IMG/VR virus record: IMGVR_UViG_3300037316_000027
Location: 1-64,000 of that record
DNA from: a virus
Length of the DNA stretch: 64,000 nucleotides
Direction: 5' to 3' (one strand)
Below, piece after piece: positions 1 to 64,000 of this stretch. A model generated the notes under the pieces. That model was not told the DNA's origin. It was given only the letters and a program-made list of their open reading frames with translations, and made no database searches. How positions within the stretch are numbered: position 1 is the first letter of the stretch; each line of letters begins with the position of its first letter. The position numbers were made by a program, and so were the translations under genes.

Positions 1-2
1 TC

Positions 3-317
3 CAGACGATCTCCGAGCGCGCGGCCGAAGTCCGCCAAGTCGCGATCGACGTGAACAGTTTGATCGCCGCCGGCAAAGTCAAGCCGGTCGTTGACAAGCG
101 GACCGGAGCCATTGCCTTTCAGGGGCTTGACGACAACGTTCGCGATGGCGCGACCGACGCGTGCATCTACAGGCGGATCATGGTGACAGGCTCGTCGCTG
201 ACCAAGGCCAAGCTCGCTCAGGCCGAGGCTATCGCCGGTCGCACGGTCAACAAGCAAGCCCTCGCCGCAGGCGTGCATTCGCACGACGGCGGCGGTAGTT
301 GGCATGACGGACACTGA
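3..317 (+). CDS. hypothetical phage protein, 5'-truncated by the window edge
   Basis: Frame is open from base 3 (CAG ACG ATC...) through the track's GTG at 51 to TGA at 317. Confidence 0.6.
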   Translation, partial: QTISERAAEVRQVAIDVNSLIAAGKVKPVVDKRTGAIAFQGLDDNVRDGATDACIYRRIMVTGSSLTKAKLAQAEAIAGRTVNKQALAAGVHSHDGGGSWHDGH

Positions 318-422
318 GCTAGGAGCGTCGCCTTTGCCCCAAGGTGATTGCTCCCTGCGCGGGTCGGCGGAGGGTGTGCTGCCCTCCGCCGACTTCCCCT
401 CTTCCAGCACAGAGAGCGAAAC

Positions 423-1109
423 ATGAAACGCGAGAGCAAAGGCCAGCGGGTCAAGACTTTCAAGGCATTTATACCTAACTCCGATCTCACTCGGACCGAG
501 ACGCAAGTAGTCGTCTACTTCAAGGCCGACAACGGCCTCTTTTACATCTTCGACGGCGCACATATGTTTAACTCCGCCCGCGATCGGGCGAAAAAGTATA
601 GCGACGTGGGGCGCGTCAGCATCCATGCCGACATGATCACGGATAACACGCTCGACGGCATTGTGCGCGGCTTCGAAGCTATCTGCACCGCGTATGAGCA
701 TGCGATGCGCGAGGCCCAGAAAAAGAAAGTCATTCGCTTCACGTTCAAGCGCAACACGTCATGGGACGGCGAGCGGCCGGCGGCCAGCGATATCAGTTTT
801 TGCGGAACGCCAGCGGTGCATTTCACTTTTGAAGTGCTCTATCAGGTCGGCGACCAGCTCTATTACAAGCACGCCGACGACGCGAACTTGCAGTACCGTG
901 GCAAGGTCAACGAGGCGCGCTTCCGGGACGGTGACGCGGTCACCATCGATTGGACTGAAGAGCGCGAAGCGTTCTTCATGAACATGCAGGCGTCTCTTGT
1001 GTCGTTGATCCATCGCGTTGACGACTTCCAAAAGGACTTGCTCACCAACATCGATAAGGCTATAGCAGGAACCGCGCCGCTTCTGCTTGCCCACAACAAG
1101 GAAGACTGA
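423..1109 (+). CDS. hypothetical protein
   Basis: ATG at 423 after GAGAG; ORF ends 2 nt before rtcB. Confidence 0.65.
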   Translation: MKRESKGQRVKTFKAFIPNSDLTRTETQVVVYFKADNGLFYIFDGAHMFNSARDRAKKYSDVGRVSIHADMITDNTLDGIVRGFEAICTAYEHAMREAQKKKVIRFTFKRNTSWDGERPAASDISFCGTPAVHFTFEVLYQVGDQLYYKHADDANLQYRGKVNEARFRDGDAVTIDWTEEREAFFMNMQASLVSLIHRVDDFQKDLLTNIDKAIAGTAPLLLAHNKED

Positions 1110-1111
1110 TC

Positions 1112-2479
1112 ATGGCACAACGGACCGACCCGCACCAAGCCCGCGCTCGTGAACTTTGCATCGCTGCCGGGATCGAGCCCGACAGCCGACGCGGAGAAGG
1201 TCGCGGTCACCCTGCATGGACCGAGTACCGCGACGCCGCGCGCAAGGAGATGATCGCAGCCGAACAGGCGGAACTCGCCGCCGATCTAGCCGCCATGTCC
1301 GTGCCGGCGCAAACGGCCGACTACGCTAGCGCGCCGCTGACGATCTTCGGCGAGCACGATGCGCAGACGATCGACCAGATGAAAAACTGCATGAAGGTCG
1401 GCAATGTCGTCGCGGGCGTGATCTGCGCTGACGGGCATCTCGGCTATGCGCAGCCGGTCGGCGGCGTGATCGCCTACGACAAAGGCCACGTCTCGATCTC
1501 GGGGGTCGGGTACGATATCGGTTGCGGCAACAAGGCCGTGCGGCTTGACACGAAGTTCGCTGACATCGCCGAGCACATTCCGACGATCATCCGCGACGTG
1601 CAGAAGACGATCTCGTTCGGCGTCGGTCGCTCGAATGACGACGAACGCGTCGAACATCCGCTGTTCGACAATGCCGAGGCTTGGGCCGACGCGGACATGG
1701 AGGCGTATCGCCCGAAGGCGCAGGCGCAGCTCGGCACGGTCGGATCAGGCAACCACTATGTGGACGTGCTCCGCGACGAGGATGGCTATGTCTGGATCGG
1801 CGTTCACTTCGGCTCGCGCGGTCTGGGCCACACGTCGGCTAGCAAATATATCAAGGCGGTCGGTGGCAGGGACGGCATCAACGTCGCGCCCGCCGTCGTC
1901 GATCTTCACACGGAAGTCGGCGCTCGCTACTACGAGGCGATGAAGCTCGCCGGTAGCTACGCGTCCGCCGGTCGCGACTGGGTGACCGAGCGCGTGCGCC
2001 AGATCATCGGCGGCAACGTCACGATGGAAGTGCACAACCATCACAATTACGCGTGGGAGGAAACGCACGTCATCAACGGTGTCTCCCGCGATCTGCTCGT
2101 GGTCCGCAAGGGCGCGACGCCAGCGTTCCCGGGCCAGCTCGGTTTCGTCGGCGGCTCCATGGGTGACGACGCCGTGATCCTCGAAGGCGTCGATAGCCCG
2201 CAGGCCAAGGCAGCGCTCTATTCCACGGTGCACGGGGCCGGGCGCGTCATGGGCCGCAAGCAGGCCAAGCGCACGTTCACGAAGGCGCAGATGGATCAGT
2301 GGCTACAGGCCCGTGGTGTGACGCTGGTGGGCGCTGATCTCGATGAAAGTCCGATGGCATATCGGAGGCTCCCGGAAGTTCTGGCGCATCACGAGGCGTC
2401 TGTGCGCGTCCTGCACACGCTCCGGCCGTTCGCAGTGGCGATGGCCGGCGAAGGCGAGTTCGATCCATGGAAAGATTGA
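1112..2479 (+). CDS. rtcB: RtcB-family RNA 2',3'-cyclic phosphate/5'-OH ligase
   Basis: RtcB motifs DGHLGYAQPVGG, GVGYDIGCG, LGTVGSGNHY, HFGSRGLG, HNHHNYAW, RKGATPA, GGSMG, STVHGAGR, DESPMAYR. Confidence 0.95.
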   Translation: MAQRTDPHQARARELCIAAGIEPDSRRGEGRGHPAWTEYRDAARKEMIAAEQAELAADLAAMSVPAQTADYASAPLTIFGEHDAQTIDQMKNCMKVGNVVAGVICADGHLGYAQPVGGVIAYDKGHVSISGVGYDIGCGNKAVRLDTKFADIAEHIPTIIRDVQKTISFGVGRSNDDERVEHPLFDNAEAWADADMEAYRPKAQAQLGTVGSGNHYVDVLRDEDGYVWIGVHFGSRGLGHTSASKYIKAVGGRDGINVAPAVVDLHTEVGARYYEAMKLAGSYASAGRDWVTERVRQIIGGNVTMEVHNHHNYAWEETHVINGVSRDLLVVRKGATPAFPGQLGFVGGSMGDDAVILEGVDSPQAKAALYSTVHGAGRVMGRKQAKRTFTKAQMDQWLQARGVTLVGADLDESPMAYRRLPEVLAHHEASVRVLHTLRPFAVAMAGEGEFDPWKD

Positions 2480-2578
2480 TTGACTTCGTTTGGCGCTATA
2501 CGCCTGCGATCTTGATCGTAGGTGCTATCCTCAGCATATCCCTGACAATTTGGGGAGCTTACTGCCGATGCTGAGGAC

Positions 2579-2607
2579 TTGACAAGTCATCCGGCTTCGT
2601 CTATAAG
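2579..2607 (+). promoter_or_regulatory. sigma70-type promoter of the ncRNA/tRNA operon
   Basis: TTGACA (2579-2584) - 17 nt - TATAAG (2602-2607). Confidence 0.8.
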
Positions 2608-2614
2608 CCGCAAC

Positions 2615-2756
2615 TCAATCGCGACGAGAGCCCAGTGGCCCGTCCATACCGCCCCGTAGGCGCACCGCTTCGGCGGTCCCCGAGTTCGCTCGGGTAGCGT
2701 CACGGGGATGCACTGGGAAACGAACGAGGCGTCATCTGCACGCCTACAACGTCGAA
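2615..2756 (+). ncRNA. structured leader RNA / ncRNA, family unassigned
   Basis: Nested stems CGACG/CGTCG, CCCAGTG/CACTGGG, CCCCGT/ACGGGG; two hairpins with TTCG loops (ACCGC-TTCG-GCGGT, CCCGAG-TTCG-CTCGGG); AGGCGT/ACGCCT hairpin. Confidence 0.65.
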
Positions 2757-2769
2757 ACGAAAGAAGACG

Positions 2770-2799
2770 ATGAAGCTCGAAGGCCACACAAGCTATTGA
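2770..2799 (+). CDS. putative leader peptide MKLEGHTSY
   Basis: Purine-rich AAAGAAG upstream; last sense codon is Tyr; TGATG-coupled to a second micro-ORF (2799-2837) that enters tRNA-Tyr. Confidence 0.4.
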   Translation: MKLEGHTSY

Positions 2800-2816
2800 T
2801 GCTCGCTCCACGTTTT

Positions 2817-2900
2817 GGGCGGGCTGGGCATGAGTGAGCCTACCGATCTGTAAAATCGTTCCTTAAGGTGTGAAGGTGCAAATTCCTTCTCCGCCCACCA
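2817..2900 (+). tRNA. tRNA-Tyr(GTA), atypical D and T loops
   Basis: Acceptor GGGCGGG/TCCGCCC-ACCA; anticodon loop CT-GTA-AA; long variable region. Confidence 0.85.
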
Positions 2901-2920
2901 TTGCTGAAAGAACTGATCCG

Positions 2921-3100
2921 ATGATGCGACGCGCGAATAGCAACAGTCCGATGAACCCTGCCCCATTTCTGGGCGTGGGGGAGTTTGGCCGTCCCCGCTA
3001 CTCTCGGACAGTAGAGATCGAAGGTTCAAATCCTTCCGCCCCGACCATTCTCACAACATCGACTATTAGCGCCGCCGCGCAATCGCAAAGCTGGTCCTGA
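2921..3100 (+). CDS. putative sensor peptide reading through tRNA-Pro
   Basis: MMRRANSNSPMNPAPF-[tRNA-Pro]-ILTTSTISAAAQSQSWS*; stops 5 nt before tRNA-Trp; spacer codons almost all specify amino acids of the array's tRNAs. Confidence 0.5.
   Translation: MMRRANSNSPMNPAPFLGVGEFGRPRYSRTVEIEGSNPSAPTILTTSTISAAAQSQSWS
2969..3047 (+). tRNA. tRNA-Pro(CGG)
   Basis: CTACT-CTCGGAC-AGTAG anticodon arm, GGTTCAAATCC T arm, ACCA end. Confidence 0.9.
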
Positions 3101-3105
3101 TCTAT

Positions 3106-3179
3106 ACAGGATTGGTGTAGCGGTAGCACGGCGGTCTCCAAAACCGCTGGCCATGGTTCGAACCCATGATCCTGTGCCA
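3106..3179 (+). tRNA. tRNA-Trp(CCA)
   Basis: ACAGGAT/ATCCTGT-GCCA acceptor; GCGGT-CTCCAAA-ACCGC. Confidence 0.93.
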
Positions 3180-3180
3180 T

Positions 3181-3255
3181 GCGGGTTTGGTGTAACGGTA
3201 GCACAACGGGCTCTGAACCCGTTAGGTCAAGGTTCGAAACCTTGAGCCCGTGCCA
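3181..3255 (+). tRNA. tRNA-Gln(CTG)
   Basis: ACGGG-CTCTGAA-CCCGT; CAAGG-TTCGAAA-CCTTG; GCCA end. Confidence 0.92.
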
Positions 3256-3257
3256 AC

Positions 3258-3333
3258 GTCGATGTAGCTCAGCGGTAGAGCAATCCTTTCGTAAGGGGTA
3301 GGTCGCAGGTTCGATCCCATGCCATCGGCACCA
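3258..3333 (+). tRNA. tRNA-Thr(CGT)
   Basis: GTCGATG/CATCGGC-ACCA; ATCCT-TTCGTAA-GGGGT. Confidence 0.9.
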
Positions 3334-3337
3334 ATTC

Positions 3338-3414
3338 GCCAGTCTAGCTCAGTCAGGTAGAGCGCCGGGCTCATAATCCGGATGTCGTCGGTTCAAATCC
3401 CTCGGCTGGCACCA
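3338..3414 (+). tRNA. tRNA with CAT anticodon (elongator Met or Ile2)
   Basis: CCGGG-CTCATAA-TCCGG; G1-C72 is paired, so not an initiator. Confidence 0.88.
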
Positions 3415-3457
3415 ATCATCGGCAACTCGTGAGAGCTGCCGACATCTGATAACACAA

Positions 3458-3533
3458 GGGGCGATAGCTCAGATGGGAGAGCACCTGTTCTGCAAGCAGG
3501 GGGTCGCCGGTTCGAGGCCGGCTCGCTCCACCA
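3458..3533 (+). tRNA. tRNA-Ala(TGC)
   Basis: GGGGCGA/TCGCTCC with G3:U70; loop TC-TGC-AA. Confidence 0.92.
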
Positions 3534-3539
3534 AAGAAT

Positions 3540-3615
3540 GCCCCGTGTAGCTCAGCGGTAGAGCAAGCGGTCGATAACCGCTAGGTCGCTGGTTCAAATC
3601 CAGTCACGGGCACCA
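3540..3615 (+). tRNA. tRNA-Ile(GAT)
   Basis: AGCGG-TCGATAA-CCGCT; GGTTCAAATCC; ACCA end. Confidence 0.9.
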
Positions 3616-3632
3616 ACAAGGAGACGCGCGTC

Positions 3633-3707
3633 ATGTCATCAAGTAGTAGTCGATCGTTACGGAAGGGTGGCAGAGAGGCAATGCAGCGGCTTGCTAAGCC
3701 GTACTAG
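3633..3707 (+). CDS. Ser-rich leader peptide overlapping tRNA-Ser(GCT)
   Basis: AAGGAG SD (3618-3623), then ATG TCA TCA AGT AGT AGT CGA TCG TTA, continuing into the tRNA to TAG at 3705-3707. Confidence 0.6.
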   Translation: MSSSSSRSLRKGGREAMQRLAKPY

Positions 3708-3748
3708 GTTTGCGCCTAGCGTGTGTTCGATCCACACCCCTTCCGCCA
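3661..3748 (+). tRNA. tRNA-Ser(GCT)
   Basis: GGAAGGG/CCCTTCC-GCCA; GCGGC-TTGCTAA-GCCGT; long variable arm CTAGG/CCTAG. Confidence 0.93.
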
Positions 3749-3752
3749 GACT

Positions 3753-3839
3753 GGAGGGTGGCGTGTACGGTCGCACGAACGGTCCCGAAAACCGCGCCCG
3801 GCGCAAGCCGTGATGGTTCAATTCCTTCACCCTCCGCCA
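3753..3839 (+). tRNA. tRNA-Ser(CGA)
   Basis: GGAGGGT/ACCCTCC-GCCA; loop CC-CGA-AA; variable arm CGGC-GCAA-GCCG. Confidence 0.88.
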
Positions 3840-3843
3840 ATCC

Positions 3844-3918
3844 GCAGAGATAGCTCAGAGGTAGAGCGGCACGTTGAAGGCGTGCGCGTCAGTGGTTCGA
3901 TCCCATTTCTCTGCACCA
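3844..3918 (+). tRNA. tRNA-Phe(GAA)
   Basis: GCAGAGA/TCTCTGC-ACCA; GCACG-TTGAAGG-CGTGC. Confidence 0.9.
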
Positions 3919-3925
3919 CTGTTGT

Positions 3926-4001
3926 TTGGGGATAGCTCAGCCGGTAGAGCGACGCGCTGTTAACGCGTAGGTCGCAGGTTCGAACCCTGCTCCCCGAGCC
4001 A
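3926..4001 (+). tRNA. tRNA-Asn(GTT)
   Basis: TTGGGGA/TCCCCGA-GCCA; ACGCG-CTGTTAA-CGCGT. Confidence 0.93.
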
Positions 4002-4051
4002 TCGGCAACCATTTGCCTCTTCATGCGTTGTCGGTGAAGGAGGATACTCTC

Positions 4052-4207
4052 ATGGTAGTTATTCTATTGCTCGTCGCCCTGATCTGCGAAGTTCTGGCAG
4101 CCCTTGGCGTCCCACTCGGCAATCGTGTTCACCTAGGCTGGCTTGGCCTCGCCTTCATGATCGCCGCGATGCTGGTCGGTCCGATGTCCTTGCTCGTTAG
4201 GGGTTGA
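4052..4207 (+). CDS. small two-TM membrane protein (51 aa)
   Basis: AAGGAGG SD then ATG at 4052; two hydrophobic stretches. Confidence 0.7.
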   Translation: MVVILLLVALICEVLAALGVPLGNRVHLGWLGLAFMIAAMLVGPMSLLVRG

Positions 4208-4310
4208 CAGCCGCCACGAAATATGCGATGTACTCGCGAATGAGTTCCACCCCGCCGGGCGCTGGCAAGCAGTAAGCTCGGATTTGCGCGACGGAAAGAA
4301 ACATGAACGG

Positions 4311-4346
4311 ACGCCGCCCGGCTTGCAGGGCGGCGTTTTTCTTTTG
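4311..4346 (+). terminator. intrinsic terminator
   Basis: ACGCCGCCC-8 nt-GGGCGGCGT followed by TTTTCTTTT. Confidence 0.85.
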
Positions 4347-4418
4347 AGACCCCCTTGCATTCACTCCAGAGTTAGTGTAGGCATCGTTCTGCATTAACCA
4401 TATCTGGAGCTGCCGCTG

Positions 4419-4688
4419 ATGTCTCATTTCACCTTGGTCAACGCCCGCCACACTCAAGGTCTCGCTGCTTATCGCGCCGGTCTCACTCTCAAAGAACTGA
4501 TCACAACGGCCGAAGAGATCGACCTGATGCACGAACAGGTCCAGCCCGGCGAAAACGCGCACGCCGAACATCAAGAGATCGCCAACGCCGGCCCGTCCCT
4601 CATCGCTGGTTTCGCAGATGGCCTGCTCGACGACATTCGGAAGCTGGCCAACTCAACCAATCTCACGCGTCGCGGTCAATCCGCCTAA
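4419..4688 (+). CDS. hypothetical protein
   Basis: GGAG SD, ATG at 4419, phage-like codon usage. Confidence 0.7.
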   Translation: MSHFTLVNARHTQGLAAYRAGLTLKELITTAEEIDLMHEQVQPGENAHAEHQEIANAGPSLIAGFADGLLDDIRKLANSTNLTRRGQSA

Positions 4689-4752
4689 CCCCTTACCTGT
4701 CCCCCGACCCCGCCCGCTTACATAGCGGGCGCACTTATGTAAAGGATCAGCC

Positions 4753-5298
4753 ATGCCCGTCGTAGAGAAGCGATACCTGTCCCTGTTCGATAGCGCCGGT
4801 CGCAAGAAAGTGCCGATGTTCTCCGGTCTGCTCGCATACTTCCCCGACGCCTGCGCCGCTGTTGCCGAGCACTCGTACAAGGGCAACGAGAAGCACAATC
4901 CGGGCGAGCCGCTGCATCACGCGCGCGGCAAGAGCATGGATCACACCGACTGCATCATCCGTCACGTGGTGAACTACAAGGGGATGGACGGCGATTGTGA
5001 GGAAGTCGTCGCGCTGGCGTGGCGCGCTCTGGCGCTCGCGCAGGAATTTCTGGAACGCAAGCACGCGCTGACGTTGCCCGAGGGCGTTGTTGATGCGCGC
5101 GCCTTCCCAGAGACCAACTCACTCGTTGGCCCGAACGGAGAGCAGGCTCCCGCAGAATTCAAGCCGACGCCGCGTGACATTGAACGAGACCGGGTCATCG
5201 ATCGGCTCGTTGCTGACCGTATCGAGCTTCTCGCGCCGGGCTCGCCGATACCCGATACCGAATTCATACCCGATCGATTGCAGTCACGGCGACGCTGA
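4753..5298 (+). CDS. dATP/dGTP diphosphohydrolase-domain (DUF5664-like) protein
   Basis: YFPDACAAVAEHSYKGNEKHNPG...DHTDCIIRH...LAWRALA pattern resembles this phage family. Confidence 0.6.
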   Translation: MPVVEKRYLSLFDSAGRKKVPMFSGLLAYFPDACAAVAEHSYKGNEKHNPGEPLHHARGKSMDHTDCIIRHVVNYKGMDGDCEEVVALAWRALALAQEFLERKHALTLPEGVVDARAFPETNSLVGPNGEQAPAEFKPTPRDIERDRVIDRLVADRIELLAPGSPIPDTEFIPDRLQSRRR

Positions 5299-5735
5299 TG
5301 GCCAAGGAGAAATCTCTTTGGGGCCGATGCCAGACAGGCATCAAGAACCTGAAGGAGTGCGGACACGCGACGCACTTCTGTCGGCTGGAGAACTCCGCAG
5401 GCGAAGGCAACCCGGATGTTGAAGGCGTGATCAATGGGGATCAGTGCTGGATCGAACTGAAATCGAACCTGCGGCCGAAGCGGCCGAACACCATGGTCCG
5501 ATCGAAGACGCGGGAGAGCCAGTCGATCTGGCACAACGCTAGAACGACAGCCGGCAGCAAGATACACTGGGTCCTGATACAGGTCGGCGAAGCGCACAAG
5601 GCTAAGCTCTACCTGATCCCCGGGAGCTTCTACGATGAGATCATCGCGACCGAGGCCGATCTCGCCGCGCTGAGTGTGATAGACCCGAACGAGAACATGG
5701 CCTCTGTGCTCTTGAGAGCATGTGAAGGCTGGTAA
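5298..5735 (+). CDS. PD-(D/E)xK nuclease (VRR-NUC / Holliday junction resolvase-like)
   Basis: RLEN..GEGNPDVEG....WIELK, then Q..W. Confidence 0.8.
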   Translation: MAKEKSLWGRCQTGIKNLKECGHATHFCRLENSAGEGNPDVEGVINGDQCWIELKSNLRPKRPNTMVRSKTRESQSIWHNARTTAGSKIHWVLIQVGEAHKAKLYLIPGSFYDEIIATEADLAALSVIDPNENMASVLLRACEGW

Positions 5736-5750
5736 GGTGCCCTTGTGAGC

Positions 5751-6182
5751 ATGAAGACGGATAAAACGGTCAAGGAGGCGGCGGAGGCTTTGCTCTTGCA
5801 AGTGAGCTACGTGGACATCTATGGCCGCAAAGTCGGGCTCACCTACAAGGCTATTCTGAAGAAGCTGCATGAGAGCTTCCCGAATGGGTCGCCAAACTGG
5901 CCGAAGTACCGCACGTCGCTGCGCTCGTTGCAGATGGTGGCTTACGCGCTGAATGGCTCTGACAAGAAGATGCCAGTGCGGCGTCGCTCGTCGAAAGTTC
6001 TGGCTCGGGACTTCGCCCGGGTGCTGCTTCTTAAAACAGACGAACACGGAAAACGCCTCAGCTATGTTTCGATCGCTCGACAAGTCAAACGAAAGTTTCC
6101 TGAGTATGATTATCTTTCAGCCGAGCAACTAGGCGGTCTCGCGCTGTATCTATCCAAGCAATTCAGATTGCCCCCTCGTTAA
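5751..6182 (+). CDS. basic hypothetical protein, possibly DNA-binding
   Basis: K/R-rich; two similar segments (GRKVGLTYKAI..KLHESFP / GKRLSYVSI..VKRKFP). Confidence 0.6.
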   Translation: MKTDKTVKEAAEALLLQVSYVDIYGRKVGLTYKAILKKLHESFPNGSPNWPKYRTSLRSLQMVAYALNGSDKKMPVRRRSSKVLARDFARVLLLKTDEHGKRLSYVSIARQVKRKFPEYDYLSAEQLGGLALYLSKQFRLPPR

Positions 6183-6352
6183 TCCATGGCGCAAGACCCG
6201 GAGAAGATCAAAGCCAAACATCTACGCTACAAGCGAAGCCCCAAAGGCCACGCGCGGACGATGCGATACCAGCATTCTCCGAAGTACCTTGAACGAAAAC
6301 GCGCCTATCAAACATCGCCTAGAGGCAAGGCAACAAACAGGGAATACAAATC

Positions 6353-7486
6353 ATGGGTAAGTCAAAAACAGATGCCGAGCGTCTCGCCGACGCCAACGAT
6401 ATCATCCGCAACAAAGAGACCACCATCCGGGCGCTCAACAAGGAGTTGCGGAGCCGCTCCCAAAGCAACGACACGGCCGAAAGCCTCCGCGAAGAAATCT
6501 TCGGGCTCGAAGCGTACACGCGTGAGCCGCCGACGTGGCTGACGCCGGCCAAGACCGCTTCTCACAAGACGACTGGTGTTCCGCTGATCCTCGCATCGGA
6601 CTGGCATTGGGGTGAAACGGTCGATCCCGATCAGGTCGGCGGCATGAACGCCTTTAATCGGAGGATCGCTAAGGAGCGCGTCAAGATTTTCGGCAGTGCC
6701 GTAATCGACCTGTGCTTCAATCACATGACCAACCCGAACTACCCGGGCGTCGTGTTCTGTGTCGGCGGTGACATGATCACTGGCGGCATTCATGAGGACC
6801 TTCGCGAAACCAATGACGGCCCGGTGACACTGGCCGTGGTCGAAGTCGAAGAGCAACTGATTGGTTTCATCACGATGCTCGCCGACAAGTTCGGCAAGGT
6901 GTTCGTGCCGTGCGTTCCGGGCAATCACGGGCGCACGACGCTGAAGCCGCGCGCGAAGAACCGGGTATTCGACAGTTGGGAGTGGGTGATCTACCAGCAC
7001 CTTGAGCGCCATTTCGCGAATGACCCGAGGGTGACCATCCATGTCCCGAACGAAGTTGACGCCCACTTTGCGATTTATGGTCATCGTTTTATGCTCACTC
7101 ATGGTGATACGCTTGGGGTCAAGGGTGGCGATGGCATTATCGGTGCTCTTGGTCCGATCGCTCGTGGCGCGATCAAGGTCGGCCGTTCGGAAGCTCAGTG
7201 TGGTCGTGACTTCGATACTCTTCTGATCGGTCACTACCACACGTACATCCCGCGCGGCGACGCGGTGCCGGTGCTCGCCAACGGCTCACTGATCGGCTAC
7301 AACGAGTACGCCCGTCTGTTGCTCCGCGCCGGTCCGACGCGCCCCACTCAGGCGTTGGCCTTCATCCATCCACGCCGGGGGATCACCGCTCAGTGGCCGA
7401 TCTATCTCGACGGGGCCGAACGCCGCAAGCCGGGCTCTCAGGCTTGGGCTTCGTGGGAAGGAAAAACCCCGAAGAAAGTGGATTGA
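6353..7486 (+). CDS. calcineurin-like metallophosphoesterase
   Basis: SDWHWGE, GGDMITG, PGNHG, THGD, GHYH motifs. Confidence 0.88.
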   Translation: MGKSKTDAERLADANDIIRNKETTIRALNKELRSRSQSNDTAESLREEIFGLEAYTREPPTWLTPAKTASHKTTGVPLILASDWHWGETVDPDQVGGMNAFNRRIAKERVKIFGSAVIDLCFNHMTNPNYPGVVFCVGGDMITGGIHEDLRETNDGPVTLAVVEVEEQLIGFITMLADKFGKVFVPCVPGNHGRTTLKPRAKNRVFDSWEWVIYQHLERHFANDPRVTIHVPNEVDAHFAIYGHRFMLTHGDTLGVKGGDGIIGALGPIARGAIKVGRSEAQCGRDFDTLLIGHYHTYIPRGDAVPVLANGSLIGYNEYARLLLRAGPTRPTQALAFIHPRRGITAQWPIYLDGAERRKPGSQAWASWEGKTPKKVD

Positions 7487-7521
7487 CAAGATCAAGGACC
7501 CGGGCTAACAAGCTCGGGTCT

Positions 7522-7634
7522 TTCGGCATAAAGAGGGGCGCGCGGAGAGAGGCCTCGTCCTCAATACTGTGCGGCGTGAAGCTACAACGTGGCAGGGGCT
7601 AGTAGTCAGGAACCCTGCCCCTCTTTATACCGAA
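7522..7634 (+). ncRNA. putative structured RNA closed by a long terminal stem
   Basis: TTCGG-C-ATAAAGAGGGGC (7522-7539) pairs with GCCCCTCTTTAT-A-CCGAA (7617-7634); encloses hairpins including GGCAGGG/CCCTGCC. Confidence 0.55.
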
Positions 7635-7763
7635 CTTTCACGAACGCCGGGGCGAGGGTCCGCGTAATTAACGGATCATAGAACCCAAACGGTCCCGCCG
7701 AGCGAGCGCATCTGGTCTTTCCAGAAACGTTGGCGGGACCGGGCGCACAAAATGGAGCTACCA

Positions 7764-8174
7764 ATGGCAGCCGATACCTACGATCTTCTTGCGTCCATCG
7801 TTGCAGAGACCAAGTGCAAGCCGGGCTGGAAGTTCCTGCTGATCGACGAAGATGGCGCGAAGCGCCTCCGCATCACACTCACCACCACCGACAATTACGA
7901 TCCCGAGGACGGCGCGTATCGTCTCAATCATTTTCATCCTGTGCCGGCTGGCGTGACCTACAACGCGGCCACGTGGCGGCGTTGGATTTACGATCAGTGC
8001 ATCCGCACGATGCAGCATGAACTCGGTGAAGCCCTGCGCTTCGGCGCTGAAGAACTTCGCCCATTCGCCCCCATGCACGGCCCCGGGGAAGACCCTTACA
8101 CAGTGCATGAGTGGCGTCCTGAGAAGGATGCACTGACGACGCAAGACGGCTCGCTACGCGAAGGGCCGGTCTAA
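7764..8174 (+). CDS. hypothetical protein
   Basis: GGAG SD before ATG at 7764; globular composition. Confidence 0.7.
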   Translation: MAADTYDLLASIVAETKCKPGWKFLLIDEDGAKRLRITLTTTDNYDPEDGAYRLNHFHPVPAGVTYNAATWRRWIYDQCIRTMQHELGEALRFGAEELRPFAPMHGPGEDPYTVHEWRPEKDALTTQDGSLREGPV

Positions 8175-8348
8175 ATGTGGGTGGCCGTTAAAGTGGTGCT
8201 AGCTGGGGCCGCACCCATTATTGGCTGCGTAGTCGGGCCGTTCGACAATCGACAAGCAGCCGAGGACTATGGCGAAAAAGCAGTCTACGGCAGTCTTGGG
8301 TACGAGCGATGGATCGTTAGAGAGCTGGAAGCTCCGAAGGAAATCTGA
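8175..8348 (+). CDS. small hypothetical protein (57 aa), not in the ORF track
   Basis: Starts directly after the upstream stop; MWVAVKVV...VVGPFDNRQAAEDYG. Confidence 0.55.
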   Translation: MWVAVKVVLAGAAPIIGCVVGPFDNRQAAEDYGEKAVYGSLGYERWIVRELEAPKEI

Positions 8349-8557
8349 TGTTGCTGACCGCTCTTTGAAGGGATGTAAAATGCTGGATTGTTTTCGAGAC
8401 TTCGATCTGTCGCGCCCCGTGTGTCATCGGTGCGTCTACTTTGCCGTGCTTATGTCCATCCTCACCGCTGGCGTGGCGCTGGGGCTCGGTAGATAGCACC
8501 CGGGCTTGACTTGAAAAGAGATCGTTCAAATGTATCGGTTCTATGTGGGAGGCTAAT

Positions 8558-9136
8558 TTGCGCATATATATGGCTGGGCCGCTGTTCTCAACGGCCGAAT
8601 GCGACTTCAATACCTTGCTTGCTGAGCAGCTCCGTTTGCGCGGGCACGAAATCTTTCTGCCGCAAGAGCACGAACAGCGCTCCGATCGGCCGGACCTGAT
8701 CTTCAAGAGCGATGTCGCTGGGATCGATTGGTCCGACTGCGTGCTCGCCAATCTCGACGGACCGGACCCGGACAGCGGCACGTGCTGGGAGCTGGGTTAC
8801 GGCTTCAAGAATAAGCTGATCGTCGTCTACCGCACGGACTTCCGCCTGTTCGAAGGTTCTGACAAGGTCAATCTCATGATGACCGAGAGCGCTGACCACG
8901 TCATCTACGCGCCGAAGGCATCCGTGCAAGAGCTTGCCGAGCGCATCGATCGCGCCCTTCGCTCTCTGCGAGATCACACCGTAGCCGATCAGTTCGGCGG
9001 GTTCGACCGCGTCGTAAAGTCCGATCGCGGCAACGATGCCGGGATCACGCGCGAGAGCGCCTATGCGCGCCATGTAGCGGGCGGACGATCCGGCGAAGTC
9101 AGACTGACGCCGGTCTATCAGCACGCGGACAAGTAG
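8558..9136 (+). CDS. nucleoside 2-deoxyribosyltransferase / nucleotide N-glycosidase family
   Basis: IYMAGPLFS..E, D..GID.SD, DSGTCWELGYG, NLMM motifs; GGAGG SD before TTG at 8558. Confidence 0.85.
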   Translation: MRIYMAGPLFSTAECDFNTLLAEQLRLRGHEIFLPQEHEQRSDRPDLIFKSDVAGIDWSDCVLANLDGPDPDSGTCWELGYGFKNKLIVVYRTDFRLFEGSDKVNLMMTESADHVIYAPKASVQELAERIDRALRSLRDHTVADQFGGFDRVVKSDRGNDAGITRESAYARHVAGGRSGEVRLTPVYQHADK

Positions 9137-9137
9137 A

Positions 9138-9617
9138 ATGGTCGTCCGCTCAATGGAGTGCCCGGATATCCGAGCCTGTCTCAATCTCGTAAGAGAGAAC
9201 TGGGACGCGGTCTCTGTCGCGCGTGCCGAAGAGCAGATGTACGAATACTTCAGGGGCGGCAAGTACGCGCCTAAATTTTTCGTGGCCGACAACGCCGCCG
9301 ACAGGGGCGTCGTCGGCTTCGCCGCCTACCAGCGATCAATGCGGATGCACGGTGCCTTCGACCTGATCTGGCTTGCCGTGGATAAGCAACGCCACGGCAC
9401 AGGCATCGGCGAGGCGCTGACGAAGCATCGCATCAACGAGATCAGAACGCTCGGCGGGGCGAACGTCACCCTCGTCACGCAGAAGCCGGGCTATTTCAAC
9501 CGTTTTGGTTTTATCACGGTCGCGGAACTGGGCAACGACTGGGTCGAAATGATCGTACTTCTACGTCCAGCACACATGGAGCACGTACATAATGACCATG
9601 ATCAAGATCGTTCCTGA
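9138..9617 (+). CDS. GNAT acetyltransferase
   Basis: LAVDKQRHGTGIGEAL acetyl-CoA motif; YFNRFGF. Confidence 0.85.
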   Translation: MVVRSMECPDIRACLNLVRENWDAVSVARAEEQMYEYFRGGKYAPKFFVADNAADRGVVGFAAYQRSMRMHGAFDLIWLAVDKQRHGTGIGEALTKHRINEIRTLGGANVTLVTQKPGYFNRFGFITVAELGNDWVEMIVLLRPAHMEHVHNDHDQDRS

Positions 9618-9795
9618 CAGCTCGCCCAATGCTGATGGAGAATGGGTTGACATCCCGGTCACTTTCCCCCGCAGCATGAAGTGGCTGGAGACAGAGCAAT
9701 TGGTCCGATCTCACATCCCCGCAGGTTTCCATCTTGTTGCCGTCTCTCGCGATCCGCGCGAGACGCTCAACAGCATCATGAAGCTGAGGCCATGA
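9592..9795 (+). CDS. hypothetical protein
   Basis: Short ORF overlapping its neighbours in operon fashion. Confidence 0.5.
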   Translation: MTMIKIVPDSSPNADGEWVDIPVTFPRSMKWLETEQLVRSHIPAGFHLVAVSRDPRETLNSIMKLRP

Positions 9796-10061
9796 CCGGA
9801 GAGAGCGCCTTCGTTGTTCATCGCTTGCGATCGAAGCCAGTCGAATATACGGTGACGATCTCGCACTTCGTGCGCGCCGGGCAGTGGGTTATGAGCGTGG
9901 GCGTTGACGATGTTGACGAGGATCGCGAGAACCGGCTCCGCGTCGCCGCCGATCTTCGCGCCGCTGCCGAGTGGATCGAGGAAGACTACGGTTCGCCGCC
10001 TTCGGACGACAACCCAGTCCCGCCGGCTGCATCACGAAATGTTACTCCAGAGCCGCAGTGA
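9792..10061 (+). CDS. hypothetical protein
   Basis: ATGA-coupled start; GAGG SD. Confidence 0.55.
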   Translation: MTGESAFVVHRLRSKPVEYTVTISHFVRAGQWVMSVGVDDVDEDRENRLRVAADLRAAAEWIEEDYGSPPSDDNPVPPAASRNVTPEPQ

Positions 10062-10243
10062 CTTCTCGCGCTGCCCCGTTGAAAATTCATGCAAGTTGTC
10101 CAGCATCGATCGTGTCAAGAAAAACTTTTTGATGCAAGATACCCAATCAAACCGGGCATCTGATCCGCTATTCTATATCGAAACTGGAAAATCCAAAAAG
10201 TCGATTTGCTATAATGCCTCCATCGTAACAAATGGAGAGCACG

Positions 10244-10474
10244 ATGTACGACTACCCAGAGCTACCCGACTTCTGTCGGATACCGCAGGCCGAACGCAAG
10301 GCAGCGTGGAGGGGCCGCAAGCTGACGAGACAAGGATCGATGTTCGTCAAGCCGACGAAGGCGGAAGACGCAGCGACGCGCAAGTTGCGTCGGGAGATCG
10401 AAGCGTCCGAAGCCGCCAAGAAGGCAGCCCGGTTCGCGCGCCTCAAGGAGATGGCCGCCGAAAGGAAACGTTAA
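10244..10474 (+). CDS. small basic protein
   Basis: GGAGAG SD; TGCTATAAT extended -10 at about 10207-10215; YPELPDFC.I motif; C-terminal K/R/A helix. Confidence 0.65.
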   Translation: MYDYPELPDFCRIPQAERKAAWRGRKLTRQGSMFVKPTKAEDAATRKLRREIEASEAAKKAARFARLKEMAAERKR

Positions 10475-10493
10475 CCATCGTGCGAGACCCTCG

Positions 10494-10522
10494 TTGACAT
10501 TCTCAGGGACAAGCTTTAGGTT
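10494..10522 (+). promoter_or_regulatory. sigma70-type promoter of the large ncRNA
   Basis: TTGACA (10494-10499) - 17 nt - TAGGTT (10517-10522). Confidence 0.65.
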
Positions 10523-10528
10523 CGGGTG

Positions 10529-10863
10529 ACTGGAGCGGCCCAAGCGAAAACGGGATCAGCCAGTAGCTCGTGCCGCAAGGAGAACGCACTCCGATGAAGA
10601 ACTGAAACGCCGGCCACTCCGGGCCTGCCCTAGCTGGGACCCGGTAGGCGAGAGACAGATAGGGCGCGCTCCGGGAAATCTGGCCGGGGCGCGTAGCGAG
10701 AGGGACGCAGCTCAATAGACAAGGCCCAGTGCACATCGAACTGTGTTTTCCCGGTACGCGGCGTAGGGTGGTTGCCTACGGGACATAGGAGAGTAACTTC
10801 TCTCCGGGAACTACACATAGGAACCGCCCCGGAGATGATCTCTCCCCGGGGCGGTTCTGTTTT
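10529..10863 (+). ncRNA. large (~335 nt) multi-branched ncRNA, family unassigned
   Basis: Lies between a promoter and a terminator, has no credible ORF, and forms many stems (see findings). Confidence 0.7.
10821..10863 (+). terminator. intrinsic terminator at the convergence of the two transcription arms
   Basis: GAACCGCCCCGG...CCGGGGCGGTTC followed by TGTTTT. Confidence 0.8.
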
Positions 10864-10918
10864 GGGTACGTTCCGCCCCGATTTGGGGGCGGTTTCCCGG
10901 GGCTGGCGAGCCCGCCTG

Positions 10919-11473
10919 TTAGGCGGTCAGGCCGGAGGCTCCGGGAGCCGCGCCGGAAGCGGCAGGGCTCGCAGCGGCGGCGGCAGCCACGGCACCAGCG
11001 GCACCAGTAGCGGCCGAAGCGGCCGGGGCAACTGCACCCGGGGTCCCAGAAGCGTCGCTGGCAGCCGCCGCAGGGGCAGCCGCGCCAGTCGCGCCGGTAG
11101 CGGCCGGAGCCGGGGCAGCCGCGACAGCGGTAGCTACGGCGGCGGTCGCCGGGGTCAGGGCCGCGACAGCGGTCTGGGCAGCCTGAGTTCCAGCGACAAG
11201 GCGCGCAACCTGAGCCTCAATGGCTGGGTCGAGAGCCGTGCTGGAGCTGGCCACGGCAGCCGCGAGGGCAGCCGCGTCGGTCTGAAGGTCTCCGACCACG
11301 GTCGTCAGCTCGGCAACAACGCCGTCAACGGCAGCAGTCAGGTCAAGGATGGCTTGGTCGGTCATTTTCATTTCCTCTCGGATGGTAGCTCGGATGGTGC
11401 CGACGAGCCGTTCGGCAATGTGTTCCAAAATTCGGTCAGCGACGGCGTCGATTTCATGTTGCATCAATGTCAT
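10919..11473 (-). CDS. Ala-rich coiled-coil / low-complexity protein
   Basis: Heptad-like N-terminal half; A/P/T/G-rich tail. Confidence 0.65.
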   Translation of the reverse strand: MTLMQHEIDAVADRILEHIAERLVGTIRATIREEMKMTDQAILDLTAAVDGVVAELTTVVGDLQTDAAALAAAVASSSTALDPAIEAQVARLVAGTQAAQTAVAALTPATAAVATAVAAAPAPAATGATGAAAPAAAASDASGTPGAVAPAASAATGAAGAVAAAAAASPAASGAAPGASGLTA

Positions 11474-11555
11474 GGCTTGACCCTTTTCAGCGTGGATAAC
11501 TCTAGCACGCTGTCATCGTTCCGTCCACTGACTTTTCCGCAACTGGCAATCACCT

Positions 11556-11813
11556 TCAGTGCAGACGATGTCCGCCGAAGTCGAAGCCATTGAGATCGGT
11601 GATGATCTGCGATCGGTGTAGCGTGTGCCCGACGCGGACCGCGACAAGCGGCCCTTCGATCTCAGCCTCCCAGAAGCGCAAGAACTTCATGAGCGCCGGA
11701 AAGTCCGGAAGCGCGTCATAGTTCTGCCAGATGAACTCCTGCAATATCGACAGACGATCCGGCATTCGATAGACGATGTGCGCCGTCACCAGACTAGTCT
11801 TTCCGTGCCACAT
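11556..11813 (-). CDS. usg: Usg-family protein
   Basis: LVTAHIVYRMPD..SILQEFIWQ.YD..PDFP.L.KFL.FW...IEGPL..VRV.H and C-terminal RLH match the alphaproteobacterial Usg pattern. Confidence 0.85.
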   Translation of the reverse strand: MWHGKTSLVTAHIVYRMPDRLSILQEFIWQNYDALPDFPALMKFLRFWEAEIEGPLVAVRVGHTLHRSQIITDLNGFDFGGHRLH

Positions 11814-11828
11814 GCGAGCCCCCTCGTG

Positions 11829-12014
11829 TTAGTGAATGACGGTTTGGATCAGTTTGATCGCAGCATAGGTCGCCAACATTTCTATGAGAACCCACGCGAT
11901 GGAGCCGATCACAGTCGCGACCCGATAGCGCGCGAGCTTCGCGCGGTCCATCGGGCTCTGAAGGGGAGCGGCTTCGTCGATCTCCACCACCACTATTTCC
12001 GGCTTCTTGTCCAT
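11829..12014 (-). CDS. small membrane protein
   Basis: GAGGA SD; C-terminal TM segment. Confidence 0.55.
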   Translation of the reverse strand: MDKKPEIVVVEIDEAAPLQSPMDRAKLARYRVATVIGSIAWVLIEMLATYAAIKLIQTVIH

Positions 12015-12024
12015 GACGGTCCTC

Positions 12025-12543
12025 TTAGCGAATGGTGAGATTGAGACTTCGTCTGACTGATGTATAGGTGCGCCCGCCCGGACAAAGATCGAAAACTTCC
12101 GAGATGTATTTGTACTCGCCGGGCTCAACGCTGGCCGGCACCCAACGCGTGCTGGCCGGAAGGTCTTGCGTCCCGAGCTGGGCGGGCGGCTGCGTGACGG
12201 GCTCAATGATCTTCACGACTTCGAGATTGTCCGTCAGCCGCACGAGTGACCATCGCACTTCATATGGACAGAGCCGATTGAGGGTCACGTTGACATGGGC
12301 GTTGAACGGCTTCCCCGCGAGCAGAATAGTCGGCTCCAGCGTGAGGCTGTTGACAATGCGAGGCGGGATATCCGCGTCGCGCGCGGAGAACACGCTATAG
12401 GAGAACCATGCAGCGGCGATCAGCAGCGCCGCCCCTGAGAGCATGTTCAAGACGAGGGTGGCCCACGTCCCGTTGTTGTAGAACTTCGCGAACTGGGAAT
12501 GGTAGCTATCGAACATAATGCCGCTCCACTTTTCCAATGGCAC
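12025..12543 (-). CDS. membrane-anchored protein with a two-Cys periplasmic domain
   Basis: One TM segment followed by a beta-rich domain; start uncertain. Confidence 0.6.
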   Translation of the reverse strand: MPLEKWSGIMFDSYHSQFAKFYNNGTWATLVLNMLSGAALLIAAAWFSYSVFSARDADIPPRIVNSLTLEPTILLAGKPFNAHVNVTLNRLCPYEVRWSLVRLTDNLEVVKIIEPVTQPPAQLGTQDLPASTRWVPASVEPGEYKYISEVFDLCPGGRTYTSVRRSLNLTIR

Positions 12544-12706
12544 AAGGGAATAATGTGCCCAATCGCGAACCCTAGCGCGGCGGAGATGATGAAGACCGCG
12601 ATGCCCTGAATAAAGAAGTTGAGGACATTGCGGTTCCGAAATGGGAAGTGCTGAATACCGACGAGCAGCAACTCAGCCGGTATGTGGATATCCTTTTCGA
12701 TGTCCA

Positions 12707-12931
12707 TCAGTGTTGTCCCTTGAAGAACAGGTTGGCGACCCAGCCAATCATGCCGCCGAGAAAAATCAGAATGGTCGTCGCGCCCTTCCAGCGGTTCGTC
12801 ATCGCGACGACCGCGTCGAGCTTCTTCTCCATGTCTTCTTGTTTTTTCATGATCGTCACGATGTTGGCACCCATCTCGCCGATGGCCTTCGCCGTGTTGA
12901 TCTCTGTTTCTGTTGCCCCGCCGGTCATCAC
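12707..12931 (-). CDS. small coiled-coil + TM protein (lysis-associated)
   Basis: Coiled coil, then RWKGA and a TM helix; typical of lysis cassettes. Confidence 0.55.
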   Translation of the reverse strand: MMTGGATETEINTAKAIGEMGANIVTIMKKQEDMEKKLDAVVAMTNRWKGATTILIFLGGMIGWVANLFFKGQH

Positions 12932-13184
12932 TTAGCCTTCTTTTTGTCGAGGCACTCCAATACCCGGTGCTGTTGTTCTACAGGAAATTCACTGACCCAA
13001 TCATCTTGGTTGCCCCAACTATCAAACCCTCTCGTGATCTGCTCGCAGCTCTTACCTCGCGTATTGAGGACTTTTGTCTTGACGCCGCTAGCGATCGTCT
13101 CGGTCGAAGACGCGGGCGCGTGCCGATGCTTGGGAGCATAGTGGTGCCCGCAGAATATCAAGAGGAAACAGACTGCTAAAATCT

Positions 13185-13607
13185 TCATCGCTTTCCAAAC
13201 GTTCCTGAAATGATGCGCGTGATCCGGGTTGAGGTTTCCGAGAGAAAATAAAAACCGAGGACTACCATAACAACATTCCAGAGGTTTGGGTCCAGTGTAT
13301 CAGTGCGGGTTTGAAAGAAAAATCCAAAAACCTTGTCGATTACGAAAATCTTGAACAGGTACAGTGCCGGGCCGATGGCGATCATAGACCTGATCCAGAT
13401 ATCGAGTGAGCCGTGCGCGGCGTCCGCGATCAGCACGTCGCGCCGCTGGCGGAGCGCGTCAATGTTCTCGTTGGCTGCAATCTGATCTTCTTGGGTCTGA
13501 GCCGTGATCAGCGCGATCTTCTGGTTAGAGATCGCAGCCGTGATACCGTTGATGGTGCCGAAAGCACCCGCAATCAGGGACGGAAGACCCGTAAGTAGTG
13601 CCCACAT
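13185..13607 (-). CDS. putative holin (3TM type)
   Basis: WIRSMIA...LW.VVMVVLGFYF; downstream of the endolysin. Confidence 0.6.
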   Translation of the reverse strand: MWALLTGLPSLIAGAFGTINGITAAISNQKIALITAQTQEDQIAANENIDALRQRRDVLIADAAHGSLDIWIRSMIAIGPALYLFKIFVIDKVFGFFFQTRTDTLDPNLWNVVMVVLGFYFLSETSTRITRIISGTFGKR

Positions 13608-13623
13608 GGCGGCGTCCCTTCTT

Positions 13624-13971
13624 TTACTTGCTACTGGCTGAAGTTGGTCCCAGAGGCGACGCCGGAGCCGGGGCCGCTGCGTTGTTAACCGTGATATTGA
13701 CTTCCTGATCCTGATCCTGCCGGCGAGGCATCAAATGCCCGTCATCATCTTCATATGTATTGGACCGGCGCGACATCTCAGTGATAAGCCCAGAGCCGAT
13801 CAGCCATAAGGTCAGGTATTTCTGGTCCGTGATGATGGGCGAGAGATCGATAGTGGTCAGGACGCCAAACACCATACCGAGAAAGACTTGAACGCGTGCG
13901 AACCAGATCACGCCCGATTGATGGAACGAGCGGTGAAAAGAGATTGCTCCGGTCTTGACAGTTTCCCACAT
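13624..13971 (-). CDS. two-TM membrane protein, holin-like
   Basis: Two hydrophobic segments; next to the endolysin. Confidence 0.55.
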   Translation of the reverse strand: MWETVKTGAISFHRSFHQSGVIWFARVQVFLGMVFGVLTTIDLSPIITDQKYLTLWLIGSGLITEMSRRSNTYEDDDGHLMPRRQDQDQEVNITVNNAAAPAPASPLGPTSASSK

Positions 13972-13987
13972 AGCGGAAGTCCTTTTA

Positions 13988-14824
13988 TTATGCGGTAGCC
14001 GCCGGGATGGTCGGGAGAACGATGCCCGGCGGAAGCATGACGGATGCGTTCGCGCCTGATGCCTTGTTAGCGGAGAGAGCTTCGAAGACGACGCCCGAGA
14101 TAACGGTCAGGGCTGCAACGCCCGCCGTGTAATACCACTCGTATCCTGCCGTGTGTACGGCAGCGGCAGCCGCGAGAGTGCTGCCCGCCGTGGTCTTGGG
14201 GGCCGTGGTGCCGACGTGGATAGCTTTGGGCTGGACCAGATGCGACAGGTCGGCTGCCGCAGGGGCGGCGACCGGCGTACCACCCTTGGCAAGATGCAGA
14301 CAGTAGGTCTGAAGGTCCACTACGCGAGCGCCCCACCCGTTGCCGAATTCTCGCCACGCTTCGCCGCCACGGATGGCGTGCATGAAGTGCAGGCGCTCAG
14401 CGCACATGGCCTTGACGAAGACGCCGGGATCGGATTTCTTGATAGCGTCAAGCAGGGCCTGATCCATCACACCGCGTCCCGGTATTTTCAGAATGGCGCG
14501 AGCTGAGAGCACGCCGCGCGAAGAGCCAGAGTTGATGCCGTAGTCCAGCATGCAGGCATCGGGGCCGGCCGGGAGATCGTCATACCGAATGGCGGTGGCG
14601 TACTTCGTCTTGTAAATCTGTTCGGCGGGGGCCCGCGTCATCGCTTGAACGATGGGAGCCCACTTCGCCATGGAAGTCATCTTTTGACCCATGTGCTCCG
14701 CGAGATCATAGCACGTGATGCCGTACTTGGTCGGGCCGCCCGGGTCCTTCTTGTTCCAGCCGTAGCCGCCCTCATACTTGTCAATGATGCGGTCGATGGT
14801 TTGAATGTAGGTGATCACTGACAT
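13988..14824 (-). CDS. endolysin, glycoside hydrolase family 108
   Basis: EGGY...DPGGPTKYGIT, LPAGPD...DYGINSG, FGNGW..RV; hydrophobic C-terminus. Confidence 0.92.
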   Translation of the reverse strand: MSVITYIQTIDRIIDKYEGGYGWNKKDPGGPTKYGITCYDLAEHMGQKMTSMAKWAPIVQAMTRAPAEQIYKTKYATAIRYDDLPAGPDACMLDYGINSGSSRGVLSARAILKIPGRGVMDQALLDAIKKSDPGVFVKAMCAERLHFMHAIRGGEAWREFGNGWGARVVDLQTYCLHLAKGGTPVAAPAAADLSHLVQPKAIHVGTTAPKTTAGSTLAAAAAVHTAGYEWYYTAGVAALTVISGVVFEALSANKASGANASVMLPPGIVLPTIPAATA

Positions 14825-14852
14825 GGGAGATACTCCGTGCGTAGATTAGGAT

Positions 14853-14885
14853 ATCCAGTCGCCGTAACGGGTGCGGCGACTGGAT
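14853..14885. terminator. 12-bp inverted repeat
   Basis: ATCCAGTCGCCG-9 nt-CGGCGACTGGAT. Confidence 0.6.
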
Positions 14886-14899
14886 TAACAGGCTAGCTG

Positions 14900-15277
14900 T
14901 TACGCGACCGGCGGAACGAGCGGAGCAGGGGCCGGGGCCGGGGCAGGCGCGGGCGCAGGCGCGGGGGCCGGGGTCAGGGCAGCGGCCGGAGCGGGCGCAA
15001 CCGGAGTACCGGCAACGGCGGCAGCGGAGGCGGCAACGAGCGCGGCGGCCGGAGACGACGGCTTCTTGGCCGCGACCGGGGCTACGACCTTGGCGGCCTT
15101 GATCTTCGCGACGGCGTCAGCTTCTACGCTGGTCAGTGCCGTGCGGACATCGGACGGAACACCCTTGAAGAAGTCGGTGATCTTTGTCGAACAAAGAACG
15201 CCGACGCCAAGGGAAACAACGCCGATGATGATATCGACTTCAAGATCGGTGAGCAGGGAGGGGTCGAATACGGACAT
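14900..15277 (-). CDS. membrane-anchored protein with (PA)n tail
   Basis: N-terminal TM segment; PAPAPAP repeats. Confidence 0.6.
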   Translation of the reverse strand: MSVFDPSLLTDLEVDIIIGVVSLGVGVLCSTKITDFFKGVPSDVRTALTSVEADAVAKIKAAKVVAPVAAKKPSSPAAALVAASAAAVAGTPVAPAPAAALTPAPAPAPAPAPAPAPAPLVPPVA

Positions 15278-15309
15278 GGCGGTGCCTTTCATGGGAATTA
15301 GGGTTCCCA

Positions 15310-15348
15310 CGTGTAGCACAACTGACGCGCTCGCCCAACTGGCAATTA
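15310..15348 (-). promoter_or_regulatory. late promoter of the lysis cassette
   Basis: TAATTGCCAG-TTGGGC-17-TACACG, with TG upstream of the -10. Confidence 0.55.
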
Positions 15349-16284
15349 CGCTCGGGTCCGGTGCGCCTTATACCAGTCGTATGTGAGACTTAGGCCCTTC
15401 GCGATCGAATAATCCGGCGCGAAGCCGAGTGCCCTAAGCTTGCTGAGATCAGCGTAGCAGTCCGGGCGGCCGTTCGGCTTGGTTTTATCGAACTGGATGC
15501 GATCGAGGCCCACGCCGCTGATATCTGAAAGCATGCCGGCGACGCGGCGGATGCTGCTCGCTTCGCCGCTGCCGATGTTGATCGCCCCGGATGTGCCCAA
15601 AGCCAGCATGCCGTGCACGATCCGCGCAAGGTCGGCGCTGTAGAGGAAGTCACGCGTCGGCGAGCCGTCTCCCCAGATAGAGACAACAGCATCCGGGTTG
15701 ACCGAGGCATCGTAGAACTTCTTGATCAGGGACGGCAGCACGTGGCCGGTCTCGGTGTTGAACCGATCACGCGGACCATACAAATTGCCGGAGACGAGAT
15801 AGGTGTAATCGAGCCCATGGCTTTCCTTGTACGCTTCGAGCATTGCCAGCATGTGCCGCTTCGCGTGACCGTAGCCGCTCTCCATGTTATGGGGCCGACC
15901 GTCGAAGATGTCGTCTTCTGTGTAAGGCAGTTTCGGCGGCCATGGATAGATCGCATTCGTCCCCATCGCCACGATTTTCTTGACACTGGCGACGACATGA
16001 GCCGAGTGGATCACGTTGGTATTGATCAGTGTGTTGTCGTAGATCGACTTCGCTTGGTTCTTCATGTTGCCCATGATGCCGTAGACGGTCGCGGCCGGAT
16101 GGTAGACGTACTCCGGTTCGATCCGATCGAACATCTTCATCACGGCGATCGGATCGCGGAGATCGCAGTCGCGGCGTGTGACTGGCACGACGCATGTGAG
16201 CCCGTGCGCGCAGAGATGTTCGACGACGGCGGAGCCGGCGAGCCCGTTGGCCCCGGTGACAAGAATACAGGAATTCTGTTTCAT
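15346..16284 (-). CDS. fcl: GDP-L-fucose synthase-like epimerase/reductase
   Basis: GANGLAG, CDLRD, YGHAKR, NLYGPRD.F....HVLPSLI.KF, WGDGSPTRDFLY. Confidence 0.85.
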   Translation of the reverse strand: MKQNSCILVTGANGLAGSAVVEHLCAHGLTCVVPVTRRDCDLRDPIAVMKMFDRIEPEYVYHPAATVYGIMGNMKNQAKSIYDNTLINTNVIHSAHVVASVKKIVAMGTNAIYPWPPKLPYTEDDIFDGRPHNMESGYGHAKRHMLAMLEAYKESHGLDYTYLVSGNLYGPRDRFNTETGHVLPSLIKKFYDASVNPDAVVSIWGDGSPTRDFLYSADLARIVHGMLALGTSGAINIGSGEASSIRRVAGMLSDISGVGLDRIQFDKTKPNGRPDCYADLSKLRALGFAPDYSIAKGLSLTYDWYKAHRTRA

Positions 16285-17147
16285 GCTTTTAATCCCTTGG
16301 TAGCCCGGGCAGCAGCTTGCCGCTCGGCCAGAAGTCGTAGCATATACTGACGGTGTCCGGGAGAGATCACGGTCCCGCCGCGAAGCTGTATTGGAGTTGA
16401 GGGCTGATACCGCCCCCACGCTTCCGGTCCGATCGCTTTCTCAAGCCATGAGACCGTGCTGTGGCGAAAGATATCTTTCATCTTGCCGCAGAGATAAGGC
16501 GTCTCGGTCATCAGCTTCGCGCGGGCGACAAGCTCGTCACGTTCCAGCATATCAATCCAGCGGAAGGCCCCATGGAAGCCGAAGTTCTCTGGGTTGCGCG
16601 GGCCAAGCTCCCACGAGAAACACGAGGCCAGCTCGTGGCCGGGCCACTTGAAGCCGCCTGCCAACTCCAGCCCCGCGCGCCGGTTGCGGCAGAGGTCCCA
16701 ATCGGTTGTGACCGGGTGCTCTTTCGGGTGGTCGGCGAGGAACCGGCCCAGACGTTTCGACATGAGGGTGAAGCCGCCATTGCCCACGTCGTGCGGATCG
16801 CCCGGTCGCACGAGCCACGGCGCTCCGATGTAGTCGTAATTGAAAAATTCCGGCCGCCACTTCGCGGGATCGTAGATGCCCGCGTCCCATTCGAGCATCA
16901 GGGCGAAGTCCGTTGTGATGCCGGCGCAGGCGTATTGATAGTAGAACTGTCCGGCCTCGCGCTTGTTGGGAAAGTCCTTGCACAGGATCAGGCGCGCGTC
17001 GAGCCCGTTGAACTCAGCGGGCTTGTCGGTATAGATCAGCACGTCTCCGAAGGTCGCCTTCGAGAGGCAGTCCTCGATCACGCGCTTGGTGATCTTATGG
17101 GCACGCGTCTCGACGAAGAGCAGGGTGCAGCGGGACAGATCGAGCAT
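16281..17147 (-). CDS. DUF5672-like putative glycosyltransferase
   Basis: EWDAGI....W...F..YDYIGAPW...VGNGGFTLMSKRL, FGFHG. Confidence 0.75.
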   Translation of the reverse strand: MLDLSRCTLLFVETRAHKITKRVIEDCLSKATFGDVLIYTDKPAEFNGLDARLILCKDFPNKREAGQFYYQYACAGITTDFALMLEWDAGIYDPAKWRPEFFNYDYIGAPWLVRPGDPHDVGNGGFTLMSKRLGRFLADHPKEHPVTTDWDLCRNRRAGLELAGGFKWPGHELASCFSWELGPRNPENFGFHGAFRWIDMLERDELVARAKLMTETPYLCGKMKDIFRHSTVSWLEKAIGPEAWGRYQPSTPIQLRGGTVISPGHRQYMLRLLAERQAAARATKGLKA

Positions 17148-17148
17148 T

Positions 17149-18129
17149 TCACCGCGCTCCCAGTTTCTTCATGGTGCGGACATTGTAGTACCAGTCGTCG
17201 GTGATGCTGTCCGGAAGAAGGTGATTGTCGAACGCGCGGACCAGATCATAGACCCCGTCTTCGATGCCGCGCTTCGGCACGAAGCCGAGCACGCGCATTA
17301 TCTTGTCCGAATTGAGCCGATACGAGCGCGGGTCATCGGAGGGCGTCGTCACTATTTCGAGACGATTGTCCCCAACTATGCGGTTCACGGTGTTGGCGAT
17401 ATCCTTGATCGAGCGGTTCTCAAAACCGATGTTGAATATCTCGCCCTGTACCTTGTTGTGTGGGGCGACCAGCATCACTAAGTAGGCGTCCACCATGTCA
17501 TCGATATGGAGATTAGGGCGCATCTGGTCGCCCCCGAATACGGTGATGCGACCGGTCTTGACTGCCTGATTGGTAAGAAGGTTGACGGACAGATCGAACC
17601 GGGTGCGCGGGCTGTAGCCGCAGATTGTGGCCGGACGCAGGATCGTGCACGTGAAGTCATCGGCCCGATGCTCCAACAGCAGCGGCTCGCACATGCCCTT
17701 GAACTTGTTGTAGAGGGACACCGGCACAAGCGGATGATCCTCGGTCACATCAGGGGAGTTGCTAATGCCGTAGACAGAGCCCGACGAGGCTAGGATGAAG
17801 CGCTGCACGCCTGCCATCTTGGCCGCCAATACCATCGGCTGGAAGCAATCATAGTTGGTCGTCTGGGAGAGCTGTTCGTCAAGTTCTACGCTCGCGTCGT
17901 TCGAGATGCAGGCCAGATGGATGACTGCGTACTGATGCTCGAAGTGACGCGAAAGCTGTTCGGTGTCCCTGATATCGCCCTGCACGACGTTTAGGCGCGG
18001 ATGGTTGGGGAGCCGACAGCCGAAGTAGAGCATGTCGTAGACAGTGACAGTGTAGCCTTCGTCAAGAAGGCGCGGCACAAGGACGTGCCCCACGTATCCG
18101 GCACCGCCAGTCACAAGAACATTTGTCAT
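17149..18129 (-). CDS. NAD-dependent NDP-sugar epimerase/dehydratase (SDR)
   Basis: TGGAGYVG, HLACISND, SSGSVYG, YNKFK. Confidence 0.9.
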   Translation of the reverse strand: MTNVLVTGGAGYVGHVLVPRLLDEGYTVTVYDMLYFGCRLPNHPRLNVVQGDIRDTEQLSRHFEHQYAVIHLACISNDASVELDEQLSQTTNYDCFQPMVLAAKMAGVQRFILASSGSVYGISNSPDVTEDHPLVPVSLYNKFKGMCEPLLLEHRADDFTCTILRPATICGYSPRTRFDLSVNLLTNQAVKTGRITVFGGDQMRPNLHIDDMVDAYLVMLVAPHNKVQGEIFNIGFENRSIKDIANTVNRIVGDNRLEIVTTPSDDPRSYRLNSDKIMRVLGFVPKRGIEDGVYDLVRAFDNHLLPDSITDDWYYNVRTMKKLGAR

Positions 18130-19229
18130 CAGAAGGGTCCTTTGAAAGACGGATCGGGCTTATCGATAGGAACGCCCTCACGGGCAGCGATCACGGCAGC
18201 CCGCGCCTCAGCGAATTGTAATCGCCGGACAGGCCCGGCAGTATCGTCGCAGAGGCGCTCCGTTGCATCAATGATATCTGCGGAGCTTGGATAGTAGGCT
18301 TCGGCAAGAGCGATCGAACTGGGGGTTGGGTGGTCCGGCAGACCGATACGCTCAACGGGCCGGTGAAGCATCTGGGGATCGCGCTCCGCGATCGAGGCGA
18401 TGATCTCCGCTCCCGCTCCGTATTGCCGGGAGCCGATGTCACACGTGATGAGCCGTCCTGTCCGGCGTACTGAGGCCATGATCAGATCGAGACTGAGGGG
18501 GCGCAGAACTCTCGCATCGATAACTTCAACGAAACAGCCGACATCCGCAAGCGCCTTCGCGGCCCGAATTGCCTCTAGGACCATATAGGAAGTCGCGACG
18601 ATCGTGGCGCAGTTTCCCTTCATGACGACCCGAGAGCCGACGAGCGGCACTGTGTAGTGTTCGCGCGGGACGATGCCTGTCACGTGATGCAGCCATCTGT
18701 GCTCAAGCATGATGACGGGGTTCTGGTCTTCGACGGCGGCGAGGATCATTCCCTTGAATTCATACGGGGTCGAAGGCATCACAACTTTGAGGCCCGGGAC
18801 GAGAGCGAACATCGCTTCCAAGCTTTGCGAATGCTGCGGCCCTTGGCCCCAGCCGCGACCGATGATCATCCGCACGAGCAGCGGCACCTTGTGCTTGCCC
18901 GTGCTGACGTAGCTGCTCTTCGCAGCCGCGTTGAACAGTTGCTCAAGACACAGGAGCCCGAAGTCTACGCGACGATGGGACATGATCGGGTGCAGTCCCA
19001 TCAAGGCACTGCCGATCGCCATCCCGGTCATCCCGTTTTCGGAGATGGGCATTTCGATGACGCGCTCCGGACCGAACTCGGCCGGGAGGCCCTTGGTCGT
19101 GCCGAAAACGGCGTCGAGAGCCGTGACGCCCTCGCCAGTCAGATAGACGCCCGGGTTATCGCGCAGGGCGATCGTCAGTGCCTCCCGGATTGCTTCGACC
19201 GAAGTGATGGCGTCACGATCATCCTGCAT
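18129..19229 (-). CDS. TPP-dependent enzyme, E1-beta / transketolase C-terminal subunit
   Basis: PISENGMTG.AIG, GRGWGQGPQHSQ, PGLKVV.P. Confidence 0.88.
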   Translation of the reverse strand: MQDDRDAITSVEAIREALTIALRDNPGVYLTGEGVTALDAVFGTTKGLPAEFGPERVIEMPISENGMTGMAIGSALMGLHPIMSHRRVDFGLLCLEQLFNAAAKSSYVSTGKHKVPLLVRMIIGRGWGQGPQHSQSLEAMFALVPGLKVVMPSTPYEFKGMILAAVEDQNPVIMLEHRWLHHVTGIVPREHYTVPLVGSRVVMKGNCATIVATSYMVLEAIRAAKALADVGCFVEVIDARVLRPLSLDLIMASVRRTGRLITCDIGSRQYGAGAEIIASIAERDPQMLHRPVERIGLPDHPTPSSIALAEAYYPSSADIIDATERLCDDTAGPVRRLQFAEARAAVIAAREGVPIDKPDPSFKGPF

Positions 19230-20736
19230 AGACGTGATCTCCTGCGGTCTCGGGATCAGGGAACGGCGCGGCCTCGGCGAATGCAAATGCCTCAGCGATC
19301 TCTGCCGTGATCTCCTGCCGTAGCGTATTGATGGTGCTGCTCAGCGCGGGTTGGAGCTTCAGCAACGGGTCTGTCGCCTTCCACGCTTCGAACTCTTCCG
19401 GTGTCCGATAGCCGAGCGTATGGTCGAAGTTGGGGCCGCAGTGTTCGCGCAATCGATAGGTAGTAGCTTCGATGAAGCTCGGCCCATTCCCGGCGCGCGC
19501 CTTGGCAACGGCGACGGTCATGGCGTCGCGGACGGCGAGCACGTCGTTGCCGTCCACGCGCTGAGCCTCGATACCATGCGACTGGGCGAGCCCGAGAATG
19601 GGCCGCTCCGGCTGCCGTTCGTGCAGCGGCGAGTAGCCGGCGTAGAGATTGTCTTCGCAGACGAAGATAACGGGCAGCTTGCGCAGGGCCGCGAAATTCA
19701 GGCTTTCGTGAAACGCGCCCTCTTCGACGGCGGCGTCGCCCATGTAGACCACGGAGACATCGTCCGTGCCCTTGTACTTCATCGCGAACGCAGCGCCGAC
19801 CCCGATCGGGATCGAGGCCCCGACGATCGGCACACTGACTAGAACCCCGGCCGAGGGATCGAACAGATGCATCGATCCGCCCCGGCCTCCGCAACATCCG
19901 GCCTCGCGGCCCATCATCTCGCAGATCATGGTTTTGAGATCGCCGCCTTTGGCAAGGTAGTGGGCGTGGCAGCGATGCGTGGAAACGATCTGATCGGACG
20001 GGCGCAGCGCGGCGCTGACACCGACCGCGACGGCCTCTTGCCCGACTGACAGATGGATTGGACAGCGCATTTTCTGGTCCGCGTAGCGGGTCGCGATCTC
20101 TTCCTCGATCATGCGAATGCGAAGCATGTCGCGGTAGAGCTTGTTGGGGCGGTGCTCATTTTGCTCCCACACCGCGATAGCAAGATCGAGGATCGCGTGA
20201 CAAATCGTCAAGTGTCCGATCTCGACGAAGCCATAGCGGTTATCGGGGAGCCAGAAATTGATATCACCTGTCTTGCGGAGCGGGTTGTCCGCCTCGAAGC
20301 CGGAGAGCGTGATGACATGCATTAACTTGGCGCGCGCGGCAGCGACGGCCGCCAGAATGTTCGGTGACTTTCCGGAGCTGGAGATCGCGATCAGCAAATC
20401 TCCTTCGCGTCCGTGTCGTTCGACCGGCAGCGCGAAACTCTGCTCGTAGCCGAGATCGTTGGTGAGGCACGTGAGTTGCGGCCCGTCGTTGAAACAGAGA
20501 GCGGCGAACCCACCGTTTTTGAGCCAGTCCGTGGCCATATGACTGGCGATAGCGGCCGAGCCGCCATTGCCTACGAAGATGACACGGCCGTCGTTCGATT
20601 TGACGGCCAGCGATAAGCCAACTGCCCGCGTGAACGCTTCCTCGCTATCGATCGCTTCCGTAGCCCCGAGGTTATTCGCCTTGATTTGTGTGCCAAGAAA
20701 TCCGAGACGGGCGAAGTATCTGACCAGATCGTTCAT
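19219..20736 (-). CDS. fusion of a GmhA-like SIS phosphosugar isomerase and a TPP-dependent E1-alpha subunit
   Basis: GNGGSAAIASH, TCLTNDLGYE, ISSSGKSPNI; then HLSVGQEA, GRGGSMH, GDAAVEEG...N TPP motif. Confidence 0.88.
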   Translation of the reverse strand: MNDLVRYFARLGFLGTQIKANNLGATEAIDSEEAFTRAVGLSLAVKSNDGRVIFVGNGGSAAIASHMATDWLKNGGFAALCFNDGPQLTCLTNDLGYEQSFALPVERHGREGDLLIAISSSGKSPNILAAVAAARAKLMHVITLSGFEADNPLRKTGDINFWLPDNRYGFVEIGHLTICHAILDLAIAVWEQNEHRPNKLYRDMLRIRMIEEEIATRYADQKMRCPIHLSVGQEAVAVGVSAALRPSDQIVSTHRCHAHYLAKGGDLKTMICEMMGREAGCCGGRGGSMHLFDPSAGVLVSVPIVGASIPIGVGAAFAMKYKGTDDVSVVYMGDAAVEEGAFHESLNFAALRKLPVIFVCEDNLYAGYSPLHERQPERPILGLAQSHGIEAQRVDGNDVLAVRDAMTVAVAKARAGNGPSFIEATTYRLREHCGPNFDHTLGYRTPEEFEAWKATDPLLKLQPALSSTINTLRQEITAEIAEAFAFAEAAPFPDPETAGDHVYAG

Positions 20737-22259
20737 TTGAGAAGCGTCCTTATGTAGGCAAGGGTCTGGGCCTTCTCCACCGGCTTGCGATGGCCGAGAA
20801 TGCCGACTTTGATAGCGCCGACAGCATTGCCGATGAAGCTGACCGCTTCCAGATCGTCCGAGACGGCCGCTAGTGGCGATGTGACGGCGAAGAATGCATC
20901 ACCAGCCCCCATGGTGTCAACCACTCGCTTCGTGAAGGCAGGCACGATAACCGCGTCGTCTTCGCCGAGCCAGCTTGCGCAGCCCTCGCTCCCGTGCGTC
21001 AGGATCAGGCGATCCACGTCGATCTTCTCCCGTAGAGCGGCAGCGACGGCGCTCAGGTCCGTGTCCTTGGTCGAGATTGCGAGACGTGCTTCTGGTGCGT
21101 CAAGACAAAGGTAATCGGCCCTCGGATACTTGGTCGCGAGGTTATAGCCAAAGTTGCCGGCGTTGCTCTGCACATTGAGCGCAAGAAATTTCGAGTTCTC
21201 CAACAGGGCCGCGCGGACCCCCGGCGTGAGCAGTCCGTGACCGAAGTCATTCACGATCACCACATCGAAATCTTTCGCCCGTTGCTCGATCTTTTCGACG
21301 AACCGATCGTTCAAGCTTCCAGTCAGGGGCGAGGCGTCCATGGTGTAAACTTCGAACAGCTTGCGCAGGTACGCGCTGTCGATGAAACGCGTCTTGCGCA
21401 CGGTAGGCATTCCGGGGCGGATGATAGAGCGCACCGTAACGTTCGGTCGGATCGAGCTATGTATGAGGTCTTCGTAGCTCTCTACCTCGCCGAGGCAGGT
21501 AAACACTTCCACGTTGGCGCAGAAGTCGGCCACGTGATTGGCAGTGGCGATAGCGCCACCAGCGAAGACTTCCCTGTTGAGCCGCAGTGTCGCCAGCACA
21601 TTCTCCTTCGGCGGCTTGCCAAGCGGGGCAACGTAGGTGTACTCGTCGATGATCGCTTCCCCGACCACCAGTACGTTCAATCCCGCGATCTGTGAGAGCA
21701 ACTCGGGGATGCGCTTGGCGAGACCCCGCTCTCGGGCGTGATCCAGATATTCGCGCAATTCGAGGTTCGACGTATCGAGATATTGGTTGATCAGGGCGGA
21801 AGAGCTGAAGGTGATGTCGTCGGTGAAGTGGATGCGACCGCCGTGGCTCTCAACGGCGCGCTGCTCCGCAATGATGTTGCCCGTGATGTCCGTGCTCGTG
21901 TCCTTGTAGTCAGGACCCTTGACGTAAACATCGGGCATGATCGCGTCGATCACGCTGACCGCACTTCCGGCGTGAGTGATGACGACGCCGCCGACGCATC
22001 CGATCGCGCCGACCATCTCCGCTCGCAAGTCGTGCGGAAAGTGAGGGCGCTCGGGACCCTTGTTGACAAACTCGTCAGCCGTGACGGTCACCAGCAAAAC
22101 ATCGCCCTGTCGGCGCGCTTCCTCGAAGTAGCGGACGTGGCCCAGATGCAGGAGATCGAAGACGCCGTTGGTCAACACGACGCGCTGACCCGTGTTACGG
22201 CATACTCTCGCATACTCGGTTAGCTCGGCGAGAGTTTTGATCTTCGACTTCGCGCTCAT
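20733..22259 (-). CDS. HldE/RfaE-like bifunctional nucleotidyltransferase + PfkB kinase
   Basis: GVFDLLHLGH, NKGPERP, YVKGPDY; DFGHG, DTMGAGDAF. Confidence 0.88.
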   Translation of the reverse strand: MSAKSKIKTLAELTEYARVCRNTGQRVVLTNGVFDLLHLGHVRYFEEARRQGDVLLVTVTADEFVNKGPERPHFPHDLRAEMVGAIGCVGGVVITHAGSAVSVIDAIMPDVYVKGPDYKDTSTDITGNIIAEQRAVESHGGRIHFTDDITFSSSALINQYLDTSNLELREYLDHARERGLAKRIPELLSQIAGLNVLVVGEAIIDEYTYVAPLGKPPKENVLATLRLNREVFAGGAIATANHVADFCANVEVFTCLGEVESYEDLIHSSIRPNVTVRSIIRPGMPTVRKTRFIDSAYLRKLFEVYTMDASPLTGSLNDRFVEKIEQRAKDFDVVIVNDFGHGLLTPGVRAALLENSKFLALNVQSNAGNFGYNLATKYPRADYLCLDAPEARLAISTKDTDLSAVAAALREKIDVDRLILTHGSEGCASWLGEDDAVIVPAFTKRVVDTMGAGDAFFAVTSPLAAVSDDLEAVSFIGNAVGAIKVGILGHRKPVEKAQTLAYIRTLLK

Positions 22260-23059
22260 TTTCCACGGCTCTCCCAAGCGAGGGAGGGGCGGATCACAGG
22301 GACGCCGCCGCGCACGAAGCTGACATCGCCGTCCGGCTGGTGGGACATCATGTCGAGATGGGTCGGCATCTTGGGGTCCACCGTGTTCTCCCGCATGAGG
22401 CGCACCCGCTCGGCGAGGCGCTCGCCCTCCAGCACTTGAGGGAAGTTGAAACTGTCGTGGAACATGAAGTGCTTCGATGTCAGTGACGGGCGGGTATACT
22501 CGAAAGCGAGCCGGGAGGCAAGCTGTTCGTCGGGCCATTTGAACCCGTAGCGCTCAAGCGCCGGCCGATAGACGATGGAGAGGGTCGTGTCGTCGTTGCC
22601 CTCGAACGGCACCTGATCGTCGGACAGCTTGAACTCGTCCGGGTGATCCTTCAAGAATTGCATCAGCCGCTTCGAGCGCAGCCCGCAACCGTTGCCGACG
22701 TTGTAGTTGCCCGGGGGCGTCCACCACGGGGCTCCGATGTAGTCGTATTCCAGAAATTCGTCGGTCCACATCTCCGGGTTGGTGATCCAGCAGTCCCACT
22801 CCGTGAGCAAGAAATGGCTTGTCTTCAGGAAGGGCGCGAGATCGGACCACATCCAGCGGCCGAAGACTTTGCTGCTAGGCCATTTGGGGACCTGTACGAA
22901 GCGTACATCCGGAAAGCCCTCCAGCGGTTCGTCGCAGAAGATCACCACGTCTCCGTAGTCAGCCGCTTCGAGACTGTCGCGCAGCGACAGGGCCGCCAGA
23001 TCGTGGCATACGATATCAACCATCATGAGGGTCACGTCAGGCAGTTGCAGCTTGCTCAT
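22256..23059 (-). CDS. DUF5672-like putative glycosyltransferase (paralog of 16281..17147)
   Basis: EWDCWI.NP..W..EFL.YDYIGAPW...VGNG..LRSKRL. Confidence 0.75.
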   Translation of the reverse strand: MSKLQLPDVTLMMVDIVCHDLAALSLRDSLEAADYGDVVIFCDEPLEGFPDVRFVQVPKWPSSKVFGRWMWSDLAPFLKTSHFLLTEWDCWITNPEMWTDEFLEYDYIGAPWWTPPGNYNVGNGCGLRSKRLMQFLKDHPDEFKLSDDQVPFEGNDDTTLSIVYRPALERYGFKWPDEQLASRLAFEYTRPSLTSKHFMFHDSFNFPQVLEGERLAERVRLMRENTVDPKMPTHLDMMSHQPDGDVSFVRGGVPVIRPSLAWESRGK

Positions 23060-23748
23060 TGAACTTCTCCCCTAGCGGCTATGAGCGCGGCCCACGCTTC
23101 GCGCGTCTTGGCCCCGTGGATGAAAATGTATCCGTCGTTCTTGACGGCATTGATCCCGACCGTGAGATGCTCTGGGACAGTCGAGAAGTGGCCGCCGACC
23201 GCGCCCTCGAAGCCACGCCACGGCAGCCCAGCCGCGTAGGCCAGTTGCACCATGTAGTGATCGATGTTGAGCAGCCGTGGATCGTAGACGATCTTGTCGG
23301 CGCTCGCGAGCATCGCCTCGATCGTTTTGCGCGACAGAAAATACGGAGGCTGGAATGCGACGTGCGGAAGGGTCTCGTCGAGATACGGGTCCGGGTCCGC
23401 GTCAGTCGCTACCATGGACCATACAAGGTCCGGCTCGGCATAGAGATAGGCGGGCAGTTCTGGCGTGAGGCACGCGCTGTCCGCGTCGTTGATGAAGAAA
23501 TACTTCTCCGGGTAGCTCAAGAGGATTTCAAGGTGCCGACGCTGACGCTCCAGCGATGGAATGCCCGTGTAGGCGCGCGCGCCGCCGAACCTGTTCTCGA
23601 CGCCGGGATGGATGATCTCTACGCGGCTATCGTCTGGCGACAGGATGGTGACCGGCCGACCGTGATGTATGTGAAGGCCAAGGTTACCCTGCACGAGGGG
23701 ATGATCCCCCGCGTAGCAACAGACGGCTACCCGCGTGTCCTCGTTCAT
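23056..23748 (-). CDS. putative glycosyltransferase (DxD), paralog A
   Basis: INDADS motif; close paralog of the adjacent gene. Confidence 0.55.
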   Translation of the reverse strand: MNEDTRVAVCCYAGDHPLVQGNLGLHIHHGRPVTILSPDDSRVEIIHPGVENRFGGARAYTGIPSLERQRRHLEILLSYPEKYFFINDADSACLTPELPAYLYAEPDLVWSMVATDADPDPYLDETLPHVAFQPPYFLSRKTIEAMLASADKIVYDPRLLNIDHYMVQLAYAAGLPWRGFEGAVGGHFSTVPEHLTVGINAVKNDGYIFIHGAKTREAWAALIAARGEVQ

Positions 23749-24449
23749 GCGGTCAACTTCCCGACTGCCCCGAGGAAGGTTCGTCGTGCGACTACAAGGG
23801 CTCGCATGTCTTCAGGCTTCTTGATCCCGTGGAAAATACTGATGCCGTCGCTGAGGGCGAGGCGCAATGCCAGCGAGGGGTGACAACAAACACAACTCTC
23901 GAACCTGCGCCACGGCAGCCCGGCCGCGTAGGTCAATTGAACCATGTAGTAGTCGATGAAGGGCATCATGTCGAGAGATGGCACGACCTTGTCGGCGCTC
24001 GCGAGCATCGCCTCGATCGTTTTGCGGGAGAGAAAGTAAGGCGGCTGGAACGCGACGTGGGGCCAGCCCTTGGGGAAGGTTGCCTGATGCTGAGGGATGT
24101 CGTCGTTGACTTGGTTCGACCAGACGAGATCAGGTTCGGCATAGAGGTAGGGCGGAAATTCCGGATCGAGACAAACGCTGTCGGCATCGTGGATCATGAA
24201 GTGTGTCTCAGGAAACTCCAGAAGGATTTCGAGATGACGGCGCTCACGCTCCAGCGTGTGACCGCCAGTGTGCCCGGCCAATCCGCCATGACGGTTATCG
24301 ACGCCGGGAATGACGACGGGGCTGTCCTCGGGGGAGAGGATTACGACCGGGCATTCGTGATGCAGATAGAGATCAAGATTTTCTCTGACCACTTGCGCAT
24401 CGCCGGCATAGCAACAGACCGCGACGCGGGTGTCAGAGTTCATCGTCAT
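23745..24449 (-). CDS. putative glycosyltransferase (DxD), paralog B
   Basis: IHDADS motif; shares [10 protein letters not shown] and [25 protein letters not shown] with paralog A. Confidence 0.55.
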
Positions 24450-25467
24450 AGACCTTACCGGCTTTCAGATCGCTAACGACCATTTCGTGAACGAGTTCTT
24501 CGAAGCCGACCTTGGGCCGCCATCCCAGAACGCGCCGGGCCTTGGACGCGTCGCCTTTGAGGAAGTCAACTTCGGTCGGACGGAAGTATTTGGGGTCTAT
24601 ACTGACAAGAGCCTTCCCTGTCAAGTCGCTGAAGCCTACTTCGTCCGCTCCCTCCCCTTTCCAGACGATCGGCTGTCCGATCAGGGCGAAAGCGGTCTCC
24701 ACGAACTCGCGGACAGAATGGGCCTCTCCCGTAGCGATTACATAGTCGTCCGGCTTGTCCTGCTGGAGCGCCAACCACATTGCTTCGACGTAGTCCTTGG
24801 CATGGCCCCAATCGCGCACGGCGTTGAGGTTGCCGAGCTGGAGATGCTCCGACCGGCCTTGGTGGATCGCGGCGACAGCCTGCGTGATCTTGCGCGTGAC
24901 GAACGTCGGACCGCGACGCGGGCTCTCGTGATTGAACAGGATGCCATTGCTGGCGTGCATGCCGTAGGCCTCCCGGTAGTTGACCGTGATCCAGTAGGCG
25001 TAGAGCTTCGCAACGCCATAGGGTGAGCGGGGCTTGAAGGGGGTCTTCTCGTCGAGTATCGGCCATGTCTGGAAATTCAGTTGATCGCCGTACATCTCTG
25101 ACGTGCTCGCCTGATAGAGACGTGTCTTCAGGCCGAGCGTGTTGACAGCTTCAAGCAGCCTCAGCGCCCCGATCGCATCCGCGTTAGCAGTATACTCAGG
25201 CGTCTCAAAGCTGACTTGCACATGGGACTGAGCCGCGAGATTGTAAATCTCATCTGGAGCCACATCATGTATAATGCGAGTGAGATTTGATCCATCTGTC
25301 ATGTCCCCGTAGTGCAGCTTCAGGTCCGGCAGATGATCGATACGCGATGTGTTGAACGAAGACGCGCGTCGTTTGAGACCGTGGACTTCATAGCCCTTGC
25401 CGAGCAACAGCTCCGCGAGATAGCTGCCGTCCTGCCCGGTAACTCCGGTGATCAATGCGCGTTTCAT
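24433..25467 (-). CDS. gmd: GDP-mannose 4,6-dehydratase
   Basis: [49 protein letters not shown]. Confidence 0.96.
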
Positions 25468-25808
25468 TCGAAAACTCCCTCTAAGACTATTTCTCCCTTC
25501 ACGATCGAACCATGAAAGAGGCATGTCGGATGTTTGCGGCCGTGACCACCGCTTCTCGTGTTATCGATACTGGGGATCAAAGTCAGACGATCGGGCCAGC
25601 TTGCGCCGTCTGGAAGGATGTTCGCTTGCCAACGATGTGTCTTTTCATCTTGAAGACCGAGCCCTAACTTGATCGAGACCCGGAATGGAGGACCGCACGC
25701 CGGGCACGTGAAAGTGAGATCATACTCATCAATGAGGACGCCGCCTGTCTCCGGTGTAAAACCCCGAACGCATTGTCGCCATTCTGGACTAAGCTCTATG
25801 AGTTTCAT
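25464..25808 (-). CDS. hypothetical protein with CxxC and C..H motifs
   Basis: FTCPACG...LTLIPSI...CLFHGSI. Confidence 0.6.
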
Positions 25809-26128
25809 GGGAGACACCTTTCGGCTTTGTTGATGATCCACTGTGGCACGTGTTTCTCGATAGCCTCAGCCCGAGCTTCGGCCCGTGAGTGCGTTATGAG
25901 ATAGGCCCTGATCTTGTCGCAGAGTGAGTTCATTTCGTTGCACGGGGTCCAGCCTGAAGACATGGCTTCGTACCGTGCGGCTCCGTAACAGGTCCACACG
26001 TCTTCGTCAGCGTGCGCGGGCCGCGCCATCGCGCATGCGCCGATTGCCAATAGCGCAGCGAGCGCAAGGAAGAGCGCCCACGGAAACAAACCCCTGATGC
26101 TAGGAGGAACGTCTTTCAACTTCATCAT
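25805..26128 (-). CDS. secreted or membrane-anchored Cys-containing protein
   Basis: Hydrophobic segment ending in AHA; ATGA coupling. Confidence 0.5.
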   Translation of the reverse strand: MMKLKDVPPSIRGLFPWALFLALAALLAIGACAMARPAHADEDVWTCYGAARYEAMSSGWTPCNEMNSLCDKIRAYLITHSRAEARAEAIEKHVPQWIINKAERCLP

Positions 26129-26763
26129 GCTTTTAGCCCCGCAAGTGGTCTTGGCGTGTGCTGATCGACAATATCCGTCCGAAGCCAAGTCTCGGTCGGT
26201 GTCCCAAACTGTTCTTGCGTCCATCCCCCGTAACATCTCACGTAAGGCTGCAACTCTTTCATGTGGGCGTTCCAGCCCCGGCGGAAACCGTGCGCCGCGT
26301 TCCACGGCTGGTCGCGAACGAAGTGCTTGCCCTCTACCGTCATGTGGACGCCGCACGTGATGACATGAACGAACCCCAACTCGCGGGCGATCTTTACACA
26401 AAAGAGGCCGGTCGAGCCGGACCAGTCTCGGGTCCAGTGCGTGACAGCCCCTTCGTAGTTCCGATGAGCCCAGACTTTCTCCGGTACGTTGAGCCCCGCT
26501 GCCCTGCGACGCGGGAGCCAGATAGAGAGCTTGTCCGGGTGCAACGTGATCGCATGCATGATGTCTTCCGGGAATTTTTCTATCATGTCATTGCCCGCGA
26601 AGATAGTGATAGTTCGCTCAGCCCTCGCGCAGAGTTCCTTCGCCTGTGCGTATTCAGCGAACGGGTCGCCGCCGCCACACATGACAACGGCGACATCTTG
26701 CCGCGTCGGCGACAGGGCGCGCGGAGGCGGCGCGATCGGCGGACGCATGATACGCAGGGTCAT
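26125..26763 (-). CDS. hypothetical protein, possible glycan-modifying enzyme
   Basis: VVMCGG, AGND, GSTGLFCVKIA..LGF..VITCGV pattern is like Rossmann-type transferases. Confidence 0.5.
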   Translation of the reverse strand: MTLRIMRPPIAPPPRALSPTRQDVAVVMCGGGDPFAEYAQAKELCARAERTITIFAGNDMIEKFPEDIMHAITLHPDKLSIWLPRRRAAGLNVPEKVWAHRNYEGAVTHWTRDWSGSTGLFCVKIARELGFVHVITCGVHMTVEGKHFVRDQPWNAAHGFRRGWNAHMKELQPYVRCYGGWTQEQFGTPTETWLRTDIVDQHTPRPLAGLKA

Positions 26764-27710
26764 GCCTTGTCCCTAATCTGTATACAAGTTTCGGAGACAA
26801 ACCCCTCTACCGCGCCCCGAGCGAAGTCCATATTAAGGCTTTTGTCGCAGACTTTCCGACACTGGGAAGTCCAGCACGTGCACGAGACCCTAGGGCCGAT
26901 TGCCATGTAGGGTGCGAACTTCTTTCCGGCATCGTGACAGCGCGGGTCTTCGTAACCGCCGACGATCGAGAGCGTCGGCGTCCCAACCGCCGGCCCGAGG
27001 ACAGCCGCGAAGCCACTTGACGTGAAGACGAGATCGGATTGCTTGAACAAGGCAGCTAGAGCTTCGAATACAAGCTCACCGTGATGGAAACTCAGGTCCG
27101 CTTTAGTTTCCGGTCCGACGATCCATTCCTTCCCGTCACAAAGGTCTGCGACCGATATCGTGAAGAACTTCTCTCGGACGATTTCGAAAAGCTCGGCGTA
27201 AGCAGCTTGATCAGCATTGCGTGCGATGCTACCACGCCATTCCGGGCGCGCGACCAAGGGTCTGTATACGCACCACGGTCGCTCAGAAGCGATTTGCGGA
27301 AGTGGTCCGAGTTGCTTGAACAATAGTCCAGTCCAAGCATCAGGGACAGGGAGAGTAAAGTCCGCCGTGGCGAAATCGGTGCCGGTAACATTGCACATAA
27401 CCTCAAGGATTGTTTTGCTGGGCGTCTGTAGCACTTGTTGGCCGCCGTAGGCAATACGCATCCCGGCGCTCCGGGTGAGTGGGTGACGCGCCGTGAATTT
27501 GTCCGCCTCGCGCTGCTCATTCTTCATCTGGGTCCGCAGAGCGATGCCGCGACGCACGACGATCAGGCCCTCGGCAATCAGGTCGTGATACATCGCAGGC
27601 CATGGGGTCATGAGAGTGACGGTGTGACGTTGCATGAGCTGCCGCAGGACCGCGCGCTGATGCAGACAGTCGCCGAGCCCTCCCATGCCTTGGATGAAGA
27701 GCGGCATCAC
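26760..27710 (-). CDS. GT9-like (heptosyltransferase-type) glycosyltransferase
   Basis: GLGDCL N-terminal motif; LAALFKQSDLV..SSGF..LGPAVGTPTL.I.GG; C-terminal CxC..C. Confidence 0.75.
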   Translation of the reverse strand: MMPLFIQGMGGLGDCLHQRAVLRQLMQRHTVTLMTPWPAMYHDLIAEGLIVVRRGIALRTQMKNEQREADKFTARHPLTRSAGMRIAYGGQQVLQTPSKTILEVMCNVTGTDFATADFTLPVPDAWTGLLFKQLGPLPQIASERPWCVYRPLVARPEWRGSIARNADQAAYAELFEIVREKFFTISVADLCDGKEWIVGPETKADLSFHHGELVFEALAALFKQSDLVFTSSGFAAVLGPAVGTPTLSIVGGYEDPRCHDAGKKFAPYMAIGPRVSCTCWTSQCRKVCDKSLNMDFARGAVEGFVSETCIQIRDKA

Positions 27711-27905
27711 TCAATTACCCCACTGATATGTGTAGGTCGGTTGTTCAGGTTTCGCTACGGCACGTGGTCGGTTCTGCTCTACTGGAGGCAACGAAAAATC
27801 CCGCGCTGCTTTGAGCATCGCGAGATAGTCGCCACCATGAAAGTAGAGCATCGACGCCGTCAGAAACGCCGACAGAGGAATTTGCCAGCGCATCCCGACC
27901 TCCGG

Positions 27906-28280
27906 TCACCCATGAGTAATAGTCGCCGAAGTGATCGTGACCGGCTGGCCGGCAACGATGTTCGTGCTCGACAGCACGATGTCCGACGCCGAAACGCCGA
28001 CCGTCAGTCCGGAGACGATTACAGTGCCGCCGCCATTGACAGCGGTCGAAATCGTTGCCGCGACTGCGGTGCCCGAGGCGTTCGCGCTCGCCTCGGTCAG
28101 CGGAGTGCTGCCGAAGGTCAGGACACCGCCGGTCACGGTGCCCGCCGGGTTCGCCAACGCGATCGACGCCAGAAGCGTCGGGACCGAGTTGAAGATGTTG
28201 AGATAGCCCGTCGTGCCGATCGCGGTGACGACATCCGTCATTCGGGTATTCTTTAGCGTAGCATTGTAGTTGACTGCCAT
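27906..28280 (-). CDS. virion structural protein (tail tip / fibre-associated)
   Basis: T/S/G/A-rich beta protein with GGAGG SD, in the tail block. Confidence 0.65.
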   Translation of the reverse strand: MAVNYNATLKNTRMTDVVTAIGTTGYLNIFNSVPTLLASIALANPAGTVTGGVLTFGSTPLTEASANASGTAVAATISTAVNGGGTVIVSGLTVGVSASDIVLSSTNIVAGQPVTITSATITHG

Positions 28281-28296
28281 GGTGGCCTCCTATCAA

Positions 28297-29295
28297 TCAG
28301 GTTGTAAAGAACGTACGGCGGGGGCGAACCTGAGTAACGCCAGCGCCAAGAGCTGAGAAACGATCCTGCGCATCGGTAGCGGCGAGAGGACCTAGGACCG
28401 GCGTAACGCCGATCACTGCAAAAACATCCGGAGCTTCAGTCACGGTCAGCGTGCCGTTCACGCCTAGCCCGACCCCGAGCGCGAGAAAGATGTCCTGCGC
28501 CTCAGTTGCGGTCAGTGGACCTAGGGTCGGTTTGTAGCCGAAGGCGTTAAACACGTCGGCCGTCTCACGAGCTACCATCGGGCCGAAGGACGGGATGTTA
28601 CCGAGAGCATTAAACGCGTCGGCGGTTTCGACAGCTTCTACCTGTCCGATGATCCCGAACGCACCGGGATATCCGATGAACACCATCGTATCGGTCGGGT
28701 CGGTCGCGGCCAGCGTTCCTGTCTCTCCAGCGATACCATCCCACGGATTGAAGCCGGACGGCGCGGGATACGCGAATGTCGGCGAGGGGTAGTCGCCGCC
28801 GTCGATCGTGGTCGTGCACGGGTTGAACTGGAGCCACACATAAGGGAAGATCGGCGTTACCAAGGTCGAGAGAGAATGACCGCCCGTATTCGTCGATGGA
28901 TTAGCCGTGCCGCTGCCGTTCCAGTTGCCGCCGTCGTACCTAATCCAAAAAGACGAGTTGTCAAGATCGACCGCGAAGTCGATGATATGGCCCGTTGGAT
29001 TTACGCCGCCGAAATCGCTAAAGCTGCTGCTGTCCGGTTGATGAGTAATGCCGCTGGCATCAAGAGCGAACTGCCCATTGCCGCCGAGTGTGTCGCCGGC
29101 CGCCGCAAACCCGAGACGCGCGCCATACGGAAACGAGATGTTTGAATACTCAAGAAACCATTTGCCGGTCGAGTGTGAGACCGTGGCGCGCACGCCCTCA
29201 TTGCCCGACCCCGAACCCGACGTTGCTGTGTGGTCGGTATCGGAGAGGGCGATGTGGGCGGTTATATCGCCTGAGTTCCAGACTGTGTTAGTCAT
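28297..29295 (-). CDS. tail fibre-like protein: SPRY/ConA-like domain plus ~21-aa repeats
   Basis: VRAT....TGKWFLE, FAVDLD; repeats of G.L.ATE..D.F...G. Confidence 0.65.
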   Translation of the reverse strand: MTNTVWNSGDITAHIALSDTDHTATSGSGSGNEGVRATVSHSTGKWFLEYSNISFPYGARLGFAAAGDTLGGNGQFALDASGITHQPDSSSFSDFGGVNPTGHIIDFAVDLDNSSFWIRYDGGNWNGSGTANPSTNTGGHSLSTLVTPIFPYVWLQFNPCTTTIDGGDYPSPTFAYPAPSGFNPWDGIAGETGTLAATDPTDTMVFIGYPGAFGIIGQVEAVETADAFNALGNIPSFGPMVARETADVFNAFGYKPTLGPLTATEAQDIFLALGVGLGVNGTLTVTEAPDVFAVIGVTPVLGPLAATDAQDRFSALGAGVTQVRPRRTFFTT

Positions 29296-29302
29296 GCGAG
29301 GC

Positions 29303-30145
29303 TCAGGTCAGGGGAGCGACGAACGTGAACGATATGTTCGCGTGAGTTGTGTCGGGAACAGCGGGCGCGACAAAGGTGATAAGGTCTCCGTAGACGAAAG
29401 TGATATCGGTAGGGAAAGTCACGTCAATCGCCGAACCGTTGAAGACGAGGGTCCCGATGGGGCTCCCGTTTTTGTTGATCGTGTAAACAGTGTCCGCCGT
29501 CGCCGTGGTCAGATTGTAGAACTTCGAACCCGCCAGCCCGGCAGGCAGCGTCATATTATCGACGACGCCGTACAGCAGGAGCGTTTCACCCGGGAGCGGC
29601 CGGCCTTCGACGAAGAGCGCCAAGCGCAGACGATCATCCACCCATGCTGTTACATAGTCCGTGTCGCTGCTCTTGATGAGTTTCTGTCCGGTAGTGCCAC
29701 CAGCCGGCAGCGCGGCGGCGGGCTGTTGCAGTACGAGGTTGTAGAGATTATGTCCGTTACCATCCGTCGCGAATGCGGAGAACGTCGCTCCGCTCGTGTG
29801 CGGGATGGTGATGAGATAGAGCGAACCGCCGTTCGTGACGAGATCGTAAGCGTTGTAGGCCGTCGCCGCTGTCCACGGACCTTTCGGGTCCCACTGCGCA
29901 GTCGGGATCGTGAAGGGACCTAGCACGGCATGGTTCGTCAAATGAATGAAGAAGAGATTGCCGCCGGAGGGTTGATTGATATAATCAATCCCCGCGCCGC
30001 CTGCATCGGCATGATCTTCGAGCGCCTGCAACGCAGAAAACAGCGTCCAGAAATTCAAATCGACTTGCACAGCCGAAAGGTCTGACCCGAGGCCGCCGCC
30101 CCAACGTGTTCCGTCCGCTGTGCGGTATGTGAGGGTGGCTACCAT
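29303..30145 (-). CDS. tail fibre / receptor-binding protein with a CBM5/12-like module
   Basis: W.AATAY.AYDLVT.GGSLY....HTS; LPAGGTTGQ.L.K.S.TDY...W. Confidence 0.7.
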   Translation of the reverse strand: MVATLTYRTADGTRWGGGLGSDLSAVQVDLNFWTLFSALQALEDHADAGGAGIDYINQPSGGNLFFIHLTNHAVLGPFTIPTAQWDPKGPWTAATAYNAYDLVTNGGSLYLITIPHTSGATFSAFATDGNGHNLYNLVLQQPAAALPAGGTTGQKLIKSSDTDYVTAWVDDRLRLALFVEGRPLPGETLLLYGVVDNMTLPAGLAGSKFYNLTTATADTVYTINKNGSPIGTLVFNGSAIDVTFPTDITFVYGDLITFVAPAVPDTTHANISFTFVAPLT

Positions 30146-30190
30146 GTGGGTGATCCTTTATGTGTTGTTAACCATATTTCCGGGCCAAGG

Positions 30191-31771
30191 TCAAGCACTT
30201 GATGCCTTGAGCTTGGGATTGAAGGCGTCGGACGTGTCCCACTTCGACGGGTCCAGTTGCGCGACGCCGATCACGAGCGCGAACGCGGGGACCTCGCCGT
30301 CGAGCGTCCCCCAGTGTCCAATCCAGTAGCCGGGGCTCATCCCGCCCAAGAAACATCCGGCCCCTTGCACAGGAGAAGTCAATTCATTCGGCAGGGGGAC
30401 CCCGAAATCAGTCGTGGGGTAGCTGTACGTGCGCGGGATATTTCCGTTGCCAAACCTCTGGAGCGGAGGCCAATCGATATACCAATATAGGTTCGTTAGT
30501 GTGCCAGCCGCTCCAGCCATCTCTTCGTTCCATGCGTTGGATGTCCCGTTCCACGCGTTTAGGTACGCGTTCGCGACTTGCGCCTGTAACGCAGTGGACT
30601 GCGACCCCGCTGTCCATTTTCCTGCCGGGTCCGGAGGCGGGATGAGCGCAGGCGGCTCGACCTTCGAGAGTTGCCAGATGTCTGGCGTGCCACTGACGCC
30701 CGGGTCACAGTAGTTCTTGTTGCGGCCGTCTTGTGCGCCCGGATCAATGCGCGTGTCGGTGAAGTCGATCACGCCCCAGTCAACTCCGATCTGGCCGTGC
30801 TCAATTGCATCGTCGAGCGTCGCGAACCCGATAGGGTCGAGCGCCGGTCCCGGGTGATGTAGTCCGATGCTACCTTCCGTCCCGTTGTCATAGCCGACGC
30901 CAACGTTCGGGAGGCGTTGCCACGTTTCGGTAGACGGCGTTCCGGCGAAACTACTGTCGGCGGGATTGCCGACCCAGATGTATTGCCCGTTGTCGGTGAA
31001 CAAGCTCCACTGATACGGTTGCTGGATCGGCGTGAATGTGTACCACGGGCCGCTCTTCAGGCTCGTCGCGCGGGGCCACCAAAGCGGCCCACATGCGATC
31101 TTTGTATTTCCACTCATCGCACCCTTGCTGCTCGGCGGAAAGAAAATGTAGACCGAAGGGTCGGTATTATCCGGCGGGATGGTGACGTTCGGCACATAGT
31201 TCTGCGGCGTGCAGTAGGTCGAGGCCCGCCCTGTCCCTGAGCCGTCGTCACTCGACGGCAGATTGAGGACCATCTCTTCGCCCCTGACTTTCTTGAAGGA
31301 CATCGTATCACATCGGGTGACGGTGAGATAAGGCGACGTTTTGTCGGTAGGGTCACTATATATTTTCTCATCGTGAACACGACGAGTTGCACTTCGGCTA
31401 CCAGTGTCGGTCGTCGAGTTGTAGACATCGCTGTCGTCCGGAAAACTCAAAATCCACTCTTGACCATTCTGATCATTGAACGCGATTGCGTCCAGAACTT
31501 CGATGTCGAAAATCTGAGAACTATCGAACGAACCAGTGAGCCTTTTCATGAGCGAGCGCCGGGTAGCACCGGGCGTGGATTTACTATTGCCGTCTCCGGT
31601 TTGATCGATGATGTACGGCCTAGCCTCAGCCCCCGGAACGTTCATCACAATTTCTTCGCCGCGCTTGGTCTTGAACGAGATCGCGTCAAGCACTTCGATA
31701 TCCATCCAGACATCGCTCGTAGCACCGTGAACACGAACGATGTGAGTTCGACGTTTGAAGCCGCCCGTCAT
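30191..31771 (-). CDS. tail tip protein with N-terminal internal repeats
   Basis: Repeated DIEVLDAI.F and ATRR segments; in the tail block. Confidence 0.6.
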   Translation of the reverse strand: MTGGFKRRTHIVRVHGATSDVWMDIEVLDAISFKTKRGEEIVMNVPGAEARPYIIDQTGDGNSKSTPGATRRSLMKRLTGSFDSSQIFDIEVLDAIAFNDQNGQEWILSFPDDSDVYNSTTDTGSRSATRRVHDEKIYSDPTDKTSPYLTVTRCDTMSFKKVRGEEMVLNLPSSDDGSGTGRASTYCTPQNYVPNVTIPPDNTDPSVYIFFPPSSKGAMSGNTKIACGPLWWPRATSLKSGPWYTFTPIQQPYQWSLFTDNGQYIWVGNPADSSFAGTPSTETWQRLPNVGVGYDNGTEGSIGLHHPGPALDPIGFATLDDAIEHGQIGVDWGVIDFTDTRIDPGAQDGRNKNYCDPGVSGTPDIWQLSKVEPPALIPPPDPAGKWTAGSQSTALQAQVANAYLNAWNGTSNAWNEEMAGAAGTLTNLYWYIDWPPLQRFGNGNIPRTYSYPTTDFGVPLPNELTSPVQGAGCFLGGMSPGYWIGHWGTLDGEVPAFALVIGVAQLDPSKWDTSDAFNPKLKASSA

Positions 31772-32004
31772 TGGGCCATCTTTCCGGTCGTCATATCAAA
31801 CGCAGTAGACGGAGCCTCTGTGTGGACGGCGGCCATGTAGGAAGAGAGGTTCGTGCTGTGGCTGAAAGGGAACGTCTTCGTTCCACCTACAAGGCCGACC
31901 GCCAACCGAACAGGGGGCGCACTCGCGCTGTTGCCCGGATGGAAGGGCATCGGCGCGGTATTCTCCCCGACGAACGGGCGAATGATGCCTTCAAGACCCG
32001 CCAT
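31768..32004 (-). CDS. small tail-associated protein
   Basis: GGAG SD; ATGA coupling. Confidence 0.55.
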   Translation of the reverse strand: MAGLEGIIRPFVGENTAPMPFHPGNSASAPPVRLAVGLVGGTKTFPFSHSTNLSSYMAAVHTEAPSTAFDMTTGKMAQ

Positions 32005-32202
32005 TTAACTTCTCCTGTTGCGGTGGGCGATGCGTGAATACGATAGCCGCTGCTTCCCGGACTTTGGGCGGCGCAGGACTGAGGTCTAAACGCGGACCAG
32101 CATTGATATCGGTATCGCCCTTGAAGCGACCGATGCTGAGGTTGGGAGCTATCAGCCCAGTACGCTTGGGAGCGGCGGGTCGCCGATTGAGTGCAGTAGG
32201 GA

Positions 32203-34788
32203 TCATGGCGACGACGGTGCCTCCAGATTGATGCCTTGCTTCACCACGAGCGGCGAAACGTTGATCGCATACGACCCGCCGAACGGCCCGTTGCCCGCGC
32301 ATGGCTTGAGCAAGCACGACCAAGAGATCGGGTTCGCCGCCATCACGTAGGGCGTGTTCTGACTGAATAGCGCCAGTTGCTCGCGCAGAATTTTCCATGA
32401 CACGTCCGGCGGGACGCCCGTAGTAGTCGTCGTCGGGTTGGCAGTGCCGCCTTGGGTGACGCCGACCGAGCCGCCGCTCTCGTTCAAGAACTGAAGTTGA
32501 ACGGCAGCGGCGAACGAGCCGGTGATCGCAGCCGCTTGCGATGCAAGATCATTGCTCAAGATGCCGCCGTCGCTAATGTCTTCCCAACGCAGCGGGAAGA
32601 TCAGGCCGTCGTCGAACCCCTGAAAAACAGGAAGCGAGAATGTAGTGTCTCCGCTGCCGTGTGCCAGCATCGCGTTGTCGTAAATCTGGTAGCCATTCTG
32701 CACATAGCCAGCCGTGACGTATTCCGGCGTTCCCGTGATCTCCGCAATGCCCTCGCCGAAACCAATGGCGCATTCGATCTGGACTTTGCCAATTACCTTG
32801 CCGTCGCTGCCCGACAAGCTGTAGCTCGTGACTTTGCCATTCGCCGCGCCGCCGGGAATACGTGGGTCGAACAGCGTCGCGTTCATACGGCACGACAGCG
32901 CGACCGCGTCGCGGAAGCGACACTCCCAACCTACCTTGACAGCGCGAGAGCGATAGCGCAGCCGGGCGCGAGCACGACTGATCACGTATTGAACGCTATC
33001 GATGCCCCGCGCGGTAGGGAAGTAATCGCGCGCTGTAACGTTATCGGGCGTGCCGCCGATCGGGATACCAATCAGCGCGGGTGACGTGCCGAGCACAGTC
33101 CACGTGGCCGAGCCGTCCGTGATGATGGTCCCCACGCTGGTCCTGAAAGTAGGCGGCGAAACATAGTCGATATGCCTGATTGCCGGGGTAGGCTCAACGT
33201 TCGAAAAGACCGGCGGAGTGTACGAGAAGATCGTGTAGACGCCATTGGTCTGGCCCGCCCCAGTGCAGAGGTAGTAACTCGTTGCGCCCGGGACATCTTC
33301 GAACGCTCCGGTGTTGATATTGAAAAACTGATCCTGTAGCAGCATGATCTGCCCAAGCGGAACGAACGCGCCGGGCGACCACTTCGACGCCTCTGTAACG
33401 CTCTGCGTGCCGAGGCTAGCCCACGTCACGCCATTGTCTACCGTAACCGCGCCGGGGATGTCGCTGAAAACTGGCTCAGTCGTGCCGGCGGTGCCGGCGA
33501 CGACGCAAACCTGATACGATAGGCCGCCCGGCGTTGTCGGGTTGTTCGGAAAGATGGTTTGCGCGAGGCCGACAGCTTGTCCGGCGAAATCTGTCCACGC
33601 ATCGACTTCGATAAGCGGCTGCCCGATATCAACTGAAGAGAGTGTCAGCAATTCAGTGTGCTGATCGACTAGCGGGGATGCGAGGATACCCTGCACGCTC
33701 GCGAGCATGTCAAACGAGAGCACTTCGGAGAACTGACGGTTCGCATCGTAGCGCATCGTCATATCGAGCGCCACGCTCCACTGTGGGATGATGACGCCGC
33801 TGCACGAACTCTCCATCGGGGTATTCGTCGGTGGATCGCTGTCCGGGAAACAGACGCCAGACTTGTAGTAGCTCGTGAGCACGTTCTGCAACGGGCTAGG
33901 CGCGAGCAGCGCCGGGCCGCTCGACGAGGTAGAGGCCGATGCGTTCGAACACTGGCCCGGGTTCGGGTCCGTGTTCGTCCAGTTGTAATTGTAACTCGTG
34001 GTCGGCGTCTGCGACACGAAGTAGATGTCCGTAACGAAACTGCCCTCGCACTTGTAGCCGCCTCCGATGCCTGCGCCCGGCTTCGGCCAGTCACTCATCA
34101 ATGTCTCGCCCGTGTAGCTGGAGGCGTACACAGTCGGCACGACGAAGTAACCGGAGCTGCGCTGGGTCCAGTTGACCGTCGCTTCGACGCGGATGTTGTC
34201 GAGTGGGGGCTGACCCAGTTGCAGCGACACGCTGTTATAGAACGCCAAGTCTTCCGTATAGGTGATCGTACCGTCTTCACCTTCGAGGATATCGCTAGCC
34301 GTGATATCGAGTGTCAGCCGATCGATGTGCCAGAGAGCCGACCAGCCTTCGAGGATCGTATCAGGGTCGTCGCGCTTCGCCGGCTCGATCCAGATCGGAT
34401 CGTAGTAGGGGAACGACTTCATGGTTTCAGCAAGCGCTTGCTTGTTCCGGATGAACTGCGGCGAACGCGCGATGAATTGGAGGGTGACTTTTTCTTGGAA
34501 CAAGTTGGTAGGCACACCAACGAGCACGCCGAAGAAGAGGGGCACAAGCGCCCCTGCGTAAGTCGGGTCATCGGCCGGGCTCTGCCATGCAAACCATACC
34601 CACACCTTGCGGCCCGGTGCGAGCAGCCCGATACGTGGGTTCTTCACGATCACGTCCAGCGTCGGGTGCTGCCCTTCGTCATGCTGAATGACGAACGAGA
34701 AAAGGTCCTCGTCGAACACATTCATCGTGCTCGCGTTGAACGTCGTCTCGCTCTCATCGGCGTAGTAGAATGTAAACGGGAGGGTCAT
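32203..34788 (-). CDS. tail tip / baseplate hub protein
   Basis: ~860 aa downstream of the tape measure and Dit-like genes; PLFFG.LVG.P, GTTEP.F..DNGVTW. Confidence 0.7.
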   Translation of the reverse strand: MTLPFTFYYADESETTFNASTMNVFDEDLFSFVIQHDEGQHPTLDVIVKNPRIGLLAPGRKVWVWFAWQSPADDPTYAGALVPLFFGVLVGVPTNLFQEKVTLQFIARSPQFIRNKQALAETMKSFPYYDPIWIEPAKRDDPDTILEGWSALWHIDRLTLDITASDILEGEDGTITYTEDLAFYNSVSLQLGQPPLDNIRVEATVNWTQRSSGYFVVPTVYASSYTGETLMSDWPKPGAGIGGGYKCEGSFVTDIYFVSQTPTTSYNYNWTNTDPNPGQCSNASASTSSSGPALLAPSPLQNVLTSYYKSGVCFPDSDPPTNTPMESSCSGVIIPQWSVALDMTMRYDANRQFSEVLSFDMLASVQGILASPLVDQHTELLTLSSVDIGQPLIEVDAWTDFAGQAVGLAQTIFPNNPTTPGGLSYQVCVVAGTAGTTEPVFSDIPGAVTVDNGVTWASLGTQSVTEASKWSPGAFVPLGQIMLLQDQFFNINTGAFEDVPGATSYYLCTGAGQTNGVYTIFSYTPPVFSNVEPTPAIRHIDYVSPPTFRTSVGTIITDGSATWTVLGTSPALIGIPIGGTPDNVTARDYFPTARGIDSVQYVISRARARLRYRSRAVKVGWECRFRDAVALSCRMNATLFDPRIPGGAANGKVTSYSLSGSDGKVIGKVQIECAIGFGEGIAEITGTPEYVTAGYVQNGYQIYDNAMLAHGSGDTTFSLPVFQGFDDGLIFPLRWEDISDGGILSNDLASQAAAITGSFAAAVQLQFLNESGGSVGVTQGGTANPTTTTTGVPPDVSWKILREQLALFSQNTPYVMAANPISWSCLLKPCAGNGPFGGSYAINVSPLVVKQGINLEAPSSP

Positions 34789-35017
34789 GTGACGATGTCG
34801 CTCCAATTGGTGTCAGGGCCGAAAGGCCCAAACCCTAGCGCCTCTGATGCCGCGTAGCGGCTGATCTCGGTAGCAATCGCACCAGTGACGTAGTCGATCG
34901 CCTGTTGTCGCGTCAGTCCGGAGGGCACATTGACTGTGATGCCCGTGCATAGACTGAAGTCGGTGCGTGGATCGACGATCACGCATCGGAAATTTTTCCT
35001 TACCATCACCGGGAGGG

Positions 35018-35401
35018 TCATTTTGTTTTCACTCTAATGCTGCGCGGGTCGAGCGCGATGATCTCGCGCTTATCTGCCCGCATCAGCGCGTCGTGCCCCA
35101 TCGCCCGGTATTTATCGAGCTGTGCCTTTTCGTATCCAATCCATTCCATCGTATCGTCGTCCAAAATCTTTGGGTTGCGCGGCGCGAACTCCGCCTCAAG
35201 AACGCGGGCTGGCTCCCCGGTTACTTCGGACCGCGTCTTGGCGTAGTTGCGGGCGTCCCCGAGGTTGCTCGTAAAGAACGGGCTATGCGGCACTCCGCTT
35301 GCGCCGGCAGTGCCGTGAAAGACGCGGGTTCTGCCGACACTCTCGACGCCTTGCGAATGCAGGCCCTTCCCGTCGCTCCCGTGGCCCAGTGCGTCCTTCA
35401 T
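35018..35401 (-). CDS. small ADP-ribosyltransferase-like protein
   Basis: VFHGT...FFTSN...ARNYA...NPKI...GHDAL...EII pattern of phage ART-like domains. Confidence 0.5.
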   Translation of the reverse strand: MKDALGHGSDGKGLHSQGVESVGRTRVFHGTAGASGVPHSPFFTSNLGDARNYAKTRSEVTGEPARVLEAEFAPRNPKILDDDTMEWIGYEKAQLDKYRAMGHDALMRADKREIIALDPRSIRVKTK

Positions 35402-35871
35402 CAGACTTCCTCCAGATCGAGCGTCCAGCCAACCACGCACTTCCACTCGTCGAAGTGTTGCTCGACTTTCTTGACCATCATAGTCAGCTCCGGGCGATAG
35501 AACGTGTAGGCTCCGAGGACGTAGGATGAGCCGGAGACTTCCGGCCTGTTATGAGGGCCATTGCCGCCGGACGTGAGGTAAGCGAGCGTGACCCCGCACT
35601 GCACGGTCACGATCATTCCGGGCCAGACACCATCAAGCGGCGGTGCGTCAGTGTCGTTGGGTGAGTTGATCGTCGAAGAGTATTTGCGAAATTGCGGGGC
35701 CGAGATATCGACTAGGGTGCCATTGATCGTGCGCTCCTGTTGAGTGGCCTCGCCGATCACTTCGAGTGTCTGGCTGAGACCACGGGCTTGATACAGCATG
35801 TCTCCAAACGACGAGATCGTCAGGAGCGTGTCGCTATTCGCGGGAAGAACGTTTTCAAATCCACCACTCAT
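35401..35871 (-). CDS. distal tail (Dit-like) protein
   Basis: Directly after the tape measure; RTING.LVD.S..QFRKY.S, YRP.L.M.V, W.L.LEEV. Confidence 0.7.
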   Translation of the reverse strand: MSGGFENVLPANSDTLLTISSFGDMLYQARGLSQTLEVIGEATQQERTINGTLVDISAPQFRKYSSTINSPNDTDAPPLDGVWPGMIVTVQCGVTLAYLTSGGNGPHNRPEVSGSSYVLGAYTFYRPELTMMVKKVEQHFDEWKCVVGWTLDLEEV

Positions 35872-38202
35872 TTACTTCATCCATGACGGGTTGTTGCCGG
35901 CGGCCGAGGCCTGTCGCGCAATCGCGAAGCTGGAGAGATCGTCAATCGTACTTTTCGGCCCGCGCAAACCATTGAACGATCGCCCGTCGATCGACAAGTT
36001 CAACGTACTCGTGGCCGGGACGCTACCGCTGCCCATGCGCACGGGCGACGGCACGAGGCCGCCGGACGCGAAGCCGGGCAGTTGCATGTTGTTCAAGGCA
36101 TGGAAGAGGCTAGCACCGTATGCTTGCACGGCCGCAGCCTTGACAACGAATTCCCCGCGCGAAAGCCGCGCCATGATGCTATCGCTTGTAGTCGTACCCG
36201 GGCCGTCAACTTGACCGCCGCCTGCCAGTGCCGTCGTGCCGCCGCTGAGATCGCCCGCAGTGCCGCCCTCTCCGGCGTTGCCGCCCCGCCCTACCGATGG
36301 GCCAGCGGGAGCCGCCGCACCGCCGTTGCCGCCAAGCCATTTAGGCAGCTTGCTGAGCCACCCCAGAAGCTCTTTAACTCGATCGGTGATGCCTTCGATG
36401 ATTTGACCGGCCGGGCTGGCCTTGAATTTCTCCCAGAGATCGACAACGTAGTTTTTGACTTTCGTCGTGATCTCACTGAGCCCGCCCATTGCCGTGATAA
36501 CCAAGACGATGGTAGCGGGGATAGCGACCCACACGCCCAAAAATAGCCCGACAATAACAGTCAGGGCGATCAAGAGCACTTGCATGCCTGTGCCGGGACC
36601 CAAGCTGAACGCCCGATCAATCGTGTTACCCAGTTGCTCGAAGAAGCCGACGACCAGTTTGACGCCGGTCCCGATCGCTTCAAGCCCGGTGACGAACGCA
36701 TGCAAAAGACCGCCGGTATTATCCAGAGACGATTGAAGGGTCTCGAAGAAAGAGACCAGAGCAGGGCTGGCCAGCGCCGCAAGATCACGCCGGGTCAGAT
36801 CGAGATCAATGTTGAGGTTCTCGAATGCTATCTTCAGATGCTCGGCAGCATCAGTCCCGGCTTTCTGGGTCGAGATATGCTTGCTCGCTGCCTCCGTCAG
36901 GTCCTTAAATTGGTCGCCCGTTCGCGACAAAGCCCGGGCCATCTCGGCCGCAGCCGCGCCGCCGGACTGAAAGCCACGGCTGATCAGCTCTTGAACAATC
37001 TCCAACCGCTGAGCTTCAGAGATCGTGTCCTTTGTCGAATTCTGGAAAACCTTCTGGAGTTCGGTGAAGGCTTGAATGCCCGTGGGTACTTTCACATTGT
37101 TGGCCGCCGCCGCCATAGCGATGACGCTCTTGGTGATGTTCCGCGTGGAAACTTCTCCAAGGTCGATCGACTTGGCTACATCAGCGTTCTTATCGATAAC
37201 GCCTTGCAAGGCAGTGGAGATTTTTGTGATGTCAGTGAGATCGCGCTGAGTGGCTTTCTCGCGCGCGCTATCCGCGCGATCGATAGCCTCATTAAGCGCA
37301 TTCTGGCGCTGAAGCCTCGCCGTCTCCATTTGAGCAATGTCCTTGGCCCGCGACAGTTCCGCATCGTCCGCCGCTTGCTTTTTCTGCGCTAGCTTGTCGG
37401 CCGCCTCAGCCTGATCCTTGATCCGCTTATTGATCGCATCAAGGTGCGCGGTCCGCGCGTTGTCCACCGCCTCCTGCGCTTGATTGAGCGCGAGAGACTG
37501 CTTCTCGGCGTCAGTGGGCGGGTTGCCTTGAACCGTATGGAGATGTTGCAGGGCCGCCTCAACGCTCGTAGCCGAACCGGCGACCGCTTCGTTATCATGT
37601 TGCATCAGGCTCGCCGCTTCGGCGGCAGCGAACTCAAGCGCTCGATAAGTCTCCCTTACGCGAAGGTTGGCGGCAGAGATTTTCTGAGCATCGCTCTCCG
37701 CGCCGAACGCAACAGCGTTCTGCGCCTCCTTGACGCGGATCGAGGCCGCAACGATTTGCTCCTGAGCCTCGCTCTGCTGTGTGGCGGCGGTGCGGATCGA
37801 GGCCGTGATCTGAGGCCACTCACGCGAGATCGTGATAGTAAGGCGCTGAGCGAAACGTTCGAAGTTACTGGCACTGATGCCGGCCGAAGCGAAGGCCGCT
37901 TCGATGCCAACGAGTTCTGCGGTGGTCGATCCAAAGGCTTCAGCCAAGAATGCGGTCTTCTGTGTCGCGTCGTCCGAAGCTTCGACGAAAGCGATCATAG
38001 CTCCGGTCACGGCAGCGATAGATGTTACGATAGCACTGGCGACGATGCCGATGCTCTCCATGCCGCTGGCACCGCTCTTCGAAGCCTCTTCCAGTTGCTT
38101 GAAGGCTTCCGCCCCGGTGCGACCGATCTCATTGAGCGCGGAGAGCATCTCTCCGTCGCCCTGAAGCAAAACTTTTTGGACTACGTCCTCAAGACCAGCC
38201 AT
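35872..38202 (-). CDS. tape measure protein
   Basis: 776 aa, Ala-rich helical, TM segment, C-terminal AGGG.V.GPGTTTSDSI.ARLS.GEFVV. Confidence 0.9.
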   Translation of the reverse strand: MAGLEDVVQKVLLQGDGEMLSALNEIGRTGAEAFKQLEEASKSGASGMESIGIVASAIVTSIAAVTGAMIAFVEASDDATQKTAFLAEAFGSTTAELVGIEAAFASAGISASNFERFAQRLTITISREWPQITASIRTAATQQSEAQEQIVAASIRVKEAQNAVAFGAESDAQKISAANLRVRETYRALEFAAAEAASLMQHDNEAVAGSATSVEAALQHLHTVQGNPPTDAEKQSLALNQAQEAVDNARTAHLDAINKRIKDQAEAADKLAQKKQAADDAELSRAKDIAQMETARLQRQNALNEAIDRADSAREKATQRDLTDITKISTALQGVIDKNADVAKSIDLGEVSTRNITKSVIAMAAAANNVKVPTGIQAFTELQKVFQNSTKDTISEAQRLEIVQELISRGFQSGGAAAAEMARALSRTGDQFKDLTEAASKHISTQKAGTDAAEHLKIAFENLNIDLDLTRRDLAALASPALVSFFETLQSSLDNTGGLLHAFVTGLEAIGTGVKLVVGFFEQLGNTIDRAFSLGPGTGMQVLLIALTVIVGLFLGVWVAIPATIVLVITAMGGLSEITTKVKNYVVDLWEKFKASPAGQIIEGITDRVKELLGWLSKLPKWLGGNGGAAAPAGPSVGRGGNAGEGGTAGDLSGGTTALAGGGQVDGPGTTTSDSIMARLSRGEFVVKAAAVQAYGASLFHALNNMQLPGFASGGLVPSPVRMGSGSVPATSTLNLSIDGRSFNGLRGPKSTIDDLSSFAIARQASAAGNNPSWMK

Positions 38203-38726
38203 TAGCTCGCCGCCTTAAACGCTGTGTCAAAGATGTCACGGAAGTTCGCCATGACGTTCAATTGGATTTCTCCAAGGTGGAATTTCTTGGGCACGTTCAC
38301 ACTGGCGATGCCGAAGTATTTGGGGGACTTGTCTCGGACCGAGAAGAGCAGCGGCGGGCCGCCCGCTTTGCGATTGACTGAGAACAGCGTGTCACCGTAG
38401 TTGCTGGCTCGAATTCCTTCGGCATCAGTGCCACTGATCGGAAGCCACAAGAGCGGGTTGCCGACGATGGTGCCGCCGCTCTCGAAGAGCGATGCGCCGG
38501 GCATATCGAGCGTCGTGGTGATGGTCTTGTCTTCGACCGTCACTTCCAGTCCCTCGGAACTGAATTGGCCTGCGCTCTCGATATCCGCCGCGCTCTGTTC
38601 CTTGATCATGCTGGCCGCCATATTCAGGGCGGTCGCGAATGCAGTCTCAAAGCGCTCTCCAAGCCCGGCCCAATTCTGCGCGAACTTGTCAGGAGCTACC
38701 GCGTCCGTGGTGATGCTAAACGTCAT
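38202..38726 (-). CDS. tail completion / neck-type protein
   Basis: FESGGTI.G.PLLWLP motif; ATGA-coupled to the chaperone read-through frame. Confidence 0.55.
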   Translation of the reverse strand: MTFSITTDAVAPDKFAQNWAGLGERFETAFATALNMAASMIKEQSAADIESAGQFSSEGLEVTVEDKTITTTLDMPGASLFESGGTIVGNPLLWLPISGTDAEGIRASNYGDTLFSVNRKAGGPPLLFSVRDKSPKYFGIASVNVPKKFHLGEIQLNVMANFRDIFDTAFKAAS

Positions 38727-39013
38727 CCGCCTTCCTTTTCCCATTCTTCAAGTTGCCGCTTCACCGCCTTCTCATCCCCGCTCTGAGCGAGTAGCAGGAG
38801 CGAGAGGGTGACGTAGTTCTCGCGATGCAGACGCTTGGTCGCGAGAAACATGAAGGCCGACATCTGTCGGGGAGTGTAATCCCAGACTACGCTTGGGGAG
38901 TGTCCGGCAGCGATGAGGGCTTCGATGCTGGCGGCGATGTCATAGCCGTCACCTTTGAAGAGAGGGCGGAGTTGGCTGCGTCTGCCAGAGCCATGATCCG
39001 CTCCGCGAAAGGG
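38723..39013 (-). CDS. tail assembly chaperone GT extension (-1 frame)
   Basis: Open -1 frame from heptamer CCCTTTC (39013-39007) encoding EALIAAGH..VWDYTPRQ; stop at 38723. Confidence 0.75.
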   Translation of the reverse strand, partial: PFRGADHGSGRRSQLRPLFKGDGYDIAASIEALIAAGHSPSVVWDYTPRQMSAFMFLATKRLHRENYVTLSLLLLAQSGDEKAVKRQLEEWEKEGG

Positions 39014-39366
39014 GCGAAGCCTTTTGTGAAGGTCAACCTCCCGACTGCTTCGAGAATATCGAACTGAATTTCGATCGGCAGCTCCGAGGCCGATTGCTCC
39101 GCGCTCTCGTCGCCGAGATCGCCCGTGGCTGCCGCGATGATCGCCGCGACGGCGTCGGGGGCAGCCGCGAGGAAGGTGCCCAAATTAAAAGTGGTCCCGC
39201 TTGTCATTCCACTGATATTGGGGAAACGGCGGAAGATTTCGAGGCCGGTCTTGGCTGAGATGCCGGAGACGCGGAGGAAGCTTTCACCGATCGGCACGTC
39301 TTCGTACATCGGTGCAAGATCGGTCAGATTGAGACCCGGCTTCTTGCCGGCCTTTTTCGAAGTCAT
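38887..39366 (-). CDS. tail assembly chaperone G
   Basis: Between tail tube and tape measure; carries the slippery site. Confidence 0.8.
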   Translation of the reverse strand: MTSKKAGKKPGLNLTDLAPMYEDVPIGESFLRVSGISAKTGLEIFRRFPNISGMTSGTTFNLGTFLAAAPDAVAAIIAAATGDLGDESAEQSASELPIEIQFDILEAVGRLTFTKGFAPFAERIMALADAANSALSSKVTAMTSPPASKPSSLPDTPQA

Positions 39367-39690
39367 AGGATATTCCTTATCAAGAGGGGGACATTCGATA
39401 GGGTAGAAGTTATCGGGGGCCGACGAAGAGAGCGAACATCAGAATGATCTCTACGATCACAACGACGGCGATCAGGGCATTGCCGGTGCGTCCATGATCG
39501 ACGAATTTTATCGGACGCTGGATCATGGGGCGCGACGCTGGAGCTGCTTATCCGTAGCCCGGCCTAGTAAAATGATGACGACGAAGCCTGTAGCGAGGCC
39601 CATCGCCCAACCCGGACCGACGAACGACATCGCGGCCGTAGTCAGGGCCGCATAGCCGGTCCAAAAGTCGGGGATGTTCCGATCGGGCAT

Positions 39691-40065
39691 TTAGGCGTGC
39701 CGGTGCGTGTGCTGGTGCCGGGGATGATCGGCGGGACCGGTTTGGACGCCGTGTTTGGCGTGGCGCGTCGCGCCGGCCGAGACCGGGGCATCTTCCTGTT
39801 CGTGGATCGCGGCAATCGGCTCTTCACTGATAGCCGCCGCATCGGGGGCGTCGGCGGTCGGGGTTTCAGCGGTCGAGGCTGTTTCAGCGGCCGTTGAAAG
39901 GGCCGGGTCCGCTACAATGGGGTCCTGCGGGGCAGCGGAGGGGTCTGGAGCGGCTGCCGGGTCGGCCGCGACTTCGGCGGCAATTTCCGGGGCGGGCGCA
40001 TCCTGAGCGACTACAGCGGGGTCAGCGGGCTGTTCGGCGAGGGTATTGTCAACTTGATCTGTCAT
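39691..40065 (-). CDS. acidic Ala/Pro-rich disordered protein with His-rich tail
   Basis: GGAG SD; low-complexity sequence. Confidence 0.55.
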   Translation of the reverse strand: MTDQVDNTLAEQPADPAVVAQDAPAPEIAAEVAADPAAAPDPSAAPQDPIVADPALSTAAETASTAETPTADAPDAAAISEEPIAAIHEQEDAPVSAGATRHAKHGVQTGPADHPRHQHTHRHA

Positions 40066-40162
40066 GGGGGATACTCCGTGAGTGAAAATGGACACTTTGG
40101 GGGTGTTTCTGCATACGAGACTTCAGCCCGGTACTGGGCGGGAGCTGGGCAGGGACAGCCTG

Positions 40163-40194
40163 TGGCCTGATTTACTGAGCAGTAAATCAGGCCA
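40163..40194. terminator. perfect 14-15 bp inverted repeat after the tail tube gene
   Basis: TGGCCTGATTTACT-GAGC-AGTAAATCAGGCCA. Confidence 0.6.
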
Positions 40195-40199
40195 TGGCC

Positions 40200-40769
40200 T
40201 TACAGAACGTTGGTCGGGCTATTGGGCAGCGAGACGGTCGCGGTGCCAAAGCCACCGGAAAGCTGATCGTACAGCACGTCACCTTCGAGATCGACCGTGC
40301 CCCACGTGTTGGCAATCAGCGAGATCGCCTTGTTGGGGCTCAGCTTCACGAGCGGGAAATTCACGGTCCAGATCGGGCCGATGTCGTTGGTGCCGACGAA
40401 TTTCACGGACCCGTAGATCACAGGCGTTCCGAGAATGTCGATAGTGTCCGGGGTCGGCGACGGGCCGCCGGTTGGAAGACCGAGCAGGGCGAAGCCCATG
40501 TTGCGCGCGGTCAACTCTTCGAGCTGCATCGTGAGCGAGCCGGAAATTTCGATGACGGCCGTGAAGTCCTTCACGCGCACGCCGGTCCGCGAGCTGTAGT
40601 GGTCAAGGTTCGTCACCTTGGCCATGAACTCGAACACGGGGGCGTTGCCGCAATCGACGAAGGCGCTCTCGCCGAGCAGCTTGATCGAGAGGATGCCCTT
40701 ACCGACGTAATAGTTGCCGATGTTGGGGGAGAGCAGCGAGCCCTCGATGAATTCGTTTCCAAGAGGCAT
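40200..40769 (-). CDS. major tail (tube) protein
   Basis: NYYVGKG, GNAP.FEF, LDHYSSR.G.R.KD, L.E....N; standard position. Confidence 0.85.
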   Translation of the reverse strand: MPLGNEFIEGSLLSPNIGNYYVGKGILSIKLLGESAFVDCGNAPVFEFMAKVTNLDHYSSRTGVRVKDFTAVIEISGSLTMQLEELTARNMGFALLGLPTGGPSPTPDTIDILGTPVIYGSVKFVGTNDIGPIWTVNFPLVKLSPNKAISLIANTWGTVDLEGDVLYDQLSGGFGTATVSLPNSPTNVL

Positions 40770-40880
40770 GGTTTCTCTCCGCTAGAAAGGGGTTTTGATC
40801 TTACGGACGGCCCATGCCGGTGCAGGCGGCTGCCACGCTGCCCCACGGGCAGATCGTCACACGCCTCGAAAATCGTTCGT

Positions 40881-40919
40881 ATAATAGGCGGGAGGGATGA
40901 CAAGAACAACTAGGAATTA
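40881..40919 (-). promoter_or_regulatory. late promoter of the tail tube gene
   Basis: TAATTCCTAG-TTGTTC-17-TATTAT. Confidence 0.75.
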
Positions 40920-40936
40920 CGAGAGCCCAAGCGGGC

Positions 40937-41452
40937 TCAGGACGCTGCGATTTCATCCGGGATGAAGGGGTAGACGAACGTCAACATCAGGCCCATCTGG
41001 CCTTTCATAACCCGGTTGCGCGCGAGGTCCGTAACGCATCCATTATACGTGATCGATCCATTGCTGCCCGTAATCTGAAGCAACGTCGGATCATGCAACA
41101 CAAGGTCCAAAATCGCGGCCCGCGCCGTATTCAGGTCCTCACTTACGTTTTCGTTCTTAGGCTGTCGCAAATCAAGAACGATATAAATCTCCGGCGACAG
41201 CTTCATCAGCGACGGGCCGGTCCGCGTCATCCGTCCCGGAGCCATGGGCAGCGGGAGGGCCAGTTCGTCGGCGTCCAGCATGATCATGCCGGGGACCAGC
41301 TCTTTCGGCAACTGATCGCGCTCCTTCACGATGTTGCCGGGTACGATCGTGACCACCCCGTTGGGGCCGCCCAGAAGCGGAATACTCAGTCCCGACAAAA
41401 TGTCGTAGAGCTGCGTGAGGATCATCTGTCGTCGATCAACTTGAGCTGTCAT
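40937..41452 (-). CDS. tail terminator protein
   Basis: Size and position; R..IL..L, F.Y.F C-terminus. Confidence 0.65.
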   Translation of the reverse strand: MTAQVDRRQMILTQLYDILSGLSIPLLGGPNGVVTIVPGNIVKERDQLPKELVPGMIMLDADELALPLPMAPGRMTRTGPSLMKLSPEIYIVLDLRQPKNENVSEDLNTARAAILDLVLHDPTLLQITGSNGSITYNGCVTDLARNRVMKGQMGLMLTFVYPFIPDEIAAS

Positions 41453-41504
41453 TTTGTCTTGACCTATATCCTTGGACTGGAGATCACCTATCTAGCTTCG
41501 TCAC

Positions 41505-41891
41505 TTACCCTCTAACTGTGAACTCCCAGAGTACGGTAATGCCGGCGGGCGCTGTCGGCTTGGGCTTGCACGTCAGCGGTAGAATTTCGTTGATCACTGG
41601 CGGGTTCGCAAGGGGCTGTACGAACGTCACCAATTGATCAAGTTCATTATCTGGCGCAATCGCCAAAGACAGGTTAGTCGAAGGATCGAGCGGCGACAGG
41701 ACGACCTTGCGATCAGTGGGGTTAGCCAAGTCCGCCGGTTTCTCACGCGGGTTGTACTCAATAATGCAGACCGTACATGGGCGATCAGTTGGGCTACTAC
41801 TCACTCGGCGTAGGACGGCTCCCATCCCAAAATACTTGATCAGGTTGTCAGCATCCTCTTGCGTCTGAATGTAGTCAAATCCTTGGATCAT
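41505..41891 (-). CDS. head closure (stopper) protein
   Basis: A..LI..FG...LRR, D.KV, PAG..VLW...VR pattern. Confidence 0.7.
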   Translation of the reverse strand: MIQGFDYIQTQEDADNLIKYFGMGAVLRRVSSSPTDRPCTVCIIEYNPREKPADLANPTDRKVVLSPLDPSTNLSLAIAPDNELDQLVTFVQPLANPPVINEILPLTCKPKPTAPAGITVLWEFTVRG

Positions 41892-42799
41892 CGCATCACT
41901 GTCCGGTTGCCGCTCGCCATGAGTAGTCCAGCACTCCGAAGCATCCGGTCTACGATGGGGAACGAGGCGAAGAACCCGAGCCCAAATTTTGTGTCAAAAG
42001 CCGTGACAGTCTCCAGCGGGCCGACCTTTTTGGTAACCGACGAAACAACACTGCCGGCACCGCCAACAGACGTATCGTAGTCAGGCTGGAGGTTCGTGCC
42101 GTTCAATGCCCGGATAGCCAGCTCCGCGCACGCGCGCTTGACCGCCTCGGGAATGCCGTTGATCGTATCGCCGCTCAGGTCGATGGCACCCTGCCGAGGC
42201 CATTGCGTCGCCTGCGAGGACGTGCTGGGAGTGAGATATGAAACGCCGTTGAGGGCGTAGGGCGTCAGCCATGCTTCGAGGAAGGTCGCGTTCGCGTCGA
42301 TCAGCGCATTGCCGACCGTCTGCAAAAGCTTGATGCCGACGAAGCGGTACTTCGCGTCGATATAGTCGGTCGCCTGCACGATGGCGCTCTGGATCATCGG
42401 AGTGGTCGCGCCGACCGGGAGCGCGTTGCCGCGCGAGTTGTGGTACTTCGTGAAGTAGGCAACCTCGATGTAAGCATTCGCGCCATCGATCTCGAACACG
42501 GTCGAAGTCTCGGTCGCATTCGCGCCCGTCTCCCACGTGATCTGACCGTTCGCAGGCCAATCGGCCATGGTCGCATTGGTCGTCGAAACTGAGAAGTGCT
42601 CATTGTCGAGAACTTGGACCACTGTGAAAGGGAGAGAATTGAAAGCGGGCGCATTCGTAAGATCGGTGCCGTCATCCGGGAAACCAGCATAGATACCCGT
42701 GTCGCCTACAGAAATGATCTGCGACGGCGACGGCGAGGACATCAACGTCACTTGCGTAACAGTGCCCGTCTCGTTTTGAACTGAGAAGACTGTGGTCAT
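41888..42799 (-). CDS. head-tail adaptor (DnaT-like domain) with an N-terminal extension
   Basis: GANAYI......YH..RG, AIVQATDYID, Q...WPR, IP..VK.A.AELA, KVGPLE. Confidence 0.8.
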   Translation of the reverse strand: MTTVFSVQNETGTVTQVTLMSSPSPSQIISVGDTGIYAGFPDDGTDLTNAPAFNSLPFTVVQVLDNEHFSVSTTNATMADWPANGQITWETGANATETSTVFEIDGANAYIEVAYFTKYHNSRGNALPVGATTPMIQSAIVQATDYIDAKYRFVGIKLLQTVGNALIDANATFLEAWLTPYALNGVSYLTPSTSSQATQWPRQGAIDLSGDTINGIPEAVKRACAELAIRALNGTNLQPDYDTSVGGAGSVVSSVTKKVGPLETVTAFDTKFGLGFFASFPIVDRMLRSAGLLMASGNRTVMR

Positions 42800-43530
42800 T
42801 ATGGCCCCCACGCGCTAAAGGTGGCAGGGATTGTCCCGACGAAATCCGAGGCCCCGGTGTTGATCGTGTAGACACCGCCAGAAGTATTTGTGACGACCCC
42901 GATTTGATAGCTGGTTTCAACCGCCAGCGCGAACGGACCCTGTCGCGTACCGCCAGACGTGATATTCTGGAACCAGACTTCATGGTTGTCCACATCGACG
43001 CTGACGCCTATCACATCGCCCGTAGTTGGAGATCGCACTCCGCCATTGGCGTTGCCCAGATGACCACCGCTACCGTACACGTCGCCTGAATTCAGGTACT
43101 CGGTCGCCCCATGCGCACCGAGGCCGGAGCCCTGATTGGCGTAAGTCGCGGTGGCGTCCAAAATCGTGATGCCGGTGTTGCCCGCGCTAGCTTGGTTATC
43201 CGTCAGCGTGATCTCGGCGTAGAACTTGCCGGTGGTCTTGGCCGTAGTCGTACGAACGCCGTCCTGCGTAGTAGTGGCCGAATGCGTGAAAATAAGATCG
43301 GGCGCGTCCAACGTGCCGTTGACGATCGTCACCGGGTCCCACGTAGAAGGCGAGAACTGACGAGCGGTGCCGATCGCCGCGAATATGTCGGCGGCTTCGG
43401 TGGACGCCCAGCCAAGGCTCTCGCCGAGTGAAGACGCGATCCGAATGAGCCGCTGCCGCTTGCGCGCATAATACATCGCCGCCTGCAAAGCAGGCGACGA
43501 TTTGAATTTTGGAAATAGGGGTTTCGACAT
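42799..43530 (-). CDS. SPRY/ConA-like domain virion protein
   Basis: VRTT..KTTGKFYAE, GDVIGV.VD.D, IPA.FSAW. Confidence 0.7.
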   Translation of the reverse strand: MSKPLFPKFKSSPALQAAMYYARKRQRLIRIASSLGESLGWASTEAADIFAAIGTARQFSPSTWDPVTIVNGTLDAPDLIFTHSATTTQDGVRTTTAKTTGKFYAEITLTDNQASAGNTGITILDATATYANQGSGLGAHGATEYLNSGDVYGSGGHLGNANGGVRSPTTGDVIGVSVDVDNHEVWFQNITSGGTRQGPFALAVETSYQIGVVTNTSGGVYTINTGASDFVGTIPATFSAWGP

Positions 43531-43557
43531 TACGGGTCGCCTTTATGAGCGACCGCC

Positions 43558-44169
43558 TTAAGCCGCCACTGACGCGCCGCTGCGCCGGGGAAGAGCAGCG
43601 GTCTTGGCCGCATCATCAGCCGTCCGGCCGGGGATGGGGCGCTTACGCCCCGTCAACGCAGCCTGAAGCGGGGAAATCTCCGCCTCTTTTGCCGCCGCAA
43701 GAGACGCGAGATGGGCCTTGATGTTGGCGGCGGGCGTGATCGGCGGAAACTGCCGCTGATGATCGGTGTGCGCCCGGCCGAGACGTTTCTGGCACGCAAC
43801 CACTTCCGCAGTTGCGTCCGCCGCGTGTTGGGTCGCTTCGAGAAGCGCTTGCTCGGCATCTCGAATGCGCCGAGTGAGAATGGTCCGCATCTGGTCGTCC
43901 GTTAGACGGACATCGCCGGTCAAAACATCCGGCAGCGCGGCAGCGGGTTCGGCGGCGGCCGGCTCGTTGTAGGTCTTCTTCACTTCGTCGGGGGAGACGC
44001 GCGCGAACCCGGGATACGCATCGTTGATCTGGGCTCGGCTGATCGAAGTATCGTTGAGCGCCTTCTGGATCACACTGAGAGACGGCGAACCATCTTCGGT
44101 CCAGTTCGTGTCATCGGCGAGATCGAGAGTGGCGAGAAATTCCTTGATGGCTGCTTTGGGGGTCGTCAT
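43558..44169 (-). CDS. hypothetical head-associated protein
   Basis: LD..DD.NWT.DG.P....SRAQI..A.PGF.R motif; directly downstream of the capsid gene block. Confidence 0.65.
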   Translation of the reverse strand: MTTPKAAIKEFLATLDLADDTNWTEDGSPSLSVIQKALNDTSISRAQINDAYPGFARVSPDEVKKTYNEPAAAEPAAALPDVLTGDVRLTDDQMRTILTRRIRDAEQALLEATQHAADATAEVVACQKRLGRAHTDHQRQFPPITPAANIKAHLASLAAAKEAEISPLQAALTGRKRPIPGRTADDAAKTAALPRRSGASVAA

Positions 44170-44320
44170 TGTATACCTCTGGGGCTCGGGGGTGGTGACC
44201 CGGTCCCGCATGGGAGCCGGGGAAGTCAGCCGGAGGGCAGGTACGAGCCCTGCCTCTCCGGCGATCTGCCAACTACGGACCGAAAGTGTCCCCCTCTTAA
44301 TCCGCCGTCAGCAAACCAAT

Positions 44321-44572
44321 TTACGGAAGCTGACTGATGTTCGTTGCGGCCTTGACGCGATCCGCGCCATACTTCTCAAGCCTCGCTTCGATGATGGCGG
44401 ACGTGCTCGAAAGTCGGGTCGCTTCCATTGCGAGGAAGGCGAGCGCCTGTTGCGAATGCCGATCGCGCGCGGGGTGCCGCTGATGCTTGTTGTATTCTCG
44501 CGGAGTAGCGCCGCCCTGTCCACTCTTGACGGTGGCCGGGTTGAGATCACTACCTTGAAAAGGCTGGGCCAT
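44321..44572 (-). CDS. small basic protein
   Basis: AAGGA SD; follows the capsid terminator. Confidence 0.55.
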   Translation of the reverse strand: MAQPFQGSDLNPATVKSGQGGATPREYNKHQRHPARDRHSQQALAFLAMEATRLSSTSAIIEARLEKYGADRVKAATNISQLP

Positions 44573-44595
44573 GAGATGTTTCCTTCTTTGAAAGA

Positions 44596-44630
44596 AAAAC
44601 AGCCCGCCCGGTTTAGTGGGCGGGCTGTTT
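44596..44630 (-). terminator. intrinsic terminator after the capsid gene
   Basis: AACAGCCCGCCC/GGGCGGGCTGTT stem, followed by TTTCTTT on the - strand. Confidence 0.85.
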
Positions 44631-44676
44631 ATCCAGTGCGGCTTGTTAAAGGCCGGAATTCTTAAACCGAAGAGCC

Positions 44677-45783
44677 TTAGCTCTCGCGGGTGATCAGACG
44701 AGCCAGCTTGATCTGCTTGCGCTCGGGGAACACGCGGACCCACGAACCGTGGTAGGCGAGGTTGTTCGCCGTCGCCGCGTTGGTCGGGCCACCCTCGAAG
44801 GACGGGCTGCCGACGTAGGCATGGCCGACCGGATGGATGCACCATTCGACGCGGTTGTAGAGGATGTCCGACCCGGCACCGTTGCCGCGATCGGGGAAGC
44901 GGAAGACTTCGGTCGGGACGATGGGCGAGCCCACGCCGAGACGGAAGGAGGCAGGGCCAACCAGCCACGTATGGTAGATGCCGGAGGCGGTCTGTGCGCC
45001 GTTGCTGGCATCGCCGGCCGGGTTGGGCATCCCGTCGTCCACGATCACTCGGCGACCAAGGAAGACCGGAATGTTGGTCTTGCCTTCGCTGTCGGGGACG
45101 AAGTCGATCAGGTTGTTCTTCTGAGCGGTCGAGTACACGATCGAGTGCATGAACACTGCGGTCACATCCTCGGAGGCGTCGCCGAGCAGAGTGGCGGTGT
45201 TGATGAACTCGGGAGCCGAGAAGTTGGTGGTGCCCGCCAAGAACACGCCGCTGTTGTAGCCGGAGATGTCATGGGTCAGGTCGTTCTGGGAGCCGTAGGC
45301 GGCATTGATGCCGACCGAGCCGGACCGGCCCAAGGTGGGATCGGCCAGTGCGTTGTTGGCGAAGATGCCGTTGGCAACGGCGACGAACGCGCGCTGCAAC
45401 CGGCGGACCCAGTAGTCGGAAACACGCGATGCGATCGACTGCATCGGGTCCGCGCCGGCCAGAGCCGTCGCCAGACGCATCGTGCTCCAGCTTGAGTTAC
45501 GCGACAGGCGCACCGCGACTTCGGCGCTGGTCTGGGTGATGTTCGGGGTCGAAGTGGTGTTCGGGTCGTCCGAGGAAACGTTCTCCGCCGGATCGCCGAT
45601 GTCCTGCCAAGACGGCACGGTGAAGGTAAGACCGCCACCGGCAAGCAGGTTGTCGAGGAAGTCATCACGGGCGGCAACACCGCTCTGGATGATCGCGGTC
45701 TTCTCCATCGTGAGCTGCTGGGTGTAGGGAGTGAAGACGGCGGGGACGATAACGTCCGCGATTTGGGTGGACACGTTGACCAT
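44677..45783 (-). CDS. major capsid protein
   Basis: TQIADVIVPAVFTPY, GG....P.W.D, G.DPM..IA.RV..YW, MHS.VY, GRRVIVDDGMP, HP.G. The protein reads on the reverse complement (CAT at 45781-45783); the track's + label is wrong. Confidence 0.92.
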   Translation of the reverse strand: MVNVSTQIADVIVPAVFTPYTQQLTMEKTAIIQSGVAARDDFLDNLLAGGGLTFTVPSWQDIGDPAENVSSDDPNTTSTPNITQTSAEVAVRLSRNSSWSTMRLATALAGADPMQSIASRVSDYWVRRLQRAFVAVANGIFANNALADPTLGRSGSVGINAAYGSQNDLTHDISGYNSGVFLAGTTNFSAPEFINTATLLGDASEDVTAVFMHSIVYSTAQKNNLIDFVPDSEGKTNIPVFLGRRVIVDDGMPNPAGDASNGAQTASGIYHTWLVGPASFRLGVGSPIVPTEVFRFPDRGNGAGSDILYNRVEWCIHPVGHAYVGSPSFEGGPTNAATANNLAYHGSWVRVFPERKQIKLARLITRES

Positions 45784-45923
45784 GATACTCTCCGCTAGGT
45801 GCGCGTTGGGGTGAAGGCGTTTCCGCATCTCTCCCCATGGAGAGTTTTGGTAAAACTTGCGCAGTGGAATTTCGCGACATCTCGACCATGCGAGGAAACG
45901 AAGTCACTGCAAATCGTGACGGG

Positions 45924-45962
45924 AGAATATCCGCTCATGTACTAGAAAACAACTGGGAATTA
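45924..45962 (-). promoter_or_regulatory. late promoter of the capsid gene
   Basis: TAATTCCCAG-TTGTTT-17-TATTCT. Confidence 0.75.
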
Positions 45963-46004
45963 TCGCCAACCGTTTTTGCTGAATTTAGAGCGTAAATCGG
46001 CTCG

Positions 46005-47108
46005 CTACCGGAGAAGCTTCGTACGCTCCGGTCGGGGCTCGTACCAGCCCTTGCCGCCGAAAATATCTTTGACGGATTGGAAATAGTCGGTGTAGCGCGG
46101 GGCAACATTTTCGAGCGAAAATTGCTCTGCCCAATCGCGACAATCACTCGGCATGATCTGGTGGATGTTGCGCACGGCCCATTCGAACTGCTCGAAGGTT
46201 CGACAACGGAAGCCAGTCTTTCCCTGTAGATTATATTCGGCGAACGCGCCCCAGTCCGATGAGATGACCGGGGTCCCCGAAAGCATACTCTCGATTTGCA
46301 CGCCGCAGAACGGTTCAAGGAAGGTCGAAGCACAGATCGTCGCGCGCGCATCGCGTAGAAGAGCGCGACGCTTGATCGGACCGGCGTTTCCAACGTAGCT
46401 GATCAACTCGGTTGGCGGCTCCTGCACGCCGGGGCCTGCGATGACCAGCGGAGTGTTCGTCTTCTCCGCTAGCTGCTTGGCGATGTGAATGCCTTTACCG
46501 GAGTTGAGCCTGCCGAGGAACAGGAGGTAGTCCTTTTTCTGGTTGGAAAATTCAAAATCCCCGAGATTGAAAGCGTTCGGGATCACGGCATCATACCAGA
46601 ATTCGTTGCTGGCGCTCATCGCCGCCGCGTTGCCTTGATACGCGTGCATGATCGCGTAGCTCTCGTAGATTTTGAATTTCGCAAAGGTGCCATTCGGATA
46701 TCCGATGCCGCTCTCGACTACGATCATGTCTGGGTGTGCGTCGGCGACCGGCTTATGCCAGTCCCCGAAGGCGCAGAGCAGGAAGTCGCCCGGGTGCTTG
46801 CGCTTACCGATCTCCACGATAGCATTCTTGTAAAACTCGACGTAGCAGCGATCGGTCTTCGCGAAGGCAGGGAAACCGCTCTTGCGCCAGTTATGATTTG
46901 GATACGACTTGACAAGGTCGAACGCCGTCGTCACGGCGATGCTTTCATCGCACTCGACTTTCGAGTGAACGTTGCCATAGTGATAGACTTCGTGACCCTC
47001 CGCCTTCATCATCTTGCAGAGCTTGACGACCTTCTGAGTGAAGGCGCAGGATGAATACTCAGGCGTCGAGATTGTGTGCGGAATTCCCAGAATATGCAGG
47101 CGAGCCAT
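46005..47108 (-). CDS. GT4-family glycosyltransferase
   Basis: LFLGRL..GKG, EPFCGVQIESMLSGTPVISSD.GAF.E. Confidence 0.9.
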   Translation of the reverse strand: MARLHILGIPHTISTPEYSSCAFTQKVVKLCKMMKAEGHEVYHYGNVHSKVECDESIAVTTAFDLVKSYPNHNWRKSGFPAFAKTDRCYVEFYKNAIVEIGKRKHPGDFLLCAFGDWHKPVADAHPDMIVVESGIGYPNGTFAKFKIYESYAIMHAYQGNAAAMSASNEFWYDAVIPNAFNLGDFEFSNQKKDYLLFLGRLNSGKGIHIAKQLAEKTNTPLVIAGPGVQEPPTELISYVGNAGPIKRRALLRDARATICASTFLEPFCGVQIESMLSGTPVISSDWGAFAEYNLQGKTGFRCRTFEQFEWAVRNIHQIMPSDCRDWAEQFSLENVAPRYTDYFQSVKDIFGGKGWYEPRPERTKLLR

Positions 47109-47703
47109 GTGTGAGGGCCTTCGGAGTTATGAGGGACAAGGCGTCATCGGTGCTCGACTTCACCGCTTTTGTGATGGCGCGGATGTGCGGCAGAAGCTCC
47201 GTCGCAAAATCCGGGTGACAACGCATATGGTGGAAGTGGTCGTGAGGGATCGTGCCCTGAGTGACCAAGAAGTTCTCAGCGCGTTCTTTCAGTTCGCCGA
47301 GCCACTCGTCACGCTGCGCCGCCTCGTTGGCCTCCAGCGTCGGAAGGTTCTTGTACTTTCGGTGCGGCTCCAGCTCTGCCATGATCTTGTCGATGGTCGC
47401 GAGTTCATTGCGCGCGGCCTTGACGTTGTTATTCCAGATTTCCAGTTCGCCCTTGGCCTCGATGATATTAGCTTCAGCCAACATTCTCTGCCATGGGGGG
47501 ATATCCTGAGAGAGCGCGAACCGCGCCTCTTCGATTTTGGCATCCCGACGAAGGCGCTGCGCTTCGGCGTTCTTGAGATTGGCGTCGATTGCGATCCGCT
47601 GTCCGTACATCAGCATCCACGCACCGTCAGGTGTATGACAGCCGCCAGCCAAGAAGTAGCGAAGCTGAAAGTCGGAATTGGTTCGATGAGGGTGGCTTTC
47701 CAT
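47059..47703 (-). CDS. coiled-coil hypothetical protein (possible fibre chaperone)
   Basis: H..NSDFQL.YF...C.TPDG; adjacent to the fibre genes. Confidence 0.6.
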   Translation of the reverse strand: MESHPHRTNSDFQLRYFLAGGCHTPDGAWMLMYGQRIAIDANLKNAEAQRLRRDAKIEEARFALSQDIPPWQRMLAEANIIEAKGELEIWNNNVKAARNELATIDKIMAELEPHRKYKNLPTLEANEAAQRDEWLGELKERAENFLVTQGTIPHDHFHHMRCHPDFATELLPHIRAITKAVKSSTDDALSLITPKALTHGSPAYSGNSAHNLDA

Positions 47704-47739
47704 GGGGCTCTCCTTAGCCGAGACCGGACGGTCTGTCAA

Positions 47740-48606
47740 TCACATATTGACGCCGGTCGTGCCGTTACTGGCCCCGGCACCCTGCGAACATGCTGTCTGT
47801 AGCGCGGTCCCGGTGGCTGTTGTGGCTCCCGAATATGTATAGGAATTGGTAGTCGTGGAGTTCACTCCGATCATGATAATGCCGACAGTTGGATTACCCG
47901 CAGAGCCGCCTCTCAGAGCCCCCGTTTGTAGAGCGGTGCTATTGGCGGTGGTGGCCCCGGCATACGTATAGGAGTTGGTGGCGGTGTTGGCAGAGGTGCC
48001 GCCTAGGGGAAAGATACCAATAGCTGAATTACCCACGCCACCGTCTGAGGGACCCAGTACTGATTGTAGACTAGTGCCAGCGGCCACTATGTCGCCGGAA
48101 TAGGTATACGCCCTAGTGGTGGAGGTTCCTTCGCCGACAGCAAAAACGCCTATCGTTGACATGCCCGCAGCCGCACCACGATACTCGGCATTAGTTAGGG
48201 TAGTCCCGCTTGCGCACGTATCACCAGAATACGTATACTTGTCGGTCGTGGCGCTGAATTGGCCGCACGCCAAAATCCCGACCGTCGCATTTCCCGCAGC
48301 AGCGCCCGAAGAGGTAACGGCATTTGGTAACGCCGCTCCGGCAACACACGTATCCCCGGCAAAAGTATATTTGTCACTCGTGTTAAATCCGGACCCGTGA
48401 GCAAAAATGCCCTTTGTCGCAGTACCAGCAGCACACCCCTCAAGAAAATTATTTGATGGGAGAGCCGTGGCAACGGTAGTCGATCCGCCCGCAAACAGAT
48501 ACTTGTTCGTAGTGGTCGTGAAATTGCCAACAGCGAAAATGGCGAGCGTCCCGCTCGTCGTCGTCGCGATTTCCGCAATTAGCAATGGTCCTACGAGCCC
48601 GACCAT
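47740..48606 (-). CDS. repeat (beta-propeller-like) fibre tip protein
   Basis: About six ~45-aa repeats GN.T.GIF..G....T..YTY.G.......L. Confidence 0.7.
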   Translation of the reverse strand: MVGLVGPLLIAEIATTTSGTLAIFAVGNFTTTTNKYLFAGGSTTVATALPSNNFLEGCAAGTATKGIFAHGSGFNTSDKYTFAGDTCVAGAALPNAVTSSGAAAGNATVGILACGQFSATTDKYTYSGDTCASGTTLTNAEYRGAAAGMSTIGVFAVGEGTSTTRAYTYSGDIVAAGTSLQSVLGPSDGGVGNSAIGIFPLGGTSANTATNSYTYAGATTANSTALQTGALRGGSAGNPTVGIIMIGVNSTTTNSYTYSGATTATGTALQTACSQGAGASNGTTGVNM

Positions 48607-50131
48607 TATGTTAGCCCCACACCAGAGATGACCCATTCGGTCGAAGTCACTTTTTCGGCGGTAGCAACGCCATAGGCCGTGAGCGTGCGCGATCCCGTCG
48701 TGGACGCCGCGCCCGCGAGATACATCGTGTCGGAAGTGATCGCAATGGTCAGTACGCCAGCTCCGTGCTGGTTGATGAAGTGCAAGAACGTTCCAACCGC
48801 ATAGGCGACGTTCGCGTTGCTATCGATAGTGAACGTGCGCGCGGAGCTATCGGCAGTCGGATGCAGAACGCCGTTATTAGCATCGCCGAGTACAGTCGTA
48901 TAGGCCGCGCTCTTCGAGAGCAGGGTCATCGCGACAGCGGGACCCGTTGCACCGGTAACACCGGTTGCACCGGTTGCTCCGGTGACACCGGTCGCGCCTG
49001 TAACGCCAGTCGCACCGACCCCGCCCGCGATATCGAGCGTACAGATGTCGCCGTTCGTGAATGTCCCGACTTCTGCGACAAACGTCAGAGCAATTTCGAC
49101 CCATGTGTCGGAGCCCTGTTGCGTGACGGCCCCTGTCGTGAAAATCGCATAACCACCGAGCGTCGTGATGTCGCGGAGGATCAACGTCGATCCCACTTTG
49201 ATGGCATTCAACCACGCTATAGCACTCGGGTTGCCGCTGTCATGAGATGTGCCCATAATCGCGATATTAGCAACGCTCGCCCACGTCGCGTTATCAACCC
49301 TAAATGTTCCAGTCCCCGGCGAAGCCATCGTCGTAGTGGATGAATAGGCCCACGTAAGGTTTCCCGTGAGGCCGGTCGCGCCTGTCGCGCCTGCCGCGCC
49401 TGTCGCGCCTGTCGCGCCTGTGACGCCGGTTGCGCCCGTGACGCCGGTTGCCCCGACTGCACCGGGCTGACCCGAGAGATTGATACTCCAGTCAGCGTGA
49501 GTTCCAGTTCCGCTGTTGTTGCTCATCGAAATCGTCAGAGTAGTCGAGCTATAGCTCGTGCAGATGCCCTCCATCCATTCGTTCGTGCTAGTCGAAGTCG
49601 CGCGGACATACGCCCCGGCTTGGTATGCGAGGCCTGCTTGCGTCGTAAAAATTCGTGTACCAAGGCCCACTGTGCTGAGGCTCGTTGTAGAGGTCGCGTA
49701 ATACCCCGGGCCGGTTGCGCCAGTTGCCCCGGTTGCGCCCGTGACGCCAGTTGCGCCGGTCGCCCCAGTTGCGCCTATTGTTCCGAGCAGGCCTGCGTTC
49801 CACGTCTCACCGCTAAACATCAACAGTTGGCCAGCGACGAGGGGGCCGCACCAAAGCACGCGATACGTTCCATTGTCGTCAAGTTTAACAGTGACAGTCT
49901 GAGTGACCACGTCGTTATTATAGATCGTGATCTGCTTGACGCGGCGGATCGTACTCGCGGCCGGCGCAGCGATAATCGTCACTGGCGCGGTGCCGTTCGT
50001 TGTCGTGTCAGTCGAGCCGTCCGTGTACGCCGAAGAAGTGATGTCCGCGTAAGAGACAGTCACATCGCAATCGGACGTGTTCTTTGCGCCCGCGAGGACG
50101 ACGGTGATTGATTTGGTAGTTGCATCTAAAA

Positions 50132-50135
<4 letters not shown>
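48606..50135 (-). CDS. collagen-like (G-X-T) fibre protein
   Basis: Three GAT/GVT tracts separated by globular domains. Confidence 0.88.
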
Positions 50136-52095
<1,960 letters not shown>

Positions 52096-52099
<4 letters not shown>

Positions 52100-52350
52100 G
52101 TCGGATCACCATCTCCGGCTGAGCCCATGCCACCGCTGCTCGTACTCGTCGTGGTGCTACCAACGGTTTTACGAAGTATCCATTGACGTTCGATGATGCG
52201 CTGAGCGGGATCGACGGCAGGCCGCGTTGCGCCAACAGACGAACCCGCTAGACGCGCGGTACGCTGAGCGACGGAAAGGCCATATGCTTTGATGTACGCA
52301 CCCTGAGCCGTGAGGCTCCAAAATTCTCGGGTCCACGGGTTGTCTACCAT
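52096..52350 (-). CDS. small protein similar to the scaffold C-terminus
   Basis: [22 protein letters not shown]...A...GS.VGAT vs scaffold NPWSKEAWNLTNQGKYVKEYG..A...A...GS.LGAT. Confidence 0.7.
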
Positions 52351-52382
52351 CGTTCAATCCGATCATGAAAAAGCGCGCCCCC

Positions 52383-52421
52383 ATTCTACGAGGGCGCGCT
52401 CTCCCGAACAACTGGCAGTTA
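52383..52421 (-). promoter_or_regulatory. late promoter, conserved type (overlaps the scaffold terminator)
   Basis: TAACTGCCAG-TTGTTC-17-TAGAAT. Confidence 0.75.
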
Positions 52422-52423
52422 CA

Positions 52424-53281
52424 TCAGGCCGCTGTAGCCTTCGTCGCACCAAGATGCGAACCGACACTCTCGGCCAAGACCTTGGCTTTCTCTTCGCCGT
52501 ACTCCTTGACGTACTTACCTTGATTGGTGAGGTTCCATGCCTCCTTCGACCAAGGATTGTTCGCGCGACCGGCCGGGCCAGAGCCGCCCTTCGAGCCGCC
52601 GCCGACAGAGGCGGGCCACCAATGCGGGGACTTCTCCTGCATGTCCTTGAACCATTCACGCGGGGTCAGGCCCGGGACCGTCCCGAACACGTCCTTGGTG
52701 ATGATGCGACCATCGTCGGTCGCTTCGAACACGCGGTTGCCCTGCAAAACGGCGTCAGAGACAGCCGTGGGCACGAGCTTGGCTTCGATCGCCGCGTCGC
52801 GAATGGCGCGCTCGACGTTGCCGGTGACGATGGATGTCTTGAGGGTGTTGATCTCCCCATCCTTCTCGGCTGCGGCCTTGGTGATCGTATCGAGCTTGCG
52901 CTCGATATTGGTCTTGTCGCGCTCCAGCGGAGCGACGGCCTGCTTGACCCGGGCCGCGATGATCGGCTCCAGCTTGGTCTCGTCGATCGTGCCATCCTTC
53001 TTGATGGCGTCGAGCTGAGCCTTGGTCTCTTCCAGCTCCGTCGCCTGCAAGTGGATCAGCTCGGCATCGAGGCCTTCGAACGGCTTGAGCAGTTCCTTGA
53101 CGGCCTTGTGATCGGCTTTCTCCTTGCGGAGCGCTTCCGACACGCGGTCAACGTCGGCTTGGGTCTTGACGCCTTGCACGCCAGTCAATTCCCATTTGCC
53201 TCCGCGCTCCGTGTAGAGTTCGGCGTAGCCTTCTGGGATTTCCTCGGCCGTGTCGTAAATAGTCTTCAGAGTAACGGGCAT
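52424..53281 (-). CDS. capsid scaffolding protein
   Basis: IPE.Y.ELY.E..GKW.L, long coiled coil, PHWWP.S.GGG, NPW tail. Confidence 0.85.
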   Translation of the reverse strand: MPVTLKTIYDTAEEIPEGYAELYTERGGKWELTGVQGVKTQADVDRVSEALRKEKADHKAVKELLKPFEGLDAELIHLQATELEETKAQLDAIKKDGTIDETKLEPIIAARVKQAVAPLERDKTNIERKLDTITKAAAEKDGEINTLKTSIVTGNVERAIRDAAIEAKLVPTAVSDAVLQGNRVFEATDDGRIITKDVFGTVPGLTPREWFKDMQEKSPHWWPASVGGGSKGGSGPAGRANNPWSKEAWNLTNQGKYVKEYGEEKAKVLAESVGSHLGATKATAA

Positions 53282-53319
53282 GGTAACTTCTCCTTGGTAG
53301 AACCTAGGTGGACATCCAC

Positions 53320-53814
53320 TCAGGCACCGCTCATGCGGGATTTTCGTTTCTGGGGTTTCGATGGAAACGCCCAATTCACTAATCCGGGCTGAAATGATCG
53401 CTCAAGATAGAGTGCCCGTAATCGCAATAGTTTAGGACTATCCTTGATGCCCGTACCATTGTTGCACCCATGACAGCACCAACCGCGAAAACGGCCGGTA
53501 GCATGGCAATGATCAAAATGTAGAGTTCGAGTTGAGACCTCACCGCAACACTCACAACTTTCCGGTGGCAAACGCCCGGGGATTTCAATAGGCATCATAT
53601 ATTGCGTAGCAATAGTTATCGCTCGCCTTTCAGGCCGCTGGCGATAAGCCCTCTTAGCCGCCTTAGCTTCTGGAGTTCGTTGTCGGGCAAGCGCCGCCGC
53701 TAGATATTCCGGCGTTCGGCTACGCTCGCGCTTTCGATCGCGCAGACGGGCACGAGAGCGTCTCGCATCCAATGATTGATCAACAAAATGCGAGGCACGT
53801 GTATCACCGGCCAT
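53320..53814 (-). CDS. endonuclease VII-like HNH (homing) endonuclease
   Basis: CECCG...LHFDHCHATGRFRGWCCHGCNNG.G. Confidence 0.85.
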   Translation of the reverse strand: MAGDTRASHFVDQSLDARRSRARLRDRKRERSRTPEYLAAALARQRTPEAKAAKRAYRQRPERRAITIATQYMMPIEIPGRLPPESCECCGEVSTRTLHFDHCHATGRFRGWCCHGCNNGTGIKDSPKLLRLRALYLERSFQPGLVNWAFPSKPQKRKSRMSGA

Positions 53815-54115
53815 AGTTTTTCCTCTTGTGCAACAGTCCTCGGCCTAGGCGGAAGATGTGCTGTCTCGTGATCTCTGTCGCGCCATTGGAGCCGTTCAAT
53901 CGACGGCTTCCGATGACGCGGTGAGCGATATCGGTGTTATCCTCGCCGGCTGTCAGGCCGACGCTGAGCGCGGAGTGGATGCGATTGGCATCATCAGCCG
54001 CGATACTTCGAGCCCATGCAACGAGCGTGTGCCCATGAATTTTCAGTGTTCGCGGTGCCCGGCGATGCCGGTCCCACGCGATGCCGTCGTGCTCGTGCTC
54101 TTCGACATCAGTCAT
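53804..54115 (-). CDS. short MuF/gp7-like fragment
   Basis: I.G..L..W.......RI...L..GL..GE....IA.RVIG......G..EITR; no C-terminal Cys/His part. Confidence 0.55.
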   Translation of the reverse strand: MTDVEEHEHDGIAWDRHRRAPRTLKIHGHTLVAWARSIAADDANRIHSALSVGLTAGEDNTDIAHRVIGSRRLNGSNGATEITRQHIFRLGRGLLHKRKNYGR

Positions 54116-54977
54116 CTTTTCGGCCTTCGTCCTCAACCCACTTCGGGAGCAGGCCCATCTTCTGCGGCGCGTAGACAGTATGCTCGCTGTCCGCAGTCCT
54201 GTTCGAAACTCCATGCGGGCCGTAGTTGACCCACGAATTCTGTCCGCGCGTGCCTGCTGTCATCGCCGGACGCGCAAGGTCCGAATACATCGCAGCGTGA
54301 GAGCGCCAAGCATTCTCTTCGCCGCCAGCCCGGAAGCCATTTCCTTCTTTCATGTGTCCGTTCATGTCATGCACGATCCGGAAGACATCGTTGGCGACGA
54401 CTTTACGGCCGCCGATAACTTCGCCCGTTTTCTTGAGGACGGGGCTGTCCTTTTCGTAGGCCCTCGCCTCGGGGCCGGTGCCGAACCCCTGATCGGTGGG
54501 AAAGCCCCACCAGTGATTATTCTCACTCACATCCTGCGCTCCGAGACGCGGCGACGCGGCATACGGGTCCTTTTGGCCGGGCTTGATCCAATCGACTTTC
54601 AGTCCGGTTGCCTTGATGGCTTCCCACTGCGCTTGCGTCTCCTTGATCATCGCATCGTAACTGGCCTTCGTCGCCGGTTCGGTCGGCGTGTGCTTCATCT
54701 CGTCGAACGCGTCCGCGATGCGCTTGGAACGATCGACATCGACCGGCACGTACTTCTTCGGAGGGTCGTATGGCAGACCCGCCGACTTCATGTAGCTCGC
54801 CGCTGCGTCCTTGAGCCGACCGATCGGTCCGGGAACATACCACTTGCCGCCCAAGTTGATCGGCTTCTGCGGCAGGCCTTCGAGCGGCTTGTGACCGCCA
54901 GCGACCTTGTCCGCCTGCGCCTGCGCAGCGGCCCACTCGCCTTTCTCGTCTCGTGCCTCGTCGGGATTATATGTCAC
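54108..54977 (-). CDS. putative capsid-cargo protein, zincin-like HDxxGH domain
   Basis: N-terminal NPDEARDEKGEW; ND.FRIVHDMNGH...F...GEENAW..H, TRGQNSWVN. Confidence 0.55.
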   Translation of the reverse strand: MTYNPDEARDEKGEWAAAQAQADKVAGGHKPLEGLPQKPINLGGKWYVPGPIGRLKDAAASYMKSAGLPYDPPKKYVPVDVDRSKRIADAFDEMKHTPTEPATKASYDAMIKETQAQWEAIKATGLKVDWIKPGQKDPYAASPRLGAQDVSENNHWWGFPTDQGFGTGPEARAYEKDSPVLKKTGEVIGGRKVVANDVFRIVHDMNGHMKEGNGFRAGGEENAWRSHAAMYSDLARPAMTAGTRGQNSWVNYGPHGVSNRTADSEHTVYAPQKMGLLPKWVEDEGRKDD

Positions 54978-55395
54978 TGGGCAAGTTATCCCGTAGATGG
55001 CGGAACGCCGCCTTGATGTGGCGCTCCCGGTGTGCAGCGATCTTCTTCGTCAGCTCGTCGCGCGTGAGCATCGCGTCACTGACCTTGGTTCGATTGATCC
55101 CGGCCACATCCATCAGCTCGTTCTCGATCATGTCGCGGATTTGCGGTTCGCTCTGATCGAGGATGTTGATCGCCTCCATGAACGTCTTGATGATGTGCTT
55201 GACGTGCGGGTCGCTCGTCTTGTCGCTCACGTCCTGCGCAGCCTGCTTCAGCGCACCAAACGGCCCATCATTCGATTTGTCCACCAGCTCCGGAAACATA
55301 GCAGCGGCGTTCTTGGCGAAGTCGGCCGCATTGCCGCTCGGAATGTCTCCCGGACCATCCGGGTCCGTGATCTGCGGTGCGTAGGTATCTTTCAC
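54967..55395 (-). CDS. hypothetical protein
   Basis: GTGA-coupled within the head block. Confidence 0.6.
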   Translation of the reverse strand: MKDTYAPQITDPDGPGDIPSGNAADFAKNAAAMFPELVDKSNDGPFGALKQAAQDVSDKTSDPHVKHIIKTFMEAINILDQSEPQIRDMIENELMDVAGINRTKVSDAMLTRDELTKKIAAHRERHIKAAFRHLRDNLPSDI

Positions 55396-56672
55396 AGCTT
55401 CACACCTTTCTCGGTCGCGATCTTTCGCAGCTCGGTGCTGTAGTCAGTGTTGAGACGTTCCGTGTTCCGGCTTCCCAGTTTCGTGTAGAGCCGCTTTTCC
55501 GGATACCACCACGTTGCCTGCATATCGGCGATCGTCATATGATGTCCCGCATCCGCGAGCTTCTGTTGGGCCTGATCGAACACGTCTCGAATGTGCTGGC
55601 GCTGGCTTCCGTTGCCGGGCTGATCCTTGATGCCCCCGACCGCGAGTTCATACCGCTCGGCCGCGTATGTCAATTCCGATTTGGTCTTCGTTCCGGCGTC
55701 GAAGTCCGCGCGGTTGTCCTTAAAATCCTTGATATGGGCCAGACGAATGTCTGCGGCCAGCTTAACCATTCGGGGCTCAGTCGTCGGGATTTTCTGCCCG
55801 GCGGCCTTGAGCGCAGCAGTGAAGCGCGCCTTCGGCTTTTCTACGTCTACCGTCCCAGTCAGCGTGCCCGTGAGACGGCCCCAGCCGCGCATGAGCCACA
55901 TATCGGCGGTGAGAGGTTTGAAGTTTCCATTGAGGTTCTGATAAAATCCCTGTCCGATTTTCGGTCCCAAGATCGCGGAGCCATACATCTTGGCCCCCAT
56001 GTTTTCGCCGCTCACGGGCATGCCCATCTTGTCGAGATCGCCAACGGTGTATTCCTTGTCCAGAAACGCTTGCGCGCCCGCGACGCCCATGGTCCCAATC
56101 AGCTTGTTGAGCTTGTCGAAATTGCCGTTGATGCTGATCCCAGCCTTTCCGGCCTCCATGTCAGTCGGGAATTTCCCGGTCTTCTCAAAAATTCCATATG
56201 CCTTGTCGGCGAGGGCGGTGTTGATCTGCACGGTTTGGTTCTGGCTCGTGACCGCCAGCGCGGCGGTGAAAGCGAACTTCGCCGCCGGGTTGTCGGCCAT
56301 TTCCGGGTGCAGCTTTTCGGCGACGCCCATGGCATCCTTCATGCTGCTCGTGTACCAGTCCTCTGCGTTGCCGCCGCGCTTCAGCTCGTTCTCAATCTCT
56401 GAAGCGATGGCGCTCGAAACGATGTTATCCGCTTTCGCGTTCGGCCCCTCTTTCCCTTTCGGCTCTTCGATCACGCCGCCCGGGATGCCGAGCGCCTTGA
56501 GAGCGGCCTGCCCGCGCGCATTCAGCTCCTTGGCGATGTCCGGGTTGCTGCGCGAGCCCGGTTTCGCCATGGTAGGATCATTCAGGATCGAGTTGACGGT
56601 GAGCTTGTCGTAAGCTCCGCCCGCCGTCCACTCTCCGTGCGCATCGCGCGGCTCGTCAGGATTGAAGGTCAC
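55392..56672 (-). CDS. putative capsid-cargo protein with an HhH DNA-glycosylase-like domain
   Basis: N-terminal NPDEPRDAHGEW; DWY, LAVTSQ, LGPKIG..FY.NL, TADMW..R, MQA.WW. Confidence 0.55.
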   Translation of the reverse strand: MTFNPDEPRDAHGEWTAGGAYDKLTVNSILNDPTMAKPGSRSNPDIAKELNARGQAALKALGIPGGVIEEPKGKEGPNAKADNIVSSAIASEIENELKRGGNAEDWYTSSMKDAMGVAEKLHPEMADNPAAKFAFTAALAVTSQNQTVQINTALADKAYGIFEKTGKFPTDMEAGKAGISINGNFDKLNKLIGTMGVAGAQAFLDKEYTVGDLDKMGMPVSGENMGAKMYGSAILGPKIGQGFYQNLNGNFKPLTADMWLMRGWGRLTGTLTGTVDVEKPKARFTAALKAAGQKIPTTEPRMVKLAADIRLAHIKDFKDNRADFDAGTKTKSELTYAAERYELAVGGIKDQPGNGSQRQHIRDVFDQAQQKLADAGHHMTIADMQATWWYPEKRLYTKLGSRNTERLNTDYSTELRKIATEKGVKL

Positions 56673-58378
56673 GCGCCGCCCTTCGTCTTGCCCGCTGACG
56701 CGCCCTTCTTGCCGACTTTACGCTTCAGAGGAACAGGTGACCCACGCGTGTAGCCCTTCGCACGTGCGGTCGGCACAATCGGCACGTTCTGATTTGGCGG
56801 TGTAGCGCCTGCGGGGGCGGCCGGTGGGGCGGTCGGGGCTGGTGGTGTAGTGCCGCCGTCGCTCGGTGGCGGACCCGCGACTGCGCTGAGATCAGTATCC
56901 AAGAAAGTATCATCGGTGACAGACTGCCCAAAGGGGCCGACCATGGTCCCGAGCATCGACGCCGCTTCTTCCTCGATCTGATTGTTCTCTTCTTCAAAGT
57001 CCATCTCCGTCATGTCGTTCATCTGCATCATGCGATGCATCGAACGGAGTGACAAGGGCAGTCCGAGCTGCTTGGCCTGCATGAACGCGAGCAGCGCGGC
57101 ACCAGCGACAGTCTGATCGGCGAAGTCCGTGGTCGGCTTGACCGATACTTCATCGGGGTCTTCCCCGACCCACTCCGCGCAATACTTAAGCGCGGTCTCC
57201 AGTCCCTTGCCGGCGCACTGGGCGACGGATGAAATCGTGGTCGTGCGAGCCGCGACGCGAATACGGAGGGCTTCGCCGCTCTCACCGCGCGCGTTGCCGA
57301 CATCCAAGAAGGCCACACCGAGCGAAGCGGCTTCGTCCTGATCGCTCTTGAGCGACTGACGCATCTCGCCAAGACCGGCGGCGGAGACGCCGATGTATTT
57401 CGCATCGCCATCGATACGCAGATCGATGACGCCCTTGTTGCCGACGCGGAGTTTATCCGGCGCGGCTTCATCGACGTTGCCACCGATGATGACGAGCGTG
57501 TTCTGTCCTTGCAGGTAAAGCGTTTGCCGGTAGTCGGCCTCGCCCCGGTAGATAGCCAGAGCGAGGTTCGACAGGCCAAGAAGTGGGGACACTTCCGGTT
57601 CGGGTACGAGATCGTTTGCGCCGATGAAGACGAACGGGATGTCGTCGAGTGCGCGACCGCCGATCGACGGGAAAATAAAATCTTCCATGATGGGCATGGA
57701 GCTGTCATTGACTTTCACGGCGACAGCGTAGGGCGATCCCTCCGGCGGGCGCTCCCAGCCGCTCTCAAGGCTCTCGGGACCGCCGCGCGTGAGCACGCGA
57801 TACTTGCGTTCGGTCTTCCACGTAAAGCCCTCGCGGCGAAAACCGCTCTCGTCCAGCACGACGAGATCGAGCATGTTGCGGCCCTCGTTAAGGCGTCCCG
57901 CGTCCCAGTTGATGATCCGCATCGGCTCGTAGAATGACAGGTACGGGGTCGCCTTGTCGATATCGACGCCCTGCGGTGCGTCCGCAAGCAGCCCGCAGCG
58001 CCCATACAGGAGTTGCGCGACGTTGATCCGGCGAAGCAACATCTGGAGCCCCTCGCCTTGGATTGTCGCCTTATCCATCATGGTCTGAAGACGCGGAGGC
58101 AGCGTGATCACGGCGGGCTTGTTATGCATTATTCCAACCATTGCCTTCACGGCATCCTTGACAACGTCGTGGAAGTAGGCGCGCATCAAGTACGCTTCGT
58201 AGTCGCGCCAGCCGGGAGAGCTTGGGGTCGTCATTCCATCCTGCACCATGCCCTCGGTCGCCGGGAGGTAGTCGAGACGCTTCGACTTGACGGCGCGCTC
58301 GCCTTGATAGGTGTCCGAGAGCTGGAGCCATTCGCCCAGTCTTTCTACGTACTCGGGATGCTTGTCTGGCAATGCCAT
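56669..58378 (-). CDS. portal protein (DUF4055 type)
   Basis: HPEY, G...VK....YLP, Y..YL.RA, GR.GLL.D.P, IINW, IPFVF, ESGEALRIR. Confidence 0.92.
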   Translation of the reverse strand: MALPDKHPEYVERLGEWLQLSDTYQGERAVKSKRLDYLPATEGMVQDGMTTPSSPGWRDYEAYLMRAYFHDVVKDAVKAMVGIMHNKPAVITLPPRLQTMMDKATIQGEGLQMLLRRINVAQLLYGRCGLLADAPQGVDIDKATPYLSFYEPMRIINWDAGRLNEGRNMLDLVVLDESGFRREGFTWKTERKYRVLTRGGPESLESGWERPPEGSPYAVAVKVNDSSMPIMEDFIFPSIGGRALDDIPFVFIGANDLVPEPEVSPLLGLSNLALAIYRGEADYRQTLYLQGQNTLVIIGGNVDEAAPDKLRVGNKGVIDLRIDGDAKYIGVSAAGLGEMRQSLKSDQDEAASLGVAFLDVGNARGESGEALRIRVAARTTTISSVAQCAGKGLETALKYCAEWVGEDPDEVSVKPTTDFADQTVAGAALLAFMQAKQLGLPLSLRSMHRMMQMNDMTEMDFEEENNQIEEEAASMLGTMVGPFGQSVTDDTFLDTDLSAVAGPPPSDGGTTPPAPTAPPAAPAGATPPNQNVPIVPTARAKGYTRGSPVPLKRKVGKKGASAGKTKGGA

Positions 58379-58449
58379 GGTGATATCCTTCCGGGGGCTA
58401 GGTCCTCTAGCCTATTAACCATATCCTGTCAATCATCTTGACAGGATGA

Positions 58450-60072
58450 TTACGCGCCTGCTCGCCCGGACTTCATGCCCGGGGAGCTGTCAAAGCGCAG
58501 CATGTACCGCGTCTCGTCTCCAGCGTGGTCTTCGCTGTCATCGTCTACATCATCGATCTTGACTTCGTCGCGCGGCAGCACCGGCACGCATCGAAGCCAT
58601 TGCTGGCATTCCGTCGTGACGAACAGGCCGGGGATTTCCCGGAAGCCGTCCGGCGGCCGTTTGGCCGCCTTGAGCCGCTTGCGGATTTGCTCCCAGCCCT
58701 GCTCGCGCGAACCGGGGCCTTTGTCGGCCCTCTCCCAGAAAACGCCACGGTATTTCACGCCGTTGATCGTGACCGGCTTCTCGAAGTCGTCCGCGATGGA
58801 AACTGTCGATGAGGACTGATCGCCATCGAAAATCGAACTGTCCGCCGGTCCTCGGCTCACCCGGGTCCACGTACCTTGAGGATCACGTAGGCCCCATTTG
58901 ATTTCGCGTTCAATGATGCCCTTCGCGATATCGGCGACGAGCAGCCGCGAGCCTTCGTTCGGTTGTCCGCGCCAGCCGTACCATTCGTGGATACGGAAGA
59001 GATCGCCGCGCACTGTCGCCCGCATTCTACCGGGGACGATCTGCCCCTGTGAGTTCTTCGTGTCGCGCAATTTCAAATCGGTCCCGTCGCTCCGTGCGTA
59101 CCAGCCGACCGAGAACGGCTTCGACGAGCCATGGTCATAGGCCCGATAAATCTTCCAGCCCGGCGGCACGTCGAACGGCTCGATCACGACCGCGTCCCGG
59201 TACTCGTACCAGATGTCGTCGAACATGCCGCCGGCAACGATGTCCCACGAGCCCTCCATCCACGCCGCGAGTTCGGACTTGTTGCGGGCTGACGCTTTAA
59301 TTTTGTTCTTGTACTCCGGGTCCGAGTGCAACAGCAGCACGTTCTCGTCGAGATAGCCGTGAATGGCGCGGCGCGGCGGCTCCTTGTTACCTGCTTCGTC
59401 TACGGTGCCCGTAATGAGTGGGCCGACTGTCGGCTTGCGCCCGTTGATCGTCTCGCCGTTGATCGGCAATCGCCAGCGGGCCTTGACCCAGTTATGGCCG
59501 ACGCCGTAGGGATTGGTCGTTGCGCGCACCTTGCGCGGCATTCCCCTGATCGTCGAACGCGAGCACGAGAACATGCTCATGTAGCAATCCGGGCTCGGCC
59601 AGTTCGTCAACTCTTCCCAACCAATCCACGGATAGGCGTGACCGTGGTAGTTATCGTAATCGCTGCGCACGTTGAAGTGGGCGAAGTACAGGCGCTCGCC
59701 TGTCGGCCACTCCCACATCGTCTTGACTTCATTGTAGACCGCGTTAGGCCAGATACGCTTGATCCACTTCTTGGACTTCTCAATGATGTCGCGCAACTGC
59801 GGATGCGATTGTCGAAACAAGACGCCTTTCCATTCTGCACCATAGCCTTTGCCGACATCCTGACAAAAGTCCATGATCAGCGCGTCGGTCTTGCCGGGGC
59901 CGCGTGTTCCTTCGTAGAGAACTTCCATTGTCGGATCGGCGAGGAAAAACTCCTGTGACCCCGGTTGCGGGCACCATATCGCAGCTTTTAACACCCCTCT
60001 ATCGTCACGAAAATACGGGACGTAAGCCCCATCCTTGTCCTGCACGAATTTTTCGACACTGGGCCACTGCAT
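58450..60072 (-). CDS. terL: terminase large subunit
   Basis: PQPGSQ, YEGTRGPGKT Walker A, GWEELT Walker B, TTNP.G.GH.WVK, DHG, DHAGDE.RY. Confidence 0.95.
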   Translation of the reverse strand: MQWPSVEKFVQDKDGAYVPYFRDDRGVLKAAIWCPQPGSQEFFLADPTMEVLYEGTRGPGKTDALIMDFCQDVGKGYGAEWKGVLFRQSHPQLRDIIEKSKKWIKRIWPNAVYNEVKTMWEWPTGERLYFAHFNVRSDYDNYHGHAYPWIGWEELTNWPSPDCYMSMFSCSRSTIRGMPRKVRATTNPYGVGHNWVKARWRLPINGETINGRKPTVGPLITGTVDEAGNKEPPRRAIHGYLDENVLLLHSDPEYKNKIKASARNKSELAAWMEGSWDIVAGGMFDDIWYEYRDAVVIEPFDVPPGWKIYRAYDHGSSKPFSVGWYARSDGTDLKLRDTKNSQGQIVPGRMRATVRGDLFRIHEWYGWRGQPNEGSRLLVADIAKGIIEREIKWGLRDPQGTWTRVSRGPADSSIFDGDQSSSTVSIADDFEKPVTINGVKYRGVFWERADKGPGSREQGWEQIRKRLKAAKRPPDGFREIPGLFVTTECQQWLRCVPVLPRDEVKIDDVDDDSEDHAGDETRYMLRFDSSPGMKSGRAGA

Positions 60073-60073
60073 T

Positions 60074-60946
60074 TTAAGCGGCGTCCCCAGTGTCGTCCTC
60101 AGTACCCTCAACGCTGTCATCGAACGTGACGGCTGGCCGACCTTCGCGACGATAGGCACTTTCAAGTTCGTTGAGCGCTTCCGACGTGGCCGCGCGCATC
60201 CCGACGACAAGCACGCCGCCCGTGACGTTCATATCAACGATCGCCCGCTTGCCATATTCTTTCGGCTTGCGGTTTTCGAGATACCACCTGAGCATGTCGG
60301 GGTCTTGTTTGAAAATCGTCTCGGGGACTGGAGCACCGTTCTCGTCGCGAAGCCATAGCCTCGGGTTTCTGTCGTCAATGGGGTCGCCGAGCAGAACGAA
60401 CAGATCATACTTGTCTGGGTCGATTTTATATTGGACGCGCCCCCTGAAAGATTGTACCTCGAAGAAGCCCGTAGCCAGTGCCCACGAAGCCGTCTCCGCT
60501 TTCCCGAGGCCTTCATCCACCGCTGCGTCCCATGCGAGATGAAACCGCTGGGTGTTGTCAGAGTTCTCATTCTCTTCATCGTCGGGAAGAGCTACGTCGA
60601 AACCGTCCCCGGGAGCGCCCTCCTTGGATTTCTGTAGCCAGTATTTGAGTTGGGAGAGGCTGATGCCCGCGCGCTGCGCCGCGTCCGACGCATGGGGAAT
60701 TTCAGCGACGTTCTTGAGCAGACGATTGAGGCGTTCGGGAGTGTTCTTTCGCGGGGCGCGAGGGCCACGGACATCTAGGGGCGAAGGCCCAGACCCGTTT
60801 ACCGGATAGCTGCGGGATCGCTCTAGGACGCCCCGGCTTGCTGCGCCCATGGGACGAGACTTCGGCGGGGCTTTATCGATTAGCACTTCGGGGCCGACCG
60901 GAGCCGGGCCGAGCAAATCGTCGAGACTGGTTTCTTCTCCGCTCAT
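60074..60946 (-). CDS. terminase small subunit (putative)
   Basis: Directly upstream of terL; HTH (AAQRAGIS....YW), F...WD.A, L...KP..YG. Confidence 0.7.
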   Translation of the reverse strand: MSGEETSLDDLLGPAPVGPEVLIDKAPPKSRPMGAASRGVLERSRSYPVNGSGPSPLDVRGPRAPRKNTPERLNRLLKNVAEIPHASDAAQRAGISLSQLKYWLQKSKEGAPGDGFDVALPDDEENENSDNTQRFHLAWDAAVDEGLGKAETASWALATGFFEVQSFRGRVQYKIDPDKYDLFVLLGDPIDDRNPRLWLRDENGAPVPETIFKQDPDMLRWYLENRKPKEYGKRAIVDMNVTGGVLVVGMRAATSEALNELESAYRREGRPAVTFDDSVEGTEDDTGDAA

Positions 60947-61140
60947 GCGGGTATCCCCTTCAGGCATTGCATCGGCCCAGCCGATGGGAGGCGCGCATGC
61001 GCACTCGCGTATATTCGTCTTTGATACGCAAACGCGGATATAGCTCAGCTATACCCGATGTTTTGTATCATTCGCAGCCCTTACAGATGTCCGCCGGTCC
61101 CGGCGGGACTGGCGGAAGCGGGGCTACCTGAGACTGTGGC

Positions 61141-61416
61141 CTAGCACTGATATCCGGGCGTGACCCCACACCCTGTTGTGTGCTGTGCGGACCCAAAAAA
61201 GTAGTGAGGGAGGCCACCCCCGACGCCCATCAGTCCAGCGAGCCAGAGCATGACCGCGATCAGGCACAAGAGCGCTACGATGATCTTCCCGACCTTCACC
61301 ATGTCCGCCGAGGGCGGATATCCGACGAGGGTGAGTAGCCAGAGCATTGTGAAAGCAACGAACACAACGATCGCACAGTAGAGCACGACGTTGGCCAGTC
61401 CGATAAGAATTTCCAT
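61141..61416 (-). CDS. small two-TM membrane protein
   Basis: GAGG SD; two hydrophobic helices. Confidence 0.6.
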   Translation of the reverse strand: MEILIGLANVVLYCAIVVFVAFTMLWLLTLVGYPPSADMVKVGKIIVALLCLIAVMLWLAGLMGVGGGLPHYFFGSAQHTTGCGVTPGYQC

Positions 61417-61423
61417 GGTAGCC

Positions 61424-61573
61424 TCACTTGCCTAGTTCGGCGCGGATGATACTCGCGCGAGCTTGACTAAGCTTGTCATCGGGAAATTGTTCCAGATGCT
61501 TTTGGATACCTTCAAGTTGACGTTCTAGGCGCTTCTGTCTACTCGAAGGCGCGCACGTGTTGACTTTGCCCAT
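61424..61573 (-). CDS. small basic protein (49 aa), not in the ORF track
   Basis: TGATG-coupled; MGKVNT...KHLEQFPDDKLSQAR. Confidence 0.55.
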   Translation of the reverse strand: MGKVNTCAPSSRQKRLERQLEGIQKHLEQFPDDKLSQARASIIRAELGK

Positions 61574-61935
61574 CAGATTTTGCCGTCTTCAACGCCGAAG
61601 ATGACGCCTTTTTCAGATGTTGGGAAAGCGCCGTAGCCGACCATGCATCCGTTTCTGAAGGTGACGAAGACCGACAAGATGCCGCCGTCCTTATCGAAAA
61701 TTTCGGCGAGATCGACATCCGCATTCGGCGAGGGACTTCTCGCCATCATCCCCTTGAGCACGGCACCTTCGACCTTCCGATCGAATTTGAGCGGGGCTGG
61801 GGCGGTCTTGAGAACCACTTCAGGGGTGAGACAGACTTCTGCCGGGGCCTTGTGGGCGATGGATGTGTTCTTAGCGAGGACAGGGGGAGCGAGGGCGAGA
61901 AGAGCAGCGAGGGACAGCGATGCGACCTTCAGCAT
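61573..61935 (-). CDS. secreted protein with signal peptide
   Basis: MLKVASLSLAALLALAPPVLA; AGGAG SD. Confidence 0.65.
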   Translation of the reverse strand: MLKVASLSLAALLALAPPVLAKNTSIAHKAPAEVCLTPEVVLKTAPAPLKFDRKVEGAVLKGMMARSPSPNADVDLAEIFDKDGGILSVFVTFRNGCMVGYGAFPTSEKGVIFGVEDGKI

Positions 61936-61950
61936 TTGTTGAAACTCCTG

Positions 61951-62238
61951 TTACCGCTGAAATGAGCGATTGGTGATGGGACCACGGGCGCGCCGGATGT
62001 TGGCGGCCGGAATTTTCCCGCCCTCGTCATTGCGCGAGCGCATGGTCGGAGTGGTCGGCACTTTCTGCTCGGCGGAGACGGGGCGCGTTTGCGGGTTGAC
62101 GCCGACTGGCACAGTAGCCTGCGGCAGGAAGCCGGAAGTCGTGTGCTTGCCGGGAGTGTCGCTCGACGGACCAGCGAAGCCGTTCTGGCCGTAGCCATTG
62201 TCCGACTTCATCTTGCTTCCAACTACGTCAATCGCCAT
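61951..62238 (-). CDS. disordered basic protein
   Basis: G/P/T-rich ORF in the late transcript. Confidence 0.55.
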   Translation of the reverse strand: MAIDVVGSKMKSDNGYGQNGFAGPSSDTPGKHTTSGFLPQATVPVGVNPQTRPVSAEQKVPTTPTMRSRNDEGGKIPAANIRRARGPITNRSFQR

Positions 62239-62344
62239 GATCGTCTCTTTCGTCAATGTCGCTACCGTGCAGCCCGTCTTCCGCTTCCAGCCTTTCGGCT
62301 TCGGCGTCAGCTTCGAGCCACTCGCTCAGAAAGTCGTCCACAGA

Positions 62345-62719
62345 TTAGCGGCCGAGGCGCGCGGCCTCTGCGAGGACGGCCTTGCCGAGATTGCCGTTGA
62401 CCGACTGGCCGTTGGCGTCCTTCATGCCCCACGAGGACTTGAGTTCGCCCGGCTGCCGACGCAAAACCTTGTCGGTCGGCGACGGATCGAGCGGGTTCGG
62501 GCTGGAGGCGTCGGGCGCGTGATCGAAGCCCGGGCTCGTCGGCGACGCGCCGCGAAGCTTCGAGGCATCGGTCTGATCCTTCATGCCTTCCTTGACAGGG
62601 AATTTGGTCTGGGTGCGCTTCGCAGCGCCAGAGCGCGGATCGACGGGGCTGTTGGAAATGCGATCCTGCATCGCGGGGTCGATGGTCTTCGCTACAACGC
62701 CGCTACCTTTGACTGCCAT
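62345..62719 (-). CDS. disordered hypothetical protein
   Basis: AAGGA SD; first gene after the late-promoter motif at 62754-62792. Confidence 0.6.
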   Translation of the reverse strand: MAVKGSGVVAKTIDPAMQDRISNSPVDPRSGAAKRTQTKFPVKEGMKDQTDASKLRGASPTSPGFDHAPDASSPNPLDPSPTDKVLRRQPGELKSSWGMKDANGQSVNGNLGKAVLAEAARLGR

Positions 62720-62753
62720 GTGCGTGATCCTTACGAGTTGGAATTTCTCCGCA

Positions 62754-62792
62754 AGCATACGCGTAGCGCAGCTTCGGAACAACTGGGAATTA
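62754..62792 (-). promoter_or_regulatory. late promoter, conserved type
   Basis: TAATTCCCAG-TTGTTC-17-TATGCT. Confidence 0.75.
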
Positions 62793-62837
62793 GGACGGGG
62801 GCTTGACAGTCCTCAGTGAGAGCAGTATCAAAACCAT

Positions 62838-63503
62838 ATGCCCCATTTTCTCTATCGCATCGTTGCTCCAGATGGTCGTGCCTACATAGGTGTTACCAAG
62901 AGCCCGAAAAAGCGTTTCAGTGCCCACTGCCATCGCTCTTCGTCGGCGGTCAACGCAGCGATCAGAGAGTTCGGCCGCGCCGCGATGAAATTCGAATTAC
63001 TCACCTGCGGACCTAACGAGTATATCTACGAGCTTGAAGCGGCAGCCATTACTGCTTTTAATACTCGGCAGCCGAACGGTTTCAATCTGGCGATTGGCGG
63101 TCCTGCCGGGCGGTCCAATCGCAACCCGCTTCCGTCTACGCGTACCCGACTGTCAGAGGCGGCTAAGAAAAATATCAAAGCTCAAGTGGCTATGACGCTT
63201 GCTGCGACGGCAGCGCGACTTGGGAAACCCCTCCCAGCCACAACACGCGCAAAAATATCTGCGGCAAACAGCGGCACAAAACCCGCCGCACATACGATTG
63301 CGGCGTCGGTAGCCGCGCGAAAAGGCAAGCCTGCATGGAATAAAGGAATATCACCGTCTGCCGCGACCCGCACGAAACAGTCGATAGCGAGCAAGAATAA
63401 CCCGAGGGTGGTAGCGGCACAAATTTTTGCGACGGCGAAAGCGGCAGAGAAGCGACGAATTATGTCGAGCCGAGCGGGCCGCCCGGACCTGAGCCGCCGG
63501 TAG
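62838..63503 (+). CDS. GIY-YIG homing endonuclease with NUMOD3-like repeats
   Basis: FLY.I.....AYIG.T....RF..H, E...I, GFNL..GG; repeated TR.K.S.A. Confidence 0.85.
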   Translation: MPHFLYRIVAPDGRAYIGVTKSPKKRFSAHCHRSSSAVNAAIREFGRAAMKFELLTCGPNEYIYELEAAAITAFNTRQPNGFNLAIGGPAGRSNRNPLPSTRTRLSEAAKKNIKAQVAMTLAATAARLGKPLPATTRAKISAANSGTKPAAHTIAASVAARKGKPAWNKGISPSAATRTKQSIASKNNPRVVAAQIFATAKAAEKRRIMSSRAGRPDLSRR

Positions 63504-63691
63504 TTGGGGGACCATTTGCTCCGGGCGCAGCTCCGCTCCCCGGCGAGCCCGGAAGAACTTGAGCTGGTTCCGGAAAGCTCGGCGGATCACTCTTGGGATG
63601 GCCATTTGCCAACACATCAGCGGCTTCATCATCGGTCACGCTCCGGTTGGGTTTGTCCCACTGGATATTGCTTTTAGATGCTCGCAGCATG

Positions 63692-64000
63692 TTACTTCCC
63701 CTTGAGTTTCATATAGACGACATCGGGTCCGCCCGCTGTCCAATTCTTTTCGCGATGATCTTCAACGAACCCGTGCTTCGCGTAAATCTGCGGAAGCCCG
63801 ACATCGAACGCGTCGAGGGTTTTCCCGCCGGCCGCTTTCGCCGCTTCGATAGCCGCGCCGCCTGCGCCCTTTTCGCCTGAATTGTTGAACACGCTCTGCA
63901 CGTCACCTTCGGGAGAGACGGCGGAGCCGACCTTGCCGTCGTTGCGAAGGATCAGCGTGTGATGGTCGAGTTCGCTCGGGTCGGCGTGAGGCGTGAACAT
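63692..64000 (-). CDS. GNAT-like domain protein (N-terminus lies beyond the window)
   Basis: SVFN....GAG...I..A...GG..LDAFD..LP.IY...GF pattern. Confidence 0.55.
   Translation of the reverse strand: MFTPHADPSELDHHTLILRNDGKVGSAVSPEGDVQSVFNNSGEKGAGGAAIEAAKAAGGKTLDAFDVGLPQIYAKHGFVEDHREKNWTAGGPDVVYMKLKGK

Follow-up and report, generated by a model that had tools for sequence, protein, structure and literature searches.

A tRNA array in the window, the 64-kb stretch of phage DNA analyzed here, contains a 59-codon open reading frame (ORF) that crosses an entire tRNA-Pro gene. Among relatives its start and frame, its CCN codons ahead of the tRNA, and the placement of its end relative to the next tRNA are kept, and the statement of an earlier note on this DNA that one ORF links two sensor tracts is, on these grounds, fair. 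We consider the case evenly balanced that the ORF begins with a leader whose translation gates the folding and processing of tRNA. The features concerned are as follows.

2579..2607, + strand: promoter-like TTGACA-N17-TATAAG at the head of the array transcript (found by eye)
2615..2765, + strand: conserved structured RNA in the interval from promoter to leader ORF (RNAalifold)
2816..2900, + strand: tRNA-Tyr(GTA)-like gene, inserted between structured RNA and ORF (cloverleaf fold)
2921..3100, + strand: 59-codon ORF made up of leader, tRNA-Pro body, tail, and stop (ORF listing; homologues compared)
2921..2968, + strand: ORF leader, 16 codons, MMRRANSNSPMNPAPF (start position and frame conserved)
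2948..2965, + strand: leader Pro codons CCG 2948 (-7), CCT 2957 (-4), and CCA 2963 (-2) (column conservation)
2956..2980, + strand: predicted anti-acceptor hairpin 1, leader 2956-2965 with tRNA-Pro 2970-2980 (ViennaRNA)
2969..3047, + strand: tRNA-Pro(CGG), 79 nt, long D loop (ARAGORN; Rfam tRNA 46.1 bits, GA 29)
3048..3097, + strand: ORF tail in the Pro-Trp spacer, ILTTSTISAAAQSQSWS, with Trp codon 3092-3094 (tail comparison)
3090..3116, + strand: predicted anti-acceptor hairpin 2, spacer 3090-3099 with tRNA-Trp 3107-3116 (folding versus shuffled leaders)
3098..3100, + strand: stop TGA, 5 nt ahead of tRNA-Trp (ORF listing)
3106..3179, + strand: tRNA-Trp(CCA), the next array gene (ARAGORN; Rfam 62.7 bits)
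3618..3707, + strand: Ser leader ORF with SD AAGGAG 3618-3623, ATG 3633, MSSSSSRSL, and stop TAG 3705-3707

The ORF across tRNA-Pro and its relatives

The ORF runs from ATG 2921 to TGA 3098-3100 with tRNA-Pro (2969-3047) wholly inside it, and its peptide is composed, in order, of MMRRANSNSPMNPAPF, 26 codons taken from tRNA-Pro(CGG), and ILTTSTISAAAQSQSWS. This confirms the earlier description of a 59-codon ORF that passes through tRNA-Pro and stops 5 nt before tRNA-Trp, with three Pro codons (CCG 2948, CCT 2957, and CCA 2963) among the last seven codons ahead of the tRNA. Parts of the composition reported with it need amending: three Asn codons and one Phe codon are the counts ahead of the tRNA, the whole ORF having four and two, respectively, and the tail tracts given as T-T-T and Q-Q are actually T-T-S-T and Q-S-Q. 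The frame is free of stops from 2867 onward, and two GTG starts (2870 and 2876) precede the ATG. No SD core is present upstream of ATG 2921 in the window, nor does a promoter adjoin it, and the start signal of the window's own ORF is weak; the same holds for locus L038, where a Tyr-like tRNA also lies ahead of the ORF. The tRNA-Pro folds as a cloverleaf with a Pro anticodon, with compensatory changes in the anticodon and T stems across 22 loci; in the window, pair 2:71 is a U-C mismatch.

Taken alone, the window ORF is not above chance. The 64 kb hold 242 ATG-initiated ORFs of at least 59 codons, with a summed length 1.75 times that of the window, and stop-free stretches of at least 40 codons enclose 10 of its 12 tRNA or tRNA-like genes. 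tRNA-Pro is open in two of the three plus-strand frames, and GC3 is 0.59-0.62 in the parts of the ORF versus 0.72-0.79 in neighboring genes. The ORF exceeds chance only once relatives are compared.

Relatives were sought in several ways. A blastn search of a phage database with 2500-4100 returned scattered tRNA matches only and no record covering at least 80% of the query. A search based on RtcB gave two loci, one of which (L003) has a different array, without a tRNA-Pro of the window type. Only one of six matches from a genome scan was the tRNA itself, in a prophage of Bosea lathyri DSM 26656 (L048), and a scan with the T arm and acceptor yielded 15 new loci, of which L172 alone belongs to the family, as well as ordinary tRNA-Pro genes lacking the leader. 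The sequencing runs were examined as contigs only. Two DNA runs (X2 and X3) contained close relatives only, with one synonymous change at 2947 and one relative without the Tyr-like gene. The one RNA library (X16) had one contig over 3638-3803 and none over 2921-3105, a result that speaks neither for nor against expression of the ORF. The comparisons below rest on 17 distinct lineages with a free leader upstream of the unusual tRNA-Pro, L172 being the 17th; they are mutually related, and the effective sample is therefore smaller than the counts.

Homologous ORFs were found in all 17 of these lineages. An ATG or GTG lies 45-51 nt upstream of the tRNA in the same frame in 16 (in L172 it is an ATG at -48, frame 0), and leaders are 45, 48, or 51 nt long bar a single 47-nt case, L036, in which the tRNA is entered in a different frame and ..RPRPAPE is nonetheless encoded. 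For 16 lineages, starts 36-54 nt upstream fall 15 times in frame 0, once in frame +1, and never in frame +2. An SD core stands 4-13 nt upstream of the start in nine of the 17, versus 8% of background positions. Six of the eight non-SD lineages have, as read by eye, a -35/-10-like motif ending 6-9 nt ahead of the ATG, an arrangement not seen in the window; in L008 and L017 a promoter-like motif lies 8-9 nt upstream of the ATG. To judge by eye, the motif in these six lineages fits a leaderless layout; a consensus promoter scan called no promoter-like sites in L008, L007, and L041.

Within the leaders, in-frame stops number 0 in 251 codons versus 3.8 expected from shuffles (P=0.018), and frame +2 has only three. 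The Pro codons at -4 and -2 are CCN throughout: columns -12, -11, -6, and -5 are always C, and the third bases are free (entropy 1.89 and 1.47 bits). The Pro codons are thus any CCN and not CCG in particular, the codon cognate to the CGG anticodon. Column -7 (the third position of codon -3) is C in every lineage, a pattern that fits pairing better than coding. Farther upstream, columns -54 to -24 are strongly diverged (entropy approximately 1.6 bits per column), and the N-terminal half of the peptide has no protein-level conservation, the most similar halves being mostly 54-79% identical. L005, L010, and L011 differ from one another mainly by nonsynonymous changes and thus give no dN/dS support. 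The check that the earlier note had proposed, that homologous tRNA-Pro genes keep the frame free of stops, came out as predicted, frame 0 being open in all relatives, but it is uninformative, since frame 2 is just as open and the tRNA hardly varies.

The end of the ORF follows the next tRNA. The stop lies 4-8 nt upstream of that gene in 12 of 13 loci, and the amino acid of the next tRNA (Trp, Gln, Tyr, Ile, or Thr) is encoded within the last three sense codons in all 13. TGG stands 14 nt ahead of tRNA-Trp in the window, L002, L014, and L038, and 18 nt ahead in L034. The tail varies in length (4-17 residues) and in sequence among relatives, and its residues tend to belong to the set of amino acids served by the array, both in the window (16/17 in frame vs. 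8/16 and 7/15 in the shifted frames) and across all loci (78/101 vs. 38/93 and 34/90). Leader residues show no such enrichment (67/117 vs. 52/105 and 59/106), and the claim that the Asn, Met, and Phe codons of the leader match array tRNAs fails in the relatives. Nor do the Thr and Gln codons of the window's tail match the phage tRNAs: they are ACA, ACA, ACT and CAA, CAA, which the phage tRNA-Thr(CGU) and tRNA-Gln(CUG) cannot read. By our own reading of the codon listing, the array's tRNAs could decode no more than roughly half of the codons in the window's tail, and a strict mirror order of the tail relative to the following tRNAs is unsupported.

Predicted hairpins and the surrounding array

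The 3' part of the leader is predicted to pair with the start of tRNA-Pro. This hairpin (hairpin 1) has 10 pairs and -15.4 kcal/mol in the window (ViennaRNA) and appears in the minimum free energy (MFE) fold of leader plus tRNA-Pro in 16 of 16 lineages, at local energies of -14.5 to -22.0 kcal/mol, all in predictions that leave tRNA tertiary structure and modification out of account. It would compete with the acceptor stem of tRNA-Pro, and the leader Pro codons lie in its first arm. Hairpin 2, in front of tRNA-Trp, also has 10 predicted pairs (-11.2 kcal/mol, P=0.03 vs. shuffled leaders) and takes in the Trp codon together with two of the bases of the TGA stop; in L034, where the acceptor stem is different, both of its arms are altered jointly. 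ORF-covered leaders of Gln, Trp, and Ile(UAU) likewise pair with the 5' strand of their own tRNA (-9.9 to -16.6 kcal/mol), and TAA or TGA stops sit inside the hairpin arms of Gln and Trp leaders. Such pairing is absent from 17 leaders of Ala, Asn, Ile(GAU), Met, Phe, Ser, and Thr(GGU) (P 0.08-1.0). The putative sensor codons are thus placed in hairpin arms, a circumstance that the earlier note overlooked and that may supply both a mechanism and an explanation in terms of RNA alone.

Upstream, the promoter-like motif at 2579..2607 is followed by the structured RNA, in which RNAalifold predicts 40 pairs from six loci, eight of them with compensatory changes, and which has no Rfam match at E<=1. 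A motif of the same type precedes the structured RNA in L002, L005, L010, L011, and L014; the consensus promoter scan misses that of the window because it accepts only -10 hexamers that end in T. The Tyr-like gene was called neither by ARAGORN nor by Rfam, and it is missing from L002 and from relatives in the X2 and X3 runs (joint 2751/2754 to 2913). A phage RtcB RNA ligase gene lies beside the array at 1112-2479. On the plus strand no intrinsic terminator-like site was found within 2921-3105; the sole such site, at 3171-3185, falls at the Trp/Gln junction, and the number of sites does not depart from that expected of shuffled sequence. Neither ARAGORN (window and whole record) nor Rfam (gathering threshold; E<=1) found a tmRNA, and Rfam gave no T-box leader match at E<=1 in 2500-4100.

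A second short ORF enters tRNA-Ser(GCU) at 3661. This Ser-rich leader, with its strong SD, is kept upstream of tRNA-Ser in three lineages, with a switch of Ser codon family (MSSSSSRSF in L038, TCT replacing AGT; MSSSGRLSYIH in L041), and it has no hairpin. Other phages have Ser-rich leaders too, including one (L159) with five different Ser codons in succession. Cognate-rich leader ORFs are absent from the arrays of L003, L006, and L009.

Mechanism and alternatives

From the conservation, cognate codons, ORF end, and predicted hairpins we infer translation, pausing, and an effect on processing, as follows. The first 16 codons would be a real translated leader heading the tRNA array of a phage of Rhizobiales-like hosts. 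The 3' half of the leader, with Pro codons -7, -4, and -2, would form the 5' arm that pairs with nucleotides +2 to +12 of tRNA-Pro; while this hairpin is intact, closure of the acceptor stem would be prevented and RNase P would be expected not to cleave. A ribosome on the leader would keep the hairpin open, chiefly when awaiting Pro-tRNA at the Pro codons, and tRNA-Pro could then fold and be released. If the A-site codon is taken to lie about 12 nt behind the 3' edge of a ribosome, a ribosome whose A site holds the codon at -12 would extend approximately to the first base of tRNA-Pro, and a cognate codon is found 12-14 nt upstream of the tRNA in leader and spacer alike, a distance that fits ribosome-blocking geometry, with stalling as the putative step. 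Ribosomes that do not pause would unwind tRNA-Pro, translate through it, and terminate at TGA 3098-3100, inside a second, similar hairpin that would lock tRNA-Trp, with the Trp codon 14 nt upstream of that gene. The tRNA-Pro frame is open by virtue of the tRNA's own sequence, and the dual coding would therefore be incidental. Access of Rho could be the output instead of processing by RNase P, the spacers being rich in C and poor in G.

A more ambitious version, which we regard as rather doubtful, is that the array releases its tRNAs on demand, as locked precursors that only a pause at a cognate codon unlocks, and so senses the loss of host tRNAs. The first tRNAs of the array would be such precursors, each leader pairing with a 5' acceptor strand, and the ribosome on a single ORF would unlock a tRNA only when pausing just upstream of it on a codon for the same amino acid. 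The pause codons (CAA, ACA, CCA/CCU) would be read largely by host isoacceptors and not by the phage tRNAs with C34, so that the device would sense host tRNA loss, for example to anticodon nucleases. The response would be release of the phage's own tRNAs, beside its RtcB ligase; the same principle, without a hairpin, may underlie the Ser-rich leaders that precede tRNA-Ser in several unrelated phage contigs.

An explanation by RNA alone is possible, though we would call it somewhat unlikely. The leaders would then be cis-acting anti-acceptor hairpins for folding, processing order, or stability, with ribosomes uninvolved and the ORF a by-product, its Pro codons and stop arising from selection for complementarity to the 5' thirds of the tRNAs, which are invariant. 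The prediction of hairpin 1 in every one of the 16 lineages folded, the change of the L034 Trp leader along with its acceptor stem, the pairing of invariant leader columns (third codon position -7 included) with invariant tRNA bases, the stops within Gln and Trp hairpin arms, the lack of protein-level conservation in the N-terminal half, and the low GC3 all agree with it. What it leaves unexplained is the initiation signals and their placement: a start at 45-51 nt in a single frame in all but one lineage, the excess of SD cores over background, and the promoter motif directly at the ATG in L008 and L017. Nor does it account for TGG at -14 in both the window and L014 despite a different hairpin register, or for Ser-rich leader ORFs that have a strong SD and no hairpin. 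Those start signals also bear on the idea of a chance ORF in GC-rich, stop-poor DNA round a conserved tRNA, its shared start and frame owed to common descent only. The abundance of long ORFs in the window, the many tRNA genes within open frames, the openness of tRNA frame 2 and near-openness of leader frame +2 in relatives, and a 162-amino-acid ORF that crosses several tRNAs on the minus strand of L002 all speak for chance; yet strongly diverged leaders still keep start, length class, and start signals, two distinct initiation layouts converge on the same ATG, and the ORF end follows the next tRNA in nearly all loci, which makes chance improbable.

The multi-input sensor proposed earlier, whose inputs would be the mirror-ordered Thr, Gln, and Trp tracts and the Asn, Met, and Phe codons, each reporting one array tRNA, has, in our estimate, only a slim prospect of being correct. 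The in-frame enrichment of tail residues favors it, as does a mirror-like order in L014 (N..I..Q..W before Trp, Gln, Ile, Asn) and L041 (SSS.SS I before Ile, Ser, Ser). Against it, leader residues are not enriched, the Thr and Gln codons differ from those that the phage isoacceptors read, L002 has eight Ser codons in leader and tail with no tRNA-Ser in its array, L014 carries Thr codons while no tRNA-Thr was called, codons distant from a tRNA have no obvious route to act on it, and the pattern was found post hoc. The dual-coded sensor is upheld in part, by the conserved start, frame, and tail end, and not by the open frame inside the tRNA or the Asn/Met/Phe match. That the 59-residue product is a functional small protein in its own right is scarcely credible: relatives do retain the full-length ORF, but the tRNA dictates its middle, its tail ranges from 4 to 17 residues with varying sequence, L036 translates the tRNA in another frame, and the N-terminal half is poorly conserved.

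Known systems and implications

Control of amino-acid operons by leader peptides that sense tRNA charging is textbook knowledge, with attenuation at trpL, hisL, pheL, leuL, and thrL. Attenuators of the trp/his type resemble a translated, tRNA-gating leader in having a short 5' ORF whose cognate codons overlap "region 1" of mutually exclusive pairings, and the phage locus has a conserved start, cognate Pro codons, and, as predictions, alternative pairings. Unlike the phage locus, they have a 3:4 terminator hairpin with a U run, and they control biosynthetic enzymes, whereas the product here is a tRNA; moreover, the phage's "region 2:3" would be the tRNA acceptor stem, and its ORF crosses the whole tRNA with no stop before the structure. 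tmRNA also joins a tRNA-like part and a translated frame on one RNA, but the phage ORF has its own start and its tRNA is an ordinary elongator with a Pro anticodon.

At mgtL and mgtP, ribosome progress depends on Pro-tRNA or EF-P and leads to a switch in leader RNA structure. These are Pro-codon leader ORFs of Salmonella mgtA and mgtCBR (PMC6460261). They share with the phage leader the short ORF with proline codons and differ in their target, a Mg2+ transporter mRNA as opposed to a tRNA-Pro gene, and in that the Pro codons of the phage are non-consecutive. In mycobacteria, a ribosome stalled on leaderless polycysteine short ORFs blocks an inhibitory RNA duplex (bioRxiv 10.1101/834739); the likeness extends to the leaderless or short ORF, the cognate tract, and the duplex that sequesters a downstream site, although the mycobacterial duplex hides the ribosome-binding site of a protein gene and that of the phage would hide the 5' acceptor strand of a tRNA. 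In E. coli, cleavage by RNase P can be controlled through the structure of the leader, as in a synthetic RNase P riboswitch (PMC7897497), and pairing of the leader with the 3' RCCA inhibits RNase P (PMC9433436). In both, structure involving the 5' leader likewise decides processing of a pre-tRNA by RNase P; those systems are engineered and ligand-driven, or effects on substrates in vitro, whereas the phage element is natural, is proposed to be opened by ribosomes, and, unlike them, is predicted to pair with the 5' acceptor strand.

A literature search, with supplements outside its scope, found no report of a sensing leader peptide that controls a tRNA gene itself and none of an ORF that crosses a tRNA to join two such switches. 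The gating reading is directly testable, since one relative is a prophage in the cultured Bosea lathyri DSM 26656 (L048). For annotators, the case is a caution against dismissing every short ORF that overlaps a tRNA gene as noise. If the reading is true, phage tRNA arrays would be not merely constitutive supplements but elements controlled by the very process they serve, which would bear on why phages carry tRNAs and on their arms race with tRNA-cleaving host defences.

Setting of the array and the frame through tRNA-Pro

The virus record, complete by CheckV, comprises 126,820 bases, and its first 64 kb make up the window. The tRNA array adjoins a gene for an RtcB-family RNA ligase (86% identity between the window and the related locus L002), consistent with a setting of tRNA repair. 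The features concerned are as follows.

1112-2479: RtcB RNA ligase gene (Pfam E=7.6e-66), directly 5' of the tRNA array
2615-2765: structured RNA of ~150 nt, right after a promoter-like motif; 40 predicted pairs, 8 with compensatory changes
2816-2900: tRNA-Tyr(GTA)-like cloverleaf, T loop TGCAAAT, called by neither ARAGORN nor Rfam
2921-3100, + strand: ORF of 59 codons through tRNA-Pro(CGG)
+ strand, 3' of RtcB: tRNA array of ten genes (ARAGORN, Rfam), Pro, Trp, Gln, Thr, Met, Ala, Ile, Ser, Phe, Asn
3618-3707: Ser leader ORF (AAGGAG, 9 nt, ATG at 3633, MSSSSSRSL), running into tRNA-Ser(GCU)
3752-3839: tRNA-Ser(CGA)-like gene (Rfam tRNA-Sec model, 42.5 bits, under the GA of 47)

The structured RNA is common to six related loci (L002, L005, L010, L011, L014, and L172), has no Rfam match, and in relatives ends just 5' of the Shine-Dalgarno (SD) sequence of the leader ORF. 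The Tyr-like gene is also found in L007/L048 and L038, and, by comparison with L002 and with relatives in sequencing runs X2 and X3, represents an insertion; 5' of it lies a nine-codon ORF (MKLEGHTSY-stop, 2770-2799) whose last codon, as in the tails discussed below, is again cognate. The Ser(CGA)-like gene has no ARAGORN call in the window, and its homologue is called Ser(cga) in L038 and L041. A recurring spacer module, in which CTGATAAC, providing stops in two frames, comes after a hairpin of 6-7 bp (ATCGGCA...TGCCGA), occupies 3415-3457 between tRNA-Met and tRNA-Ala, and in L038 the spacer between tRNA-Ile and the Ser leader.

The ORF through tRNA-Pro has the anatomy described in the earlier note (2921-3100, 59 codons): its product reads MMRRANSNSPMNPAPF, 26 codons of tRNA-Pro, then ILTTSTISAAAQSQSWS, and 5 nt separate its end from tRNA-Trp. 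Judged alone, it would be dismissed. Open frames are cheap because the window has a G+C content of 59.5%, with 242 ATG-ORFs of at least 59 codons; stop-free stretches of at least 40 codons in some frame enclose 10 of its 12 tRNA or tRNA-like genes, and two of the three plus-strand frames are open across tRNA-Pro. GC3 in the parts of the ORF (0.59-0.62) is lower than in neighboring genes (0.72-0.79), and no SD core precedes its start.

Conservation of the leader among relatives

The tRNA-Pro is unusual in its long D arm. A search with a 19-base D-arm motif found seven IMG/VR stretches and 34 metagenome stretches, and a second motif of that arm, likewise 19 bases but with one N, matched a single genome, that of Bosea lathyri DSM 26656 (L048, the same sequence as provirus L007). 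Of these 42 matches, 22 were truly the tRNA, with 19 distinct leader-plus-tRNA sequences; L006 and L009 (directly 3' of another tRNA) and L020 (a truncated copy of L002) were set aside, leaving 16 lineages, to which a scan with a T-arm/acceptor motif added L172 as the 17th. tRNA-Pro is the first ARAGORN-called tRNA of the array in every lineage.

To judge from these sequences, the leader ORF is conserved across lineages. In 15 of 16 lineages, a start codon (ATG or GTG) at 36-54 nt before the tRNA shares the frame of the window ORF, with no stop up to the tRNA, the start being in frame +1 in one lineage and in frame +2 in none; L172 has an ATG at -48 in frame 0. Leader length is 45, 48, or 51 nt, except in L036 (47 nt). 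No in-frame stop occurs among 251 leader codons, against 3.8 expected from shuffled leaders (P=0.018), and frame +2 holds three. The leaders are not near-identical copies, since their first half is highly variable (~1.6 bits per column).

An SD core (GGAG, GAGG, or AGGA) is present 4-13 nt 5' of the start in 9/17 lineages, compared with 8% of window positions. In six of the eight SD-less lineages (L007, L008, L017, L034, L036, and L041), the ATG follows the end of a -35/-10-like motif by 6-9 nt; a consensus scan that requires T as the last -10 base made no calls, so these are readings by eye. The motif in L008 and L017, TTGAC[AG]...TATAAG, also stands at the head of the transcript in the window and in five further loci. 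Neither signal is present in the window or in L038, and in both the Tyr-like tRNA is inserted just 5'.

Only in L036, which carries tRNA-Pro(UGG), does the leader run into the tRNA in frame +1. Curiously, the TGA that usually closes this frame in the acceptor 3' strand is missing there, pair 2:71 being flipped, and the L036 ORF therefore still spans the whole tRNA. The open frame within the tRNA, on which the earlier note partly built its dual-coded sensor, carries no independent weight, and L036 enters in another frame.

Pairing, codon content, and the end of the ORF

Every lineage has CCN at codons -4 and -2, where the third base varies freely (entropy 1.89 and 1.47 bits), and codon -7 is mostly Pro. 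An explanation in RNA alone, at whose core is RNA-level constraint on the leader, draws on the same bases: those of the Pro codons are complementary to invariant tRNA-Pro positions +3 to +11, and ViennaRNA folding of leader plus tRNA places a leader:tRNA hairpin in the predicted MFE structure, replacing the closed acceptor stem, in 16/16 lineages (local energy -14.5 to -22.0 kcal/mol), with predicted pairing reaching about -30:+27 in several. The C at nucleotide -7, a third codon position, is invariant, as pairing would explain better than coding would; whatever else is true, then, the leader is constrained as RNA.

At the other end, the ORF stops 4-8 nt 5' of the next tRNA in 12 of the 13 loci where one is called (the gap is 21 nt in L017), and one of its last three sense codons specifies the amino acid of that tRNA in all 13.

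Table. Tail residue and next tRNA
W before Trp: window, L002, L038, L014, L034
Q before Gln: L005, L010, L035, L011, L008
Y before Tyr: L017
I (ATA) before Ile(UAU): L041
T before Thr: L172

The L007 tail likewise ends ..R-Y-stop ahead of the Tyr-like gene. Since leader and tRNA may be co-inherited, the cautious count of matches is five tRNA types; by our own counting, 1 of 120 assignments of five tails to five tRNAs fits so well. Here too pairing is predicted, between the spacer end and the 5' strand of the next tRNA: 10 pairs at -14.7 to -16.6 kcal/mol for Gln (P<=0.015 against shuffled leaders), -9.9 to -11.2 for Trp, and -12.7 for Ile(UAU). It is absent in 17 leaders beyond the reach of the ORF (Ala, Asn, Ile(GAU), Met, Phe, Ser, and Thr(GGU)). 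L034 has a different Trp acceptor stem and, with it, a different leader arm; TGG stands 14 nt before tRNA-Trp in both the window and L014, despite differing hairpin register.

The proposal that the ORF senses many array tRNAs is unlikely. Array amino acids are enriched in the tails (78/101 in frame versus 38/93 and 34/90 in shifted frames), but tail Gln (CAA) and Thr (ACA, ACT) codons are unreadable by phage Gln(CUG) and Thr(CGU), and L002 has abundant Ser codons, yet no tRNA-Ser. The match of leader codons to Asn, Met, and Phe is not general (67/117 in frame versus 52/105 and 59/106 shifted).

Ser-rich leaders and a possible mechanism

The Ser leader ORF of the window stops within the variable arm of tRNA-Ser(GCU). 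Its counterpart in L038 encodes MSSSSSRSF, with AGT replaced by TCT and one additional base ahead of the tRNA; that of L041 encodes MSSSGRLSYIH. An ATG-ORF with at least three Ser codons was found in 7 of 90 distinct IMG/VR contexts 5' of similar tRNA-Ser genes, for example MSSSSRSSVS and MPDDSSSSSEK (five different Ser codons), and similar leaders occur in unrelated IMG/VR contigs (L100, L159, L092, L098, L123, and L055). Because no hairpin was found between the Ser leaders and their tRNA, RNA pairing cannot explain them; they raise the prior for translation of tRNA leaders in this phage group.

Metatranscriptome run X16 includes a 202-base contig matching window 3638-3803 with one difference, from the Ser leader through tRNA-Ser into the tRNA after it, where DNA carry-over is possible; in a relative's contig from this run, at 3661, seven Ser codons in a row lie directly 5' of tRNA-Ser.

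The most likely reading, in which our confidence is evenly balanced for and against, is that a translated leader gates tRNA folding, where we infer translation and pausing as well as any effect on processing. Without a ribosome, the leader would pair with the tRNA 5' strand, leaving RNase P without a substrate, whereas a ribosome paused at the Pro codons would cover the leader and free the tRNA to fold. With the A-site codon at -12, the front edge of a ribosome should be near +1. A ribosome that did not pause would unwind tRNA-Pro and finish within the next lock, where the Trp codon 14 nt 5' of tRNA-Trp could act like the Pro codons. Alternatively, the output may be Rho access to the C-rich, G-poor spacers.

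Parts of this scheme have precedents: stalled ribosomes on polycysteine short ORFs block an inhibitory duplex (bioRxiv 10.1101/834739), RNase P can be gated by leader structure (PMC7897497 and PMC9433436), and mgtL is a known leader with Pro codons (PMC6460261). Searches of the full text of articles turned up neither a leader peptide controlling a tRNA gene nor an ORF through one. We class the finding as a variant of ribosome-mediated attenuation, which we take to be new.

Follow-up and report, generated by a model that had tools for sequence, protein, structure and literature searches.

The tRNA array and its serine unit

The window (the whole stretch of DNA that was analysed, 64,000 nt) represents the first 64 kb of an IMG/VR virus record of 126,820 bp and has a GC content of approximately 0.59. 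It contains a gene for an RNA ligase, a tRNA array located 3' of this gene and, inside the array, a short serine-rich open reading frame (ORF) that runs into a serine tRNA gene. The relevant features are as follows.

1112-2479: gene for the RtcB RNA ligase, 5' of the tRNA array
2969-4001: tRNA array with Pro, Trp, Gln, Thr, Met, Ala, Ile, Ser(GCT), an uncalled tRNA-like element, Phe and Asn (ARAGORN, Rfam)
3541-3615, plus strand: tRNA-Ile(GAT), the upstream neighbour of the leader, with its CCA end 2 nt from the Shine-Dalgarno (SD) sequence (ARAGORN, Rfam)
3616-3660, plus strand: 45-nt spacer with the SD sequence, a start codon and a tract of Ser codons, devoid of a stable structure of its own
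3618-3623, plus strand: SD-like AAGGAG, separated by 9 nt (3624-3632) from the ATG at 3633
3633-3707, plus strand: leader mini-ORF MSSSSSRSLRKGGREAMQRLAKPY, 24 codons and a TAG stop (ORF listing, translation)
3636-3656, plus strand: candidate sensor tract TCA TCA AGT AGT AGT CGA TCG (codon usage, family counts)
3661-3748, plus strand: tRNA-Ser(GCT), type II with a long variable arm, anticodon at 3693-3695 (ARAGORN; Rfam RF00005)
3753-3839, plus strand: second type-II tRNA, Ser(CGA)-like, anticodon at 3786-3788, part of a conserved two-tRNA module

The array is compact, with 1-7 nt at seven of its ten junctions, the other three being long (58, 43 and 45 nt). The 45-nt spacer had been described in an earlier note as a poly-Ser leader with a strong SD that invades tRNA-Ser(GCT), and the anatomy given there is exact to the base: AAGGAG and ATG are 9 nt apart, and Ser occupies six of the eight codons that follow the ATG (the tract listed above and a TTA). 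The ORF overlaps the 5' strand of the acceptor stem, the D arm, the anticodon arm and the beginning of the variable arm of the tRNA; its stop was placed in the variable arm and, indeed, TAG (3705-3707) falls within CTAGG (3704-3708), the 5' strand of the stem of the variable arm, whose hairpin spans 3704-3719 in the MFE structure. The remainder of the virus record yields a single further, weak tRNA match, and a tRNA-Ser(UGA) is absent from the whole record.

The tRNA-Ser(GCT) scores 54.9 bits on RF00005, the gathering score being 29. The identity of the second tRNA is less straightforward. The anticodon loop of the element at 3753-3839 reads CCCGAAA, position 33 being C instead of U; the element is not called by ARAGORN and falls below the gathering score of RF00005; its best Rfam match is tRNA-Sec, at 42.5 bits, under the 47 of that model. 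Nevertheless, compensatory changes are seen in 8 of the 20 pairs of its tRNA fold across seven sequences (the window and six homologues), and the homologues at other loci are assigned by ARAGORN to tRNA-Ser(cga) or tRNA-Ser(tga). The earlier designation of this element as the next, CGA-anticodon tRNA holds with respect to the fold and the kinship. The decoding assignments of the earlier note, AGU by the GCU anticodon and UCG by CGA, agree with the standard wobble rules. The two phage tRNAs are the Watson-Crick cognates of the commonest Ser codons of the phage, AGC (0.303) and TCG (0.280). TCA, which makes up two of the six Ser codons of the leader, is decoded by neither of them, a point against a sensor function.

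The pairing of the window leader with the anti-SD sequence amounts to -8.5 kcal/mol, which places it in the top 1% among 16-mers sampled at random from the window. The motif AAGGAG-N5-10-ATG, however, occurs four times in the window against an expected 2.05, and 16 of 100 shuffles contain it at least four times, so that the motif by itself is not significant. The case for the leader is accordingly built on comparisons.

Serine-codon ORFs precede serine tRNAs in a family of diverged arrays

Homologues were retrieved from three collections with patterns derived from the body of tRNA-Ser(GCT) only, the leader playing no part in the search. Upon collapsing duplicates, at least 178 unique upstream regions of tRNA-Ser(GCT) were obtained, at least 177 of which include 60 nt or more upstream of the tRNA. 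As a leader ORF, we counted an ORF with an ATG within 60 nt of the tRNA, an end no earlier than 15 nt before it, and at least four Ser codons 5' of it. The family of the window tRNA was delimited by a GGAAGG acceptor and a GC content of at least 0.5, which gave 62 tRNA-Ser(GCT) genes among the matches listed.

A Ser-rich ATG ORF lies directly 5' of the tRNA in 24 of these 62 listed family members; dinucleotide-preserving shuffles of the same set averaged 2.1 and never exceeded 6 in 200 trials. Equivalent ORFs counted for Leu, Arg, Ala, Gly, Pro, Thr or Val were found in 0-1 of the 62 listed genes, and there was no Ser-codon ORF at any of the 115 tRNA-Ser(GCT) genes listed that fall outside the GGAAGG/high-GC family. 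The association is with Ser tRNAs in particular: when all ARAGORN-called tRNAs of the fetched loci with GC of at least 0.5 and a spacer of at least 20 nt were considered, Ser-codon ORFs preceded 22 of 76 Ser tRNAs as compared with 8 of 274 non-Ser tRNAs (matches listed). The leader-bearing units number 37 among the matches listed and form 22 clusters at 80% leader identity; since all of them belong to one homologous tRNA family, these counts are not to be taken as independent events. The unit singled out in the earlier note is thus a real one, inasmuch as the start codon, the Ser-codon run, the tRNA-Ser(GCT) and a second tRNA-Ser recur together in many diverged arrays of mobile elements. Judging from these comparisons of sequences, we are highly confident that the Ser-codon ORF is a conserved, Ser-specific feature that is maintained at the codon level.

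The codon-level signature

The leaders that resemble that of the window, with an ATG beside the Ser run and an ORF that enters the tRNA, are denoted here type 1; there are 19 unique leaders of this type among the matches listed. Examples are MSSSSSRSSKSA (L150), MSSSSRSTNSA (L244), MQSSSSRSSSSN (L249), MSSSSSSSSSP (L252), MSSSSRSSIS (L331), MSSSSRSSVS (L011), MSSRSSK (L170), MPDDSSSSSEK (L018) and MPSLSDSSSSRL (L313). In these 19 listed leaders, Ser codons account for 108 of 179 codons in the frame of the ATG as compared with 4 of 169 and 12 of 165 in the other two frames, and Ser occupies 75 of the 95 positions at codons 2-6. Mismatches between listed type-1 leaders are distributed over codon positions 1, 2 and 3 as 79, 72 and 142 (86 of 171 pairs used). 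Moreover, the same place in leaders of equal length is filled by AGT in L194, TCT in L011 and TCC in L331, that is, changes of several bases preserve Ser, and entire Ser runs are composed of dissimilar sequences, such as TCA AGT TCG TCC AGC in L018 and the nine consecutive Ser codons of L252.

The mean ungapped identity is 0.53 in the Ser run but drops to 0.315 in the 18 nt that precede the ATG and to 0.316 in the 9 nt adjoining the tRNA; the run is an island of conservation inside an otherwise unconserved spacer. In L150, the first 23 nt of the ORF are the same as in the window even though the tRNA identity is merely 0.73.

The choice of codons is biased as well. The dominant Ser codons of the listed type-1 leaders are TCA (n=40) and AGT (n=35), which are the two rarest Ser codons of the window phage (0.081 and 0.083 of Ser, respectively) and provide five of the six Ser codons of the window leader. 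Among the Arg codons of the leaders listed, 14 of 15 are CGA, a minor codon that makes up 0.115 of Arg in the phage ORFs. This preference for rare TCA, AGT and CGA would be the expected signature of hungry codons.

Other properties of the leaders are less constrained. The SD-like pairing across the type-1 family is modest (median percentile 0.17; at or below 0.10 in 5 of the 19 leaders listed), and the distance between the ATG and the tRNA is loose (22-38 nt among the type-1 leaders listed); both observations weigh against a sensor. The gaps in pairwise leader alignments fall into the three classes modulo 3 as 67, 93 and 110, a distribution that carries no information on the frame, as the stretch from the end of the Ser run to the tRNA is variable in every frame. 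Type-1 ORFs cross into the tRNA in any of the three frames and terminate at +18 (L331, L011, L194), +34 or +41/+44 (+44 being that of the window leader), which indicates selection on the N-terminal Ser tract only. The portion of the leader ORF that is kept in the relatives is the stretch before 3661. The invasion of the tRNA by the ORF, part of the earlier description, is therefore a fact for the window but not a conserved trait: the relatives enter in any frame or stop 5-20 nt short of the tRNA.

Related units with complementarity to the tRNA

Two further types of units are found among the matches listed. In type 2 (nine units among these matches), the ORF spans 8-15 codons after its start and ends 5-13 nt before the tRNA, as exemplified by L006-L008, where MT.ALRYRQQSSRSSF and a stop codon precede Ser, Ser and Gln tRNAs. 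In type 3 (nine units among the same matches), the tract TCATCAAGTCGATCTTCC follows another tRNA and is without a start codon of its own in the spacer, which speaks against the sensor reading; its core of 17-19 nt is nearly invariant, third codon positions included. In all nine listed type-3 loci, a Thr-rich ORF runs across a tRNA-Thr and ends with SSSRSS and a stop before the tRNA-Ser. Since 24-55% of GC-rich tRNAs leave a given frame open, these related loci are only suggestive of a read-through of a whole tRNA; the Thr-rich ORF may be leaderless. For the window leader, an origin of this kind, as a read-through of tRNA-Ile, was considered and ruled out because its frame opens at 3585.

The tract GUCGAUCUUCC (or UCAUCCUUCU) of types 2 and 3 forms 10-11 bp with nucleotides 1-11 of the tRNA, the mean z-scores of the leader-tRNA duplex being -1.47 for type 2 and -1.51 for type 3; in full-length MFE structures, pairing with the leader prevails over the acceptor stem in 7 of the 9 units of either type (matches listed). 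Since the TC-rich codons of these units are complementary to the 5' end of the tRNA, the Ser signal there could partly be a by-product of RNA pairing. This raises the possibility that the leader is an untranslated RNA element throughout, namely an anti-acceptor pairing or processing signal, the Ser codons reflecting nothing but a TC- or AGU-rich sequence. The pairing itself, the near-invariance of the type-3 core and the lack of a spacer start codon in type 3 all fit such an element. Several observations argue against it. The window leader has no complementarity to the tRNA, its duplex being no better than that of shuffled sequences (z +0.48; type-1 mean +0.37), and the cloverleaf is retained in the MFE structure. 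Pairing with GGAAGGG cannot account for the AGT runs; an in-frame ATG is present in 19 of the 19 type-1 leaders listed although the neighbouring bases differ; Ser is kept through swaps between TCN and AGY codons, with the third codon position about twice as variable as the first and second; and the Ser runs of L018, L252, L034 and L313 are encoded by different nucleotide solutions. We regard an untranslated element as unlikely.

It is also conceivable that the ORF is translated without sensing Ser, either to load ribosomes onto a long spacer, as a shield against Rho or RNases or a means to delay processing, or to produce a small peptide. A good SD and ATG and the position in one of the three long spacers of the array would suit such a role. 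Ribosome loading, however, would hardly call for an enrichment that is specific both for Ser, among the amino acids counted, and for Ser tRNAs, nor for the preference for rare Ser and Arg codons, and the C-terminal part of the ORF varies by frame even in the nearest relatives, which makes a functional peptide unlikely. Taken as a whole, translation without sensing appears improbable.

Absence of the structural hallmarks of a transcription attenuator

The position of an ORF with cognate codons immediately 5' of the genes to be regulated is reminiscent of the classical attenuators, in which the ribosome on a leader peptide selects between a terminator and an antiterminator. In Erythrobacter phage XM05, a homologous tRNA is preceded, on inspection by eye, by a promoter, an ORF of 26 codons and two hairpins. 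In the window, however, there is no terminator-like site at 3616-3760, that is, in or after the spacer, and no promoter in the spacer either. No alternative fold was found: the MFE structure of the 141-nt segment is the cloverleaf (z -0.04), with the leader unstructured. In addition, the last Ser codon before the tRNA is only 4 nt away from it. With neither a terminator, nor an alternative fold, nor leader-tRNA pairing in the window, the leader is not a classical attenuator, and we consider this explanation quite improbable. A search of 2400-4300 gave no T-box match at E<=10 and no other relevant Rfam family.

Distribution of the module

Two type-II Ser tRNAs accompany the leader, the first with the anticodon GCU and the second with CGA or UGA. 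The complete module, i.e., an ATG ORF with at least four Ser codons at the first Ser tRNA and a second type-II Ser tRNA, is present in the window and in relatives. Where the order of the pair is reversed, the Ser-rich ORF again stands before the first member, as in L034 (MRLSSSSSLSSR and a stop), L202 (an ORF ending in TSSRSTIAR and a stop, then a hairpin) and L118. The tRNAs of the leader-bearing units listed are 0.70-0.92 identical to that of the window, with the exception of L210 (0.52), a partial contig; the nearest tRNA among the matches listed belongs to an Alphaproteobacteria MAG (L331). Leader-bearing units reside on viral contigs, on contigs of metagenomes and on contigs from Planctomycetes, Devosia and Binatia MAGs. 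In the Planctomycete MAG (L244), a TrwC relaxase gene adjoins the module, which places it on a mobile element and gives no clear sign of a housekeeping tRNA gene.

A search for relatives of the phage by means of RtcB returned two loci only, L002 and L003. The closest relative by RtcB, L002 (86% identity), shares the array except for the Ser module, tRNA-Ile being followed by tRNA-Asn with 6 nt between them; the array of L003 differs from that of the window. Because L002 lacks the module as a whole, the module is dispensable, which weighs against a sensor, and is gained or lost as a unit. A blastn search with 3616-3840 detected the leader module in no phage or plasmid record, and Brevundimonas jumbo phages possess a cluster of Ser tRNAs without it. 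That the leader is a chance assembly or neutral relic, a trinucleotide-repeat spacer behind an SD-like hexamer, would be compatible with its lack in L002, with the variable copy number of (AGT)n, as in a slippage-prone repeat, and with the unenriched SD-ATG motif, but is very improbable given that the tract is kept down to a tRNA identity of 0.70 while the flanking spacer is randomised, and given the comparative counts.

As a separate observation, the window phage and L002 share a 16-codon ORF with three Pro codons in front of tRNA-Pro.

A possible sensor of serine decoding

Since the Ser-codon mini-gene adjoins tRNA-Ser genes and recurs in the arrays of mobile elements, it probably serves for ribosomal sensing of Ser decoding and adjustment of the tRNA-Ser output. 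The specific form that we put forward is a translated sensor of Ser decoding the ribosome of which would govern the access to, or the folding of, the 5' side of tRNA-Ser and, by that means, the maturation of tRNA-Ser. On the strength of the comparative data, we consider this proposal the best explanation and give it an even chance. That the unit has this anatomy, is conserved and is specific for Ser tRNAs is an observation; that the ORF is translated, which sign its response would take and at which step of processing it would act are inferred.

Under this proposal, the 45-nt spacer would be a cis-acting leader mini-gene that tests the speed at which Ser codons are decoded. A ribosome would load at the AAGGAG and ATG of the nascent array transcript. 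When seryl-tRNA is scarce, it would pause on the rare TCA and AGT (and CGA) codons at 3636-3653, with its leading edge at or just before the 5' end of the tRNA, and would block further initiation. The geometry envisaged for a stalled ribosome in the earlier note is sound: the codons of the five-Ser run start 25 to 13 nt before the 5' end of the tRNA, and a ribosome paused there reaches roughly to this end. The tRNA-Ser(GCT) would then be free to fold, and RNase P could cut at 3660/3661. When Ser is decoded fast, ribosomes would enter the 5' strand of the acceptor stem, the D arm and the anticodon arm and proceed up to the TAG at 3705-3707, so that the precursor would stay unfolded or unprocessed for longer. 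The net result would be a negative feedback on the supply of tRNA-Ser, in a device similar to a leader-peptide attenuator except that the tRNA itself would substitute for the terminator. That a loss of tRNA-Ser charging causes ribosomes to pause with the A site at Ser codons is described in PMC6377232.

In units of types 2 and 3, a ribosome paused on the Ser codons would release the 5' strand of the acceptor stem from the leader, whereas in the window the ribosome that reads on into the tRNA would itself be the occluder. Both designs would have the same sign, slow Ser decoding leading to more foldable tRNA-Ser. The size of the effect is uncertain, as the tRNA may refold after termination and RNase P may outpace the loading of ribosomes.

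A broader scenario can be envisaged, in which the tRNA arrays of mobile elements double as mRNAs and mini-ORFs with cognate codons gate the folding or release of the tRNAs one by one. Such mini-ORFs would abut, overlap or read through the tRNAs, with the tRNA or an anti-acceptor hairpin standing in for a terminator. The suggestion of an array-wide system of leaders, already made in the earlier note, finds partial backing in the Thr-rich ORFs of the type-3 relatives and in the 16-codon ORF before tRNA-Pro, and we advance it tentatively, as doubtful in its general form. It would imply a demand-driven release of tRNAs, which could answer the depletion of host tRNAs by defence nucleases.

If the model of the serine leader is correct, phages and other mobile elements would gauge how a codon family is being decoded and provide the tRNA that fits it as needed, and co-transcriptional tRNA folding or RNase P access would be a new output of ribosome-mediated control. 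The unit itself measures only about 130 nt. This has a bearing on the purpose of phage tRNAs, codon compensation versus escape from tRNA-targeting defences; a MenT-type toxin, in particular, reportedly prefers tRNA-Ser. The relation of phage tRNAs to such defences is discussed in PMC10264068 and PMC13056530.

Comparison with known systems

Leader-peptide sensing is a textbook mechanism in amino-acid operons (trpL, hisL, pheL, thrL, leuL, ilvL) and is also employed by pheST (pheM). Like the leaders of the trpL/hisL type, the serine leader is a short ORF with a ribosome-binding site directly upstream of other genes, contains a run of cognate codons, among them rare hungry ones, and is conserved in relatives. 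Unlike them, it precedes genes for tRNAs rather than enzymes and overlaps the RNA that it would regulate, and the window offers neither an intrinsic terminator nor antiterminator pairing or mutually exclusive hairpins, the last being confined to the relatives of types 2 and 3; the output is likely to be tRNA folding or processing rather than transcription termination. A model of the classical version, transcription attenuation by leader peptides, is presented in PMC1183508.

The serine leader can be further compared with several systems in which ribosomes or RNAs respond to tRNA supply or to stalling. In the translational attenuation of ermC and ermB, a ribosome stalled on a leader alters the structure of the downstream RNA, a situation akin to the anti-acceptor hairpin in relatives of types 2 and 3, but the stall is triggered jointly by an antibiotic and the nascent peptide and serves to expose a ribosome-binding site; for the serine leader, Ser decoding would act as the trigger and a tRNA would be the output, and the window lacks the hairpin. 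T-box riboswitches, RNA-only elements of about 200 nt that bind uncharged tRNA, similarly sense the supply of a specific aminoacyl-tRNA to control translation-related genes, whereas the window has a leader ORF and, as noted above, no match to the T-box model. The bar minigenes of phage lambda are likewise very short ORFs that act through a specific tRNA, yet they do so in trans, via sequestration of peptidyl-tRNA, and have neither linkage to a tRNA gene nor a run of cognate codons. Finally, according to PMC3862929, sinR of Bacillus subtilis senses the supply of serine through Ser codons of its own; in that case, the codons are inside a protein-coding gene and lower the level of its protein, with no tRNA gene involved.

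Our literature search found no account of leader ORFs that control tRNA genes, nor of leader-peptide sensing without a terminator. As read from its sequence and that of its relatives, the Ser leader before tRNA-Ser would be a form of leader-peptide control that shares the cognate-codon run with the amino-acid operons and has tRNA genes as its target.

Predicted pairing of the Ser-codon tract with tRNA-Ser in relatives

In the relatives whose short Ser-rich ORF stops 5-13 nt before tRNA-Ser(GCT) (type 2), and in those where a Ser tract lacking its own start codon follows another tRNA (type 3), the Ser-codon tract, UCAUCCUUCU or GUCGAUCUUCC, is predicted to pair with nucleotides 1-11 of the tRNA, forming an anti-acceptor hairpin. 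By predicted minimum free energy, this pairing wins over the acceptor stem in both types, namely, at the type-2 loci L007, L008, L240, L138, L173, L196 and L105 and the type-3 loci L133, L140, L172, L197, L201, L238 and L290. At tRNA position 7, comparison by eye reveals a change from G.U to U-A in which both sides of the hairpin have been altered.

Thr-rich mini-ORFs (MATRTRTTH, MKRTRTRTTH, MEPTTTRTQI, MRTRTST) precede tRNA-Thr in L172, L201, L238, L290, L133 and L140 and run into this tRNA; every Arg codon in them is CGA. In all nine type-3 loci, the frame of the mini-ORF is open across the intervening tRNA(s) and terminates as SSSRSS and a stop before tRNA-Ser, the chance that a given frame stays open across one tRNA being 24-55%. 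In L238 and L290, the mini-ORF starts 7-10 nt past a TATAAT box, so these mini-ORFs may be leaderless.

The Ser block as a cassette

The closest relative, L002 (86% identity in RtcB), lacks the Ser tRNAs. Upon comparison of L002 8520-8680 with window 3541-4001, tRNA-Asn is found in L002 only 6 nt after tRNA-Ile, and therefore the block consisting of the leader and the two Ser tRNAs behaves as a gain/loss cassette. The tRNA-Phe of L002 is relocated and now lies between Thr and Met.

The second Ser tRNA of the block (3753-3839) was called neither by ARAGORN nor by the Rfam tRNA model; its top Rfam match, below threshold, is tRNA-Sec. The consensus fold has an acceptor stem of 8 bp and an unusual D arm. 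Position 33 is C (five of seven homologues, with U in the other two). This atypical tRNA may belong to the anticodon-loop variants proposed to escape anticodon nucleases. In L142, the second Ser tRNA, located 3' of tRNA-Ser(GCT), stops within the T arm and gives way to unrelated AT-rich sequence; the break may mark a junction left by integration or recombination.

Other genes and leader-like elements

Features of the window, L002 and Erythrobacter phage XM05 (L335)
Window 1112-2479: RtcB tRNA-splicing/repair ligase gene, directly upstream of the tRNA array
Window 50132-52099 (-): 655-aa ORF with collagen triple-helix repeats (Pfam PF01391, E 1.3e-51)
Window 2921-2968; L002 about 7785-7829: 16-codon ORF with an ATGATG start, abutting tRNA-Pro(CGG)
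Window about 3419-3442; L002 about 8370-8403: hairpin in the Met-Ala spacer (by eye)
L335 (PV416404.1) 117-356: promoter, ORF and two hairpins

The RtcB gene adjoins the array upstream in L002 as well, an arrangement that fits a tRNA repair-and-replacement locus. The collagen-repeat product is probably a fibre protein.

The 16-codon ORF, with three Pro codons within its final seven, is kept in both phages (window, MMRRANSNSPMNPAPF; L002, MMSRSANSPTNPSPK). The Met-Ala hairpins, judged by eye to be unlike in sequence, may represent a conserved structure, a processing or pause site.

In the cultured phage XM05, a promoter (TTGACA-17-TATACT), an ORF of 26 codons (MFTQTALHLLTQTPLYCQWQYSCSSL, then a stop) and the two hairpins stand immediately 5' of an unannotated Ser(CGA)-like tRNA, a homologue of window 3753-3839. 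Multivalent leaders of tRNA arrays could perhaps be modelled in the laboratory with this phage.

Follow-up and report, generated by a model that had tools for sequence, protein, structure and literature searches.

The 444-nt gap between the two convergent gene arms of this peat-soil phage (positions 10475–10918) probably gives rise to a non-coding RNA from a promoter of its own. The explanation that best accounts for the data, and to which we give an even chance of being correct, is that a modular ncRNA gene of ∼ 335 nt, accessory to the phage, occupies the gap; it would run from its own promoter to a terminator, be transcribed rightwards, have a three-way junction as its core and act in trans. 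The gene appears to be of an ordinary kind for phage RNAs, quick to change, rather than a member of a new large structured class. The window analysed here is a 64,000-nt stretch, the initial 64 kb of a source record that is 126,820 bp in full. The coordinates of the features discussed are collected in Table 1.

Table 1. Features of the gap and its flanking genes, together with the phage tmRNA gene.
Feature	Position	Strand	Description
p80	10232..10474	+	Small basic protein, 80 aa; terminal gene of the + (early) arm
GTTAACCATCG motif	10470..10480	+	Conserved, ∼ 20 nt upstream of the −35 element
Promoter (predicted)	10494..10522	+	TTGACA (−35), 17-nt spacer, TAGGTT (−10); predicted start ∼ 10529
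Variable 5′ domain	10529..10593	+	Stems ACTGG 10529/CCAGT 10560 and GTGC 10570/GCAC 10586
Purine-rich single-stranded stretch ATGAAGAACTGAAAC	10594..10608	+	Left edge of the block common with X4 and X5
Central domain	10609..10732	+	Closing helix GGGCCT 10621/AGGCCC 10722; two internal hairpins
Three-way-junction module, ∼ 70 nt	10743..10812	+	P1, P2 (CGTAGG/CCTACG), P3 (GGAGAG/CTCTCC)
Intrinsic terminator	10820..10863	+	13-bp GC-rich stem (10820–10857), then UCUGUUUU
Second GC-rich hairpin, CCGCCCC/GGGGCGG	10871..10895		Between the terminator and the p184 stop codon
p184	10919..11473	−	Convergent ORF, 184 aa; closes the − (late) arm
Permuted two-piece tmRNA gene	G000 96692..97033	−	CCA end; tag frame ending LAA; own terminator after

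Results

The gap is non-coding and lies between convergent genes

The + strand genes end at 10474 and the − strand genes begin at 10919. The earlier note on this DNA had placed the region at the meeting point of two transcription arms, and the convergent p80 and p184 reading frames agree with this. The − arm extends to tail, portal and terminase genes, with portal and terminase at 56–60 kb, and also carries a Usg-like gene, genes for membrane proteins and an endolysin gene (13988–14824). Elsewhere in the window are 10 tRNA genes at 2969–3998, found with Rfam and also counted as 10 by ARAGORN, and an RtcB gene at 1376–2440. The p80 gene has a codon-position GC content of 0.58/0.51/0.77, its stop codon falls within a GTTAACC motif and its product has homologues (n = 19), with no match to the protein in either Pfam or PHROG. 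A search of p184 against Pfam gave nothing above the cut-off.

The gap itself is non-coding, as had been claimed before: the codon-position GC pattern typical of real genes is absent from every one of its frames, and no coding signal was found. On the + strand there is no ORF of at least 30 aa in 10475–10771. The − strand ORFs of the gap are 77, 62 and 33 aa long and have GC2 values of 0.59–0.64, compared with 0.37–0.51 in most of the sampled genes. A 1-nt indel between the window and a related locus (L007) falls inside the conserved junction module described below, and was counted in favour of a non-coding nature. A 3-codon ORF (ATG AAG AAC TGA) is present at the purine-rich stretch, with AAGGAG 11 nt upstream; it was left as unsupported.

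No known RNA family accounts for the candidate. At gathering scores, a search of the whole window with Rfam 15 returned only the 10 tRNA matches at 2969–3998 and none at the candidate, which bears out the earlier view that the RNA belongs to no known family; this test covers RNase P, tmRNA, SRP, 6S, cobalamin, GOLLD, ROOL, Y RNA, CRISPR-DR and tracrRNA. When the threshold was relaxed to E ≤ 10 for the region 10350–11000, five matches were obtained, each far below gathering, and the best of them (ftsZ-DE; 28.9 bits, gathering 72.2) spans a hairpin and the terminator. The candidate likewise stayed unmatched when L007, L012, L027 and L028 were searched at E ≤ 1 and the remainder of the genome was searched with gathering scores. 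ARAGORN reported no tmRNA in the window and neither a tRNA nor a tmRNA in 10494–10863. Two further identities were also rejected, namely a Y RNA, for which the 126,820 bp genome holds no Ro60/Rsr (TROVE) partner (PF05731, 0 matches), and an attP core, for which it holds no tyrosine integrase (PF00589, 0 matches).

A recurrent promoter motif and a conserved terminator delimit the candidate unit

Two sequence signals mark out the putative transcription unit: promoter hexamers with 17-nt spacing and an intrinsic terminator. The exact motif TTGACA-N17-TAGGTT is present in three copies in the 126,820 bp genome, against 0.006 expected from base composition. The copies lie at 10494 (+), at 92544 (+), where the motif precedes an 87-aa ORF, and at 97114–97142 (−), just upstream of a permuted tmRNA of alphaproteobacterial type that scores 98.7 bits with RF04321 (gathering 47) and 95.2 bits with RF01849 (gathering 50). 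At the same slot in related phages, L006/L007 has TTGACC-N17-TAGGTC and L012 has TTGCAC-N17-TAGGTT, in each case with a spacer sequence that differs from that of the window; the motif is retained at the slot in two of the four distinct syntenic relatives (see below). The same promoter type is also found elsewhere in the related contigs L013/L014 and L017. A generic consensus scan for promoters and terminators called neither at this locus, and it misses the promoter because TAGGTT agrees with TATAAT at only three of six positions. The recurrence in the genome, the copy at the tmRNA and the conservation in relatives all strengthen the suggestion, made previously, that the RNA has its own promoter, and as far as sequence can tell this promoter is real.

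For the conserved GTTAACCATCG motif, which precedes the −35 element, possible roles are an UP-like element or a site for a regulator. TTAACC does not vary across the four loci that were aligned (window, L007, L012 and L008). In L007 the ORF before it is a different one, so the motif goes with the RNA slot and is not tied to p80.

At the other end of the unit, the terminator described in the earlier note is present at 10820–10857, followed by TCTGTTTT, and homologous terminators were found in all four distinct syntenic relatives (L007, L008, L010/L011 and L012). By sequence it should function in either direction, with the U tract making the + direction the better of the two. The sequence from 10861 to 10918 is 89.8% identical to that of L010/L011.

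The slot has different contents in related phages

Nucleotide searches of 50,697 phage records with blastn and megablast gave no match. Of the single-protein searches, that with p80 found no viral-contig locus and that with p184 found one. An alignment of p80 recovered two viral and 14 metagenome loci, giving 16, and an alignment of the Usg-like protein recovered seven viral loci. Five of the 16 p80-alignment loci also carry p184 (L006, L007, L010, L011 and L012), and p184 has a homologue in L002 as well. L008, the sequence of which is cut just past the terminator, was included as a relative. As L006 is equal to L007 in this region, and L010 to L011, there are four distinct syntenic relatives.

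The contents of the slot differ among them. In the L007 type, p80 is followed by an extra 181-aa ORF, the promoter motif, a putative RNA of ∼ 250 nt and the terminator. L012 has a promoter motif, an unrelated RNA region of ∼ 130 nt and a terminator; in L008 a −35 element is all that remains, joined straight onto the terminator without a body; and in L010/L011 nothing but terminators follows an extra 286-aa ORF. A fifth relative, reached through p184 (L002, L020 and L021), carries different genes, with a simple terminator and no RNA. The RNA body is absent or unrelated in three of the four distinct syntenic relatives and in L002. A search of the gap against all loci with nhmmer and blastn matched only the L006/L007 module and the terminator region, and six related virus records that were searched whole yielded nothing real. 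Because what the relatives have at this position ranges from another RNA or an additional protein gene to nothing at all, the slot is regarded as a swap site and the RNA as accessory.

A further view of the slot came from sequencing runs. Ten were listed, all as contig sets and none of them recorded as RNA, and X2, X4, X5 and X6 were compared. One X2 contig covers 10412–10854 with a single difference; it represents a near-identical strain and is therefore uninformative. An X4 contig matches 10594–10807 with 0 substitutions and one inserted A after 10708, and an X5 contig matches 10594–10647 exactly. Left of 10594 both contigs diverge from the window, such that two runs from two studies have the same breakpoint. 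Another X2 contig contains a diverged junction, with five differences in 10750–10808, in a different context. Taken together, these contig patterns fit module swapping with one joint at 10594.

The body of the RNA folds no better than shuffled sequence

The stems listed in the earlier note were all found at, or close to, the positions given there. In addition to those in Table 1, the central domain contains the hairpins GCCTGCC 10623/GGTAGGC 10643, with one G-U pair, and GCGCGCTCCGG 10664/CCGGGGCGCGT 10684, with two; these three G-U pairs become C-A mismatches on the − strand and so favour the + strand. Towards the 3′ end are the stems TGTG 10742/CACA 10814, TTCCCGG 10748/CCGGGAA 10804, CGTAGG 10762/CCTACG 10775 and GGAGAG 10788/CTCTCC 10800. 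Since CTCTCC (10800–10805) and CCGGGAA (10804–10810) overlap by two bases, both helices cannot be full length. The purine-rich linkers were also located, GATGAAGAACTGAAAC at 10593 and GCGAGAG at 10648 and 10696, and L012 has an ATGAAG…CTGAAA stretch similar to 10594–10608. As a separate observation, 10596–10608 is complementary over 13 nt to the + strand at 95838–95850, a segment that lies inside a coding region and not at a start.

Measured against dinucleotide shuffles, the complete 370-nt stretch has a z-score of −2.27 on the + strand and −3.56 on the − strand, mostly derived from the terminator. When the terminator is left out, the body (10529–10815) has a z-score of −1.23 on the + strand, where 24 of 200 shuffles were equally good, and −1.58 on the − strand, where 16 of 200 were. 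The individual domains behave similarly, with values of −0.51 for the 5′ domain and of −0.32 (+) and −0.13 (−) for the central domain. The full-length minimum free energy (MFE) fold did not recover most of the named stems; only a local fold of 10740–10863 recovered the three-way junction of the earlier note together with the terminator. The description of the RNA as highly structured is not upheld, as by folding energy the body is no better than shuffles and most of its stems are without comparative support. No homologue of the 5′ domain was detected in any retrieved locus by nhmmer or blastn. A possible homology between the central domain and L007 3961–4003 was rejected, its score of 25 being inside the shuffle range (mean 20.1, maximum 29).

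A three-way-junction module is conserved

The 3′ part of the body is conserved. Positions 10743–10808 are 92.4% identical to L006/L007 over 66 nt, compared with 68–70% in the coding flanks, and the local alignment of the module between the window and L007 scores 108, against a shuffle maximum of 29. The six differences between the two sequences fall in a loop or bulge or else preserve pairing. In P2 there is one full compensatory change, from A-U to G-C, which makes one of 21 predicted pairs compensatory. The P1 differences are a T to C change, a T to A change and an inserted G, and pairing is kept or lengthened in L007; the remaining difference is one loop base. The strands of the junction are unchanged between the two sequences. 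The position of the module does differ, as it stands directly after the promoter motif in L007 and just before the terminator in the window.

Because only two distinct module sequences were recovered, the structure rests on a single compensatory pair, and RNAalifold, run on the same two sequences, preferred a different + strand topology and outer helix. The module z-scores are −1.07 (window) and −1.91 (L007) on the + strand and −3.43 (window) and −4.12 (L007) on the − strand, where both sequences also give the same MFE topology. In 229,312 bases, a covariance model of the junction returned nothing beyond the three sequences it was built from, and three pattern scans of viral contigs for more copies gave 0 hits. 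A single pattern match in a genome contig was inside a Stenotrophomonas coding region, lacked the junction and was taken as chance. The earlier proposal of a candidate new large ncRNA class is not supported, given that only the ∼ 70-nt module has a homologue, represented by one distinct sequence and one compensatory pair. For the module, the + strand is likelier than the − strand to be the functional one, as judged from the direction of the promoter, the better U tract and the central G-U pairs.

Discussion

A model for the unit, and its alternatives

In the explanation that we prefer, host RNA polymerase would start at the sigma-70-type promoter at 10494–10522, which is of the same type as the promoter of the phage tmRNA, and would transcribe rightwards from ∼ 10529, halting at the terminator at 10820–10863 before it reaches the incoming late operon. 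The RNA so made would be a mosaic of hairpin modules that are exchanged among related phages. The three-way junction at 10743–10812 would be its functional core, folded so as to bind a protein or to stabilise the RNA, and candidate pairing sites would lie in the single-stranded, purine-rich linkers such as 10594–10608. The RNA might then serve as a trans-acting regulator or decoy in early infection. Several observations count against this explanation: the stability of the body equals that of shuffles, the junction folds better on the − strand, RNAalifold favours another + strand topology, the structure of the module depends on one compensatory pair, the generic scan called neither promoter nor terminator, and the locus is dispensable in relatives (L010/L011, L002, L008 and L012).

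The first of these observations would be expected if the unit were transcribed and its body functionless, with the promoter and terminator acting as an insulator or collision buffer and the body as a filler of hairpin remnants. This is unlikely, although it is a serious alternative. It would explain why the promoter and terminator are conserved and the body is not, why the −35 element of L008 abuts the terminator with no body between them, and why the order of the modules differs between the window and L007. It does not explain the junction, which is a 92% island in a 68–70% background and whose changes keep pairing, nor the block at 10594–10807, which has no substitutions in a contig from another study, since filler is not expected to be so kept. 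Another proposal is that nothing functional is made at all; the gap would then be an intergenic spacer whose GC-rich hairpins arose by chance and whose terminator serves the operons on either side. The z-score of the body (near −1), the failure of the generic scan to call a promoter and the absence of the locus in several relatives are all consistent with such a spacer; it is nonetheless quite improbable when set against three exact motif copies where 0.006 were expected, one of them at the tmRNA, hexamers that are conserved across diverged spacers, and the junction as an island of conservation.

The conservation of the junction could also reflect a role other than that in our preferred explanation. 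If it worked on the − strand, it might serve the late operon as a read-through or 3′ UTR element (an exonuclease block, for instance), and the + strand promoter would then be unrelated to it. The lower z-scores on that strand and the MFE topology shared by the two phages, with an ensemble frequency of 0.41 in L007, point in this direction, as does a 5-bp extension containing two G-U pairs that is impossible on the + strand. Such a role is improbable, however, because transcription coming from the late operon would, in either phage, meet the bidirectional terminator before the module, no − strand promoter was seen in the sequence between the terminator and the module, the extra helix shows no change from one sequence to the other, and the G-U pairs of the central hairpins favour the + strand. 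It is highly improbable that the junction is a new sensor (aptamer) fold that gates the terminator, such that the unfolded form lets transcription from the early promoter continue past the terminator, as a long antisense RNA, and reach the late and lysis genes. A stretch of 8 nt separates the junction of the window from the terminator stem, and a transcript to 10841 is predicted to fold a helix of ∼ 10 bp between CUUCUCUCCGG and CCGGAGAUGA (duplex −17.6 kcal/mol), joining the junction's 3′ strands to the terminator's 5′ strand; the full piece is predicted to form junction plus terminator, and the junction strands do not differ between the window and L007. Set against such a switch are the lack of any riboswitch family match at E ≤ 10 (Rfam, 10350–11000), the lack of a co-directional downstream gene, the next gene being convergent, and the presence of a second hairpin after the terminator. 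Moreover, the junction is ∼ 130 nt from the terminator in L007, so that the spacing is not kept, and the alternative helix may reflect repeated GGAGA/UCUCC words, which are also found in the terminators of relatives without the junction. Were the gate real, it would constitute an RNA-gated brake on the late genes (p184, the Usg-like gene, the membrane protein genes and the endolysin gene).

Comparison with known RNAs

In virulent Pseudomonas phages, ncRNAs have been mapped by ONT-cappable-seq and Northern blots (PMC10914365). These are short or mid-size RNAs, intergenic or in UTRs and bounded by a promoter and/or terminator, that are conserved among close relatives only and have mostly unknown functions, and in all of these respects the candidate is like them (PMC10914365). 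The Pseudomonas phage RNAs are observed transcripts, whereas the candidate is a prediction from sequence signals alone; at ∼ 335 nt it would be at the long end of their size range, and it is located at a convergent junction and not in a 5′ UTR. Phage two-piece tmRNAs have also been published (PMC9004378). The tmRNA of this phage shares with the candidate both the promoter motif and the layout of promoter, stable RNA and intrinsic terminator; it differs in that it scores well above the Rfam gathering thresholds, whereas the candidate is unmatched.

Small RNAs of the DapZ/MicL type start from a separate promoter near the end of the gene before them and share the terminator of that gene; the lambda oop RNA belongs in the same comparison. 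The candidate resembles these RNAs in that its predicted promoter is ∼ 20 nt past the p80 stop codon and the RNA would end at the early-arm terminator, and differs from them in having a far longer and more branched body. Some riboswitches that terminate transcription, such as the purine class, have a three-way-junction aptamer. A junction with conserved joining strands right upstream of a terminator, with a possible alternative helix, is a point of likeness to them; the absence of an Rfam match and of a downstream gene, and the loss of the spacing in L007, are points of difference.

Phage RNAs that mimic guide RNAs, comprising viral sgRNAs and solitary-repeat RNAs, disarm Cas9 (bioRxiv 10.64898/2026.06.01.729453). 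Such viral CRISPR decoys are like the candidate in being phage-borne and accessory, with their own promoter and a rho-independent terminator. For a comparison with tracrRNAs, 401 Pseudomonadota genomes were sampled, of which 40 have cas9, and 30 loci were compared; the host's own system is not among them. Parts of the L007 RNA looked similar to the tail of a type II-C tracrRNA, a likeness that the controls below did not bear out. A real tracrRNA was located in L038, and the whole L007 RNA scored 36 against it, the shuffle maximum being 34. Once the terminator was removed, the z-score of this comparison was 1.5, with three of 40 shuffles as good, and the best z-score for the three RNA bodies without terminators against the 30 type II cas9-upstream regions was 2.3. 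On the evidence of these 30 loci, a tracrRNA-like decoy was rejected. Searches of the 30 loci for tracrRNA likeness by blastn and nhmmer gave no hit with E < 0.1, and the CRISPR-DR and tracrRNA families of Rfam had no match at E ≤ 10 in 10350–11000.

Overall, the candidate is a new, narrowly distributed phage-encoded ncRNA of an already known sort. It opens no question of long standing, and a new, widespread class of RNA finds no support in the data. Swap slots often carry host-takeover or counter-defence functions, and the small conserved junction is therefore a reasonable target at the bench. The TTGACA-N17-TAGGTT motif is useful in its own right, as a marker for early units of transcription across this group of uncultured phages. 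Should the RNA prove to be transcribed, it would add another lytic phage of soil Alphaproteobacteria that has its own RNA gene, beside a tRNA array, RtcB and a tmRNA.

Contents of the junction in related phages

The gap between the early and late gene arms that houses the candidate RNA is filled differently in related phages. In the syntenic relative L012 the slot holds another RNA, which comprises a 5′ hairpin, an ATGAAG...CTGAAA stretch and a terminator. This RNA has a z value of −2.97 and gave no match against Rfam; its ATGAAG...CTGAAA stretch resembles positions 10594-10608 of the window. Extra open reading frames in L007, L010 and L002 differ between these relatives and match either PHROGs of unknown function or nothing. 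Such variation in extra ORFs from relative to relative identifies the junction as a site of cargo swapping. The gene for the Usg-like protein next to p184 is kept in every syntenic relative; it is an unusual gene to find where the late operon of a phage ends.

The whole record (G000) contains, at 95838-95850 (+), 13 nt that are perfectly complementary to the candidate RNA's single-stranded stretch 10596-10608. They lie inside ORF 95743-96075, roughly 30 codons from the start of this gene for a small membrane protein. This complementarity may be due to chance.

The p80 protein family

The small, basic proteins encoded by p80 (10232-10474) and its homologues share a conserved N-terminal motif, (I/L)P(D/A)FLRIPQ, as judged from their alignment (A1). 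In homologue P0011 the motif reads IPAFLR, which is similar to the C-terminal peptide of FtsZ. This string is present in 8 papers, and most of the 7 listed titles or opening lines of abstracts name FtsZ or division proteins. The p80 protein is a candidate phage mimic that may compete for FtsZ partners.

Translation-related genes and host

Outside the window, the genome encodes a tmRNA that is permuted, in two pieces and of the alphaproteobacterial type. It has a CCA end and a tag frame closed by LAA; a TTGACA-N17-TAGGTT promoter of its own and a clean terminator accompany it, and ARAGORN gave no call for this gene. Two-piece tmRNAs have already been published for phages, chiefly marine ones (PMC9004378); the present phage is from peat. 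Together, the RtcB RNA ligase, ten tRNA genes and the tmRNA form a sizeable RNA and translation toolkit. The portal protein finds its best matches in Roseobacter phage RDJL3 and Alphaproteobacteria phage PhiJL001; taken with the tmRNA type and the presence of a Usg-like gene, these matches point to a host among the Alphaproteobacteria.

Features of the genome and its relatives
Feature	Location	Strand	Remarks
RNA of about 130 nt	L012 3247-3465		Slot of candidate RNA; same promoter type; unrelated to candidate RNA
181-aa ORF	L007 3228-3773		Between p80 or GNAT gene and terminator
286-aa ORF	L010 1057-1917		As for L007
148-aa ORF	L002 3703-4149		As for L007
Two-piece tmRNA	G000 about 96692-97033 (L027 1193-1534; L035 12692-13033)	-	RF04321, 98.7 bits; RF01849, 95.2 bits
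RtcB gene	Window 1376-2440		PF01139, 218 bits
10-tRNA array	Window 2969-4001		RtcB gene just upstream
Portal protein	Window 56669-58378	-	≤46.9% identity to any cultured phage
Usg-like protein, 85 aa	Window 11556-11813	-	PF06233, 90.2 bits; adjoins p184
Promoter copy 1	Window 10494-10522	+ (as candidate RNA)	Exact match
Promoter copy 2	G000 92544-92572	+	Exact match
Promoter copy 3	G000 97114-97142	-	Exact match

A recurrent promoter motif

The whole record contains three exact copies of the 12-base, two-block motif TTGACA-N17-TAGGTT, against 0.006 copies expected, and variants are found in the related contigs L006/L007, L012, L013/L014 and L017. The motif could serve as a marker for early transcription units across this phage group.
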